From Oopsacas minuta (lineage: Eukaryota; Animalia; Porifera), in assembly GCA_024704765.1 (NCBI GenBank), contig JAKMXF010000323.1, positions 248,001 through 312,000 on the forward strand: DNA of 64,000 nucleotides. The letters are read 5' to 3'. The position numbers and the translations under genes are program-made. Below the pieces are notes generated by a model. That model searched no databases. It was given only the letters and a program-made list of their open reading frames with translations, and had not been told where the DNA came from. Within the stretch, counting starts at the first letter, position 1. Each line of letters begins with the position of its first letter. Below are positions 1-64,000 of the stretch, piece after piece.

Positions 1-217
1 AGGTATACTCAAATAATGTCACACATTATTAAGCAATTCTCACAAGAAAACGATATTTTAGCACCTTTTTCTGGCCTAAAATCACACATTTCCCGGTCGT
101 ATTTGGTTAATATATTTTGGTTAGTTGCATTTCTCTCTGATTTGTCTAGTTTGTGTAATTTGATTCCTTGTATGATCTTATATATATTTGAATAATATGA
201 ATTGTATAGCAATAATA

Positions 218-1443
218 ATGGCTACAGCTAATCCTATATTACCACAACCTGGAGAAGATAACTACGAGTTAGAAGTAAATCGAGTGAGAGAGAAGATTAA
301 AAGTACATTCTTAGAGTTAATCGACTGTCTAAAGGAAAGAGAGAGTAAATTGTTGAGAGAGTTAGATACAATTATGGATTGTTATCGCTCTTATAAAAGT
401 GAATTGACAAAGCTGAATGGAAAAAAGATTGCTCTAGAAAAATCCCAAAGTTTCCTACAACATGAGATACTCACTTCTCCTATAAAATGTGTTCATGAAG
501 ATTTGATTACTCGATTAGACACAGAACATGAATCAATTGAGTTTCCTAAACAACCTAGAATGGTTAGTTTCACTTGTGAAAACAACAAATTGTTAGATGA
601 AGTAAAGAAGTTGGGGAGGTTAGTGAGAAGCGGAATTGATTATACAAACAAGAAACAACCTCTAATGAGTGTTTGTGACAGAGGAACCGGAAATGAACAA
701 CTTAGCTTCCCACGGGATGTTACTGTGGATAACGAAACAGGAAATATTTGTGTAGCAGATACATGGAATGACTGTATTAAAGTATTTGATAGTACCGCTA
801 AGTATTTATTCAAATTCGGAGATCGTAGAGGTGAAGGAGTGATGAATTCTCCGAAATTTTTATCTATTTATGGAAATAGAGTTCTTATCTCTCAAGACCA
901 CTGTATCCTGAAATATACACTGGATGGAAAGTTCATTTCCAAAGTTGGTAAACAGGGAAATGGAGAACTTGAATTTGGCTATCTTTATGGTCTAACAATT
1001 GATGATTCAAATGAAGATATTTATATCTGTGACTGTTATAACAATCGTGTACAAATACTTACCAAAGACTTGTGCTACAAAACTAAATTCGGTACAAATA
1101 CACTCAAACGTCCTCTAAATGTGAAACTCTCTAAAGAATATATTTATGTGTTAGATACATCAAATCCTTGTATCCATCTCTTCAATCGTAACTTCATACT
1201 CCAGAAGAGCATTATTTCTCGAGGAAAAAGAAGGCAAGTGATATCTCCCTTGTTTTCTTTCTAGACATCTCTGACAATATTCTAATCTCAGATTATGGTT
1301 CTAATTCTATTTCTATTTTCAATTCTAAATATGAATGTATCCACACAATCTCTATTCCTGAACCAACAGGAATTACAGTAGATGATAAAGATAGAATTCT
1401 TGTTATGAGTCAAGCTGATGAGAATTGTCTACAGATATTCTAA
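218..1443 (+). pseudogene. Coiled-coil + NHL-repeat (TRIM-NHL-like beta-propeller) gene with a single 1-nt frameshift near 1250-1260
   Basis: ATG at 218 (MATANP...). NHL motifs PRDVTVD..GNICVAD, YGLTIDD..IYICD..NNRVQI. The ORF stops at 1264, but the shifted frame continues FLDISDNILISD...GITVDDKDRI...NCLQIF* (TAA 1441-1443), matching the paralog C-terminus. Versus the 33.1-kb paralog (atatctccctttttcttctttctagac) one base is missing. This could be an assembly error. Confidence 0.85.
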
Positions 1444-4400
1444 TACTCTTAGATATTTACTACTTTATGTTACCCATTTTCTACATTTTATTTGTTTTTT
1501 CCACTAAATATTTTGTCGTGTTTCCAGTAATGAATCTTTTCCTTACTTTTACTATTCCTTTCGTCTCTAATCCATAATACTTTCCATCCCTTAATGCCAC
1601 GGTCTTAACCTCTACACTAATGAACTCCTTCATATAGACAGCAATACAATATTTGGAATACTGTGGATCCTGCTCTCGTCCGTGGACAACCAAGGTTGGG
1701 AACCGCTGACTTGTTACTTAGTATACTTTGATTACACATCTTTCAAAAATGGCAAATCCATCAATATACTTTGGTCATAATCTGGCAACATCCTCTCACC
1801 TTTTGACTCTCTCATTTAAGTTCTCTAGAATATGCTGCGAATATTTTCCAAGTTCCCAATAGAAATCATACTACAGCACTATAGAATACATATAGGTGAT
1901 CTATGCAGCCAAAATCGATGGGTAGGGTTTTGCTGTGACCGCTGACCAAATAGGAAGACCTCTAGCAGTGAACGGAACTCTCCGAATGTAGTTGCCTCAT
2001 CTTTGTTTGGTATTTCAATTAGTATTGCTTATCCCATGCACTAATTGTATTGATGAAATGAGCTTTTCATCCTGTTGTGTGTCAGAATTGCTGCCGTAAT
2101 ACTGATACCATGGATATTCATAATCCATGTCAGAATTGCTACCACTGTTATATGACTTCTTTGATTATATATGCGGAAATTAGTTCCGATGTTTACTCTA
2201 ACTAGAATCCTACAGGTATTTGAGAACCAGGTTCACCACTAAGCAGGAAGTTCTTGTCTGCAATAGAATTGGATACAATTATGGATTTAGGAAAAAGAAT
2301 TCAGGGAATCGCGCCAGCCAGCTGGCTACATATGTCTTACCCGAATAAGAGACGGTTTAATACTGGAAGGTTGTAATATTTTTCAAAAATTGATATGTGG
2401 CCAAATTATTCGATACATTACATTTGCGATTGCCAACCTGGGATCCACAGAACCTTAAAATGTATACAAGAATATGTGTGGGGCACACAAAATATATTAT
2501 GAGTGGCATTATGATATGACAGGCTATTCCAAGGAATTAGTGTGACTACAAAGAGCTGGAAAATAGAACAGCAACAATAGTATAATGAGGATAATCAATT
2601 TGTACTCCTCATCTTCGAAGGTAATGATTAAATATATTTGTATTCATCTGTATCATAACAAGAAATCATGAGGTGTAATCGGTATTTCCATCCCTGCAGT
2701 CATTTAGTTCAGGTTGAAACTTTATTTATGTTGATATACGTAAACAGTGAAAGACTCGAATATGTTCGGGAATATTTCCCTGCACAACGTTGGCGTCAGG
2801 AATGTGACAACATTCCATTCTGAAATTTTGTCCTAACCCCATCGAGTGACCCCTCGTTCGACGCCACAAGGCTAGCTAATTCTAGTTTTACACATATCGC
2901 CCCTCCAAATGATATTGAAACACGGTTACTTGATCATAATTTACCTGTTCTATAATGCTGGATTTATTATCAAACCATTTCTATAGCCATAAATGTAAAT
3001 TTAACAGATTCAATAAATAGAAGGTGTATGCACTATGATGTCATAATTGTTAATGAATAGTCAATAATTATATCATTTGACAATTCAATGATCTATTAAA
3101 GTTTTCAAACTGAGTGCTTATGATTTACGAAAACTACATCAGTGTTTAACAACGTGTAAAGTTTTATCAGTATTTATATATTAACATAATTTCGCAATAC
3201 TAACTACTCACTAGAATTTCATAAAATAATGCTTAGCTATAAACTACGATATATTTGTTATATTAGAGGCGTAGGCATTAGTTCAAAAGTTAGTTCCTCG
3301 TTAGCAATCAATACATTACAGTTATTCAACTTGACTTTATAGTTTTGATGTGTCCAAGCCTCCTCAGGAGTACTGTTTGTTATCGTACATTACACTTTGC
3401 ACTAATAATAATTATTAATATTATTATTATTTGTTAGTTCGAATATACAGGAGACTGCTTAATAAGGTCACACTGGGACCAGGCTATTTTATTCCGATTC
3501 AGCTGAATAAAGGTGCTAGCCCGATTAACTGCAGTAAATTAACATTATTTGTATGGTTCTATTTCTGGCTCTTTGGCCCACTAAACCAATATTCTATTAA
3601 GCGGAGTCTACAGTTGTTTCAATTAATACCGAATACTAAGAGATGAATTAGATAGACTGGTGCTCAGGGTTGTTTGTTTTCAGGGGGCCGTGTAGATACC
3701 GGAATGCAGCGGGCGATTTTCTCAAAATCGGATACCCTGGGCCCCTGATTTTCTCAAAATTATACAACAATATTTTCCCCTGACAACATTCTAATTAAAG
3801 GTGTGAAATATGATTGATCACCGAAAAGGTGTGAAATATTCACTTTAGATAGAATTCATACTTAAGGTGCAAATCTCCGACCCAAAATGTATATGTATAT
3901 CAATTTTCATGTTAATCGGACAGCTAGATTCCGCACAACCACGCGGACGGACGTACCTATGTCGTACTTCGTCTATGCCATTAAAGCACCTCCCTATAGG
4001 AGCTGCACTAAAAATTATCGCACCACTACACAGATTATTTTTACACCATAAATACTTGTACAGCACTGCTTAAAGGTCATATTTGACCCCAAAATACTAG
4101 TACATATACTACACAGGGGTATATTTAAGTATTGCAGTTGCGGATCCAGAGGGGATAGGGGTATCCCTCGCCGGGATAAATATATAATTTATATATGGAA
4201 TCCTAGTGGCTTTGGAAACCCATGTCAATACACATTGGCTCAAATTGTATAATAGATTTCTGCTTGCCTCACTTGTATCTAACCCTAAATATCACGTACT
4301 ATTACCCTAATCTCAGGTATATACCATACACATTGGACTAATCTACGCAAGGAAGTTGCGTGAACTCTAACTGTGGGTCTGTACAGGTATTATGAACAAG

Positions 4401-5665
4401 ACAACACATTCTTTGCTTATTAAACTTTTGTCCAAGTTATGTATCTAATTCATTTGAATATTACCTTGTGCTAATGTATACAACATATTCTTATACATAA
4501 TGAATGCAACTGTAGAGTCAATCGAAATCTTTCCACCTAATGTGTATTACGTAGTTAAAAGAAATAATTTCGAGATTCGAAGTTACCTAACAGTAAAAGC
4601 CAACTAATGTTGTGTAGAATAGGGCTTGTTGTCCAGGGGATTCGCTCCTAGACCCACTAGGGGGATTACAGCGTCCCCAGACCAACAGCTGGATTATTAT
4701 CCAAATCGGGCTTATACTATTATCAGCAATGGTGAGTTTTGTTATATCATTGAGGGTTTTCGACTGATAAATAGCATAGTTTTTGCTTTTTTTGTTGGAG
4801 ACAGGATGGTCTACATATCTGTAATACATTTACTTGGGAATAAAAGTCAATACTCGTGTCTTGAAAACCCCAAGAAATTCCAATTTGCAATTACATAAGG
4901 AGAGGTTTAGTTTATTCAAATTTGATTCTAACCAGCACCTAGGTTGCCATTGCTACGATGCAAATATCCAGCAATTGATTCACATGAATCACGTGTTTAA
5001 ATCGGTTGCTGTTTAGAAACCCCTCCTTACTGTGATTTGATTTAATCGAAATACGTAAAGTTCTTGAGGTTCATATAATTGAGTTCGTATTCTCTTATTT
5101 CTCTATTCAGTTTCACAATATATTCCCATTAATTATATGGAATATTAGGAGTTAGCACTAAAGTCCTCCTATAGTCTAAAAACACGACTCAAATCCTGCA
5201 GGTGTGCACTGATAACATCCATTTATCCTATTAACATCCTACTACATCTAATTAGAACCTAGCTTACACATATTATAAGTAGTAATTAAAATATTAATGT
5301 CGGCTAATCTGATTCAGACATCCGCGTTCTATGCGATTGATTCCTTGAAGACACTGCAAAACGAAAACGCACAAATATAAAACAGTAATTCTCATAGAAC
5401 ATTAGAAACCCTGATTAGCTGAGCGTTCAGAATTATTCCGATCTAATAAGTATATATAAGTACTATGGAGAAATGTAGGAATAATAACTAAACTGTCCAA
5501 GTGTACATAGATTACTATTATTGTAAAAGATACTTATTTCGTAGTATTGTTGTATGACAGAACAAATCCCTTGTATTAGTATAACCATGGATATTTCTAC
5601 TATGCAGAACAACTACCTATGACATTTCTACTACTTCCTTGATATGACTTGCCACTTTTTTAGTT

Positions 5666-5817
5666 ACTATTACACGGTTACAAAGCAATTTATCTTGTAA
5701 TTTATTGCTCATTTCCTTCTAAGTACCCATCATGTTTTAGAAGTTTCTTAGTTATTCATTAATAAGCTTTAATGTAATTACCAGTATACACGAAACGAAC
5801 TTGTAACATTGTATTAC

Positions 5818-5860
<43 letters not shown>

Positions 5861-6321
5861 GTAGTAATGATAACATTCGGTGATGTTTCATTTTATTGAA
5901 TAATATGGGGCCTGCAATGGTTATATTTTATGTTGCTTTAAGTTAATTTATCTTATTAGTTATTCATTTTTAGGCAAAATATTAGATCTCAAAATCTCAG
6001 GGGGACCATGGCTCCCAAACCCCTCCTTGTATCCGCCCCTGGTAGAATGTACAAGGTAGATTTTAAATCTCATTAATTTGAAATTGTTTCGTACTCGATA
6101 TAGTCTATACTACTGTGAAAAGGAATTGTATTTTATGTTTTACTGTGTTTCTCTAGCTACTGACAAAGCTTTTATGCTACTGAAACCACTACAGTATACT
6201 GACACACCGCTACATAAAATATAACCAATGCAGGCCCCATATTATTCAATAAAATGAAACATCACCGATTATCATAATATAATAATAATAATAATAATAT
6301 AATAATAATAATAATAATAAT

Positions 6322-6418
<97 letters not shown>

Positions 6419-6575
6419 GTAATACAATGTTACAAGTTCGTTTCGTGTATACTGATAATTACATTATAGTTTATTAATGAATAACTAAGAAACTTCTAAA
6501 ACATGATGGGTACTTAGATTGGAAGGAAATGAGCAATAAATTACAAGATAAATTGCTTTGTAACCGTGTAATAGT
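5666..6575. repeat. Long inverted repeat (foldback), each arm containing an (ATT)/(AAT) microsatellite; right arm runs into the gap
   Basis: 5666-~5933 is the reverse complement of ~6212-6575 (e.g. tacacgaaacgaacttgtaacattg / caatgttacaagttcgtttcgtgta). There are a few substitutions and different microsatellite lengths (5818-5860 vs ~6275-6417). Confidence 0.85.
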
Positions 6576-7306
6576 NNNNNNNNNNNNNNNNNNNNNNNNN
6601 NNNNNNNNNNNNNNNNNNNNNNNNNNNNNNNNNNNNNNNNNNNNNNNNNNNNNNNNNNNNNNNNNNNNNNNNNNNNNNNNNNNNNNNNNNNNNNNNNNNN
6701 NNNNNNNNNNNNNNNNNNNNNNNNNNNNNNNNNNNNNNNNNNNNNNNNNNNNNNNNNNNNNNNNNNNNNNNNNNNNNNNNNNNNNNNNNNNNNNNNNNNN
6801 NNNNNNNNNNNNNNNNNNNNNNNNNNNNNNNNNNNNNNNNNNNNNNNNNNNNNNNNNNNNNNNNNNNNNNNNNNNNNNNNNNNNNNNNNNNNNNNNNNNN
6901 NNNNNNNNNNNNNNNNNNNNNNNNNNNNNNNNNNNNNNNNNNNNNNNNNNNNNNNNNNNNNNNNNNNNNNNNNNNNNNNNNNNNNNNNNNNNNNNNNNNN
7001 NNNNNNNNNNNNNNNNNNNNNNNNNNNNNNNNNNNNNNNNNNNNNNNNNNNNNNNNNNNNNNNNNNNNNNNNNNNNNNNNNNNNNNNNNNNNNNNNNNNN
7101 NNNNNNNNNNNNNNNNNNNNNNNNNNNNNNNNNNNNNNNNNNNNNNNNNNNNNNNNNNNNNNNNNNNNNNNNNNNNNNNNNNNNNNNNNNNNNNNNNNNN
7201 NNNNNNNNNNNNNNNNNNNNNNNNNNNNNNNNNNNNNNNNNNNNNNNNNNNNNNNNNNNNNNNNNNNNNNNNNNNNNNNNNNNNNNNNNNNNNNNNNNNN
7301 NNNNNA
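6576..7306. other. Assembly gap (731 N)
   Basis: Run of n characters. Confidence 1.
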
Positions 7307-7340
7307 GCTTGTATAGTACTAATAATTAAGTGATATATAC

Positions 7341-7359
7341 CTGTCTCTTATACACATCT
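7341..7359 (+). other. Nextera/Tn5 mosaic-end adapter contamination
   Basis: Exact CTGTCTCTTATACACATCT, starting 34 bp after the gap. Confidence 0.95.
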
Positions 7360-7718
7360 CACAATGGGTCAACAGCGGTTAACTGATATTGCAATTGTTT
7401 CAATTGAAAAGACTTAACAATCCCCAATTATCTTTAGATGATATTGTAACTGAATTTACAAGAAAGCATAAAAATAGGAGAATAATGTTAGTATAAGTGG
7501 ATATGTTAATTTGATTAGAGGATTCTAGATATACTCTGTATTATACGTTTCCTATATACTTATATCCTTTCATATTTATTGACTAAAATGATAAACCAAA
7601 TAATTCAATCTTTGTTGAGCAAATCTATTATTCTTATTATGGCATACATTGTATGTGTGGACTAAATCCAATCCAGGTCGTGTGCCCGGGCAATCACTCA
7701 AGGCTGGCTACGCAACTG
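7360..7718 (+). mobile_element. 3' end of a hAT (ZMYM1-like) transposon
   Basis: Reads TMGQQRLTDIAIVSIEK...LDDIVTEFTRKHKNRRIMLV*, typical of the hATC dimerisation tail. It is followed by the terminus ctggctacgcaactg (revcomp CAGTTGCGTAGCCAG). Confidence 0.65.
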
Positions 7719-8087
7719 GCGGACAGTAAATAGAAATACAGTGGTTATCACTTATAAGAGCAAAGTATGTCTTATAACAGGTAAAATTAAATATTCAGGA
7801 ATATATGAGAACCGTTTTCCAGGGTTGATGCTTATTCCTAGCAAGATCTTGAAAGTTAATACTATAAAATAATTGATAGAGATCTCCCCTAATTGTAACA
7901 AAGTTCCCGATACTGATCAAATACAGAGGAGACGACTGTGTATACAGTGTTGTCACACGTGAAATATTTCCCAATTCCAAATCCATCCGCCTAGGGCACT
8001 ATACAATCTCTGCGCCCCTACGAAGCGGTACAAGTCTGTGGGCTGGATATTGTATTTGTTATTGTTGGTTTTATTATGTATTTAGAA

Positions 8088-8384
8088 TATCGACTAAATC
8101 GTCAGGATTTTAAAATTCACTAGATAACCAAGTTTTTCACCAAAAATACGAATCAAATCAGGCAATTATTTGGGAAAAGAGCAGAGAAATTTCTGAGATT
8201 TCAAATTCTTCACAAGATTTACAATTTCGTGATAATCTATGTATCCTGGCTATGTCTCTGAATGGGAGTTATTCGTTATTCCCATGGATATTATTGTTAA
8301 TACGAAGTATATAAATTGACGCTGTCCTATTAACGTTGCACTGTTATTCATAAACCCATTGTCTCTATCGATTATATACAGTCA
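8088..8384 (+). repeat. ~300-bp repeat, inverted copy of 14073-14371
   Basis: e.g. cccatggatattattgttaatacgaagtatataaat is the reverse complement of atttatatacttcgtattaacaataatatccatggg at ~14140-14175. Confidence 0.8.
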
Positions 8385-8784
8385 TATACAGAATATTTCT
8401 GTATATATCTATAGCTATGCTTCGTAAAACCAAGTAGGATATTACACAAATACTGTTAAATGGGGAGTATGACTTTTTGTACACATATAACTGTACCCAA
8501 ACGTTGCATTAGCTGCGTTTAGTACGACATTTGTGTACAGTTCTGTTGCATAGATTAGTGAGGCACGTAGAATATTGAGGCACTGTATACATAGACCATG
8601 GATGAATATCTACCGTAGAATATTGAGGCACGGAAAGAGAGGGAGAAACTATATACAGAATATGTAGTTATCATTATGCGGTTTATATGTAGTATTGACG
8701 TAATAATGACTGACACATTTGTGACCAAGATAGCTTTCTCGAATTCGCATATAAATAGTAAATAATTTTCAAGTGACAATAAAG

Positions 8785-11700
8785 ATGGAAGTATTTTATG
8801 AAGAAATTGTAAAGTTTTTAAAAGTTGGAACATATCCTGAACCTGACGGAGTTTCCTCTGCAAAAAGATGGAATTTTAGAAGAAAAGTTTCACGATATTT
8901 TCTCGGTGAAGATAACAAACTTTACAAGGTAAAACCTCAATATTATTTATAATCTACAGTTGTGTTCGCCAAATAGCAAGTGGCACCTTGCTGAAAATTT
9001 GCTTGCAAATAGGCGAACACTACTGTATATAAATATTTATGTTATTGATGCAATATCATATGAACAATAAATTAGAAAGTGGACATCAATGGTTCAACAG
9101 TTGATTTGGAAGTCCCGTGTGAAACGGAAAGAAATGATATAATCAAAAAACATCATGATCAAGTTGGTCACCCTGGAATCAATGCCACTGTTGATTCCAT
9201 ACAGCAACAATATACATGGAAAGGCTTATATACACATATCATTGATTATGTAAGTAACTTACTTGAGTACAGTTCATTCTCAATATTTCCGAAATTGAAG
9301 GAATAATATTATTATTATTATTATGAATATTTTATTATTATTGAGAGTTTGATAAACTTGTATGCTTCCCTAAAAATCCTTTTTCTTAAATTCAGAGTAC
9401 ATAATTTGATATTCATTGAAAATTTAATATACTAGGTGGCTTCTTGTAAGATATGCCAAATGACAGCAACAATTCCAAAATCAACCAAGAAACTTCAACC
9501 CATTCAACCTCCTTCTAGAACATGGAAACACTTAGGCATGGACTTGATTTGTGACCTCCCTGTGAGTTCCGAAGGATTTAAGCATGTTCTTGTCACAGTT
9601 TGCTACTTAAGCAACTTCGTAGTTGTAAGACCCCTTAAGAGGAAAACTTCTGAAGAAGTTATTCAAAATCTTCAAGATATCTATGCTATAATGGGATTAC
9701 CGGATATTATTCAACATGACAAAGGCCCGGAGTTTACAATCAGTCTAAGTGATATTAGAACTTAATATATCTGAAATTGCTTAATTAATAAATATATTTT
9801 CTTTAGCTGTTTCAGGAATTCCATTGCAAACTACCCATTGACAACCGTAGTACTAGAGCTTGTCATCCTATGGCTAACGGTTTGGTAGAGGCACACAATA
9901 AGATCTTGAAAACGTAAGTTATAATTCCGCAGATTAGATCGGCAAGTTACTCAGTGTAATAAAGATATTGAATAACTATTACTTATTCATCTTAGGAAGT
10001 TAACAAAGATGGAAGTCCAGACAGGCAATCACTGGTCCCAATTACTCAAGCTCGCATGTCTCACTATGAATTCTACAAAGAAGAAGTCACATGGACAAAC
10101 TCCTTTTAATGTAATGTGGGGACGGGAGTCAAAACATGTGGATCTGTTGTCTACATATCCAAACCTGGCTATTGATCCTATAGAAGACTTTGAACATGAA
10201 GACGCTATATTTAGAGAAATTCTATTGCAGCAGCCAAAAAATGACTATATAGACGATCAAGAAGAATTTTCCCCGCCATGTTCTGAGCCAGGAGAAGAAT
10301 TAAGCTGTATCTATGAAACTCGAGACACACGATTCAAATCTGCTGCAGAACTCAGACAAAAACTGCAATATGATAAAAAGTCAATACCAATGGGTGAGCT
10401 TTCCTATAATTTCTTGATATTAGTGCTATATCTAACCCATTAAATTTAGGTCTTCAATAAAGATAGGTGATAGGGTCATTTACACAAACATGAGCAAATT
10501 AAAACGGTTGCCAAACACGAAAAATAAACCAAAATTTTTTGGACCTCACACAGTCTGTAAAGTCACTGAGAGCCACATTACTATTTGTGAAAATATCTCA
10601 GGAGCTAAGAAAAACAAAAACATACCAATTGACCTCGTTGGTTTGTATACAGAACGAAAAACCAAAATCCCTCAGACAAGCTAACCCAATGGAAATTAAT
10701 CACATTCCTTCCAAGGTATGCGAGTTTATTGTATAAATCCTGAAATTATCACAATTACTTACATACTTTAGATGTTGCAATGAAACTTTATGGATTTTCT
10801 AGAGAAAGAATACTTCATCACCTCAATAATCTCAAGGTTGGTACATTTGTATCAGTAGATCCTCACTAAATAATTAAAGAGTTCCGAATAGGTTTAGTAT
10901 GAAATATGAAAAAAATCAAGAGTAACCTGGCCTGGCGGATGCGGCCAGGCATTTGTTCTCCACTTGTATTGCCGCCATCGGACTTGTGTTTGAATATATT
11001 TTACCCATTTCTAATCTAACTTTAGATAGTTTTGAAACAAAATATTGAGCGACACACCTACATGACACCACTGCATGAGGAACTTCATAAAAATCTCAAG
11101 GTATTCCACACCTATACCTGCAATACTCTCCTGTTTGAATTCCTACTCGATTGTAAAGAATACGAAATAGTAAGTTTGATTTCTTGGTATTTGTATAATT
11201 ACACGAAGTTATAGTGTTTGCTCAAATCTATTGTTAGTGAAATACGCATAATAAATGATGTAACAATGACATATACACATTGTAGTTCTTTCTCTTGAAC
11301 ATTTGTATATGAATTCATTAGTATTCAGCAACAAGAGAAGTTTGATATATGTTTAGTGAAGAAATATACATATGATTGTCTTATCCCAATACAGCGATCC
11401 CAATACTATTTGTATTTTTTGAATACTTTTAATCTTGTAAATATGTATATTATTCACAATAGAGCGGAATCAAAATGAATGATTTTATTGAATTATAGAA
11501 GAGAGATATTACTGACACTTAACTCGATTGGACAACAGAGTTATATCCTCATTTTACAAACACCCAAGCTGCCAAATACACACACAAAGTAGTGTTCTTT
11601 CTAGTAAGTTGATCCAAATTTGCATTAGCATTGAGTATATACATCCATATTGTAATAGTTATAATGATAATCTGTTTAGGCAATGGAGTACTTAAATTTG

Positions 11701-12361
11701 ATGTTATGGCAAACATTCCCAGAAAACATCTCTACCTATATCCCTTTATCTGATTCAAGTCCAATCATATCTGTGGTCAATGAAGAATGGCTTCGTGATA
11801 ATTGCAAGTTTCTGGGACTGGTGTTTATATCCACCATCAAGCAACCACAAAACCTAGCCGGACTGTCACTCAGTAAATATACACCATGGGAAACTGAAAG
11901 AATAGTCGGTGATGGGGACTGTCTTTTCCGAAGTATTTCTAAAATATTAACTGGTGACCAGACAAGTCACTTAGAAATTCGCTCTACGATTGCACACTTT
12001 ATCGCCAGTGAGGGAGTAACCAGAATTGGTTGGTATTTTAAACAGAAAGTAACTCATCCTTGTAAATACTTCATGAATGAACACCTTGTGTCTCAAAAAG
12101 GAACTTGGGTAGCGATGTGGAAATAATAGCATTGTCTAATATTCTTACGTCGATGTGTATGTTGCAAACAACTGCTATGGAAATCAAGGCAACTTAACTC
12201 GGGAAGTTCGCTGGAGCTTGCTCAGAGGCTCTAAGAAACCAACAACCGCACTTTGCGTTTGTAATTATTGTAATCATTATGAGCCAGTCACTTCTGTGAT
12301 TGAGAGTTCCACACCTACTTATGGCGAAACTTCAGAAGAATCAACAAATATACAAGAATGA
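8785..12361 (+). pseudogene. Multi-exon Ginger integrase-OTU gene, frameshifted
   Basis: Exons 8785-8928 (MEVFYEEIVKFLKVGTYP..KRWNFRR..Y..LYK, YPYY-like), 9076-9249 (HHDQVGHPG, HH of zinc finger), 9436-~9740 (CKIC; GMDL, QHDKG), 9807-9913 (HPMANGLVE), 9996-~10393 (TPFNVMWGR), 10450-10715 (IGD..GPH, GPY/F-like), further small exons, then OTU (GDGDCLFRS...WG-SDVEI..NHYE) at 11683-12361 with two frameshifts. Canonical GT-AG in matching phase for introns 1, 2 and 4. The donor of intron 3 and some later phases are unresolved. Confidence 0.85.
8957..9025. mobile_element. 69-bp TA-flanked mini-MITE inside Ginger intron 1
   Basis: TA|CAGTTGTGTTCGCC...GGCGAACACTACTG|TA. Confidence 0.6.
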
Positions 12362-12886
12362 AGAAAATACAATCAATTAGTCATTATTTTGTGCTGGTAT
12401 CAGGTGTTTTTGTGTGTTAGTAGAGTAATATCATAAATTACAAGATTGTATTCTAATCGTGTAATAACAAGTTAAATTTTGTTCATTACAGTATAACCCT
12501 CACTAATGTAAACGTCAGAAACCATCAAAATTCCTTTATCTTATCCAAAGTTTGTATTAACCATTGTGAAATCAGTTGGAAAGTATTGAAAGACCAAATT
12601 TTGGAAAATTACTTGCTTGCTTAACCAGGAGATTCGTATTGACCGTGTTTGTAATAATAATTAATGAGGTTTCACTGTATGTGTTGTCAAAAACAAGTAT
12701 ATTTTCAAGTCATGATTGAAATACGTAAATACTATTAATAAAAGAAAACCGCATGATGATAACTACATATTCTGTATATAGTTTCTCCCTCTGTTACCGT
12801 GCCTCAATATTCTACAGTAGATATTCATCCATGGTCTATGCATACAGTGCCTCAATATTCTACGTGCCTCACTAGTCTATGCAACA

Positions 12887-13764
12887 GGACTAGATCTTTA
12901 TTGAAAATGTGTAGACAAGGATTTGATTGACCCAGGATAAAAATATTGTTTCGATTAAGTTTGATATCACAAGGATTGTAGAGAATATCTTTACCAAACT
13001 GAGACTTGTAATGAAGATTTTCTGAGAGTATTTGAATGCGATTGTTATTATAATCACAAATGTAAACATCTCTATTTAATTCATCTATTGTTATACCTTG
13101 AGGATAATTAAACTCTAAATTTCCGTTTCCATCTTTACCAACTTTGGAAATAAACTTTCCATCTAGTTGATAGTTCATTATACAGTGACTGGATTGAGAA
13201 ATAAGAATTCTATTCCCACAAATAGTTAAACCTGTCGGCAGGCTCATCTTATTTTCACCTTTACTGTCTCCGAATTTGAATAGATACTTAGCAGTACTGT
13301 CAAACACTTTAACACAGTTATTCCATTGATCTGTATAATTGATTACTCCAGCTTTCTCCACCAACTTCCCCAACTTATTCACTTCATCTAACAGATTATT
13401 GTTATCAATCAACAAGTTAACCATTTTCGGTTTTACAGGAATTTCCAATAATTCAAACTCTCTATTCAATTCCTTTAAGAAGTTATCATGCAATGTCTTA
13501 ACAGTAGAATTAATTACCATTCCTGTATAAGCGTTTCTGATATTTCAATCTCTTTCTTCTTTCAGTTATCTTTTCAACTTCCATTTTATAAGTACAATAG
13601 CGAGCTAGAATATTCTCCAATTCTTCAATCAATGTATTCTCTCTCACGCTTAAACAGTCTCTCAATTCGACGAATTGAATTTGAATTCTCTCCTTTATTC
13701 GATGTATTTCTAGAATAAAGTTATCTTCTCCATGATCTGTATCTTCTCTATGAGCAGTAGCCAT
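12887..13764 (-). pseudogene. NHL-family pseudogene, 3'-truncated by the Ginger right TIR
   Basis: ATG at 13764 (MATAHRED...ILEIHRIKERI). Frameshift at ~13515. In-frame loss of ~45 aa between INYT and DQWNNCVKV. Homology ends at NKDLVL exactly at the TIR. Confidence 0.85.
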
Positions 13765-13907
13765 TCTACAAATCTTAATTATAAGCTTATTAAACTAAAA
13801 TTGATATAAATAGAATAAGAATACTTTCAATGTAATATAATACTATAGCATTATATACAATACAAATAGATTGTTATGGATATTAAAGTAATACAAGTTA
13901 TTCAATA

Positions 13908-14078
13908 CAGTCAACTTCTCTGGTATATCGAAGCTCAAGGGGCCGTGATAAATACTGCGATACAAATCATGTAATATATATTGCTTTGATGGTTTGAGAC
14001 CATATTTGTATACAATTTATGACTTGATATAATCGGGTATTTTGATGAATCTGTGTTTGATATAACAGGAGTTGACTG
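13908..14078. mobile_element. pogo/Tigger-type MITE (171 bp)
   Basis: TA|CAGTCAACTTCTCTGGTATATCGAA...TTTGATATAACAGGAGTTGACTG|TA. Confidence 0.7.
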
Positions 14079-14371
14079 TAGATATTCGATAGAGACAATG
14101 GCTTTATAAAAATCGTGCAACGTTAATAGGACAGCGTCGATTTATATACTTCGTATTAACAATAATATCCATGGGAATAACGAATAACTTCCATTCAAAG
14201 ACGTAGTCAAGGATCCCTAGATTATCACGAGATTTTAAATATCCAGTGAAGAATTTGAAATACTAGAAATTCTGTGTCCTTTTCCCAAATAATAACCTAA
14301 TTTGCTCCGTATTTTTGATGTAAAACTTAGAATTCCTGTGAATTTTCAAAATCCCTACGATTTAGTCGATA
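14073..14371 (-). repeat. Inverted copy of 8088-8384
   Basis: Reverse-complement match by eye along the whole length. Confidence 0.8.
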
Positions 14372-14993
14372 AATACATAATAGAACGAACAAAATCTTCC
14401 ACGAAGCAGGTTTATCAAAATGATTCTCGACTTTGTGAAATGTTGGTCTCCGTACAGATTGAGGATAATTTGACAATTAAAGATCTGACAGAGTCATAAT
14501 TCTTTATTGTTGTACAACCATACTCAGTTTATATTAAATATAATTTTATTGAAATCAAGACATTTTATTGTGCCTGCCATTTCCAAGATTTCATAAATGT
14601 AAATCTTTCAGAACGTCAGGTACATTATTATGTGGAACTCCCATTTAGTATCCCTTATGGATAGCTAGAACCTGTACTTACCACTTAAATATTAGTACTA
14701 TATAAGCTACCTTTTTCTTCTTCGTGCATTTTCGTATTCAGTGTAAAATTTGTCGCAAGTTCTATTTTGACATTCGAATATCATATCCTTTCAAATACAA
14801 AATGTCCAGCCGCAGGGACGTAGATCCGTAATTTTTCTGGGGATGGAGAATTCAAAACTAGTACTTTTCTACAAATGACAAATATGAATATGCCATAATC
14901 GTAGTCATTAAACTTCCTAACTCGACAAAAAGATAGTTATACAATATTAAAAACAGCTAAGAACATAGATCATAGTATATACAAAATACTTTA

Positions 14994-16278
14994 CGAGGGG
15001 TACTCAATAACTTTTGAGCCTAAGTATCAATCTATATTTATTTACTATAATAGTTCGAAATAGCATCCCTTAGTTTGAATACACTTGTTCATTCGTTTAA
15101 ACCATACTTGAATAGCTTCTTTAAATTCCATTTCGTTGATGTCTCCGATCACTTCTCTGAGGGCCCCCCTCAAGTTCAGAATTCGATGAAAATTTCTGCC
15201 TTTAAGGTATTTTTTTTTAATTCTAGGAAAGAGCCTGAAGTCACAGGGTGCTAGATCTGGAGAATAAGGAGGGGTCTCAAAATATGTAGTCCTGATTCTT
15301 CAATGAATTGTCTTGTCATTTTTTGATGTATGAGAACTGGCATTATCGTGGTGCAAAAAAGTTCCCCTTAATCCTGTGCCAGGACGCTGTAAATTTATTG
15401 CTTTTATGACTAGAGGCAAACAACTCTCTGTATACCAGGTTGAATTAATTGTCACCAGGTTCAAGAAGTACAACAGTTTTAACACCCGTTGTATTAAAAA
15501 ATATTATATACGTTTGTTTCTTGGTGTACTGAGTTCTGAGAACCTTTGTTGGGGGACCTTCTCCAATTTCACACCATTGACGGCTCTGCTGCTTTGTTTC
15601 TGGATCATAGTGATAGATCCATGTTTCATCACCAGTTATTATTTTGGAAACATCTCTACTGTTGCCATTGTTGAATTTTTTAAGCATTTCATGGCACCAT
15701 TTCACTCGATTCTGCTTCTGCTCAGCATGAAGCTGGTGTGGGATCCAGCGGGCACAAACTTTACGTAGCTGAAGGGATTGGTGTAAAACAGTGTGCACTG
15801 CCCCGGATGAGATGCCAATTTCATGCTGAATCCTCTATGTAACATTTGGGTCTGCTATCAGCATGTCCTCAATTGACTCAACAATTCCCTCTGTAACAGC
15901 GTATGGGGGTGGTCCAGGGCGGGGTTGGTCTTCAAGATGAAAATTCCCAATCTTAAATTCTCTCTACCATCTTTTCACTGTTGCCGCAGATACCTTGTTA
16001 TTTTGAAAGGCTGTACAGAAATTTTGATAATGTTCTTTTATTGTTTCAAAAGTTGGAACTGAAAAAGTATTATCGCATGAATATCACACCTTGAATACTT
16101 TATTGAGGATTTGGTAACTAAGGAATCCATAGATAATAAAACTACTGATATCTGAAAAGTATACAAGATAAAGTTACAAAATTTTCAGCGAAGTATATTT
16201 ATCCCATGTTTATTCGAAACAAGTAATGGTATATTTGTATAAGAGCTCGCAGGCTCAAAACTTATTGAGTGCCCCTCG
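14994..16278 (-). mobile_element. Mariner (DD34D) element, 1285 bp, decayed transposase ~15045-16130
   Basis: 28-bp TIRs CGAGGGG(T/C)ACTCAATAA(C/G)TTTTGAGCCT with TA TSD. Motifs WIPHQL, ITGDETWIYHY, LHHDNA, YSPDLAPCDF, KCIQTKGCYFE*. Stops and frameshifts in the N-terminal half. Confidence 0.93.
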
Positions 16279-16665
16279 TATACTTGGTAGTGTGAAAAGA
16301 ACCTATTGATTTAATATGCCTAGATTAAAGTATAAATTATTCGAAGAGACTTTACGAGTGCGAATTATTAATAAGCACGATAAAAATTATTTACAAGTAT
16401 ACATTTATCCGGATTATAACATATATTTCAATCCTGTCCAGCCGACAGACTGGGAGTGCGTGCAGCTCAGGATTATCAAATAACTTATATATCTAGCTCA
16501 GCAATACTATAGTACAGTTTTTGTGTATTAGCTTTTCTATCTTCGAGGAAAGGTCATTTTTCGGATTAATGAAAGTCACCTTTTCGAATGAGGGTATGGG
16601 TTTTGTATGGCAAAAAACTGCACTTCACTATAGCTCAGCTATATACCAGGGATCTTATTGGTATA

Positions 16666-17085
16666 TAGGTATCACCAATCGTGCGATCACGATCACAATC
16701 TGTTTTTGACGATCGTAGGATGATCGCAGATCATTTTATACACAGTGATCGAGTGTAAGATCGCGATAATTTTTCCCCGAATATTTTCGATCACATTTCG
16801 ATCTTACTTTAAGCAGACATAATTGAAAATTTGCGAATCTAGACCCCAAAATGTATATATAAATTTGTGTACTAATTGTTATTGCATTCGGAATGGTAGA
16901 TTTCGCATGCCCGCCCGCGCCCGTACTGACGGACTCCCGCAGTAATAGAGCATCTCCCTATATTAGGTGCTAATAAATTTCAGAAATATGATCGGAAAAT
17001 GATCGTGATTGTGATCGCGATACTTTTTGGGGCAAAGATCGGAATCACGATCTCCGTTTATTTTTTATTGAACGATCCGGACCTA
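16666..17085. repeat. GATC-rich MITE-like repeat (TAGG...CCTA) with an internal insertion at ~16810-16980
   Basis: Dense gatcg/cgatc motifs, with a related patch at ~23790-23895. The insert resembles ~3860-4020 (gaccccaaaatgtatat...cggac...ctccctata). No TSD found. Confidence 0.4.
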
Positions 17086-17924
17086 CCATTGGCTCAGCTC
17101 CCACTCTTAACCCTTTAGTAGTGATTATGCAAATATTGTTCACTTAGAAGGGTATTGCAATCTTGCCAACAGTGCGAATTTGGCTAGTTGTCCCGATATG
17201 TTGGCCATACATTTATTGTTATGTCAGGTTAAATCATGCCTCTTTGGGTTGCCCTGGAATTGCTACAATTGCTTTAAAGTTGTCAGTAACCCTAATCATA
17301 CAGAGAGTGCTAGAATTCCCAGTAATCCAGGGATTGCCCCGGGTTGCTGACCGTAGCCCTGGAATAACCAAGAACATCTAGCAACCCCTAGCTACGCCTA
17401 TGTATATACATAATTTGTACATTAGAACCTCTTAAGTAGGTGAGGTCGGGACTCGGGAAGGAGAATTTTATGATATCACTATATTCTACACTTATATTTT
17501 CACCTGAAATGTCTTTAACTAGAGCTTTAGGGGTTTATTCAAATATTTTGGGAGTGACCTTGATAAATGTAAAGAATTCAATATATCACATTGATAAATA
17601 CCTGAATTATACAAATGTAGAACACAAAATGATCATCTAGGGTTTTTCGTAGAATTCCCCTCATTTAGATTTGAATTTCTATGAAGTGCATGATGGTGAG
17701 ACCAAAATTCCCCCGCTAATGAGGTTATACTGTAATACAATTAATTGTAGCTTTTGTGGCCAATGGTAACACCCAATATCGACGGTTATCATCACACAAG
17801 TTAGCTAGGTGATGATTTCAATACTATGTCTCCTTACTAAACTATATTCGGAAGGGACAGTATAGGGTTAGCAATTTACCATTCTAATCACGCCATTGGG
17901 GTTATTCTGTATGTGTACCACATA

Positions 17925-20041
17925 TCTATATTATTAAATCTCAATTGTTGTTTGTTAGTCCGTTGTCAAGGAAAGGATTTACGGTATGCAATTTTGAATG
18001 ATCGTATAACTATGTATTTATCGTGTTTATCAAGGAAGTAAATAGAATTCAATAAACTTCGTTTAATATATCGAACATGCTGAATCCGATTTTCACACTT
18101 TTGGATTAATCTAAAGTAATTAATTGTTGTTTTTGTGAATACGAAGGGCACTCGAAAAGTTTTGACGTTGACCGACATATCAGATAGTAATAATAAAATT
18201 GACTATTACATTTTTCAAAATACTCTCCCTGACAATCTATTACATTTTTTCATTCTGGTAAACCAATTATTCAAAACATTTTTTCCACTCTTCTTTGGGT
18301 ATGTCTCCGATCGCTTGGAAAAGTGCCCCTCTCAACTCCTCCCACGTAATTGATCTTTGAGTCTAGGGAACAACCAGAAGTCGCAAGGGGCGAAATCAGG
18401 ACTGTCGGGTGGGTGAGGTACTGATTTGAGTCCAGAATTTTCCAAAAACTCACGAGTTCTGATTGCCGTATGCGATGATGCATTATCATGATGAAGAAGA
18501 ATTCCTCTAATGACTGTCTTCTCCTGCTGTGACTCAATTGCTGTGATGACTTTGTGTAGGCACACTGTAGTGTACCAGTCGGCAGTAACAGTCTTTCTAT
18601 CCTCGAGAGCAACAGCTTCCACAAACCCACTAGATCTGAAAAAATCGCCCACATTTGTTTCCAAACAGATCTAGCCCTCCGCACTTTGGTTGGAGGTGGG
18701 GCATCTTCTTCAACCCACTCCTTTGACATTCGCTTTGTTTCTGGATCATAATGGTATATCCATGTGTCATCACCTGTAAGGATCTCAGAAACAGCTCTTG
18801 AACTTCTATTAGCAAACCTTTTGAGAATAATTTTGCAAAGTCTATGCGGGATATTTTTTGCTTTAAGTTCAAAGAATGGGGGATCCATCGGGCACACAAC
18901 TCCCTGACACAAAGCTCTTTGTGCAAAATGATATTAATTGTCCCCCATGATAACTCGGTTTCATACTCTAACTGAGCGTACGTAATAGGATCTTTAGTAA
19001 TTAGAGCTAGCATTTCGTTAACATTTTCTTCATTATGTGAAATATTCGGTCTTCCTGAACGAGGGGCATCTTCAAGAACAAAGTTTCCGTGAATAAATTC
19101 CCTATACCATCGTTCAACTGTACTTAGAGAAGGAACTAGATCCGGGAAATGTTCCTGTAAAGATTCATAGATTTCTACTCTTGTCTTCTGTAGTTTGAAT
19201 AAGATCAAAATCATTGCTCGAAAATCACGTTTTGTGAGATCTGATTTAGTTTGAGATATTTTAGAAGCCATGTATACTAAATTATCTAATTTATGAAAGT
19301 AGAAGAGATAAATGAATGAAAGTTTCAAAATAGACTAATAAAATATGTCTGAAAAGATGGATGCGGAAAAATATCCGACAGATTAATGGTTTCATATCAA
19401 ACGGCAAAACTTTTCGAGTGCCCCTCGTATAAAGTAAACAAATTATCCAAATCTCAAAATATACGTACAGTCTTGCTCTAAACGGCTACCCAGAGGTAAC
19501 TAAGTACTCTGAATCCGAATTTCGCATTTTCAAGTTTCTCATATGTAAATTTATTATTTTTTTTAGGTACATAAACTAAACAAGTATCAAAATTGAGGTA
19601 AAATCATGCTTTTAACGACTATACTGGGGTAATCGAGTATGCTGAGTCCTAATATGGTATTGTAAACAAGATCAATATTATTATATCTCAATTGTTGTTT
19701 GTCTGTTTGTTTGTCCGTTGAAAGGAATTATATTGTTATTTTATGAATAGGCTTCCTCTAAACGGCTGCATGGGTGTAACACAATACGCTGAATCCGAAA
19801 TCGCATTTTCGAGGTTCTCATATTTAAATTTATTGTTGTTTATGAATATAAAGGAAACAAATTAGCAAAATTTCGAAATTTAGGTAGATACTTGCTCTCA
19901 CTGCTTTAAAGGGGATTGATCTTACATGTGCCATATACGTATATTTGTGAATTACATTGTTCTCAATATATCTATATTATAATACTCAAAGGAGCCGTCA
20001 ATTGGGAGAATAATGGATACCTTGAGGTGCAATGCGCCTCG
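17925..20041 (+). mobile_element. Non-autonomous Helitron-like family copy, interrupted by a mariner; 3' end altered
   Basis: A|TCTATATTATTAAATCTCAATTGTTG start and (CTGT/TTGT) microsatellite. Collinear with 51405-51970 and 31132-31569. Confidence 0.7.
18142..19427 (-). mobile_element. Mariner (DD34D) element, 1286 bp, frameshifted transposase (ATG 19271)
   Basis: TIR CGA(A/G)GGGCACTCGAAAAGTTTTG(A/C)CGTT with TA TSD. Motifs WIPHSL, LTGDDTWIYHYDPE, LHHDNA, SPDFAPCDFWLFP. Empty site visible in the homologous repeat at ~51620-51640. Confidence 0.93.
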
Positions 20042-21437
20042 AGATGTATATTTTAATATCATACATTACAAAATTGTAATGATGTAATATATCAATAGCT
20101 AATTTATTTATAGTACCTATAATATATATTTTGAATTAAATATGATCTCATCTATCATATAGTATTTCAACCTTCGTATCATTGCGTTACTCTTCTGGAG
20201 TCATGCAATCTATTGACGAATAACATATTTCCCAAGTCCCTGCCCTCCAGCAAGACCTGTATTATTTTACATCGAATCAAATAATTCATTGGTTGTGAGA
20301 ATTTGTCACAGAAGAATAAAGCTCACGATTACAGATTTTCAATCAGATCATTATGCGCTCTTCAGATTTTGAGCCCGCTTCTGACCCATATTCCATGTCA
20401 CAAACATAAGGAGCAGACATTTCGTAATTAAAACGAATATTCTTCCCTACCCAGTTCACATTTTTAGTCTAATGAGAAAAGTGTAAATAAACTGACATTT
20501 AGTGGATAATTATCAGTGCATATAGCGTTAATTTATATATTATATCTTTCGATGTTTGAAATAGTCTTAGTAACAATAGGAAAGGGTCGTGGCAGAGGTA
20601 CAACTAAGAGGGACTAGAAGTAGAATTGTAGGTAAAAGACTAGACGCCATCATAGAAAACACAGTTTTAGGTGGATCTTCAGGATGGCCAATAGAACCTA
20701 TTATTTACGACCTTTATAGCTGGCATCACTGCGTATGTGTACTTCATCCATTGTAGTATTACTTGTTGCTCTCTTCGTTAAATGAGGATGAAAACTCTTT
20801 AAGTACTTTTAGATAATCGCTATCTAAGCCATTAGAATTTTTATTTTGAGGATATTAAGTTCATGCGGTATATTTAAAATATTTTTGTAGGTCAATAAGT
20901 CATATTCAGTTTTGGATTCTTCAGGTTCAAATTACCCTACAAACAATGAATAACAAATGCTTTAACACGGTTATTCCAGCTCACTTTTCAGGATTTGGAA
21001 CCAGACTATACGAGCAGGAGGTTATCCAGGCTTATGCAGTGGGGGCATAAATTTGGCATATATATCTCTAGGCGTACGAATATTTCTCTTTAGGCGTAGA
21101 AACTCTTATATCGTAATAAAAAATGTATAGTCTAGGCGTATAAATTTGTTAGAATCCATTTCTAGGCGTATGGCCTTGAAAACCTGGATGAAACCTAGTA
21201 TACAAGTAATATCCGAATCTAGTCAACATCCGTTATTACAGTACCTTAGTACCATTTCAGCATCTTATAGTATTATAATTGTTTTGCAATTGCTAGATGA
21301 TGTAATTATGGGCGGACGCAAGTTATCATCTATTACCTAACAAAACGCAAATGATATATGACAACATTAATAATTCAATTTATACATATATCAAACAAAT
21401 ATTTTTGAAATGACAATAAGATTAAAACTTCTTCAAT

Positions 21438-24280
21438 ATGGGCACCTGGAATGGATTCACTATTTGTTTTGTAATTTCAATTGTCAGTGCATATATCACT
21501 CTCAATGTAGAAACCGGCTTTGTAACTGAGTTTGATAGTAAATGGAATGACTGGAAATACGAGCAGAATAAGGAATACAAATCAAAAGAAGAGGAACTAG
21601 CTCGCAAGATTATCTTTATAGAAAATCTGCTTTACATAGACTCATTCAACAAAGAAGACCATTCATTTACGTTGGGTCTCAACCAATTTGCTGATCTAGT
21701 GAGTTAATTAAGTATTTCTAAAAATCTGGCCTATTAAATAAGCCCAAATACCGATACTATTAATACAGTAAAGTCTCATTTATACGAACACGGTTAAGAA
21801 CTAACTCCAGATAAGGAGTGCGAATTTTGGCAGTCCCCTGGTGTACGTATAACGAGAGGTTACTATACTATGTTTATTCTTATTATCACTGAGTATTAAT
21901 TAGTGTCCACTATGTAGACTAATTCTGAGTACAGAGAACAATACTTGAGTCCTATTAAAGATAGCGAACCTAGGTCAACCAATGGGACATTACAAATATT
22001 TGACTCGATAATTCCTAGTATTGACTGGAGGACTAAAGGCGCTGTCGGTGCGATAAAAAATCAGGTGAGTATGTTTATTATATAGAATGCAAGCCTAGAA
22101 ATATTGATAATTTACTGATTGGATGCTGCTTAAATATATAATTTAGTCATCAATTGTACTAAGCGTAAAATAAAAGCATAAGTTTGCCGGTTTTTCGGGG
22201 ACGAATTTTCAGTGCATAACAAAAAGGAGAATTGAAGATAGTGGTTAAATTCCAATAAATGGGATAAATGCATTAGAACCTGCCAAATTTTGGATTTTCT
22301 AGATTGGGTGCCAAATGCTATGGAGGAAGGATGTATTTCTAAGGCCACATCTAAATGACTCTGCCATTGTGGTTTTATGTCATGCCTGGCGAAATACACA
22401 GTGGAAAATCCCAAAGAGGGACAGCCTATAAACAGGTTGAATGTACGAATCTCATTCAACCGAAAGAGAATTGATAAATTGATAAACAAAATTTCAGATA
22501 AGAATAGCTTAATATGAAATTACCACTCAATTATTATATTCACGCGACGGAAATACCGCGAAGGGAATTAACGCTATTAATTAAAAATACTAAGATACAT
22601 GAATTAACGCAAGCAAATTCCCACACACTCACTCCCGCAAGGTACGCCCTTGGTGTCAATAAATACCCCCACACTATTCATTCGTATATATATATTATTT
22701 ATAGTATAACTGTAAATGTGGATGGGCTTTCAGCGCTACAGCTGCTCTGGAAGGTCAGAATGCGATCAAAACAGGTGGTTTTGAGGTTTTATCTGAACAG
22801 CAGCTACTTGATTGCTCACAAGGATATGGGAACAATGGGTGCTATGGAGGATCCGTTTATAATTCATATCGTTATTGGCAATATTACAGAGAAGAAAGAC
22901 AAAGTGCTTACCCATACGAAGCAAAAGTAAGTTTTTGAAGGAAGGTATATCAGTGTTATTTGTAGCTGCGCGACAGAATATACTCAACACTACGAGCCTC
23001 AAATTCTCGGAATAGTTAAATTTACTATCTTATTTTCAATTGGAACTTCCGAATTTGACTTTGAAATTCTGAGATATTGAATATCTTGTGTTTAACAACA
23101 AAATAAACATAATTCAGTAAAACCTGACTAAATATATGCATAGTAAATGAGGCGTTATTTTCATTAAAAATATTCTTCTATAGGGTGGTAATAAATTGTA
23201 TTCCCTTGTATTGGAGCATTTTTCTTGCCCCGGTGCTTATTCAGAGAAATACGGTAAACATCTGCATATTTAGTTTATTATCTTTGTGAATATAAAGTAA
23301 ACAATAATAAAATGTACTTAGGGATTTACTCTTAACTGTTAAAATGGGGTAACAAAGTATACTGAACCCGAATTTCGCACTTCCAAGGTAGTCATGTGTA
23401 AACAATTGTTGTTCTTATGGAAATATTCGAGGTACGAAGTGCAAAGTTAAATGCGAAACAGCTCGTTATCTCAAAATTTAAGTATAATTAAGGGTTAATT
23501 TTGACCCGGTTTATGAAATGACGATACATGAATGTAACTATATTAATTGCCTAAATGTTTTATCAAAAGAAGTAACATTGTTTAATTCGTAAACCATATT
23601 ACAACCATCTATGAAATTTTAAATAATTTAATATTCAGATCGCTAATCACGATGTCATAATTTGAATTGGGTCACATGAGACTAAGGGTGGCTCATTAGA
23701 AGCTATTTAGTGTTTTTAATGGATTATCATATCCGAAATCCCTAAGAAAGTACATCTACATTTTGGGCAAATACATTTTTTATAGGAAATTAACGCGATA
23801 GAGGGAAAATTTTTAAAAAGTGATCGTAAAAATATCCTTTTTGGCGCAAGATCGAAGATATCGATCATTATTATTAATTTACGATCGTGATCGAATGTTT
23901 AATTATTTTTTTTCTAGGTCGGAAGTTGTAGGTATGATCCCGGCAAAGGAATTGTAGATCCGATTAACTATTTTACATTCTTAAGTCGTGGTTGCTGTAC
24001 TTGTGTGATGTATGCCTTGTATTACAATGGACCTATTTCGGTTGGAATTGATGCATCACAACCATCCTTTCAATTCTACCGAGACGGATTATATACTGAC
24101 AATAATTGCAACAGGTATAACCTCAACCATGCAGTACTGATTAGCGCATACTACCAACCTGAGGACTACTATTGGGTGAAGAATAGCTACGGAAGTAGTT
24201 GGGGAATAGACGGAAACTTCAAGATTAAGCCTCTAACGAATATGTGTGGGATATGCCAACAAGGAAGCTATCCTGCTTAA
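21438..24280 (+). CDS. Cathepsin-L-like (papain C1A) protein, 330 aa, 4 exons, catalytic Cys replaced by Gly
   Basis: Exons 21438-21698, 21918-22064, 22705-22926, 23918-24280. All introns are phase 0 GT-AG and the frame is open. Signal peptide, I29 prodomain (W..WK..KEY..EEE.ARK..F.EN...LGLNQFADL), IDWRTKGAV..IKNQ, YNCKCGWAFS, SEQQLLDCS, GCYGG, NGPISVGID, LNHAV, WVKNSYG..WG..G, MCGI. Confidence 0.93.
21766..21865. mobile_element. pogo-type MITE in cathepsin intron 1 (related copy ~24905-25046)
   Basis: TA|CAGTAAAGTCTCATTTATACGAACAC...GTATAACGAGAGGTTACTA|TA. Shared atacgaacacggttaagaa and gataaggagt..aattttggcagt. Confidence 0.55.
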
Positions 24281-26408
24281 GTTGTGTATGTACGCTGTGT
24301 GAATAGTTAATGCATGTTGGTTAGATCTACTAGTGTGATAATTATTATTACTTTTGCTATAAGTTACTCCAGATAATTAAAGAATGAAATAGTATTTGCA
24401 CGTATAGCTTTAACTCGGAACAGTGTTCCTTCTAAGGACACCAGATCGCAGCCTCTTTCGGTGATCCATTCAATATATCTGCGATCTTCATTGTTTTTAC
24501 AAATATTCCGATTATTATGTTAGGATTATTTTAATGACTATTATGATTATTTGAAATTAATCCGTGAACTACGTAATATAACAATGACAGGAAACTACTA
24601 TATTTTTCATACTCACCAACCCCTTGTAACAGTTTCCCTGAATTGTTTTCTCAAAATCCCTGGAATTCTAATTTTACATTTAAATAATGTGACATTTTCC
24701 CTCGTTTATGTGGTAAAAATGCAAGAAATATCCAATAATCCTTCCGGATATAGCAATCTTCCCCAGATCATACGCCTTATCCCGAATAATCCAGGGATCT
24801 TCGAATGGTTGGCAAGTATGATTTTTGGACCAGGGATAAAGAAGAAGTCCACTGTCAATGATTCGAATTATATACATACGCATAACTCATATTATTAGAG
24901 ATTAAAGTAGAGTCTCGTTAATACGAACACGGTTAAGAAGTACAAATTTGTACTTTATCAGTCCCCTTCTATGTCTTTCAATGTAAATTAGTACGGATAA
25001 TACGTACTCCGGATAAGGAGTACAAATTTTGGCAGTGATGTAATGAATCACAATTTCCACATCTTGAAAATGTTTTTAGTTCGATAAAGACCTCATGTAA
25101 TCCCCTAATCTCTTAAAGGTATTGTAGCTAGGATACTCATTACCTTGCTCGTGGGTCTCATATCGTAAAGTAACTGAGACTCTGGTATATCATCAAACTA
25201 ACGTTTAGCTGCTAGTCTTTAGGAACTTAGGAACTCAATTTTACAATAAATAATAACTCATAAGTAACTAAAATTCACATACCAAAAATGGATGATTCAG
25301 AATAACAAGGTGATCTAAATTAAATCTATATTATTAACCAAGTTATTGTTCAAACGAATATTTTACCAAATTTCAAACAATTACAGATACATGAATTAAA
25401 TGGCAATTGTCATTGTGCAATCATTCTGTAATAAGGACTAAGATTAGTATGTAATATTATTAGATCACAGGTATACGAGACAGGCCTGGGGGAGCAAATT
25501 AAAAGTGCTCAGGAAAAATGCTGAGTATTCATAGCTGCCCCATAAAAATGTAGAGGACAAGCCAAAAAGTGGTCAGGCAATTAAGTTGATTAATGCTATG
25601 CTAAAAATTTCACACAAAAGCAGAATAATGAAGTAAGAGTGTGAAAATAGAAAAATTATATTTTGATTTGATTACACAAACACAATGATTATCAAAATCA
25701 TGTTACGTGAATAGAACTTGAAATCTTTGCAAATTTCTATGATAAATCACCGCACCGTGATAACAAGACACAAATATTTATTCAAACTTTCATATTGTCT
25801 ATGAACTGAGATAATGCTTTTACCCCTGAAATACCTCTGTACCCCCATTGCACCCCATCTTGCGATGCGCTAGCGCCGCCACTGCCCACCATAATAGTTC
25901 AATATTCTTCAATTCGTTATGAATTACTGTAATAACTTCAATTTCTCCAGAAAAATTAAAGTGTGAATCTCACATTGGATCAGTGAGACTTGACAACTAT
26001 GCCATAAGTTAATTGTTCTTGCCATGTTCTTGCTAAAGCCTAATCTAAGCATTTTGTCTGGAACACTGTGCAGGACCTTCCGACTGTCCAGATGCCAACT
26101 TTTACGCCTTACCCATGAGTCTGAGATGCCAACTTTTACGCCTTACCCATGAGTCTCACGCTTTTCAGAGATTAAAAAGTGAAATATCATGCTATTTTAT
26201 GATTCTCCGCTCTAACATTCGATGCTGGGATGCCAAATCTCACACCTTTGGAGAAGAAATCTTACGGGTTAGCATCTATGTGCATATAGTATATCACATT
26301 TCATGTAATCATTATGAACTAGGTAATATGCTCGAACCCATTCTATATGCTAGCAATCTAGTGTATTTTAACTAACTAAACACTTTAATTAATATCATAA
26401 GATACATA

Positions 26409-27650
26409 ATGGCAACTGCAAATTACGAGTTGATAGAAGAAAATGGAGATTACTTTGAATTAGAATTGGGTCGAGTGAAAGAGAAAATACATACAGCATT
26501 TAATCAGTTAATTTCTGACTTGAGAAAGAGAGAAAGTGAACTGTTGAAAGAATTGAATGAGATCCTAGCTTCCTATCACTCTTATAAAAGTGAACATAAG
26601 AAACTGAGCAAGATGAAAGGAAGATTGGAAAATATAAAATCATTTCATAATAAGGAGTTAACTTCTTCAGGCCATAATGCTTTGAGAAAACAAATCCAGA
26701 AAACCATCGACAACAAACTAGGATCGTTTAAAATGCTAACACGCCCACGGGTAGTTAGTTTTGAATGCGATAGAGATATGGTGTTAGAGGAAGCGATCAA
26801 GTTATTCAGGTTGGTAGATAAGTTGCCAAGTAGGGTTGATTACACCAGCAAGAATCAACCAGAATTGAGCATTTGTGATAGAGGAAACGGAATTGATCAA
26901 CTTTACTGGCCACATGGTGTTGCAGTTGATATCAAAACTGGGAATATTTATGTAGTGAATTTATGGAGCAACAGTGTGAAAGTATTCGATTCTACTGGTA
27001 GGTATCTATTCAAATTTGGAGATGGTAAGGGCGAAGGAAAAATGAATAAACCAAGATATATATCAATCTTTGAGGAAATAGTCCTTATATCTCAAAGTAA
27101 CAACTGCATACTCAATTATCGACTAGATGGGAAATATATTTCGAGATTTGGTGAGTATGGAGAAGGAAAAATGGAATTTAACGTTCCCTCTGGTCTGGCA
27201 TTTAATGAATTGAATGAAGACATTTACATATGTGATTACTCTAACGATCGTATACAGATAATTACAAAAGAATTCCTATTCAAATCTCAGTTTGGTAAAT
27301 GTACACTTAAACAACCTCGTGACGTTAAACTTTCTGAAGAATATATTTATGTTCTTGATTCATCAAACCCCTGTATTCATATCTTTGACCATAATCATAT
27401 ACTTCAAAGTAGTGGAATATCTCTAGGACCGGGAATGCAAGTGATTAATCCACTTTATTTTTGGCTAGATTGTTCAAACAATATTCTAATTTCTGATTAT
27501 CAATCAAATTTCGTTGTCATCTTCAATCCTCAATTCGATTATATGCACAAAATTCAAGTCTCCGCCTCTCCTATGGGAATCACACTAGACAGCCAAGACA
27601 GAATGATAGTAGTATGTCAGGCGGAAAACAACTGTTTACAGATATTTTGA
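26409..27650 (+). CDS. Intact intronless coiled-coil + NHL-repeat protein (413 aa), TRIM-NHL-like but without RING/B-box
   Basis: Open frame MATAN...NCLQIF*. Helical N-terminus. About six NHL repeats (PHGVAVD..GNIYV, PSGLAFNE..IYICDYSNDRIQI, PRDVKL, PMGITLDSQDRMIV). Confidence 0.92.
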   Translation: MATANYELIEENGDYFELELGRVKEKIHTAFNQLISDLRKRESELLKELNEILASYHSYKSEHKKLSKMKGRLENIKSFHNKELTSSGHNALRKQIQKTIDNKLGSFKMLTRPRVVSFECDRDMVLEEAIKLFRLVDKLPSRVDYTSKNQPELSICDRGNGIDQLYWPHGVAVDIKTGNIYVVNLWSNSVKVFDSTGRYLFKFGDGKGEGKMNKPRYISIFEEIVLISQSNNCILNYRLDGKYISRFGEYGEGKMEFNVPSGLAFNELNEDIYICDYSNDRIQIITKEFLFKSQFGKCTLKQPRDVKLSEEYIYVLDSSNPCIHIFDHNHILQSSGISLGPGMQVINPLYFWLDCSNNILISDYQSNFVVIFNPQFDYMHKIQVSASPMGITLDSQDRMIVVCQAENNCLQIF

Positions 27651-28262
27651 ATCTACAATTTAGGTGTATGTGTGCTTCATTCATGTTACTCTTATTTCTT
27701 TATCTTAATATCTACGACCAACTGAAGATCCATGGGAATGGTGGATATATCCTCCTCCAATGGGATATTCAGATTATCTGGAATGATCGTAGTATTGAAT
27801 TATTACGTTAATGCATGGGCCGGCAACCTTTTGAGCATGCGGGCCACATTGAGTCATTTACCTTACTACCCAGGGAGAACGCTCGACCGTCCTCTTGTTT
27901 AATTCCAATTGCTTTGTAGGTTCCTATTTTTGGTTTTATGGTATGTTAAAAAGACGCTATACTAATATTGATTTTAGTATTTTATTGTCAGACTGTGAGC
28001 ATTGAAAATAGATTGTGCACTATCAGCACAATACAGTAGATTGAACTAAGTTTTGAACGATTTTATTCACCACAAGGATTATGTTCCAAATTAATATTTG
28101 TTACAATGGATTTAAATTGAAAAGCGATATTTGAGAACAAAGAGAATTTGTACAACTATAACAGCGGGCCGGATAATCTTACCTCGCGGGCATGGGCGTA
28201 GCGCTGGGGAGGAGCCTGGCCAGCCAAAATTCTCAGTATGGCCCTACAAATATTTTGAATAT

Positions 28263-29275
28263 TGTTATGAAATACCAGTATATATCCGTTTAATTATACA
28301 CTATAATTAACGAGAAGTATTTAGCAATAACGTTACCTAAGTTTCTACGATTATATAAGTACGTACTAACTATATAACTACTAACATATACATTACTCAA
28401 TCCCTGCAGCCTTGGTTATCTCAAGACATCTTCACCTCCTCCCTTCAAATCGGCGTCTTGTGGTGTTCGTTGCGTTGACTACTATATACATAACTGTCTG
28501 TACACCAAAAGGGACGTCTTCTCCTACGCTTAGATCTTATCACAGGAACTGTTTAAGCCCTTGGGCTAACCTCTATCGTTCCCCCTTGATTTGTACTTGA
28601 TTCCACTGTATCCTCCTGTGTTGCTTCGGTTTCATCAGGTTGTTCTTCTTTTTCTTCGGGAAGTAATTATGTTTCCCAGCTCGAGTAATCTCCTTACTGT
28701 TGGGGCAATTTCTTACACTTGTTCAGATGAATTACTTTACTTGCCCCACTTTCATTATTTATAAGCTGCATATTCAGACCCAAGGGCCAACGAAAAGCGG
28801 TGATAGAGTATCTTTTCGAGGTTGATTTTTCAATAAGACCCAGTCTCCTTCTCTAGTATCTGCCATTCCAGAACTCCGGTCGTAGTTCTGCTTCATTTTG
28901 GTCTGTGAGTTCTTAGTATTTCATTAGAAACTTCCCAGAGCTTCTCATTTCGTTGAACGGCAGATTTCACGTAGTCCTGAGGTCCGATATACTTTTTGGA
29001 ATGTTGAAAAGGTATCCATTTATTTGACGGTTTCGAATGAAAGGACTGGATCGACCTTTCTGATTGTCCGTCCCTCTCAAGGTAATATGTCGAAGAATGT
29101 ATCTTTTGAATTCCTAACCGTTTACATATCTCGGATCATTTGACCATCTGCTGCGTTCTCTTGATCCGACAATAATATATTGGGTGACCGCCACGGTTGA
29201 ACCACGCATTTTCTAGTGACTCATTTACCGAACCCGAATCCTTCTCCTTCATAGCCCAGGCTTCTACTTGCTTGG
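28263..29275 (-). mobile_element. Gypsy LTR-retrotransposon 3' relic: integrase core/GPY-F fragment, PPT and 3' LTR
   Basis: Minus strand reads VEAWAMKEK..., LLSDQ..., IHSSTY...DGQSERSIQS, MKQNYDR..EGDWVLLKN..LFVGPW. Purine tract GAAGGGAGGAGGTGAAGA (28429-28446) is followed by TGTCTTGA...TCATAACA (putative 166-bp LTR, 28263-28428). Confidence 0.7.
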
Positions 29276-30330
29276 AAAAGAGATCAACTACCCTAACTTT
29301 CCTCATGTAAATACTCTAGTTAAGTTAAATTCCTCTCTGGCCTTGAAAGTGACTATTTTCCCTTCCTCAAACAAGAGACTCATTCTTTCTGTGATACTGA
29401 AAAACATGATATTGTCCAAATGGACGAAATTCATGTTAAATCGGATATTTCATACATTGGTGTTAAGATATACAGGGCTAGTTTAACACCAGAAGATCCA
29501 ATCAAAATTGTATTCGCAATTATGGTGTATAGTCTACAGAAAAAATGGCCTTGTATTGTTCGTCTGTTGCCAGCGTATCTCTTTCAGCAGAAAACATATT
29601 TACGGTAGTTGTATCTTGTGTTCAAGATATTGAGTGTCGTGGCCTATTTGTAGATATTTTTCTACAGATAAGTATCCTCTCAATGTAAAATTATTCAAAC
29701 TCTTCTCTAAAAGTGGTAAGCTGGAAACTCAAGTTCCTCATCCTTCTAATCTAAATCGAATCTTATTTCTCACCTTTGATTTCGTTCATATATTAAAGAC
29801 AATACGAAATAACTGGTTAAATCTGAAGTCAAAGAGTATGAGCTTTATTTGCCCTAATTTTGAAGATATACGAACAGATTATTGTTCCTACTATTTGAGA
29901 ATGTGCTCAGCTTCTTTCCGCGATGTCCGCATCTTATATCGTTCTGAGAAAGAATATTTGGCAAAACTAGCTCCGCGGTTAACATTTAAAGCATGTTTTC
30001 CCTCTAGTTTAGAGCATCAGAATGTGAAACTAGTTTTAAAAGTCATACATTAATCTACACTATCTGTTCTAACTATTCAATGTGACCAACGTGTGTGGCT
30101 AACAAATTAAACACTTCAGATTTTCTCAGAATTATCTATTCTCTATGGAAAATGTTCAAAGCAAATATTCCATACAAGCATGCTCGTTTAAATGATCCAC
30201 CCGCTCAACTATTCAGTTTATAGATACATATATCAATACAAGAGAAATATCCCCACTGATATTTGGGTGAGATTCCATGATATCATAATTGTCAACAATT
30301 GAAAATTTCTATCCTTGAGATTGTTAAGTT
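29275..30330 (+). pseudogene. P-element/THAP9-like transposase fragment
   Basis: IVQMDEIHVKSD, FAIMVYSL, STDKYP, FDFVHILKTIRNNW, AKLAPRLT...PSSLEHQNVKL. Homologous to the 59.6-62.4 kb element, with many frameshifts. Confidence 0.85.
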
Positions 30331-30926
30331 TATTGTTATTTTTGCTAGTTATTTAGAAAAGAAATTTAAAATATCGATTAGTATTACGATTTTAGCTAAC
30401 ATAATGACCTAACACTGCACTGTTCTTTTCGTGATAACTTCACGGTTATAACATTAAATTTTAAAGTGAGACTCGGGTGAAATCCGTGAGACCTAACACA
30501 CATGTACTATAAAGATGCGAGCGTTTTACCAGAAGGATCATGCCCCTGGGCAGGAGATTTGACCAGGGGGACATTGTTCCCCCCGTGGCGACGTCGCTAT
30601 GGACTTTACTAAACTTCTTTAACAAGTTAGCAAATTATGTCTACTCCGGAGCAGACTAAACAAATGTATAATATTGATATTGAATGTTAATCATTGTAGT
30701 GTCGAATGACATCTAAATGCAGGGTTTCCGTGGGAATGAAAATTCAATAACCATTTCAATCCCATTCCCACAGGATTCCAATTGAATTCCAATGCCCTAT
30801 TAAGTGATGTATGTGTCAATTGACAACTATCTTACTGTAACTTTATGCTTGCTATTTTGGTGAGAGCTATACATACAGAATATATTGATTATATTAGATA
30901 TCTTATTTGTTTAGAGAACTAAGGTA

Positions 30927-31915
30927 ATGGCTACAGCTAATACTATTGGAAGAAGACAATTTCGAGTTGGAATTGACTCGAATAAGTATCAATAATATGT
31001 TGAGGAAATGAAAAGGATTGATTTATTTATGCAAGAAATAAACAACCTCTAGTGAGTGTTTGTAATGAAGGAACTGGAAATGAACGATATGGCTATCCAC
31101 TTGATGTTACAATAGATCACCAAACAGAAAATCTATATTATTAAATCACAATTGTTGTCTGTTTGTCTGTTTGTTTGTTTGTTAGTCAGTTGTCAAGGAA
31201 AGGATTTACGATATGCAATTTGAAATTGTCGCATAACTATGTATTTATTGTGTTTATCAAGGAAGTAAATAGAATTCAATAAAACTTTACTAAATATATC
31301 GAACATGCTGAATCCGAATTTCGCACTTTGGAATAATCATATGTAAACTTATTGTTGTTTTTATGAATATAGAGTAAACAAATTTCAAAATGGAGGTAGA
31401 ATCATACTTTCAACGACTATACTGGTATACTTGAATATGCTTAGTCTGAATATTGTAAACAAGAGCGATATTATTAAATCTCAATTGTTGTTTGCCTGTT
31501 TGTTTGTCCGTTGAAAACTTGAAGGCGCAATGTGCCGAGTTCATCGCGAAGCGACGAGCCAAAGGCTCGTATTTATATAACTGATAATCAATTGAATAAT
31601 TGTGTTGAAGTATTTGACAGTACTGCTAAGTATATATTCAACTTTGGAGATAGCAGAGGAGAGATGTACCATCCGACAGGTTTAGCTATTCGTGAAATAG
31701 GATTCTTATATCTCAAACTGGTAACTGTATCCTGAATTATGAACTAGATCGACATTTTATTTCCAAAAATGGTAAATATGGAAACAGAGAAATAGAATTC
31801 AGCTATTCATTCGGTATAACAATCAGTGAATCTAACGAAGATATTTTATTTGTGACAGTATTAACAATAGAGTTCAGATACTCTCCAAAGACATTCTCAA
31901 ATCTCAATGTATTAT
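30927..31915 (+). pseudogene. NHL-family pseudogene with short N-terminus, interrupted by a Helitron-like insertion
   Basis: ATGGCTACAGCTAAT at 30927, then EDNFELELTRI, KQPLVSVC, ...DHQTEN|insert|IYITDN..NNCVEVFDSTAKY. Stops and frameshifts. Confidence 0.85.
31132..31569 (+). mobile_element. Complete non-autonomous Helitron-like element (438 bp)
   Basis: A|TCTATATTATT...TCGCGAAGCGA CGAGCCAAAGGCTCG|T. Excision restores the NHL codons GAA AAT ATT TAT ATA. No TSD. Confidence 0.8.
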
Positions 31916-32624
31916 TCTGAGATTGATTAAGATTGAATTTCAAGTGAATTTTGAGTCATTAGCATTCAAACAAAATAATTCTAACATAATTTATATAAAA
32001 TATTGTCTCCAAAGTCATGCAACTTTAATTGCATTATTTCAATAAATAAATACTGACAATCGGCACTGATAATCTATATTATTCAAACGCAATTAATCTG
32101 TATGCATATATTTGCTTGTGTCCAAAATTGATTGAAGAAAGTGGAAGACCCAGGGCTGATTCTTGGCACACAGGATCATTTGAGGCCTGGCTCGGACAAT
32201 TTCGAGTCTTGGACGAAAATTATGATGTCTTTGTCACCTATTAGGAATTTCAAAAATCACATTATTAGACACTGCTCAGCTAATATACGTGATTAAAGTT
32301 TGAAATTTGAATCACAGTTATACCCCTCAATATGGCACACCTACCGACCTCATCATTTTGGCCAATTTCGTATAATTTCCAGAAATTTTTAATGCCCGAT
32401 GTACGGAGTGCCGAGATTACTAACCAAAAGCGAGACAGCATCTCCAGTGCCACCACAGAAGGCCATTAAATGTAATTTGGATGGACCATGGGTAATAAAA
32501 TCTTAAAATTTCTGTTATATTATATCCCCGAGGCATGAAGTGCTGAGTTTATTCCGTCTTCTAGCGACAAATAACACTGTAAAATTTAGCTGTTTGATAC
32601 TTAAGCTAACCTGGTACACTAAGC

Positions 32625-32659
32625 TGTCGCGTAGCGACCTAGCAAGCGAAGCGCGCTAG
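32625..32659 (+). mobile_element. Helitron-like 3' terminus (hairpin + CTAG|T)
   Basis: GTCGCGTAGCGAC hairpin then AGCAAGCGAAGCGCGCTAG|T. Same motif as the CTCG-ended terminus at 36155. Confidence 0.6.
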
Positions 32660-32946
32660 TAACTTTCAATTTTGGTATTATGGATATACGATCAGGTGAT
32701 AGGAGCGAGGAATTTTAAGTGGATCATTAATTCGTGATCTTAGTTACTATCGTATATGTGTACAACGTAAACAAATTTAAGTGCCAAATTTCTGGAATGA
32801 TGGATTAAGCATTAAGCACTACTAGATAGTGGGGAGGAGGAAAAAAGTAAAGGCTTTGGGAAGATTCACTATCATAAACATGACAAACACACTTGGCCGA
32901 TTACAGAATGAATTGGGAAAATCAAAGTAGAATACATTGAATAGTA

Positions 32947-33555
32947 TTAGAAAATTTGTAGACAATTCTCGTCAGCAAAAACTCACAACAATAATTCTAT
33001 CTTTATCATCAACTGAAATTCCCTTTGGATTAGAAATAGAGATTTTGTGGATACATTCAAATTGAAAATTGAAAATAAGAATAGAATTAGAACTATTATC
33101 TGAGATTAGAATATTATCAGAATGGTCTAGAAAGAAGAAAAAGGGAGATATCAATTACTGTAATTCTTCTCTAGCTCTAGAAATGATATTCTTCTGTAGA
33201 ACTAGATCTTTGTTGAAAATGTGTAAACAAGGATTGGATTCATCGAGGATAAAAATGTTGTCTCGATTGAGTTTGATATCAAGAGGGATTTGCGAGGATA
33301 TCTTTACCAAACTGAGACTTGTAATGAAGTTTTTCTGAAAGAATCAGACTACAATTGTTACCATAATCACAAATGTAAACATCTCCATTTGATTCATCGA
33401 TTGTTAAGCCTCAAGGAGTAGGAAACTTTAATGCTCCCGTTACAAGTAGGCTAACTTTAGAAATAAACTTTCAAACTGGTTGATAGTTCATGATATAGTG
33501 GTTGCTTTGAGAAATAAGAACTCTACAAATAGCTAAACCTATCAGGAGGAACATC
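32947..33555 (-). pseudogene. 5'-truncated NHL-family pseudogene
   Basis: Minus strand GLTIDESNGDVYICDYGNN..., KSQFGKDIL, NPCLHIFNKDLVLQK, ISPFFFFLDHSDNIL, GISVDDKDRII, NCLQIF* (stop 32947-32949). Frameshifts. Confidence 0.85.
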
Positions 33556-34329
33556 CTTCCATCATCTGTTGAAGATTATGCCGATAAGCTATCAGGGGAA
33601 TGATTTTGCCTGAATGAATGAGAGCTAATAGGTATTAGGCCATAGGAATTTGAGGTGAGACCATACCCTCAAGTCACCTCTTGAGTCACCACTAGTATAT
33701 CATTTGAAATGTGCCATTATGGTCACAGACCGAGAGTGCAACTCAAACATACGTTAAGACCAGATTACACCCACTCAACCAGTGGAGTCGTGTGGCTTTG
33801 AAATCTGGGGAGAGCACAAATTCAATCAAGCGTGCAAAAAGTTCTGGATGAGGGTCTATGGGCGCTCTAAACAATCAGTAAGGTCCTGGAGCGAAACTCA
33901 TTGCAAGAAATAACGTTGATTTGCAATTAGCCCAGAAAGTTGACATTTTTCTGGTCCCTTGGAGTAATGATGTGGGAAGTCGGAGAATATTTGGGGGGGC
34001 GGGTCCCCCCAGGCACCTAAAACACTACGCCACTCTCAGTAGCCATAGGGAATTGAAACACAATTCTTAAACGATTGATTCTAAAAATAGAAATAAAAGA
34101 TGAAAACAAGTGAAATAGGAAAGTTATATTGAAGTAATTAATTCGTGTTTATAATGGAATAAGATACTAATGGTGAAGAAGAGAAGAGTAAAAGTAGGGG
34201 AAAATTCATTACAATAAGCATACAACATACTGGTAGAAAACAAATACAATAAAACAAAATAGGCAATTCAAAGTAGAAAATATATGAGAGTATTTGAATA
34301 TGTGTAGGCTATTGTTGCTAGCATAACCC

Positions 34330-34387
34330 AACTCGCAACAATAATTCTATCTTTATCATCTACTGTAATTCCATTGATTTAGAAAAC
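34330..34387 (-). pseudogene. Tiny NHL 3' fragment
   Basis: Minus strand GITVDDKDRIIVAS, nearly identical in DNA to paralog 3' ends. Confidence 0.6.
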
Positions 34388-34458
34388 TTATTGTTGAGAG
34401 CTCAATGTATACATTTTGATATGTATTAGATATCTTATTTGTTTAGAGAACTAAGATA

Positions 34459-35204
34459 ATGGCTACAGCTAATTATATTGGAGAAGACAATTTCGAGTTG
34501 GAATTGACTCGAATAAGTGTTAATAACAAAGTTGAGGAAATGTAAATAATCGATTATACAAGAAAGAAACAACTTCTAATGAGTGCTTGTAAGAGAGGAA
34601 ATGGAAATGCAGAACTTAATTCTCCATTTGGTGTTACAATAGATCGCCAAACCGGGAATATTTATATAGCAGATCATCGGGAAAATGTGTCAAAGTATTT
34701 GACAGTACTGCTAAGTATCTATTCAGATTCGGAGATAGCAATGGTGAAGAGGAGATGAACTATCCATCTGGTTTAGCTATTTGTGGAAATATGATTCCTA
34801 TTCTGTATTTGACAACGGTGTCCTGAACTATACACTCCTTGATCTGTTTAATTCCAAAATTGGTAAATATTGAAACGGAGAATTAGAATTCAACTATCCT
34901 TCCAGTCTAACAACTAGCGAATCTGACGAAGATATTTACATTTGTGATTATTATAGCAATAGAGTTCAGATACTCTCCAAAGACTTTCATTTACATTATT
35001 GATGAATCTAATCCTTGTCTTTAATATATTTGACCTAAATCTCATTCTACACAAAAGTGTTATTTCTCGAGGAGAAGTAATGCAAGTTATTTATCCTTAC
35101 TTCTTCTGCATAGATAGAGACCATCAGGAATATCATTAGCCAATCAAGATAGAATTATAGCAGTGTGTCAATCCAAGAATTAGTACTGTCTACAAATATT
35201 CTAA
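34459..35204 (+). pseudogene. NHL-family pseudogene with short N-terminus and internal deletions
   Basis: MATANYIGEDNFELELTRISVNNKVEEM*IIDYTRKKQLLMSAC...GNIYIAD...VFDSTAKYLF...CLQIF* (TAA 35202-35204). Confidence 0.85.
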
Positions 35205-36154
35205 TTCTCATTCTATCTTCTCTCCTTCATTCTATACTATTATCAATAATTTACTGATTCAATTAATTCATTACATTTGTGATATTGTCCTCTCTATTCT
35301 TAGTTATCCTTTCTCATCTTTTACACCTGTTCTCACAACTTGCCAATATGACATCTTGCCGACACCATGTCATTTATTATTTCTTAGATACTACAATATG
35401 AATCCTGCAATTATAATTACAGCATCAAGCATAGACATTCTGTAGAATGTCGACATTGAGCTTTAATACAACTGTTCTTTCTATCTCTTAACAAACTCGA
35501 AAAATGGCCTTCGGCAAGTTGTCCCAGCAGATCTTTACATTTATTATTATTCTATTCATTTGACGATGAACTGAATTAATAAAATAAATAGGAAATGATA
35601 ATACATGTATACGGTTAGTAAATACTAAATAGTACTAACACCAATGGATTTCCAGAAATAGGACTTCCCATATGATTCCCATAGGAGTTCTCACAATATT
35701 CCCATTGTGACGACTAGCAACGTACTAGAACAACCATAACAGATTAACATTTAGTCTAGTATAGTAGATTACTCGCAGTCTTATTCAGTCATAGTTTGAC
35801 TTATTTGTATTTCTATTATAGCTAATATATTTCCAAGCTTGTATCACACCATGGGAAATCTCTTGGGAATGGGAATCGTATTTATCCAGTGGGAATCCTG
35901 CATTATATTGCTCACTAATAGATTTATGATTTGTATATATCATATTTCTTTGAATAAGCGCCCAGGCGCTTATTCAAGGTAGGCATTTTTTTCGTCCAAA
36001 TAGTTTTCAATTTATGAAATTACAAAATATTTTTGGGGAACTAATTATCCTGATGGTAGCATGGTCATTTCAATAAAAATATTCTTCTAAAGGGTGGTCA
36101 TAAATTTTTATGCACAAGATTTGAAGATTTTTTCTAACCCACAGCTATATATAA

Positions 36155-36997
36155 CGAGCGCGCTACGCTTGCTCGCGCTACGCGATTGCGAACACTTCGT
36201 GTCCACACTCTGAGTCTACAGCCCTCGAGTACATAAACTCATAATCTCAAAGGTAGCAAACATGATACTGCCATAATATAAATCTGCTTATTTTATGACC
36301 CCAAAAGTGAACAAATATTTATGAAATGTTGTTTATAATATCATATTAGGACTCAGCACGATGAACACCATTTTCCATTAGTTTGATAGGAGAGGTGAGT
36401 TTTCAGGATTTTTGAAAAGCGACCTTTAGATGTGTATATGGTATTTCAATACTTATTTGTGTCCATCGCTCGTTAGAAAAAACCCTTTTAATTAGCATAT
36501 TTTTTAATATAACAAAGAAAATATTTGAACAACAGTCAACATCCGCTATCTCGAATGCCCGTTAACTCGAATATTAGTTATCTCGAACAGAATTTGATTT
36601 CCTCTGAGGGTTCGAGATAATGGATGTTGACCGTATATGTGTAGAAGAAGAGAAATTCTATTTATTATCGCAAATGGAAGGTTCTAGTGGTGTGCAGATC
36701 GCCGAGTTAAAGGGAGCTGTAACCTTAGACTGATTTCTAAGTATTTACTCAGAAAATATGTATAAAAGTGTCCCTGTACACATTTGTCTTTGTGTACAAA
36801 TGTCGCACTTGTCTTGTACACAAGTGTCATACTTCCGTCCGATATATTAGTGAAGTTTTATTGAATTATATTTACTTCCTTGATAAACACGATAAATACA
36901 TAGTTATATAACAATTTCAAAATAGCATACCGTAAATCCTTTCGTTGACAACGGATAATCAAACAGACAGATAGACAGACAACACTTAGATTATAGA
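36155..36997 (-). mobile_element. Helitron-like family copy with internal MITE insertions
   Basis: 5' A|TCTATAATC..(CTGT)n at 36997. Internal blocks match 53250-53560. 3' end TCGCGTAGCGCGAGCAAGCGTAGCGCGCTCG|T. Confidence 0.65.
36533..36633. mobile_element. pogo-type MITE (101 bp)
   Basis: CAGTCAACATCCGCTATCTCGAA...TTCGAGATAATGGATGTTGACCG|TA. Confidence 0.6.
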
Positions 36998-37230
36998 TAT
37001 ACTAAAATACTAAGTCAACCTTTTTAGTACTGAGCAACTATACTATGTAATAGTATTAGTCGACACAGTAAAAATTAGTCTAGAGACAATTACGATAACC
37101 AGATAATAATGTATGAGCAAGATTAATTAGCACAACAATATTAAATAGGGATAATGAACGAAATGTAGGCATTGTGAAGGACAATGAAAGTAAAATAACT
37201 GATAAGAAGATGAGCCAGAATTAACCTAAA

Positions 37231-37992
37231 TTAGTCATAATTAGGATTGTATGGTGGGGGAAGTGGAATAGCGATCAGATTCTCAGATTCTTGTAAGGGA
37301 TCATATTCAACTTTAGGTTGGCTAAGATCACACATAGAAGAGGAGCGGATTGGAATTTGTTCAGGCTTGATATCTTCTTGACGTTCAATCGATTCAATCA
37401 CTCGCACTTTATCTATTAGTTGATTGGTTTTATCAAATGACTTTGGATTACAAAAATAGGATACAGGAATTTCCGGATAGGTAAGGTTGTGCCTTCTCTG
37501 ATTATTATGGCTACTAGGTATGCTTTCTGGTGGCGGTGATAAGACATTCAAGGAATGAATTCCATATCCGCATGGGCGATGGCAGTCAGAATTACTTGAT
37601 GGTGATATAGAAATTAATTGCTGTATAGAATTAGTATTTAAACGAATAGACTGAACCCATTGTAGACAATCTAGGTGAGAGAAAGCAAATGCAGCAAAAA
37701 TTGTTTGGGTCGCCATTCCATTAAAACGAATAGCAAAACCACGGAAAAATGGTATTTTAGGAGGCATGGGGTGACTTTCTTGTTCAGTAATAATTGGACT
37801 TGTAATTGCAATAGCCTTTGTCAAATCATAAATAAGTTTTGGAACTTTTCGCTTATATTTTTTCTTGTAAATAATAAGTGACGAGCAACTAAGAATAATC
37901 CATTTCTTTTTCCATTTATTGTCAATTGAAACATGGAGAATTCCTTCCTTACTTGTAAATTGAGGACTATAGTAGTTGGGACTTGATGCCAT
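37231..37992 (-). CDS. PH-domain protein with C-terminal PPxY motif (253 aa, single exon)
   Basis: ATG 37992. KEGILHV...KWKKKWIIL...LIIY...FAIRF...CLQWVQSIR is a PH fold signature. The low-complexity tail ends in PLPPPYNPNYD. Confidence 0.75.
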   Translation of the reverse strand: MASSPNYYSPQFTSKEGILHVSIDNKWKKKWIILSCSSLIIYKKKYKRKVPKLIYDLTKAIAITSPIITEQESHPMPPKIPFFRGFAIRFNGMATQTIFAAFAFSHLDCLQWVQSIRLNTNSIQQLISISPSSNSDCHRPCGYGIHSLNVLSPPPESIPSSHNNQRRHNLTYPEIPVSYFCNPKSFDKTNQLIDKVRVIESIERQEDIKPEQIPIRSSSMCDLSQPKVEYDPLQESENLIAIPLPPPYNPNYD

Positions 37993-38586
37993 TAATAATA
38001 CAAAACAGATCATAAAATATTGCGATATTATACGTATAAATAAGAACAAAAGTAAACTAGAAATACATATTACAACAAATAGAACTCGTGTTCTGGATTA
38101 TCATTGTTAGAAATACCACCGATATTTTGGGATTTCTTATTATTCTTTAGCTTATCTATGCTTTATAGAAAAAATTATATAGAATAAAAAAACATGTGAT
38201 TTCAAAAGTCTGAACAAGAATCTGTAAGAGTGGTAAATAGAATATTTGTCAATAGTTGATGGAAAACTGAAAAGATCCAAAGTATACAAATCTATAAATA
38301 ATTCCATAACTTGGTTTCACGGTTATTTTAGGGTAATGGAGTACACAGATTCCGAATTTCGCCCTTGAAAGTAATCATATGTATATGATAGTTGTTCTTA
38401 TAAAATTCGACGCATAAAGTGCCGAGTTACATCCACGGTGATCTCAGGCCACGCAGCGGGAGCAAGCGAAGCGGCTTGCATATCATTAGATTGTAGTTTT
38501 CATTTGTCTGTTTGTTCTTTGTAAAGGAAAGTAATTATGGTATGCTTTTTGAGTGTAGATTTCGCAATTCCGAGATGTGGTATAAC

Positions 38587-39430
38587 CAGGGACGTCAGGT
38601 TCCGGGGGAGCTCGCCCCCCCGGTTTTGAAAAGAGCCAGAAATTGGGGGTCGCCCCCGTTTCTTTAAAAAATTATGCTCACAGATATTTTAATATTCCAA
38701 TTTCCTAGTTTATTCAATGTACTGCAAATAAATATGTGGTTCATAATTGTAATAGTTAAGACTTCTAACCGATCAAAAAATTTTTATTAAGGTATTGTAA
38801 TGAATGTAATATTAGCAACTAGTTATTGATATGATTTAGTAATTTTTCAGACAATCTTTACTGAGCACAAATCGATCCATCCTGGCCTATCCTATTAATC
38901 CATTCGTCAGTGAATGTGTCAAGATCCAGTTGGTACAAAGTTTCTGTATGCATGTTGCATAAAGTGCATGCATTCAATCTATCTTCCTTAATAGTGCTGC
39001 GAAGATAAGTTTTTATACGTCTTAAGCAGCTAAATCCTCGTTCGGCGGAACACACCATGCAAGGAAGAAGAAGGTAAAGCTCGAGGAAAGAACCAAATTG
39101 GTCCACATGAGACGATGATCAGAGTTTTCAGAAAAATACTTGCGATGGTACTTCAGATTTAGTCGTGTGTTTGGTAGGGTTGGATATATGACTAACACGA
39201 TTCCATTGTATCATCTCTATCTTCCAAAACTTCCAATTAAGATCTGAGATGTAGAGCTCCATGAGTGAGCTTGGGAATTCAAAATTAGGATCTTCACCAA
39301 TATCAGACAAAATGTCTTGAAAATCCAGTGCAATGTCAATTTCCTTTCCTTGAAAACGCTTTGTCAGCGATACTACAAGAGAGTTATACGTCTCAGTTGG
39401 GTCCCTAACAGCCTTACGATTCATTCAATG
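38587..39430 (-). mobile_element. hAT (ZMYM1-like) transposon remnant
   Basis: hATC motif CSAERGFSCLRRIKTYLRSTIKEDRLN. Terminus CAGGGACGTCAG at 38587, on the 3' side of the gene. Confidence 0.75.
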
Positions 39431-39980
39431 GTGTACTGATCCATTACCAGAATAGTACTTGTGAGCCTGGCTTTAGTGCTAGCCCGAAATATTAATTATG
39501 TTAATGAACAATAATGAGACTAAAAATAAATAGCAGCATGTACCAATAAATAATCAACTCCCGCTATCGGAAGAACAGCTTAAACTGGAATATACAATTA
39601 TTGTGTCAAACAAGAAATTATTCCGCTTTGATATCTATATAACGAGAGTCAAAGGTACTAATTTAAGCGTTACACTATGTATAATCAGCGAGAACTGAAA
39701 TATAGTCGAATTTTTTGTCGCGAGTAGAGCCTGGTGATATATCTATGTGGGAAGTCTCAAATATTCATAGTGAATTACAACATTCTGATGAATGTTCTTA
39801 ATATCAGAACGGAGGAGCACCTCTATACGTGTATATATATGTACATTATTGCCCGCCGCAAGTTTACCAAGGAGGCACGAAAATCCTCTGACCAACAGCT
39901 GGAGGCAAGTGCAAAGCTCATACAAGAAAAATCTGGGTCCACAAGCAATAAGAATACTCTAGGACAATTTGAATGGGTGT

Positions 39981-40112
39981 AAAATAGGTACAAGTTGACC
40001 GAAATAAGAGGTATGAGTTGACCATAAGAAAAGACGATTAGTGCCTAAAATAGGCATTAGTTGACTAAAAATAGTAGGTACGAGTTGACCAAATAATATG
40101 GACGAGTTGACT
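39981..40112. repeat. Degenerate ~23-bp tandem repeat (AAATA..GGTAC/TGAGTTGACC x5)
   Basis: AGTTGAC at ~39993, 40016, 40059, 40083, 40105. Confidence 0.6.
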
Positions 40113-40745
40113 GGCTCCGGGGAAGTATCGGTGAATTCGCAAACAGCCGCTATTTCCAAAAAATCCATAAAAGAACCTTTCCCCAAAGTTGAATTTAGTA
40201 GAATGTTTTACATACATTAGGTATGAATGAGTGTAAAGTTTTTCGAGGCACACTTTAGCACGTTATAATTATGTAACCAATGCATATAGACTTTAGACTT
40301 ACATTTATTGCACTATTTTGTACTATTCACATCTAGATCATCAATATATAGATGGATCGTTGGATTTTTTGGTTTTAAAACGATGGTGTAGGTTTTTTAG
40401 AAATTTAAGGAAGCATTCAGTGTTTAGAAAAATAAGAAATAGCGTTAAAAAGGAGATATTTATAGAAAAAAGGGATTTATAGAAACGATGACGTGATAGG
40501 ATCGTTTATTGTATCAATTATAAACGGGTACCATTGGGAGGGGATTAGGGATGTAGTTCACTAATATATGGGTCTGGGAGTTTCATTTGTATTCGTTATT
40601 AAGCTACCTAGGGACATGGATGTCCATGCTAATTTTGTGTTTGTATGGATTTTTGTTGGATTAATTATTCAATTTCAACTGTTTGAACTCATTCATGGTG
40701 AATTTTAATAGTAGAAATATACAGTTAAATTTGCATTAGTAAATT

Positions 40746-40882
40746 TAGGGTCCTGGAGCGAATATTTAGACTAGGACCTTAAGGTCCTAAGATAACATTT
40801 GAGCTGGGACCCTAGGGTCCCAGAAATAATGCTAGGACACTAGGGTCTTGGGATTTCGCTATTAATACCTTAGGGTCCTGAG
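40746..40882. repeat. Array of five ~30-bp units built on a palindromic GGACCCTAGGGTCC core
   Basis: Perfect palindromes at 40772-40789 and 40804-40823. Half-sites at 40747, 40842, 40872. Confidence 0.7.
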
Positions 40883-42016
40883 AATGACTCCTTGAATAGT
40901 AATTTGCCAATTTTCGCAACCTCACCGTTCGTCACTGAGGAGTTATAATGAATTGATATTCAAATGATAGAAACCTCCTAGACTAGTTATGATATCTTCC
41001 AAATGGCATCTTTCTACGTATACTGGTTGCATAATTATAACTTGTTAAAGTGTGCTCGATTTGTTTCGCTGCCAACTTCACACTCATCAGGTAAGAATAC
41101 GTAGGTTTTTGAGCTTGAACTTGCTTGTTACCTTAAGTGTCAGGGTTCAGCCTTTTTCATATCAATTTCTACTCGACTAGTATATAACGAAAAGACACTT
41201 ACCATAGCCAGGCGCAACACATCCATTTCAAAAGTGGTAAAGCGAAAGATTTCATAGTATTTAAAGTTGTACGACTATACCAGACCACTTAATTAATACA
41301 AAAAAGAACCGCGATTATTTATGCCTAACTGTTCCCGTATTTGTCTAAATAATTTACCTTTCAATAAGTGGTCAAAAGTGTCCGTTGCATCACGCATGGA
41401 TTTGCATGTTTCTTAACTAGCATTGTGTGAAAGAGCCCAAACATATCGGAGATCAGTTGGAAAGGTCGTGAGGCGACGCCTGACCACTCTGTAATTGGTT
41501 CGCAGTAGCTGTCGTGTGCCGCCCTTGTTGCCACCGTTTATTCATAGTTAAGAAATTGTTTCTTTCTAGTCATATTACTCATATATAATATACGGGAGAG
41601 CATTGGCGAAACTAGGCTCCCCATAGTGGGCGAAGATTACGTATTGCACACCCACGCTATATCTTTTGTACTATGGTGGAACTGAATCTGGGTGGGCCGA
41701 CGTCCACCCAAAATGGCTCTAGTTGTGCCTATGCCTCAGCCTGGGAGTAGGCAATGGTAAGTTGGGTGAGGCTATGGCCCTACCAATAATTCTGCTCTCT
41801 CCATAGAAGCTAATATAAAACTGTGTATGGCCCTACCAATATTGTCACCATGGCTCCAACAGCCCTCCAATCCATATCCCGAGTCTGTGCCTCCTGATAT
41901 ATTACACATTTCACACTTCAAAATATGCATATGATATAACATTTTCTTTTCATTTAGACTTATTTTCTCTTGAGTTGAAACTGTTCTTTTTTTATACTTT
42001 ATATTGATCATATTTG

Positions 42017-43525
42017 ATGACAACTCTTAACGATGATGACAATTGTGCTTCTGAGGAATTGATTCCCAAGTCAAATTCTCATTGCCCCAGTCGTCGTAAC
42101 ATCCATGACTGTGCTACTTTTGCTATTTTAATATTTATCAATGCTCTCAACTATACAGACCGTTGGACTGTAGCTGCTATCATCACCAATTTGGAAAATG
42201 CCACGACGAATGAGTTTGGATATGCAATCAGCGATTTAGAGGCAGGATTCTTAACAACCTCCTTTATCCTATCTTTCATGGTCTTTTCAATTCCATTCGG
42301 TGTGTTAGGAGATAGATACAAACGAACTTGGCTGATGGGAATTGGACTATTTATTTGGTCTGCTGCTACACTTGCTGCCTCTTTTGCCCCTACTTATTGG
42401 TTTCTCCTCCTAATGCGCACATTAGTGGGCATTGGCGAGGCTTCCTATGCTACAATTGCTCCCACAATCATAGCCGATATGTTCCCACCTAAGCTGAGGA
42501 TACGAATGCTTTCTCTATTTTATTTAGTTATACCGTTTGGTACTGCATTCGGATTTATTGTAGCAGCTGTAGCGCAGATTTTTGCTGAGCATGTGCTTAT
42601 GTTAACTACAGGACAGTGGAGGTGGGCTTTGCGTATTACTCCTCCTTTTGGATTCATTGCGGTGTTATTAATTATATTCGTAGCCAAAGAACCTCCGCGC
42701 GGACGATCTGAAGATGTTTTTAACAGTTCAGTTTCTTTCGTTGCTAAATCGAATTGTAAGAGTGTATTAATGGATATTGTTTCCGTCATCACAAATTATA
42801 GTTTCATTTTTTCCACCCTAGGATTTACTGGGGTAACTTTTTCAACAGGTGCGCTTGCACAATGGGCTCCTCGCTATACGACACTTATTTCTGATGCTTA
42901 CTTTGACTCAATAATATCTGCTAATACTTGTAGCATTTTCTTCGGTGTGGCTTCAGGAATTGGAGGTTTGACTGGTACTTTGTTCGGATCTGAATTGTCA
43001 AAGTTCATATCAAAATATTCAGGTCGAGCAGATATGTACGTTTGTGCGCTTGGTATGTTGTTGAGTGGGCCATTATTATATTTGACTCTTACTGTCACAG
43101 TCTATTCGATATGGTCTGGATTCCCACTCGTTTTACTTTGTGTATTTGTGCTGAGTTTTAATTGGGCGCCCAATGCGAACATTCTACTTTATGTAGTTGT
43201 TCCTCAAAGAAGATCCACTGCTGAGGCATTTCAAATTCTTATTTCACATATGTTAGGGGATGCAGCTAGCCCAACTATAGTCGGAGCGATCTCAGATTGG
43301 CTACGAGGGACTAATGAGATGGCAACAGTACGAGCTAGTGCATTACAAACCGCCCTTTATACTACATGCTTTATTGCTTGCATATCTGGATTTTTCTATT
43401 TATTTGGCAGCTTATACGTAAACAAGGATAAAGCTGCAGCTGACCAATGTAACTTTGAAAAAGTTAGGAAACAACGTCATGATGATTCTATTCGTGATTT
43501 ACCCAGCATCCCATCCAATTTGTAG
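42017..43525 (+). CDS. SPNS1: Spinster-family MFS transporter (502 aa, intronless)
   Basis: INALNYTDRWTVAAI, GVLGDRYKR, RTLVGIGEASYATIAPTIIADMF, WRWALRITP, RRSTAEAFQILISHMLGDAASP; about 12 hydrophobic segments. The symbol denotes the family; orthology is unproven. Confidence 0.93.
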   Translation: MTTLNDDDNCASEELIPKSNSHCPSRRNIHDCATFAILIFINALNYTDRWTVAAIITNLENATTNEFGYAISDLEAGFLTTSFILSFMVFSIPFGVLGDRYKRTWLMGIGLFIWSAATLAASFAPTYWFLLLMRTLVGIGEASYATIAPTIIADMFPPKLRIRMLSLFYLVIPFGTAFGFIVAAVAQIFAEHVLMLTTGQWRWALRITPPFGFIAVLLIIFVAKEPPRGRSEDVFNSSVSFVAKSNCKSVLMDIVSVITNYSFIFSTLGFTGVTFSTGALAQWAPRYTTLISDAYFDSIISANTCSIFFGVASGIGGLTGTLFGSELSKFISKYSGRADMYVCALGMLLSGPLLYLTLTVTVYSIWSGFPLVLLCVFVLSFNWAPNANILLYVVVPQRRSTAEAFQILISHMLGDAASPTIVGAISDWLRGTNEMATVRASALQTALYTTCFIACISGFFYLFGSLYVNKDKAAADQCNFEKVRKQRHDDSIRDLPSIPSNL

Positions 43526-44337
43526 GATATTCACAATTCTGATTTCGCCTAGTCATGTGCTCAACTTGGTACTACAAAGATATTTCTTAATGTGAGAATC
43601 CAGCCCGTTGTATTGTTGTATTTAGTACTCGAATTACCCAATTTCTTTTACATGTATATTTGTCGTTCAATTTACAAAAATGTTTCTTATGCTATGATAG
43701 ATCCGAGGATGCGAAATTGTGCTCTATGGATTTTGTTCAGAGCAAATACTATAAGATGAAAATACCAATATTAGATTAAGAGCTGGAAGGAAATTTATTA
43801 TTGTTACCCAGGGCTGTTCTGCCAATTTTTAAGTATGGGAGTGGTAGTTCTAATTGTATATAACTATTTTCTAATTCTTAAGCTAATCAGGATAATTAAT
43901 AAGACTACGGGGATACATTGTTTCCTACTTGCCCGAAACCCCAAGCAGGCTTGGAGCTAAATGGATAATTGGGTACACTAACTTCTTACATATGGTAATT
44001 CCTGTATATAGTATTAACATTTGAATATACTGGAACTACCTTGATAGGGTTGAATCTGGGTGGGCCAGCACCAGGCTTGTCAAAAGGTCCTACAGAGTTG
44101 GTTCAGTTCATATATGCAAAATATAATGTCAAGTCAGGCCAGGTCCTCATGAAAATATTTCATACAGGTTAGGTAGGTCAGGTCTCAAGATTAATAAAGT
44201 CATTTTCAGGTCATTTAACAATCAATTGAGTGCAATTAATCAACGTAATAATGAGGGAACCACACCACAAGAGATGGACGGATATACTGTCAGTTTTTAC
44301 TCATATTTATTTAAACGAGAGCCTATTACATTGAAGA

Positions 44338-44750
44338 TACAGCCAAACCTGCTTAACGGAAACCTTTGTATAACGGTCGCCCGCACATAGCAGCCACCTG
44401 AAAACAGTCCCCTCTGATTTCCCATTATAATGACCTATCTATAGTGGCGACCTGCTCAACGCGACCAGCGGCCACCATTTTTGGTCCCTTACTGGCGCTA
44501 AACCACCTGTCTCTAACGGCCAAGCTCCTTGATCATACGCCACATTATATAGCGGTCGCCTCCCATAAGATCTACATATGACAAGTCCCTTGGGTAGCCA
44601 TCATGACTTACTTCCACTATATTATTATAAATATCGGTCACTTGTCTTAAAGGCCAACTTCTCTATATCACCACCATTAACATAAAGTTCCTACCACACT
44701 AGTGTATAACGGTCACTTTTGGTCAGACCCTTTGGTGGCCGTTAGGCCAC
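44338..44750. mobile_element. pogo/Tigger-type MITE, right terminus degraded
   Basis: TA|CAGCCAAACCTG start with repeated (TAAC/AGC)GGTC/GGCC-ACC motifs. Confidence 0.45.
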
Positions 44751-46040
44751 TTTTAATGAGGAACTTGTAGATCCACCTGAACATACATGCGGGCGGGCGG
44801 TTCATTATCATTATTTCATTATTTTGTGACGTATCAACTGGAAAATTTGTTCATTGACTACATTCATAAAAATTATTTTAATTACTAAATTCAAATTTGA
44901 TATGATAATAGGCTAGAGCTAGACTATGAAAAAGATACTTTTGTGTATTCTAGCTAGTTTATACACCTTGTAGTTGAAATAATGACAATAATGACAATAT
45001 TAGTGCGGTAGGCAAATCAGATGCGGGCGGTGGAGCTGAAACAACCTCGGAATCCGAGGCAATGGGATATTATTATATATTCCAAAAAATACTTCTGATA
45101 TTAACTTAAGCCCATTGTCGTATTCGCTATGTTCACTATCAAATATACAAACGAATATTTTTGGAATAGGAATGCTGTACGGATTAGCGAGGGTATTTTT
45201 GCTGGAACCTGCCTCTATCTGGGAGGCCCAACTTTTTAGGCCAAATTTTGCTGGGAGTGCACTCCTAAGTCCCTAAAAGACATGCAAACACAATCGGTTT
45301 TATTTTTGAAATAGTAACCTTCATGTATACTGTATAGTATGTTTCAGAGTCTACTATGTACAGTAGTTTTGCTGGAAAATTTTATTTGTGTATGACCCAG
45401 TAAGAGTGATAATATGAGATGAATAATCAAATTGATAATTCTATTATTGAATTTAATTCAGATACTTGAAACTGGTACATTTTGACACCATTAATGGATT
45501 TCTGATTGATGTTAAGCCACACGATATACCCTTTATAATTATATTCAGATAAAATGATATCGTCTGGTTGACGAATTGGTATATTTCTGGACAAATTTAG
45601 CAAGGTTACAACCGAATATCAGAATTTGGTTTGGTCAAAACCAAATATTATCAGTAGTATTCAGTTAGAGGGGTTTCATCATGTATAAATGTATCTTTCA
45701 GAGCCTGAGGAACTTTAGATAATGCACCTGTGATTTCAAGGTTATTCAAATATTATGCAAGATAAAAACATTTTCAAGACATTTTCATACAAAATACACA
45801 AATTATGGTGATGATGTAGTTGTCACGTTACTAGTTAGAGTATAAGCCATGGTTAACACATTTGGGAAAATCCTATAACTCGATAGCTCCGTTAACATTA
45901 TGGTGTTAGAGATATACTGTGGCAATTTTTGTACCATCTCTTGTATATTTGGCTAGAAGGCTGAAATTTGTACTAAAGGTAGATATACCAATCCAAATAT
46001 ACATGTTTGTTATATTTTGATTTTTGGCCCATGGGCCGAT

Positions 46041-46122
46041 ATATTCATGACTTTCTGAGGGCAATCCGGCAAATTTCGGTACATTACGCGGAAATTTGCC
46101 GCCCTCAGAAGGTCATGAATAT
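46041..46122. repeat. ~82-bp near-perfect hairpin
   Basis: atattcatgactttctgagggc..ggcaaatttc / gaaatttgccgccctcagaaggtcatgaatat. Confidence 0.7.
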
Positions 46123-47137
46123 TTCGAAAAATGGACCAAAATATATAATCTAGCATAAAATCTATTACATGTATATTTGAATTGGTATCTCTACTTCCAG
46201 TAGAAATTTCAGCCATCTAGCAAAATTATCCAAAGACTACAGTCGAAACTTTCCAAAATGCACTTGGTTGCCAAGCTAATCATATATGTATGGGTGAAGT
46301 CATTTTAAAATGGCTATAACTCCTAAGATACTTGAGCCTTGCAAAATTCTTTTCAAGGTGCACTCATACCCTTAGTTAGTTACTATTCAATATGTGGATT
46401 TGAGATTTTTCAGGAATTAGCGTCAGGCTGTCAGTGGTCCTACAGGGTGTTGTTCGGATGCTAGACGAGCTCCAGGTTGTAGAACATGATAAGGGGGACC
46501 ATTTATAGCGGAATAGGCGTAGATAGTTGATAGAGGTTGCTGATAACTCTAGGCCTACTGTTATAGTGTGACCATTGTCTAGGATCAGGATTTTCGCCAA
46601 AATTCTTATTTGTCCAGGATTTAATACATAACTACACTGTAACCACTATAAGCAGGGCAACTTTGGTCCACCTTCATTCAATTTCCTCTATGACTGGGGA
46701 GTGGGGCCTACTTTAAGATAATTACTTTAAAGATAAATCAAAGCCAAAATCCAATCCGTATTTCATTTCCCACACAAATGTAAATCCATATCCAATCTAT
46801 ATACATTTCGAATACGAATATCAAAATCAAATCCACGAAATTTCATTGAACTGATGGATTCCTTTGGACTTTAGAGAAGCCAAATCCATCCGAAATCCAT
46901 AATCCACCCGACCCCCCTGCTCACATCAATGAAATTTACCTCTATAAGTGTGAAATTCTAACATAAATATTCTTGGATAATCAACTTTAGAGCTATATTT
47001 GGAGAAATACCCACATTTTTCGCTATAATGAATTGAAATATTTTGATGTCTCAGAAGAGATTTCTTACAAATATTTATATTCAACCAATAAACTTAGGGC
47101 ATATTATAATAAGCCATAGCCTACTCTACATAAAGTC

Positions 47138-48186
47138 TAACAGTAACTTGTTGATTTTGGTCTAGGCCCACTAGAGATACGTAACTCGATGAAACAAATT
47201 CAATGTGATTTCTATTTTGCATAAACTGTGCTATTTTACCCGAATAGATGTAATGCATATTTGTAGAGTAGCAAATTATCAATAATTTAAGCTTAAAAAT
47301 TTCAGGAATGTGTCAAAATATGTGTCTAGTAAGCAATTATTTGTTAAATTATGCCATTCCTCTAAGCCCTGTAGAACGTTAAATATTGCATATTTCATTT
47401 CCAAGTGAACATAAGAAATGATCTATAGATAGATTGATAGAAAATATATAAAAATTGTCATACAAAGTTGGTCAGTTCTTGAGTTCCAGGAGCGACCAGG
47501 GATGACACATTTTCTGATATTTCACTTATAACTTGATAATGGTTAAATTATGGTCGAAATCAAGATAGCCTCTATATAGTATATAACAGACTTCCCATAC
47601 CACAATTATAAATTTTGTAATGATATCTCTCACCAATATGGCGTATTGTTAATATACCCAAATGTGATCATTTTTCAAATTCCGCGATAAGCTTAAGAGT
47701 TATCAAAAAAATATATTATCAGGTATGGGAAATCGTATATGTATTATATATTAGCTATCGTGATTTGACCATAATTTCAACGATTATCGAATTATAAGTG
47801 GATTATCAGAAAATGTGTCATCCCTGGTCGCTCTTGTAAATCAAGAACGAGTCAACTTTTGTATAACAATTATTAGATATTTTGTATCAATCTATCTATA
47901 GATCATTTCTTATGCCCACTTGGAAATGAAATATGCAATATTTTACGTTCTACAGCGTTTAGAGTAATGGCATATTTAACAAATAATTGCTTACTAGACA
48001 CATATTATGCTAAATTCCTGGAATTTCTTAGCATAAAATGGTTGATAAATAGTTATTCTACAAATATGCACTACGTCTATTCGGGTAAAATACCATAGTT
48101 TATGCAAAATAGAACTCACATAGAATTTGTATCATCGAGTTACGTATCTCTAGTGGGCCTAGTCTAAAATCTACAAGTTACTGTTA
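47138..48186. mobile_element. Foldback-type element, ~460-bp inverted arms with a ~120-bp spacer
   Basis: taacagtaacttg..ctaggcccactagagatacgtaactcgatga mirrored at 48130-48186. Arms pair inward to cttcccatacc (47591) / ggtatggga (47722). Confidence 0.85.
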
Positions 48187-49159
48187 TGCCTGTACATGTA
48201 TTTCAAAATTGTGTCCAGGAAAACCACGGAATTTTCGGTAAAAAGTGATTCATTGTCCAGGATTTGGACCAAACCAGAGATGCACCGTATATGAAATTTC
48301 TCATCCGGCCGGGGAAGACATCCGGCTTCAAATTTCCGGTTATTAAATATTTGGGTACTCCACCTATCTCAGTATATAGTGAAAGATTATTTAGTAGTAT
48401 TTGAAGAAAGGCTCAACAGATAGTTACCTGAAAAGGTGATCATCTTCTCTTTATTCAGAAAAATTTAAGATTATTAGATTTCCATTTTAGTGTCTCGATA
48501 GGTTTGATTTAGCACAGTATGTCTAGGACTAGACATTTGAGTTATTATACGTAGATTACATCAAATCATGCATTTTGTCTATATATAGTATTATCCGGCC
48601 TGACTGGATATCCGGTGCTTCTCTAGACCAAACCATCAGGCCACACTACACTGTCAGCACCCCCATTTTAGTAGCAAGCAATCCTAAAGATGAGATGTTA
48701 GCTACACATCTGTAGCGGCGGACCTAATAAAGCGTGAAATGTTCCTTTAAACCACAAAAATAATAGAAAATGCTTAGGAAGATTGTGTTAGACAAATTCT
48801 GAGTTTACACCACTCACTCCCTTTATCCACCTTAAATAAACTACTAGCAAATCCCTTGAGGGTCGCACAGCGATGTTCATTCTAAACTCATGTTACGAAT
48901 TTTATGTATTTAGGCATGGACACCGAGTCCCGCCAGGGCAACTGCCACATTATATCTTGACAACCATAAGTTGGATCGCTTTGCCCAAAAAGCAAATAGG
49001 TAGCTCATGGCACGAGCTCTTTACATAAAAACCCAAATTAGACATATCTGGCACTCCTAAACAATAGGGGTCCTGGAGCCTTGAATTAATTAGTAATACA
49101 GGATTATCTACACGTTCAATTCTATAATATTAGTTCTTTTATGAGAGAAACAATGAAAA

Positions 49160-49999
49160 TCAGAACATAAGAGAAGGCGACTTTTTAGATGAACTCAACT
49201 CAGCGCCAGATCCAGAAAATCCCATCCCACCTATCCTAAGTTTGATAATATCATTCTTTTCCAGAACATTCCCAGTGATTGGATGGGTCATCTCTCCAGT
49301 CTCCTTGATGCCAGATTTAATCAATTTCTCCACGCACTCTAATGTTACAACATCTCCTGTAGGGCGTAGAACTGCACAAGGTACTGAGTTACCAAGATTA
49401 TCCCCCGTAACTGAACACACAAATGTATTGGCTTCATCCGAAGATGCTTTAAAAGAAACTTTAACCAAATCTCTCAGAGAGAGAGGATTCCCACTCATAG
49501 GACAATAAATATTTTTATCGGGCTTAGAAATGTCATCTTGTACAACATCAGGAGTAAGCGTTGGTATCCAGAAACTCTTTAATCCTGTACTGAGATAATT
49601 TTTCGAACAAGTGGTGCGAGGGGCTGAGTTAGGGAGGATGCTATCTTCAGAACGCTTGAAATATAAAATTTCAGATTTTGAATTATTCTTCTCTTCTAAA
49701 GCTTTTTGCATAGAAATTTTCTTCATACGATTTTGATACACCTTTAATTTCTTGGAATATTCTTTTTTCTGATGAAAAATATATTCGAGTATGGCTTCCC
49801 TTTCGTAAAGAAAACCATTCGGTGTGATTACAGGGTTAATGCATGGTTGGAGAGTTAAACAGCAAGCATTAAATTTGTTCATTGAATCTTTAGACATCCG
49901 AATTTTCTGAAGGCCATATCCACCAGAAATACTGTCTTTCAGCCTTTCGTGATAAGTGTATACTGCACCTGCAGTACAATTTTTGCCATGGCGGCTCAT
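49160..49999 (-). CDS. NOSIP: Nitric oxide synthase-interacting protein (U-box/RING-like), 279 aa, intronless
   Basis: MSRHGKNCTAGAVYTYHER...GYG.QKIRMSKDS..F.ACCLTLQPC..PVITPNGFLYEREAILEYI; CPMSGNPL; CSVTGDNLGNSVPCAVLRPTGDVVTLECVEKLI; GG.GFSGSG. Confidence 0.96.
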   Translation of the reverse strand: MSRHGKNCTAGAVYTYHERLKDSISGGYGLQKIRMSKDSMNKFNACCLTLQPCINPVITPNGFLYEREAILEYIFHQKKEYSKKLKVYQNRMKKISMQKALEEKNNSKSEILYFKRSEDSILPNSAPRTTCSKNYLSTGLKSFWIPTLTPDVVQDDISKPDKNIYCPMSGNPLSLRDLVKVSFKASSDEANTFVCSVTGDNLGNSVPCAVLRPTGDVVTLECVEKLIKSGIKETGEMTHPITGNVLEKNDIIKLRIGGMGFSGSGAELSSSKKSPSLMF

Positions 50000-50247
50000 G
50001 AAAGCAAATATGCTAGAAACAATACAAAAGAATTCATAGACAGCGGGAGTGACACGTCTTGAACACTCCGTGCTCGCATGAAGAACGCTTCGGGCGATCT
50101 GTAATATGGGTTATATATCATCATCTACCTTATATCGATTAGTGTTGCATCGATGAAGACTGGACACTCGTTAAAATGGAATACCAAGAAAAACCAATGG
50201 AACCCTTGTGGCAAAATATAATTAAGAAAGGCTGTGTAGAGTGCCGG

Positions 50248-50518
50248 TGTCATATAGCAATCTTCTGTAACTATCCCCCCAGGAAGAATACTATATAGTA
50301 ATCTTCCCGGGGGAAAATTATCATGTAGAGTAAAGTTCCCCCTATCTCGATTATAATGTAATCCACTGGCTTTAATTATGGCTCGTATGATGAAACTCAA
50401 AAGACTTTAACTGCTTTTGAATAGGGAAACTCTTTACTATGCATGATAATTTCTCCCTGGAAGAATACTATCTAGTATTCTTCCCGGGGGGATAGTTACA
50501 GATGATTACTATATGACA
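50248..50518. mobile_element. MITE with TGT...ACA termini and putative 4-bp TSD (CCGG/CTGG), Ginger-like
   Basis: ccgg|TGTCATATAG...CTATATGACA|ctgg; ~105-bp TIRs. Confidence 0.7.
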
Positions 50519-51404
50519 CTGGCAACGCACGGTGACCAGATGAGTAATGACGAAAACCTAGACAATTTGAAATGTTTAATAAAAACTGGCATTACTGAAC
50601 AAATGAAATTCGAAACAAAAAACCGGACAGCATTTAATCTGCGTGAAATCGCATATTGAGCATAGTAGACCTAAATTGCGGCTCCACGGGACCACTTGTG
50701 GGGCTACTAATACTGTTTCAATGGGAAGTGAGATTTCTAACGCACCACTTTTGTAATGGTACTACGGTTTAACGGACCCCTTCAAATCCTTGCCGCTGTG
50801 CTTGGAGTACGTAGTTATATTTCCCGGGAGAGGAAACACATATTATTCCCCGGGAATTCTGGGAAAACGGGAAATGGTTTAGGATACAACTTGTCAACGG
50901 AACGGAAACATCACAGAGGAATTAGTAATTTAATCTAAAAATCAGATTTGCATAAACTCTGTGTGGCCAGGTTATTATACTATTGTAGTATGGATGGAAT
51001 AATGCTAAAAACTAGAGTTCGTGTCAGTGCTCGACAAATGCGGTGTTTGTATAGCTACCAAATTTTCCATAAAGCCCTAAAAAATGTAATTAGGCTTAGT
51101 TATGCTAGCTGGTGGCTAAGTTAGCCACGAAGGAATTTCAATTTTGTCGAGCGCTGGTTCGTGTGCAATTCTTGGACAACTTGCTTGCTTTTTGTAAAAT
51201 ATAACTCTTAATGACTAAAAAAAATTGTATTCCATTTTTCAACTTTTTGGCGTCACTTTTGGACACATTAAAATGCACATAAATCATTCACTGTAAATAG
51301 TGACCACTTTTTATGTCGATATTTGCAATCAGGGAATATTACGTTTTTACAGATCCAATTTTCATCTTCTGTTAATGTGAGGAATTGTAACTATAAATGC
51401 ATAA

Positions 51405-52976
51405 GCTATATTATTAAATCTCAATTGTTGTCTGTCTGATTGTGTATCCATTGCCAAGTAAAGGTTTACGGTTTGCAATTTTGAAATTGTCGCATAACTA
51501 TATATTTAGGTGTTATCAAGGAAGTAAATAGAATTCAATAAAACTTCACTAAATATATCGAACATGCTGAATCCGATTTTCACACTTTAAGATTAATCTA
51601 ATGTAATTTATTGTTGTTTTTGTGAAATATAAAGTAAACAAATTATCCAAATCTCAAAATATACGTACAGCCTTGCTCTAAACGGCTACCCAGAGGTAAC
51701 TAAGTACTCTGAATCCGAATTTCGCATCTTCAAGTTGCTCATTTGTAATTTATTATTGTTTTAGGTACATAAAGTAATCAAATTTCAAAATTGTAGGTAG
51801 AAACAGTTTCAATGGTTATACTGAGATAATCGGGTATACTGAATCTGAATATAGTATTGCAAACAACATCTATATTATTCAATCTCAATTGTTGTTTGTT
51901 TGTTTGTTAGTTTGCCCGTTAATATAGGTATATTTGTGAATTACATTTTTCTATATGTATATATATATATATACAGTTAGGGGACAAAAGTATTCGAACA
52001 CACAAATATATTGTCATAAATTGTATACTCTTTCCCGCTCCTATATATTGTGTAGTCTATATTCGTAGCTGCTATCTAGTAATCTGTATAGAATAACTTA
52101 TGTTTTTCAAGAATTTCAAAAAATTATTTTCGATTTGCACTTTTTGAAGGTGTTAATTATTAATAATTATTAGATAATTATTGATAATCAAAATATGTGG
52201 TAATTCAAAGCCTATTAAGAATCTATAATTTCTGACTTGATATTTGAATTCTACGTAGGCGAGTTACCCCAGATTGAAATATCCAATGGGATTGAACAAT
52301 TTTTACCAAAGTTATAGAAGAATTTCAATTTGTCCTAAATGTGCCACTTTTTTCAAAAAGTGGCACAGGTGGCAGGAAAAAGCGCCACTACAAGGAAATC
52401 AACTAGGGTTAGGAGGAATAAGTCGAAGTGATATTTTCGAATGATATGACTATGCTAACCCTTGAATTCCAAAATAACCTCTTGGTAGCGGCCACTTGTG
52501 CCACCTTGGGCCAAAGGTGGCACAAATGGCACAAATTGAAATTCATCTATAACTCTGGTAAAAATTGCTCAATCCAATTGGAAATTTCAATCTGGGGTAA
52601 CTCGCCTACGTAGAATTCAAATATCAAGTCAGAAATTATAGATTCTTAATAGCATTGAATTACCACATATTTTGATTATCAATAATTATCTAATAATTAT
52701 TAATAATCAACACCTTCAAAAAGTGTAAATCGAAAATAATTTTTTGAAATTCTTGAAAAACATATGTTATTCTATACAAATTACTAGATAGCAGCTACGA
52801 ATATAGACTACACAATATATAGGAGCGGGAAAGAGTATACAATTTATGACAATATATTTGTGTGGTCGAATACTTTGTCCCCTGACTGTATATGTATATA
52901 TTATAATACTCAAAGGAGCCGTCAACCTCGATGCCCAATGCGCCGAGTTCATCGCAAGGGACGAGCCTAGGGCTCG
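51405..52976 (+). mobile_element. Helitron-like family copy carrying a Tc1-like foldback insertion
   Basis: (G)CTATATTATTAAATCTC start. 3' end GACGAGCCTAGGGCTCG|T. Confidence 0.75.
51974..52888. mobile_element. Non-autonomous Tc1-like element with ~360-bp TIRs (915 bp)
   Basis: TA|CAGTTAGGGGACAAAAGTATTCGA...TCGAATACTTTGTCCCCTGACTG|TA, inserted in a (TA)n run. Arms are near-identical. Confidence 0.88.
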
Positions 52977-53138
52977 TATATCAAAGTATACATCACTGTA
53001 TTTAGCTGTTTTATATCTTTAAATATATTAACTAAACATTTAACAATATTTGATCATATTGGCTAATGAAAATTGATCTCGACTCCCGATACGCCATCCG
53101 GTAGTAAAAACAACAATAGGATTTGTATTTAATTAGTA

Positions 53139-53611
53139 CGAGCGTTTGGTTCGTCGCTTCGCGATGAACTCGGCGCATTGCGCCTCGAGGTATCCATCAT
53201 TCTCCAAATCGATGGCCCCTGTGAGTATTATAACATAAACATATTTATGTACCTAAAAGTAAACAAATATTCACATTATGTTGTTTACAATATCATATTC
53301 GGACTCAGCATACTCGATAACCCAGTATAGTCGTTGAAAGCATGTTTCTACCTCAATTTTGAAATTTGTTCACTTTATATTCATAAAAACAACAATAAAT
53401 TTTCACATGATTAATCCAAAAGTGTGAAAATCGGATTCCACATATTTGATATATTTAGTGAAGTTTTATTGAATTTATTTACTTCCTTGATAAACACGAT
53501 AATACATAATTATGCGACAATTTCAAAATTGGATACTGTAAATCCTTTCCTTGACAACGGACAACAAACAGACAAACAGACAGACAACATTTTGAGATTT
53601 AATAATATAGA
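53139..53611 (-). mobile_element. Complete Helitron-like family copy (473 bp)
   Basis: Minus strand A|TCTATATTATTAAATCTC...TCGCGAAGCGACGAACCAAACGCTCG|T. Confidence 0.8.
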
Positions 53612-53929
53612 TTAGGGAGAAAAAAGCAATAGCAAGGATGCAAAGACCTTATTAGTGTACTGTCCAATTTTAATAAATTCATTTTGGCCTATAAATACAT
53701 GGTTATGCAATACCATGAAATGCGGTACGCTCGCTTTTTGGCCCTCTTTTCCAAATCCTGGATTCGCCATTGATTTAGAGGGGGCACTTTCTGGGCACCT
53801 AGGATCCATTACGTTTCCAAAACTGTCTTTTGCCCCCGTTGCCAAAATGAATGGATGAGATCAAGAGCTCGAGAAATGTATGGAATATTTCCCTACATCC
53901 TGGGATTTGTATGACAAGAGTTAGAAAGT

Positions 53930-54750
53930 ATATCCAATTTTTATACGAAATTTACATGACCCCGGCATCAAATATTTATGCGGCCCACGTTAATCACATA
54001 TATTTTCGATCCTAAATTGCATTTATAAATTGCACTGTCTGCGAATTTACGATAGATCTCCTGTAGGACAACCTTAACCTTTTCAAATCTCATGCTTTTA
54101 ACCACCAGATTAGTACTAAGCATCGAATTTCCAGATATTTGATGGGCCACTTGACCAAATTCTGACCATTTATGAGAATGAAACGTAGCACATTCCTGCG
54201 TTTTCACGTAAGTTTGTAAACATAGTCATGTGAGCCCTATAATGAAAGGAAATTTCATGCTGAGTACGAATATCAGCATAGAAAAACGATTCGACTTAAA
54301 ATATGAATGTAAGTTAAATTTTAATGCAAATTTGCGTTACTTTAACCCATTTGGAGCCCAAAACCGTTCAAAATATATTAACCTTAATATTTGAATCGAT
54401 TTTTCTATTCGTATTCAGCATGAAATTTCCTTTCATTATAGGGGTTACATGACCATGTTTGGAAAAAAAAATTCCTTGACAATGCAAGAATGTGCTACAT
54501 ACGCATTCTACAAAGTTGTCGGATACGGTCAATTGACTCAGCAAATTGCTGGAAAATTTAATACTGATTACGAATCTGGTTGTTAAAAGTTGATTCGATG
54601 AAATTTAAAAAGGTTGACCCATGGGGGATCCCGGATGCATCGACCTTAGCAGACAGTGCAATTAATATATGCAATTTGGGATCGAAAATGCTTCTGATCA
54701 ACATAGGTCGCGGAAATTTGATGCCGGAGTCATGTAGATTAGGTATAAAA
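53930..54750. repeat. Older, diverged foldback palindrome (~380-bp arms)
   Basis: ttacatgacccggcatcaaat / atttgatgccggagtcatgta; ctataatgaaaggaaatttcatgctga / tcagcatgaaatttcctttcattatag. Confidence 0.75.
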
Positions 54751-55405
54751 TATTTGGCGCTTTTGTCCCGCTTGTCTCAATTGTGCTAAATTTTCGGCGC
54801 CAAGGCACCTGATTAATACAGGAAATGCTATAGGTTGAAATTTAGCATGCTCAATACCCATATTGCTTCAGGTCTACTGGGGGGTTTATTGAATGATAAT
54901 GAATTTTCAAATACAGTTTATATTATGGCTATATCTATCACTGTTTTGCCTATTAATCGAAGCATTTAGTCAAGGAAATGTACGAAAATGGCAGAATTGT
55001 AACAAATATTGACAGATAGGTGCCAAATATTCATGAGGATGTTCTAGAAAACGTAATTATAATTCCAGCAAATTTGGATAATAGATGAACAGAGAATCAA
55101 TGTACCAAACTGGGACAAATTTTCAGGAAAATTTATTAATCAAACACAATAGCGTCCATTTTTGACGATCAGAATTGTCTGAAATTCTCTGCAAATAGTA
55201 GTACGCATTTACTTGGTAATATAATTCTAGGGTCCATTGGGAGGAAGCATATGGTTTATTCAGTTCTATCTCGGTTTAAAGTCTGAATAAAAGACACAAT
55301 GGACAAAGGCTAAAATATTGGACAGAAAACGGACCTAATAGAAAGAAGGACAAGAATCAATAAAAAGGAATGTCGTTTGAAAAAGGACATATAGTTACTC
55401 AGAAC

Positions 55406-55868
55406 CAGTGCTGCCAAGTGAATTCAGAAAAATTTACGGAGATTGATCGAAAGATTTACGTAAAAACAAAATTTTTTACGAAGCATTTTAAAATCCCTTA
55501 ATGGCCCTCAACAGGTCTTAATTTGCTTTTACAAATGCCATTAGCTAACAACTTCTTATTAATAATCATTAGTAAATGCAGATATATGGACGCTCTCGCG
55601 TTTGTAAACAATAAGCTAAATTCACTATCAGCATGCAATAAACAATCAAAGTATTATTTTAAATGGTCGTACATACTTTTAGAAAATAATTCGTACATTT
55701 CCGAGGTAGGTACAAACGTTGAGGAATTTTGAATATCGACCTTCATCGTTAACAAAAAGTATTACGCGTACATGTAATTCGATAGAAATACGTAGAAATA
55801 ATTCTTCATACGTAGATAGCAGTCAAATTTACTTAGTCACGGAAATTTACGGAGACGTGGCAGCACTG
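55406..55868. mobile_element. hAT-type MITE (463 bp) with 8-bp TSD
   Basis: ctcagaac|CAGTGCTGCCAAGT...ACGTGGCAGCACTG|cccagaac (7/8 TSD match). Confidence 0.85.
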
Positions 55869-56014
55869 CCCAGAACCTTTCCCATACTTAAAATTTCAGC
55901 AGGACTCCCCTGCTTTAAGGTGTTCTGAATTAAATAATTTGGATAGTCTGGTAACCACTATTAGCACACTTTCAACTTATTATGGTAAAATTAGCGTAGG
56001 CCGAAAAGTTAATA

Positions 56015-58091
56015 CAGTCAAACCTCCAATAGTGAACACCTCTCATTAGTGAACACCTCCAAATAGTGAACACTATATTCTGGTCCCAAATATTTCCCTA
56101 CCAAATAATATTTATAAGAACCTCTCTTTAATGAACACCTCTATACTGTGAATAGTGAACACCTTATTTGAACATTTCATAAGTATCTCAATTAGAATGA
56201 ACCTCCAATTAGTGAACATGGGTCAGGTTTCTGAATACAAAATAAACAGTGTTATATGAAAAGCGTGAAAAGATAATGTCACATATGCATATACTACTAA
56301 TAAGTTATCAATTGCCAACGTATAACGTACTAATACGTAGTTTAGAATTACTCTACCAACTCAGGTTATTTTAGCCATCTATCCGTGATGTCACTAAAAA
56401 GGAAAAATCTTACAATATCCGAAAAGCTCAATGTAATAGAATTTGCCTCAACGCACAGCCAGCGTGATGTAGCTGATCGATTTGGTATATCTGTGGGAGC
56501 CGTAAATAACATTCTTAAGAAGAAACAGGAAATCCAAATGGCTTGCGAAGAAAACTGTAACCCACAAATGAAGCGAGTTAGATTGTCTAGTCATTGTGAA
56601 GTTAATGATCTTATTTGGCAGTGGTTTGTAACAGCTAGATCAAAGAATATACCAATTTCAGGACCTATCTTACAAGCAAAGGGCATAGATTTTGCCGAAC
56701 AACTAGGTATACCATTCAAAGCCTCTAATGGCTGGTTGGAAAAGTTCAGGTCAAGGTACAATATAGCATTCAAGACACTATGCGGTGAAAGTGCCAGTGT
56801 TGATCCGGGGACTGTTGATACATGGAAGCAACAATTACATACGATAATAGGTGGTTACAGCCCTGAAGATATTTTCAATTGTGATGAAACAGGTCTCTAC
56901 TATAAGGTTTTGCCAACTAAGTCTCTTGTAGAGAAAAACAAAATTTGCAACGGAACAAAGACGTCAAAGGATAGGTTGACAATTCTTTTGTGTGCGAATA
57001 TGTCGGGTACGGAAAAATTGAAACTATTGATGATAGGGAAAAGTCAGAATCCTAGGTGCTTCAAACACATGGACTTTAGTCAAATGCCGGTGCAATGGAA
57101 AGCAAACAAAAAGGCTTGGATGGATAGTAGTATATTTGGAGAATGGTTGAAGGATATCAACAATAAAATGAAGCGACAAAAGAGAAAGATTCTTGTATTC
57201 ATTGATAATGCTACAAGTCATCCTCATTCAGTATTTAGTAATATTGAGTTAAAGTTTTTTCCTGCAAATTGTACATCCCAATTACAGCCAATGGATCAAA
57301 GAATTATACAGTCTATGAAACTTTCTTATAGGAAGATCCTCTTAATGGATGTACTAAGCAGAGTTGAATCTTGTGATTCTGGGCAAGGACTAATTAAATC
57401 GATCACAGTTAAGCATGCGTTGTATTGGGCAGCCCAAGCTTGGGAAAATGTCAAATCTGAAACTATTCAGAAATGTTTCGCAAATGCTGGATTTGGTTTC
57501 TATGAACACGCAAATCTTGACCATGAAGAAAATATCCAAAATATGATTGATGATTTGTCTTCCAGTCTTGGAATCGAATGTTGTTCAGGAATTAACTTCA
57601 TGAATATCGATGAAGAGGAACAATTACTGCATGCATATACTGATGATGATTGGGAAACACAGCTAATAGAAAATTATTTATCACCAGCAGACAATGAAAC
57701 ATTAGAATTGGATGAAGAAAGCGACTCAGATATTCCAATCTCAAAAGCTCCAACAGTAAAAGAAGTACTGTATTCATTGGATGTAATAAAGACATTCAGC
57801 AATAACGACAGTAAGGTGTTTGGAGCTGTAATGAAAGCTGAATCAGCAATCAAAGAGCTAATATCAGAAGGAACATGTCAAAGGCAGTCAAAACTTACTG
57901 ATTATTTGGAGAAAATTAATTAATAGCTAAAAACACATTAACATTGCATACTTAAATCATAATACATTTCATATAGCTTATTAAAATTTCATTGTTATAC
58001 TATTTCAATGTAACCTCTCATTAATGAACACCTCGCTATAATGAACAAAAAAATCGGTCCCGAGGGTGTTCACTATGGAGAGGTTTGACTG
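56015..58091 (+). mobile_element. Full-length pogo/Tigger DNA transposon (2077 bp)
   Basis: TA|CAGTCAAACCTC..ATAGTGAACACC...GGTGTTCACTATGGAGAGGTTTGACTG|TA. Subterminal TGAACACC repeats. Confidence 0.95.
56388..57923 (+). CDS. Tigger/CENP-B-family transposase, intact 511 aa
   Basis: KRKNLTISEK (CENP-B HTH), ISGPILQAKG, FKASNGWLEKFRSR, FNCDETGL, FIDNATSH, LQPMDQRII; open frame. Confidence 0.93.
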   Translation: MSLKRKNLTISEKLNVIEFASTHSQRDVADRFGISVGAVNNILKKKQEIQMACEENCNPQMKRVRLSSHCEVNDLIWQWFVTARSKNIPISGPILQAKGIDFAEQLGIPFKASNGWLEKFRSRYNIAFKTLCGESASVDPGTVDTWKQQLHTIIGGYSPEDIFNCDETGLYYKVLPTKSLVEKNKICNGTKTSKDRLTILLCANMSGTEKLKLLMIGKSQNPRCFKHMDFSQMPVQWKANKKAWMDSSIFGEWLKDINNKMKRQKRKILVFIDNATSHPHSVFSNIELKFFPANCTSQLQPMDQRIIQSMKLSYRKILLMDVLSRVESCDSGQGLIKSITVKHALYWAAQAWENVKSETIQKCFANAGFGFYEHANLDHEENIQNMIDDLSSSLGIECCSGINFMNIDEEEQLLHAYTDDDWETQLIENYLSPADNETLELDEESDSDIPISKAPTVKEVLYSLDVIKTFSNNDSKVFGAVMKAESAIKELISEGTCQRQSKLTDYLEKIN

Positions 58092-59020
58092 TAGTATAAA
58101 TCTTTATTTTCTTTAATCCGCTAATGCTAGATACTGAAAATGTACTCTTGTTGTGTAGGAAATCAAATTTTGGGAGTCCAGCGGTCATTTTGCCTTCCCA
58201 GAAATATTTGTGGAATTAAATTATGCGATATTCAAACCTTTCCATCTATGGTAATATCAGTATTATTTCAACATCAGTTAGCAATGGTATATGAAATGCA
58301 TTATTTTCACTTCGAACCAGAATTGATATCATACGTAATTGTAGAAATACATGCCATCAGTCCAGGATACCAATATTTTTCGAAATGTACGAATTTATTT
58401 GCTTAGTAAGCACTAATTGAGCGAGATTAATTACACCAAATTGATCTATCATAAAAGCATGTATAGCAATACATAATGATCTATGATCAGAATGTTGAAC
58501 TACAAAAGGTTTTAAAACAGTTTCTTTACAAAATATATAAAATTTGTGATAAAAATTTGGCACGTTTCCAAGTGACAGTAGACACCATATATTTCACATG
58601 TTTAATTAATATCAAAGTATAACTCGATAATCGTTGAATTTTGATCAAATCTGGATTGCCAATATAGTGCATATCCAACTTCCCATATCCTTGTGTTAAC
58701 GTAGTACATAGATGCCAAAAGGATTTCAGTCAAGGTCTATATATTCATACGAAAAGGATCAGCAGTCCACAACATATTAATTCCCTAAATTAATCATTTC
58801 TATGAAACTGCAATATACTTCTAAATTTCCTACTATGAATCTAATGCTAATGAATACATAAAGGTTGGTAAAAATATCTCGAAGGGTAAATACATAGAAA
58901 ATATTTGGTAGATAGCCAGGATTTTGAAAGAGTTTGGATGAATCCAATCTGAAGCTTGCGGTCCGGACTAGATTGAAGAAAGGCCCGGATCCGGACCGTT
59001 GTCCTTCAGTTGGGCATCAC

Positions 59021-59173
59021 TGACGTAGTGGATCAATGAAATGAGAATAAGCTATTGGTAGAGAAATATAAACCAAATATTAGACAAACTAAATACGATA
59101 CACGTATTACTTAACTAATTAAGTATGTCACTTATGGTTGTCTAGTAACCTACGCCATGAGGTTTCCATAACA
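59021..59173 (-). repeat. Putative 3' LTR of the Gypsy relic at 62.8-64 kb
   Basis: Minus strand GAGGATGGCGA|TGTTATGG...CTACGTCA. The TG..CA ends are tentative. Confidence 0.4.
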
Positions 59174-59212
59174 TCGCCATCCTCAAAATGAAAGCGAATG
59201 TATATGGTGACT

Positions 59213-62200
59213 CGTGACCTACGTTAAATAAGGCTTATGCACTAACTTTGTGAACGTGGACCATGAATTAAAGGAAGGCTATTGATCAAATTTATATTGG
59301 GTCAGATATGATATTTAATTGTGTTTAATGATTTAGAAATGATATTGAAAAGTAAATACGTATTATTATGAGTCTACTAAGGTAGGAAAATACAATTCAA
59401 TCTGAGTAGGTAAATTAAGAATGTTAATAAGAGGTGTAAATAGTACAATGGTACTTAACAAGGAAATAGTTACAAATGCACAATCTAAATCTACTAACAG
59501 TGTTCCCCAAATTCCTCCAATCAAGTACTTTTTTAAATTTCTTCAATTTCCTTGTATTTTCAGTATAAAGTCTATGTATAGAATTCATGTTCTTTATTAA
59601 ATTAGAGAGGAACAGTTAGTAACTGATGTGATTAACTTTTCTAGGATATCCCAAACAACTGTATCACAAATAGGATAGCTATGCCTCCAGCTTTGACTCT
59701 CCTCTTCTTCGATAATTTTTAGCGTTATTTTCACGATATGCTGCCTAGATGGTCCTTGGACAATATCTTTAAACAGTAGAGGGCGGTCTTCAATTGATTT
59801 ACAAATCTTCCATAAGGAAACAATGACTTCAATTACACAAGTAGATGGCCATTTCTGTGAACCTCGATCAATTAATTGGAAGAGTGTGTAAGCTGAGTGG
59901 AGTGATTCCCCAATTTCCATTTCTTTATCTTCGGTCAGAAAAGATAAACAGGCTTGACAACGGTTTGATTTCTTAAAGTAAGAAAAAATTGTATATCCAG
60001 CAATAAATGCTAGTGCTTGAAGTGTTTGTATAGTAACAGTAATATCTGAATAATTATGAAGGGAAGATATGAACTGCTTATGATCTAAAGTTGGAAAAGA
60101 CAATGTTCTGAAGGAGTAGAAAAAGAGCCAATAAACTCGTCAATGTAAAGTTGTTCTTTTGAAGTCTAACAAGAAAATAATTTAAAATACTTGATAATTT
60201 GATACGTCTTTCACTTTCGAGAATTTGACAATAGCTAATATGGTACTGAGCACCGGAATTCATTCTATATAACCAAAATGGTGTTCGGGTGGATCATTTT
60301 GTATGAAAGAAGTGCGGACATAAGTATAATCACAATCCTGCATTAGGTAGTTTATTATGGCAATTATAGCGATACAAGAATGGCGAAAGCTTGTAAAAGT
60401 TTGAGTGGTGAGTTTTCCTGTTTTTGAGGCAAGTTTTTCCATTTATCAAGCCATTCAATGACTCTTGACAGATATTTGAGTCTTGAGTCATTCAAGAAGT
60501 AACATGAGACAATTCGTCATTCAGGCGAATACCCTTTTAAGGGTTGTTAACATTAAACATTTCCAGGTATCACAAGTAATAGTGTTAAATTCAGCTGTGT
60601 GCAAATGAGAGTCGGAAGGAGTTTCTGAACAAACTTTGAGGGCAGAAGCAGTAGAATTATCAAAAACCCTCAATGCTAATTTGACATTCTGCCTCTCTAA
60701 ACTCGAAGGCCAATATGCCTTTGCTGTTAAGCGGGGATCCAATTTTGCTAGAGACCTTTGATCAGCTTTGTACAAAACTCGAATTATTCCGAAAGAAGCA
60801 GAAAGAATTAGGGAAAAATCTTCAAAGCTGAAAAACAAAATGTACAATTGATATCTTTCTGGTTTAGCCAGTTGTTCTGAATTGATTTCAGGATATGCAC
60901 AAAATCGAATGGTAAGATTAAAATTCTATTTGAATAAAAAATATCGGGAACAATGGGCTCCAAAATATATACGTTGGTGAATACATCCTGAAGATGTTCA
61001 CGTTCATAGGATAGTTATCTGTACATATAATGTTAACATACAATCCACACTCGATATCTTCTATCACTTGCTTGATAATAGGGATTATATCCATTGCAGA
61101 TGTATTTGAACATGTTAGTAGACGAACGATGGTTGACCATTTTTTAGATAAGCTAGAAACCATAAAAGCAAATCTAGTTTTGGCTGGCTCAGAAATGTTC
61201 TGTGATGATCCTATAACACTCCCTCCTATATAAGTGAATTCTGACTTCACATGGATTTCGTCCATTTGGACAATCACATTTCGTTCTCTTTGGTTGAAAT
61301 CAGAGGTAGCCTTTCCAAAAAAGTAATATATTCGCTATCCAGACCAATTTTGTAGATAAACGCTGTAGTGTTGTGTAATGTGGAAGAGAAAGTGAGTCAA
61401 GAGATTGCAAATAATGGTAGCACGCCGGAGAGATGAGTTGGCACTTGAGTGCTATTACAATAGTCCCAATGTTGTAGGTGCGATGAGTTTTCAGACGAAA
61501 CAAATTATCCAACTGACACAGAATAAAACGTAGGGAAGATAAACAGTTGATTATCTTCTTGACAAACATCTTGTATTGCCTGTGAATTCGACAACTTATC
61601 AACTGTTAGACGCAATTGTTTGGTCACTTGAACTCTGCTGGTTAAATGTAGGGGTTGATAATTCCTGTCTATGGTTTTCAATACCGATAGATGATATCTC
61701 TTCTAGCAAGTTGTCAATATCCCGAATATCAGTAATCTGCTTTATGTATTGGTAGATTTCTTTGTTGTTAGAGAAGCGCTTTGTAGAAAAAGAATCATTG
61801 ATCGAGAGAGAAGGTTCAATATAATGAGCACCAGTGACATCCGAAATAGCAGGTTGAATGAAATGGAGTTGATTCTCATCAGTAGGCCAAAGTATCCACT
61901 GCTTTGGAAGAGAAATACGGACAAGCTTAGATTTTAATTCTTCAAATCCAAGTACTTGAAATTTCTGTTCATCAATTGTTTTCTACTCCATATTCGGTTC
62001 CATCCCAAGAACCAAGTGATCACGATCATTGGTGTTTAAGTCTAACCGAGTTGACGGAGTACGTGTACATTGGGTTGGGTTGGATAGGTAACTGGGACAA
62101 CCGGGCAAAAACAGGGAACTGCAAGTGAGCAAAGTCTAGGGAGACTGCGTTTTTCTTGCAAGATGGAACCGTCTGGTTGAGGGATACTGAAGAAAAACTC

Positions 62201-62773
62201 AATATCTTCTTCACGGAAATGTTTTAGGCAGAGGTAAATCTTCTTAATTTCCTCAATACATTCTCTGTGAAGAAATTGTTTCCATTGAGAAACTATGTGA
62301 GGTGGACCAATAGGAATCTTGAAAATGGGTGTGTGGTTCACCGTCATAGTTACTCCTACAACCAGGAGCAGAACAGTTATTTGGCATTGCCAGAGAAAAG
62401 TGTGATAGAAGTCCAATTTGAACCAAAGGATCAATTAAGTCAGTGGCAGTCTCAGGAGGGGCGCATTTGCCTCGGATTTTAAAATCTTGGCCTCGTCGGG
62501 CAAATGCTGGGGCCGTCCCTGAATTAAGTGTGGGAAATAGATAGGGCAAATATGAATTAGACAAAACGGAAGAGTGATAAAGTGGGAAAATACATTATTG
62601 AGGAAATATGATGAAAGAGTATTTATAAAATGATCTAAATCGTGATAAGATTCATTACTAATATTATCGAAAGAATAAGTAAAAGTTATATTTCATTAAT
62701 ATAATAGCCTTCCTTTAATCCATGGTCCAAGTTCACAAAGTTGGTGCATAGGCCTTATTTAACGTAGGTCACG
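59213..62773 (-). mobile_element. P-element superfamily transposon (3561 bp), THAP + transposase, frameshifted (coding ~59597-62387)
   Basis: 71-bp TIRs CGTGACCTACGTTAAATAAGGC... (4 mismatches). THAP MPNNCSAPGC...FKIP...W..FL.R...LCLKHF. Transposase QMDEIHVK, CTDNYP, ERQNVKLALRVF, IQNDPPEHHFG. Flanks tggtgact/acatgact match only 5/8. Confidence 0.92.
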
Positions 62774-62779
62774 ACATGA

Positions 62780-64000
62780 CTCTATACTGAATCTGAGTAG
62801 CACAACCAGTTTGGCTTTTTCCAGATTCTCGCTGATCGGCCTAAATCTTCACTTCCTCCACTTTTTCGGCTGCTCTTCTACTGGACCATCTGCTGCCCCT
62901 GTCATCTCATTCTGGGTTCCTCTGGTACATCACTATGTCTGATACTACTGGGCTATCCTACTCAATATTTTCGACATCCGTTAGTACATCACCGTTGACA
63001 TTTTCAACACTTCCTTCATCTTTCGATGGAGGAATTTCCATACTGTTATCAGCAGGTTCAAGGTAGGGAATACATATTTTATCCCTGTTTTTTAGGGTGG
63101 CAAAGTCCGAGCGACTATGTGTCCTGAACTAATAGACGGGTTCTTAATCAGTTTTATGGGTGTTCTAGCCAGCAAGTTAGGCATGGCCTGCGCCCACACC
63201 TAGCAAGCAGTACAATAGTTGTTGATTTCCTGAACCATACCAATCCAAAAGTAATTGTGAGCTATAAGCTGTCCTATTTTGCCTCCCCAAATGTCCTGTA
63301 ATATTGTGTGCTTTCCCAAATATTTCGCTGTGTAATGTTTTTGGTACCACAATTCTGGTCCCCTTGCATATGAATTAGATCGTCCTGAGGTGATTTCTCC
63401 CATTTCACTTAGCTGAGCCCTAACGAAGCAGTGCGGCCTTGAAGTAGAGTTGCAGCCACTATGGCCCCTGTTCCTCTCTGCGCGGCGCTATATTTATCCG
63501 AGTCTCGTTCAGAGCTGATGAAAAGTAACTAATTGGCTATAGTATCCTTGTACTTGAGTCATGCTTAGAGAGGACCACTGCGATAGCGACGTTGGTAACA
63601 TCTGCCTCCACTATGAATGGGTACTCCCACACAGGGTAGCGCAGTATGACAGGAGCGGCGAAATTTTGAATTTTCGCGACAAGATTGGGGCGCCGTTTCT
63701 GAGCTTTTCATCGATTTGCTTATTTATTTGTTTCCAACTTTGTGGAATTCCACGCGGCTTTTGTTTTATCTGATAAGCCTCCACGACATTATTCGCATGC
63801 TCACCGAATTGGTGCGCGATGGTTTTGTTTGGTTTCATGCAAATACTTCGCGGAATTTAAGTAATAAGTTGATAGTTCGTTCCTTTCTTCGGGTTGTAGG
63901 TCCGGGTATCTTATTGCCTCTATTGCGCTCTCCAAGCAATCGTGATTACCTCATCCTATTCAGTGTCTTGTGAGATTTGAGATTGACTGAGAGCGGTACC
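62780..64000 (-). mobile_element. Gypsy pol relic with large internal deletions (continues beyond window)
   Basis: Minus strand: pre-RT linker (KFREVFA..EH..IKQKPRGIP..QIDEKLRNG), RNase H (PFIVEADVTNVAIAVVLS..PISYFS), integrase zinc-finger part (NYFWIGMVQEINNYCTAC), tail RSARIWKKPNW. Confidence 0.75.

What the first reader, a model, noticed from the sequence alone, without database searches (positions are those of the whole stretch)
22705..22731. Intact cathepsin-L-like gene with catalytic Cys25 replaced by Gly
The canonical Q-G-x-C-G-S-C-W-A-F reads Q-Y-N-C-K-C-G-W-A-F with unchanged spacing. The nucleophile position is GGA (Gly, two substitutions from a Cys codon) and a new Cys sits one residue upstream. 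Gln19, His159 (LNHAV) and Asn175 are kept, and Trp177 is Tyr (KNSYG). The signal peptide, prodomain and splice sites are intact, so it looks like a maintained, secreted pseudo-protease or a neofunctionalised enzyme. Precedents are sponge silicateins (Cys to Ser, silica deposition), testin/TINAG (Ser) and soybean P34 (Gly). If the host is a siliceous sponge, this could be a new cathepsin-derived matrix or biomineralisation protein (inference).
Basis: partly seen in the sequence, partly recalled or inferred. Interest (0 to 1): 0.82.

Follow-up and report, generated by a model that had tools for sequence, protein, structure and literature searches.

The report
Glass-sponge cathepsin L, shifted active-site cysteine
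An expressed and conserved cathepsin-L gene of the glass sponge Oopsacas minuta has glycine where the cutting cysteine should be and a new cysteine one residue earlier; relatives share this arrangement, a planarian evolved it independently, and whether the protein still works as an enzyme is untested.

Summary
Window 21438-24280 (+) holds a four-exon gene. Its product is identical to the 330-aa GenBank protein 'Cathepsin L [Oopsacas minuta]' (P0267). The active site reads Q|Y-N-C-K-C-G-W-A-F, so canonical Cys25 is Gly (GGA, 22720-22722) and Ser24 is Cys. Gln19, His159 and Asn175 are kept, and Trp177 is Tyr.

Contigs of three DNA runs and spliced transcript-like contigs of a fourth run carry the same codons. 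All four runs come from one sample.

Two tandem genes in another assembly read C-G-C-G-W and C-A-C-G-W. They are 55-63% identical to the window gene, with saturated silent sites against pN of about 0.25. A fourth relative is cut off before the motif. The four form a 99%-supported clade inside glass-sponge cathepsins L, with a long stem and ordinary tips.

Dugesia japonica 'cathepsin L1' has C-N-C-G-Y. A mixture-model tree places it elsewhere, so the arrangement looks convergent.

The gene is therefore maintained, not decaying. I cannot decide between a dead cleft-binding protease and an enzyme that now uses Cys24. Nothing links it to silica.

The scan had noted a different cathepsin-like pseudoprotease elsewhere in this genome, but not this gene. 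The variant appears undescribed in the papers I could search.

The parts
21438..21698 (+). Exon 1: start codon, hydrophobic N-terminal signal-like stretch, and I29 propeptide with ERFNIN and GNFD motifs (87 codons)
   Evidence: Pfam I29 1.2e-15. GT donor at 21699. Spliced contig of run X4 joins 21698>21918.
21918..22064 (+). Exon 2: end of the propeptide and start of the mature domain. It ends ...AIKNQ; Gln19 is at 22062-22064.
   Evidence: X4 joint 22062>22703, which fits equally with the cut 2 places further right, i.e. 22064>22705.
22705..22926 (+). Exon 3: active-site helix and most of the L domain (74 codons). It starts YNCKCGWAFSAT.
   Evidence: Peptidase_C1 8e-19; ungapped alignment to the CGSCW of cathepsins L.
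22705..22731 (+). The reported motif Y-N-C-K-C-G-W-A-F
   Evidence: Zero differences in contigs of 4 runs.
22717..22719 (+). TGT, the new Cys at the Ser24 position (Cys141 of P0267). It is invariant in the three sponge genes where the motif is visible and in the planarian protein.
22720..22722 (+). GGA, Gly at the position of the canonical nucleophile Cys25 (Gly142 of P0267)
   Evidence: In the AF2 model the central helix starts at residue 142.
23918..24280 (+). Exon 4: the rest of the mature domain, with His159 (24128-24130), Asn175 (24182-24184), Tyr in place of Trp177 (24188-24190), the extra Cys of 'CGIC', and the TAA stop
   Evidence: (Peptidase_C1 7.5e-22). X4 joint 22926>23918.

Best explanation
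This is a lineage-specific paralogue of glass-sponge cathepsin L. It arose inside the hexactinellid cathepsin-L clade, changed rapidly once, and has since been kept under purifying selection.

It is made as a normal pre-pro-enzyme with a signal-like N-terminus and an I29 propeptide, and it is predicted to fold like procathepsin L. Its canonical nucleophile is gone: Gly occupies the first turn of the active-site helix.

My best reading is that it no longer works as a conventional papain-type protease. I think it acts as a non-cutting or barely cutting protein that uses the preserved cleft to bind peptides or partner proteins. Without its own nucleophile it would need other cathepsins to remove its propeptide.

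The invariant neighbouring Cys24 would then serve a structural, redox or metal-binding role.

Shown here: gene structure, expression, conservation and fold prediction. Inferred: loss of protease activity and binding as the function.
For: - Gly at the nucleophile slot is confirmed in DNA contigs and in spliced transcript-like contigs.
- The ungapped PDB alignment puts Gly on Cys25. One of the best PDB matches (2o6x, Fasciola procathepsin L1) reads CGSGW in that alignment. From my own knowledge, not checked here, that is an engineered inactive Cys-to-Gly mutant.
- AF2 model: pLDDT 93.7. The helix starts at Gly142 and Cys141 sits in the preceding position of Ser24. The top fold matches are procathepsins L/K/H with TM 0.84-0.91.
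- The branch leading to the family is long (0.46) and the tips are ordinary at 0.28-0.51, against a median of 0.27. This is the usual pattern after a change of function.
- Cleft-forming elements are loosened. Gly23 is K/G/A in the three genes, and one paralogue (L002a) has lost the G-C-x-G-G loop together with Cys65.
- Purifying selection: pN 0.21-0.30 against pS 0.5-0.87, and dN/dS of 0.30 between the tandem pair.
- Prior from established knowledge: most C1A homologues that lost Cys25 (SERA5, testin, P34) are non-peptidases that still keep His and Asn.
Against: - Cys24 is invariant in all three sponge genes where the motif is visible. Silent sites are saturated, and Ser is one mutation away.
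- The same Ser24Cys + Cys25Gly pair arose independently in a planarian.
- Gln19, His159, Asn175 and an aromatic residue at 177 are kept in all four sponge genes, and in the planarian protein, where 177 is still Trp. Together with the two points above this fits a working thiol centre at least as well as a dead one.
- No binding partner is known.
- No activity data exist.
Confidence: 0.45

Rival explanations
1. Relocated nucleophile. The thiol has moved one residue upstream to Cys24. Gly25 gives the room and backbone freedom for it to reach His159. The protein would then still be a thiol enzyme (a peptidase or other hydrolase/transferase) with a reshaped S1/S1' region.
For: - C-x-C-G-[WY]-A-F is invariant in three sponge genes that are only 55-63% identical.
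- It recurs in Dugesia japonica cathepsin L1. With a mixture model and the motif columns removed, that protein falls outside the 100%-supported glass-sponge clade that holds P0267.
- Gln19, His159 and Asn175 are kept in every one of these proteins.
- 'C-C' intermediates (Cys24 + Cys25) exist in 6 of 225 motifs surveyed, so a viable path Ser-Cys > Cys-Cys > Cys-Gly exists.
- Cys at position 24 is rare (about 3.5% of the motifs), yet 2 of the Gly25 proteins seen have it.
- L002a carries a one-residue insertion that restores the canonical Gln-to-thiol spacing of 6.
Against: - The AF2 model keeps the canonical backbone with Cys141 before the helix rather than at its first turn. AF2 follows the alignment, and I could not get coordinates.
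- A one-residue shift of a nucleophile normally wrecks catalysis.
- I know of no precedent in family C1.
- The sample is small: three sponge genes and one planarian sequence.
Confidence: 0.33
2. Biosilica or matrix protein, in the manner of silicatein. The altered cathepsin would sit in or on hexactinellid spicules and template or catalyse silica deposition.
For: - The host is a glass sponge.
- The genome paper leaves open that the many cathepsin L genes might act in spiculogenesis (PMC10280926).
- Cathepsins are upregulated in the growing osculum of Aphrocallistes (PMC10282587).
- The mature domain is unusually rich in Tyr: 11.4% against 5.7-7.1% in paralogues.
Against: - There is no Ser nucleophile.
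- It is not nearer to silicatein than to cathepsin L.
- Silica-associated proteins isolated from hexactinellids are hexaxilin, perisilin and glassin, not cathepsins (PMC10772126).
- The same motif occurs in a planarian, which makes no silica.
- No expression or proteomic link was found.
Confidence: 0.08
3. Redox or metal centre. The new C-x-C pair (Cys22, Cys24), with His159 nearby, forms a redox-active disulfide or a metal site. This would turn the protease scaffold to another chemistry.
For: - C-x-C is invariant in the family.
- In L002a the usual disulfide partner of Cys22 (Cys65) is deleted, leaving Cys22 and Cys24 as the only unpaired cysteines if the other pairs hold.
- L002a reads C-G-C, a motif known from redox proteins (my own knowledge, not tested here).
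Against: - This is inference from the sequence only.
- In the window protein and in L002b, Cys65 is present, so Cys22 is probably in its normal disulfide.
- No structural support is available.
Confidence: 0.1
4. Artefact or decaying gene. The Gly codon would be an assembly or sequencing error, an individual's null allele, or the first step of pseudogenisation.
For: All reads come from a single sample.
Against: - DNA and transcript-like contigs from four libraries agree.
- The reading frame and all splice sites are intact.
- The motif is shared by two genes of another organism.
- pN is far below pS.
Confidence: 0.02

Closest known systems
Canonical cathepsin L of glass sponges (Oopsacas minuta paralogues P0275, P0020, P0262, P0283, P0292, P0295; Pheronema raphanus cathepsin L 1 and 2)
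   Same: - Same pre-pro-mature layout, with ERFNIN/GNFD propeptide.
- Same intron positions in related assemblies (L004-L006).
- Same three canonical disulfide cysteines and the extra Cys in 'CGIC'.
- Nested in their clade with 100% SH-aLRT support.
   Different: - All of them read C-G-S-C-W; this one reads C-K-C-G-W.
- Only 38-44% identity.
- Terminal branch about 4-7 times the median.
- Trp177 is Tyr or Phe, Gly23 is lost, and the mature domain is Tyr-rich.
Dugesia japonica 'cathepsin L1' (AWM96388.1, P0030)
   Same: Same arrangement Q-x-x-C-x-C-G-aromatic-A-F, with His and Asn kept.
   Different: - It is placed with bilaterian sequences once the motif columns are dropped and a mixture model is used, so the origin is independent.
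- It has Tyr26 instead of Trp26, keeps Trp177 and lacks the CGIC cysteine.
- I found no activity data for it.
Silicatein alpha (demosponges; PDB 6zq3)
   Same: A cathepsin-L-derived sponge protein with the nucleophile Cys replaced and His and Asn kept. Same fold: TM 0.96 by the target.
   Different: - Silicatein has Ser, not Gly, at position 25 and has no Cys24.
- Identity is 38%, lower than to cathepsins L/V at 41-42%.
- Silicatein is a demosponge clade that is reported absent from hexactinellids.
Other C1A homologues with Gly at position 25 (Vanessa atalanta XP_047531292.1 CVSGW; Antedon mediterranea XP_071956332.1 CQSGW; soybean P34, from my own knowledge)
   Same: Cys25 replaced by Gly in an otherwise intact cathepsin-L-like protein.
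   Different: They keep Ser24, so there is no neighbouring thiol. They are unrelated lineages.
Engineered Cys25Gly procathepsin L1 of Fasciola hepatica (PDB 2o6x)
   Same: It reads C-G-S-G-W in the alignment. It is among the best sequence and fold matches.
   Different: It is a laboratory mutant made to block auto-activation (my own knowledge, not checked here). It has Ser24, not Cys.

Membership tests
Peptidase family C1A, cathepsin-L-like (ERFNIN) subfamily | I29 propeptide with ERFNIN and GNFD motifs | tested here: met
   Pfam PF08246, 1.2e-15. E-x3-R-x3-F-x2-N-x3-I-x3-N and G-x-N-x-F-x-D can be read in the exon 1 translation.
Peptidase family C1A, cathepsin-L-like (ERFNIN) subfamily | Peptidase_C1 domain and papain fold | tested here: met
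   PF00112 on exons 3 and 4. AF2 model pLDDT 93.7. Foldseek best matches are procathepsin L 1cs8/1cjl, TM 0.84-0.91.
Peptidase family C1A, cathepsin-L-like (ERFNIN) subfamily | Catalytic Cys25 at the start of the central helix | tested here: not met
   Gly (GGA, 22720-22722). The alignment to CGSCW is ungapped. The helix starts at Gly142 in the model.
Peptidase family C1A, cathepsin-L-like (ERFNIN) subfamily | His159, Asn175 and Gln19 | tested here: met
   LNHAV, KNSYG and KNQ align to the catalytic positions. They are invariant in A1 and A4.
Peptidase family C1A, cathepsin-L-like (ERFNIN) subfamily | Peptidase activity | not testable with these tools
   Needs recombinant protein and substrate or probe assays.
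Silicatein | Ser at the nucleophile position | tested here: not met
   Gly, not Ser.
Silicatein | Closer to silicateins than to cathepsins L | tested here: not met
   - Foldseek identity is 38% to 6zq3 against 41-42% to cathepsins L/V.
- The exon 3 phmmer E-value to silicatein alpha is weaker than to cathepsins L.
- No silicatein sequence was in my trees, so this is by pairwise scores only.
Silicatein | Located in the axial filament; promotes silica polycondensation | not testable with these tools
   No proteomic or biochemical data are available for this protein.
Non-peptidase (pseudoprotease) homologues of C1A | Canonical nucleophile replaced while fold and gene stay intact under selection | tested here: met
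Non-peptidase (pseudoprotease) homologues of C1A | No catalytic activity | not testable with these tools
   The adjacent conserved Cys24 leaves this open.

The most novel reading that the evidence does not exclude
The catalytic thiol of a papain-fold enzyme has hopped one residue upstream (Ser24Cys plus Cys25Gly) and still works with the old His/Asn/Gln machinery. This solution would have been reached independently in glass sponges and in planarians. It would be a natural example of active-site residue migration in family C1, with an altered S1/S1' geometry and probably a new specificity or chemistry.
Probability: 0.3. Interest if true: 0.8.

Novelty: new variant of a known kind. Interest (0 to 1): 0.55.

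Why it matters
Papain-family proteins that lost their nucleophile are common. Here the loss comes with a strictly conserved cysteine next door, and the same pair of changes appears in two very distant animal lineages.

If Cys24 is catalytic, this would be a rare natural case of a nucleophile moving along the chain. That would interest enzymologists, and it matters for annotation, because such proteins are currently filed as plain 'cathepsin L'.

If the protein is dead, it adds a conserved pseudoprotease to the small set of glass-sponge-specific secreted proteins. It also removes one of the '13 cathepsin L genes' of Oopsacas minuta from the list of presumed active proteases.

Either way, it does not by itself revive the idea of silicatein-like enzymes in glass sponges.

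Tried and rejected
1. Paralogues in the window: tblastn with each exon found none.

2. Word search with exon 4 alone found only two exon-sized fragments, P0001 and P0002. The same search with a four-sequence profile added no further family member.

3. The exhaustive profile search of 1.84 billion representatives gave 17,048 hits. Only the fragment P0001 scored above 180 bits, and no full-length C-x-C-G protein stood in the top 150 except the planarian P0030. P0267 itself was not among the 150.

4. The scan of JGI metagenome contigs with the profile gave one unrelated C1 peptidase, L003.

5. Extra cysteines. The co-occurrence test of the helix Cys with Cys212 looked strong in the first sample: 10 both, 188 neither, 3 discordant. 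However, four O. minuta paralogues have Cys212 alone. I therefore do not claim that pair as a disulfide, or Cys24 as the only free thiol.

6. The LG+G4 tree joined P0267 with the planarian protein at 96%. I rejected this as long-branch attraction after the leave-one-out trees and the mixture-model tree without the motif columns.

7. Literature. Searches for a described Cys-Gly or shifted-Cys cathepsin in sponges or planarians, for the role of Ser24, and for the P34 precedent gave nothing usable. The O. minuta genome paper and its supplements list the gene only as a cathepsin L hit.

8. No RNA run is on record for this stretch. Expression rests on the spliced contigs of run X4, whose library type is not recorded.

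Full report
**What is in the sequence.** Reading 21500-25000 and translating the open stretches gives a four-exon gene on the + strand. All introns are in phase 0 with GT..AG ends.
- Exon 1, 21438-21698: 87 codons.
- Exon 2, 21918-22064: 49 codons, ending ...AIKNQ.
- Exon 3, 22705-22926: 74 codons, starting YNCKCGWAFSAT.
- Exon 4, 23918-24280: 120 codons plus TAA.

Pfam places the I29 cathepsin propeptide on exon 1 (1.2e-15) and Peptidase_C1 on exons 3 and 4 (8e-19, 7.5e-22). The ERFNIN and GNFD propeptide motifs are intact. GGA is at 22720-22722 and the new Cys is at 22717-22719. The Gln of the motif lies across the intron at 22062-22064.

**Residue mapping.** phmmer against PDB chains aligns exon 3 without gaps to C22-G23-S24-C25-W26 of cathepsins L. 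One of the two best matches is Fasciola procathepsin L1 (2o6x), which reads CGSGW in that alignment. Exon 4 aligns His159 to LNHAV, Asn175 to KNSYG and Trp177 to Tyr.

**Reads and expression.** Only four runs hold the stretch, all from one sample and one study.
- Contigs of X1-X3 are colinear with the genome and show no difference over the motif.
- The only variant in the gene region is G>T at 23670, in intron 3.
- Run X4 behaves like RNA. Its contigs skip exactly the three predicted introns at depths of 410-640, while intronic contigs stand at 4-9.
- One 350-nt X4 contig spans the exon 2/3 joint and all of exon 3 with zero differences.

So the Gly codon is in spliced transcripts. The caveat is that there is one individual or sample, and the library type of X4 is not on record.

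**Identity of gene and organism.** Instead I aligned a full-length database cathepsin (P0020) with the exon translations as separate rows by reference (A3) and ran the word search with that alignment.
- It returned P0267, 330 aa, named 'Cathepsin L [Oopsacas minuta]' by NCBI and UniRef.
- Each exon translation matches consecutive stretches of P0267, covering all 330 residues.
- This confirms the gene model.
- It also independently confirms what earlier notes of this scan said about the genome: it is the glass sponge Oopsacas minuta.

The gene is thus one of the '13 cathepsin L genes' of the genome paper (PMC10280926). Neither the text nor the supplements comment on its active site.

**Relatives.** The word search with exon 4 found two exon-sized fragments. 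I fetched their loci.
- L002 (ENA ERZ25072740) carries two tandem genes with the same four-exon layout. Their active sites read Q|G-L-Y-C-G-C-G-W-A-F and Q|G-K-C-A-C-G-W-A-F.
- L001 (ERZ25069837) has the same exon 4, but its contig ends inside exon 3, so its motif is not visible.
- Identity to the window gene is 55-63%.
- Silent sites are saturated (pS about 0.8) while pN is 0.24-0.27. Between the tandem pair, dN/dS is 0.30.
- L002 also has NHL-like ORFs between its two cathepsin genes, as the window has NHL genes on both sides. L001 shares a repeat with the window. This fits relatives of O. minuta, but I could not name these organisms.

The profile search of 1.84 billion representatives, the profile word search and a JGI metagenome scan found no other member. 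In public data the family is therefore small.

**Phylogeny.**
- On exon 4 alone, the window gene, L001 and the two L002 genes form a clade with 99% SH-aLRT. The stem is 0.46 and the tips are 0.28-0.51, against a median of 0.27. This is a burst of change at the origin of the family, followed by ordinary rates.
- With full-length proteins, LG+C20 and the motif columns removed, P0267 is sister to O. minuta P0275 (89%). Both sit inside an 11-sequence clade (100%) of O. minuta and Pheronema cathepsins L, all of which read CGSCW.
- Canonical relatives in three further ENA assemblies share the intron positions and also read CGSCW.

**A second, independent origin.** One more hit turned up: Dugesia japonica 'cathepsin L1' (AWM96388.1) reads Q-L-N-C-N-C-G-Y-A-F with His and Asn kept.
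- Under LG+G4 it joins P0267 with 96% support, flagged as long branches meeting.
- With either sequence left out the other goes elsewhere.
- With the mixture model and no motif columns, the planarian protein sits among bilaterian sequences.

I therefore read the C-x-C-G arrangement as convergent.

In the census of 225 motifs, positions 24/25 are:

| Positions 24/25 | Count |
|---|---|
| S-C | 194 |
| A-C | 8 |
| C-C | 6 |
| S-S | 4 |
| A-S | 3 |
| G-C | 3 |
| S-G | 2 |
| C-G | 2 |

The regex also counted three singletons (D-C, S-D, S-A). The C-C forms show that Cys24 is tolerated beside Cys25 and offer a stepwise path. Gly25 with Ser24 also exists, in Vanessa and Antedon.

**Structure.** AlphaFold2 on P0267 with a 65-sequence alignment gives pLDDT 93.7 and pTM 0.88. 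The central helix is DSSP 142-159. Gly142 therefore takes the slot of Cys25, and Cys141 the pre-helix slot of Ser24. Foldseek's best matches are procathepsins L, K and H (TM 0.84-0.91). Silicatein alpha is at 38% identity, below cathepsins L/V at 41-42%.

**Interpretation.** Firmly shown: the gene is real, spliced, expressed, conserved and under purifying selection. It is not an artefact or a pseudogene. Two readings remain close.

1. Pseudoprotease, 0.45.
   - The canonical nucleophile is gone.
   - The Cys25Gly change is used in the laboratory to kill such enzymes (my own knowledge).
   - The family underwent a burst of change.
   - Gly23 and, in one paralogue, the G-C-x-G-G loop are lost.
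   - Most such homologues are inactive although they keep His and Asn.

2. Relocated nucleophile, about 0.33.
   - Cys24 is invariant at saturating divergence although Ser is one step away.
   - The same double change arose twice.
   - The rest of the catalytic machinery is untouched.
   - One paralogue even restores the Gln-to-thiol spacing by an insertion.

A redox or metal role for the C-x-C pair is possible (about 0.1).

A role in silica formation has no support beyond the host being a glass sponge (about 0.08). Current work assigns hexactinellid silica to hexaxilin, perisilin and glassin (PMC10772126). The motif also recurs in an animal without silica.

**Novelty and score.** The gene is in GenBank as a plain cathepsin L. 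I found no paper that mentions its active site or the C-x-C-G variant. It is a new variant of a known kind, namely a C1A homologue with an altered nucleophile. Interest is moderate (0.55). It would be high if Cys24 proves catalytic.

I did not build joined exon proteins for the window gene or for the L002 genes. Consequently there is no full-length tree or fold for the L002 genes.

Noticed in passing
P0030 (not in the window): Dugesia japonica 'cathepsin L1' (AWM96388.1) carries the same arrangement Q-L-N-C-N-C-G-Y-A-F, with His and Asn kept. It appears to be an independent origin. I did not check whether other planarians share it.
   Followed up: partly
window 188-1264 (+), 12852-13520 (-), 26409-27650 (+); L002 6633-7427 and 7921-8748 (-): Intronless coiled-coil plus NHL-propeller genes flank the cathepsin gene in the window. 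NHL-like ORFs also lie between the two tandem cathepsin genes of L002. This may be microsynteny, or just the abundance of this expanded family.
   Followed up: partly
window 21764-21850 (intron 1), 22952-23048 and 23243-23339 (intron 3), 24900-24945: Read depth jumps 10- to 100-fold, and many loose ends pile up at 21764-21850. A similar '...aatacgaacacggttaagaa...' stretch recurs just downstream of the gene at about 24915. This looks like a short high-copy repeat, perhaps the end of a mobile element.
   Followed up: no
P0267 mature domain (window exons 2-4): Tyr makes up 11.4% of the mature domain, against 5.7-7.1% in six O. minuta paralogues. There are also three extra window-specific cysteines in 'RGCCTCV'. 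Unexplained.
   Followed up: no
window 56385-57923 (+): A 512-aa ORF with DDE_1 endonuclease and Tc5 HTH domains: a pogo/Tc5-type transposase.
   Followed up: no
window 42014-43525 (+), 49160-49999 (-), 37231-38049 (-): Single-exon ORFs for an MFS transporter, a NOSIP-type zinc-finger/RING protein and a PH-domain protein.
   Followed up: no
P0306 (not in the window): A protein labelled 'C1 family peptidase [Salmonella sp. s51228]' sits next to Pheronema cathepsin L 1 inside the glass-sponge clade. It is probably a mislabelled eukaryotic sequence in a bacterial record.
   Followed up: no
P0029, P0034 (not in the window): Cathepsin-L-like proteins of the butterfly Vanessa atalanta (CVSGW) and the crinoid Antedon mediterranea (CQSGW) also have Gly at the nucleophile position but keep Ser24.
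   Followed up: no
L001 2429-2618 vs window 8955-9035: 83-94% nucleotide identity between a stretch downstream of the L001 cathepsin gene and the region of the window that another note calls a Ginger1 transposon. This points to a repeat family shared between the two organisms.
   Followed up: no
window 23670: G>T difference in the contigs of three of the four runs, in intron 3. It is the only variant seen across the gene.
   Followed up: no
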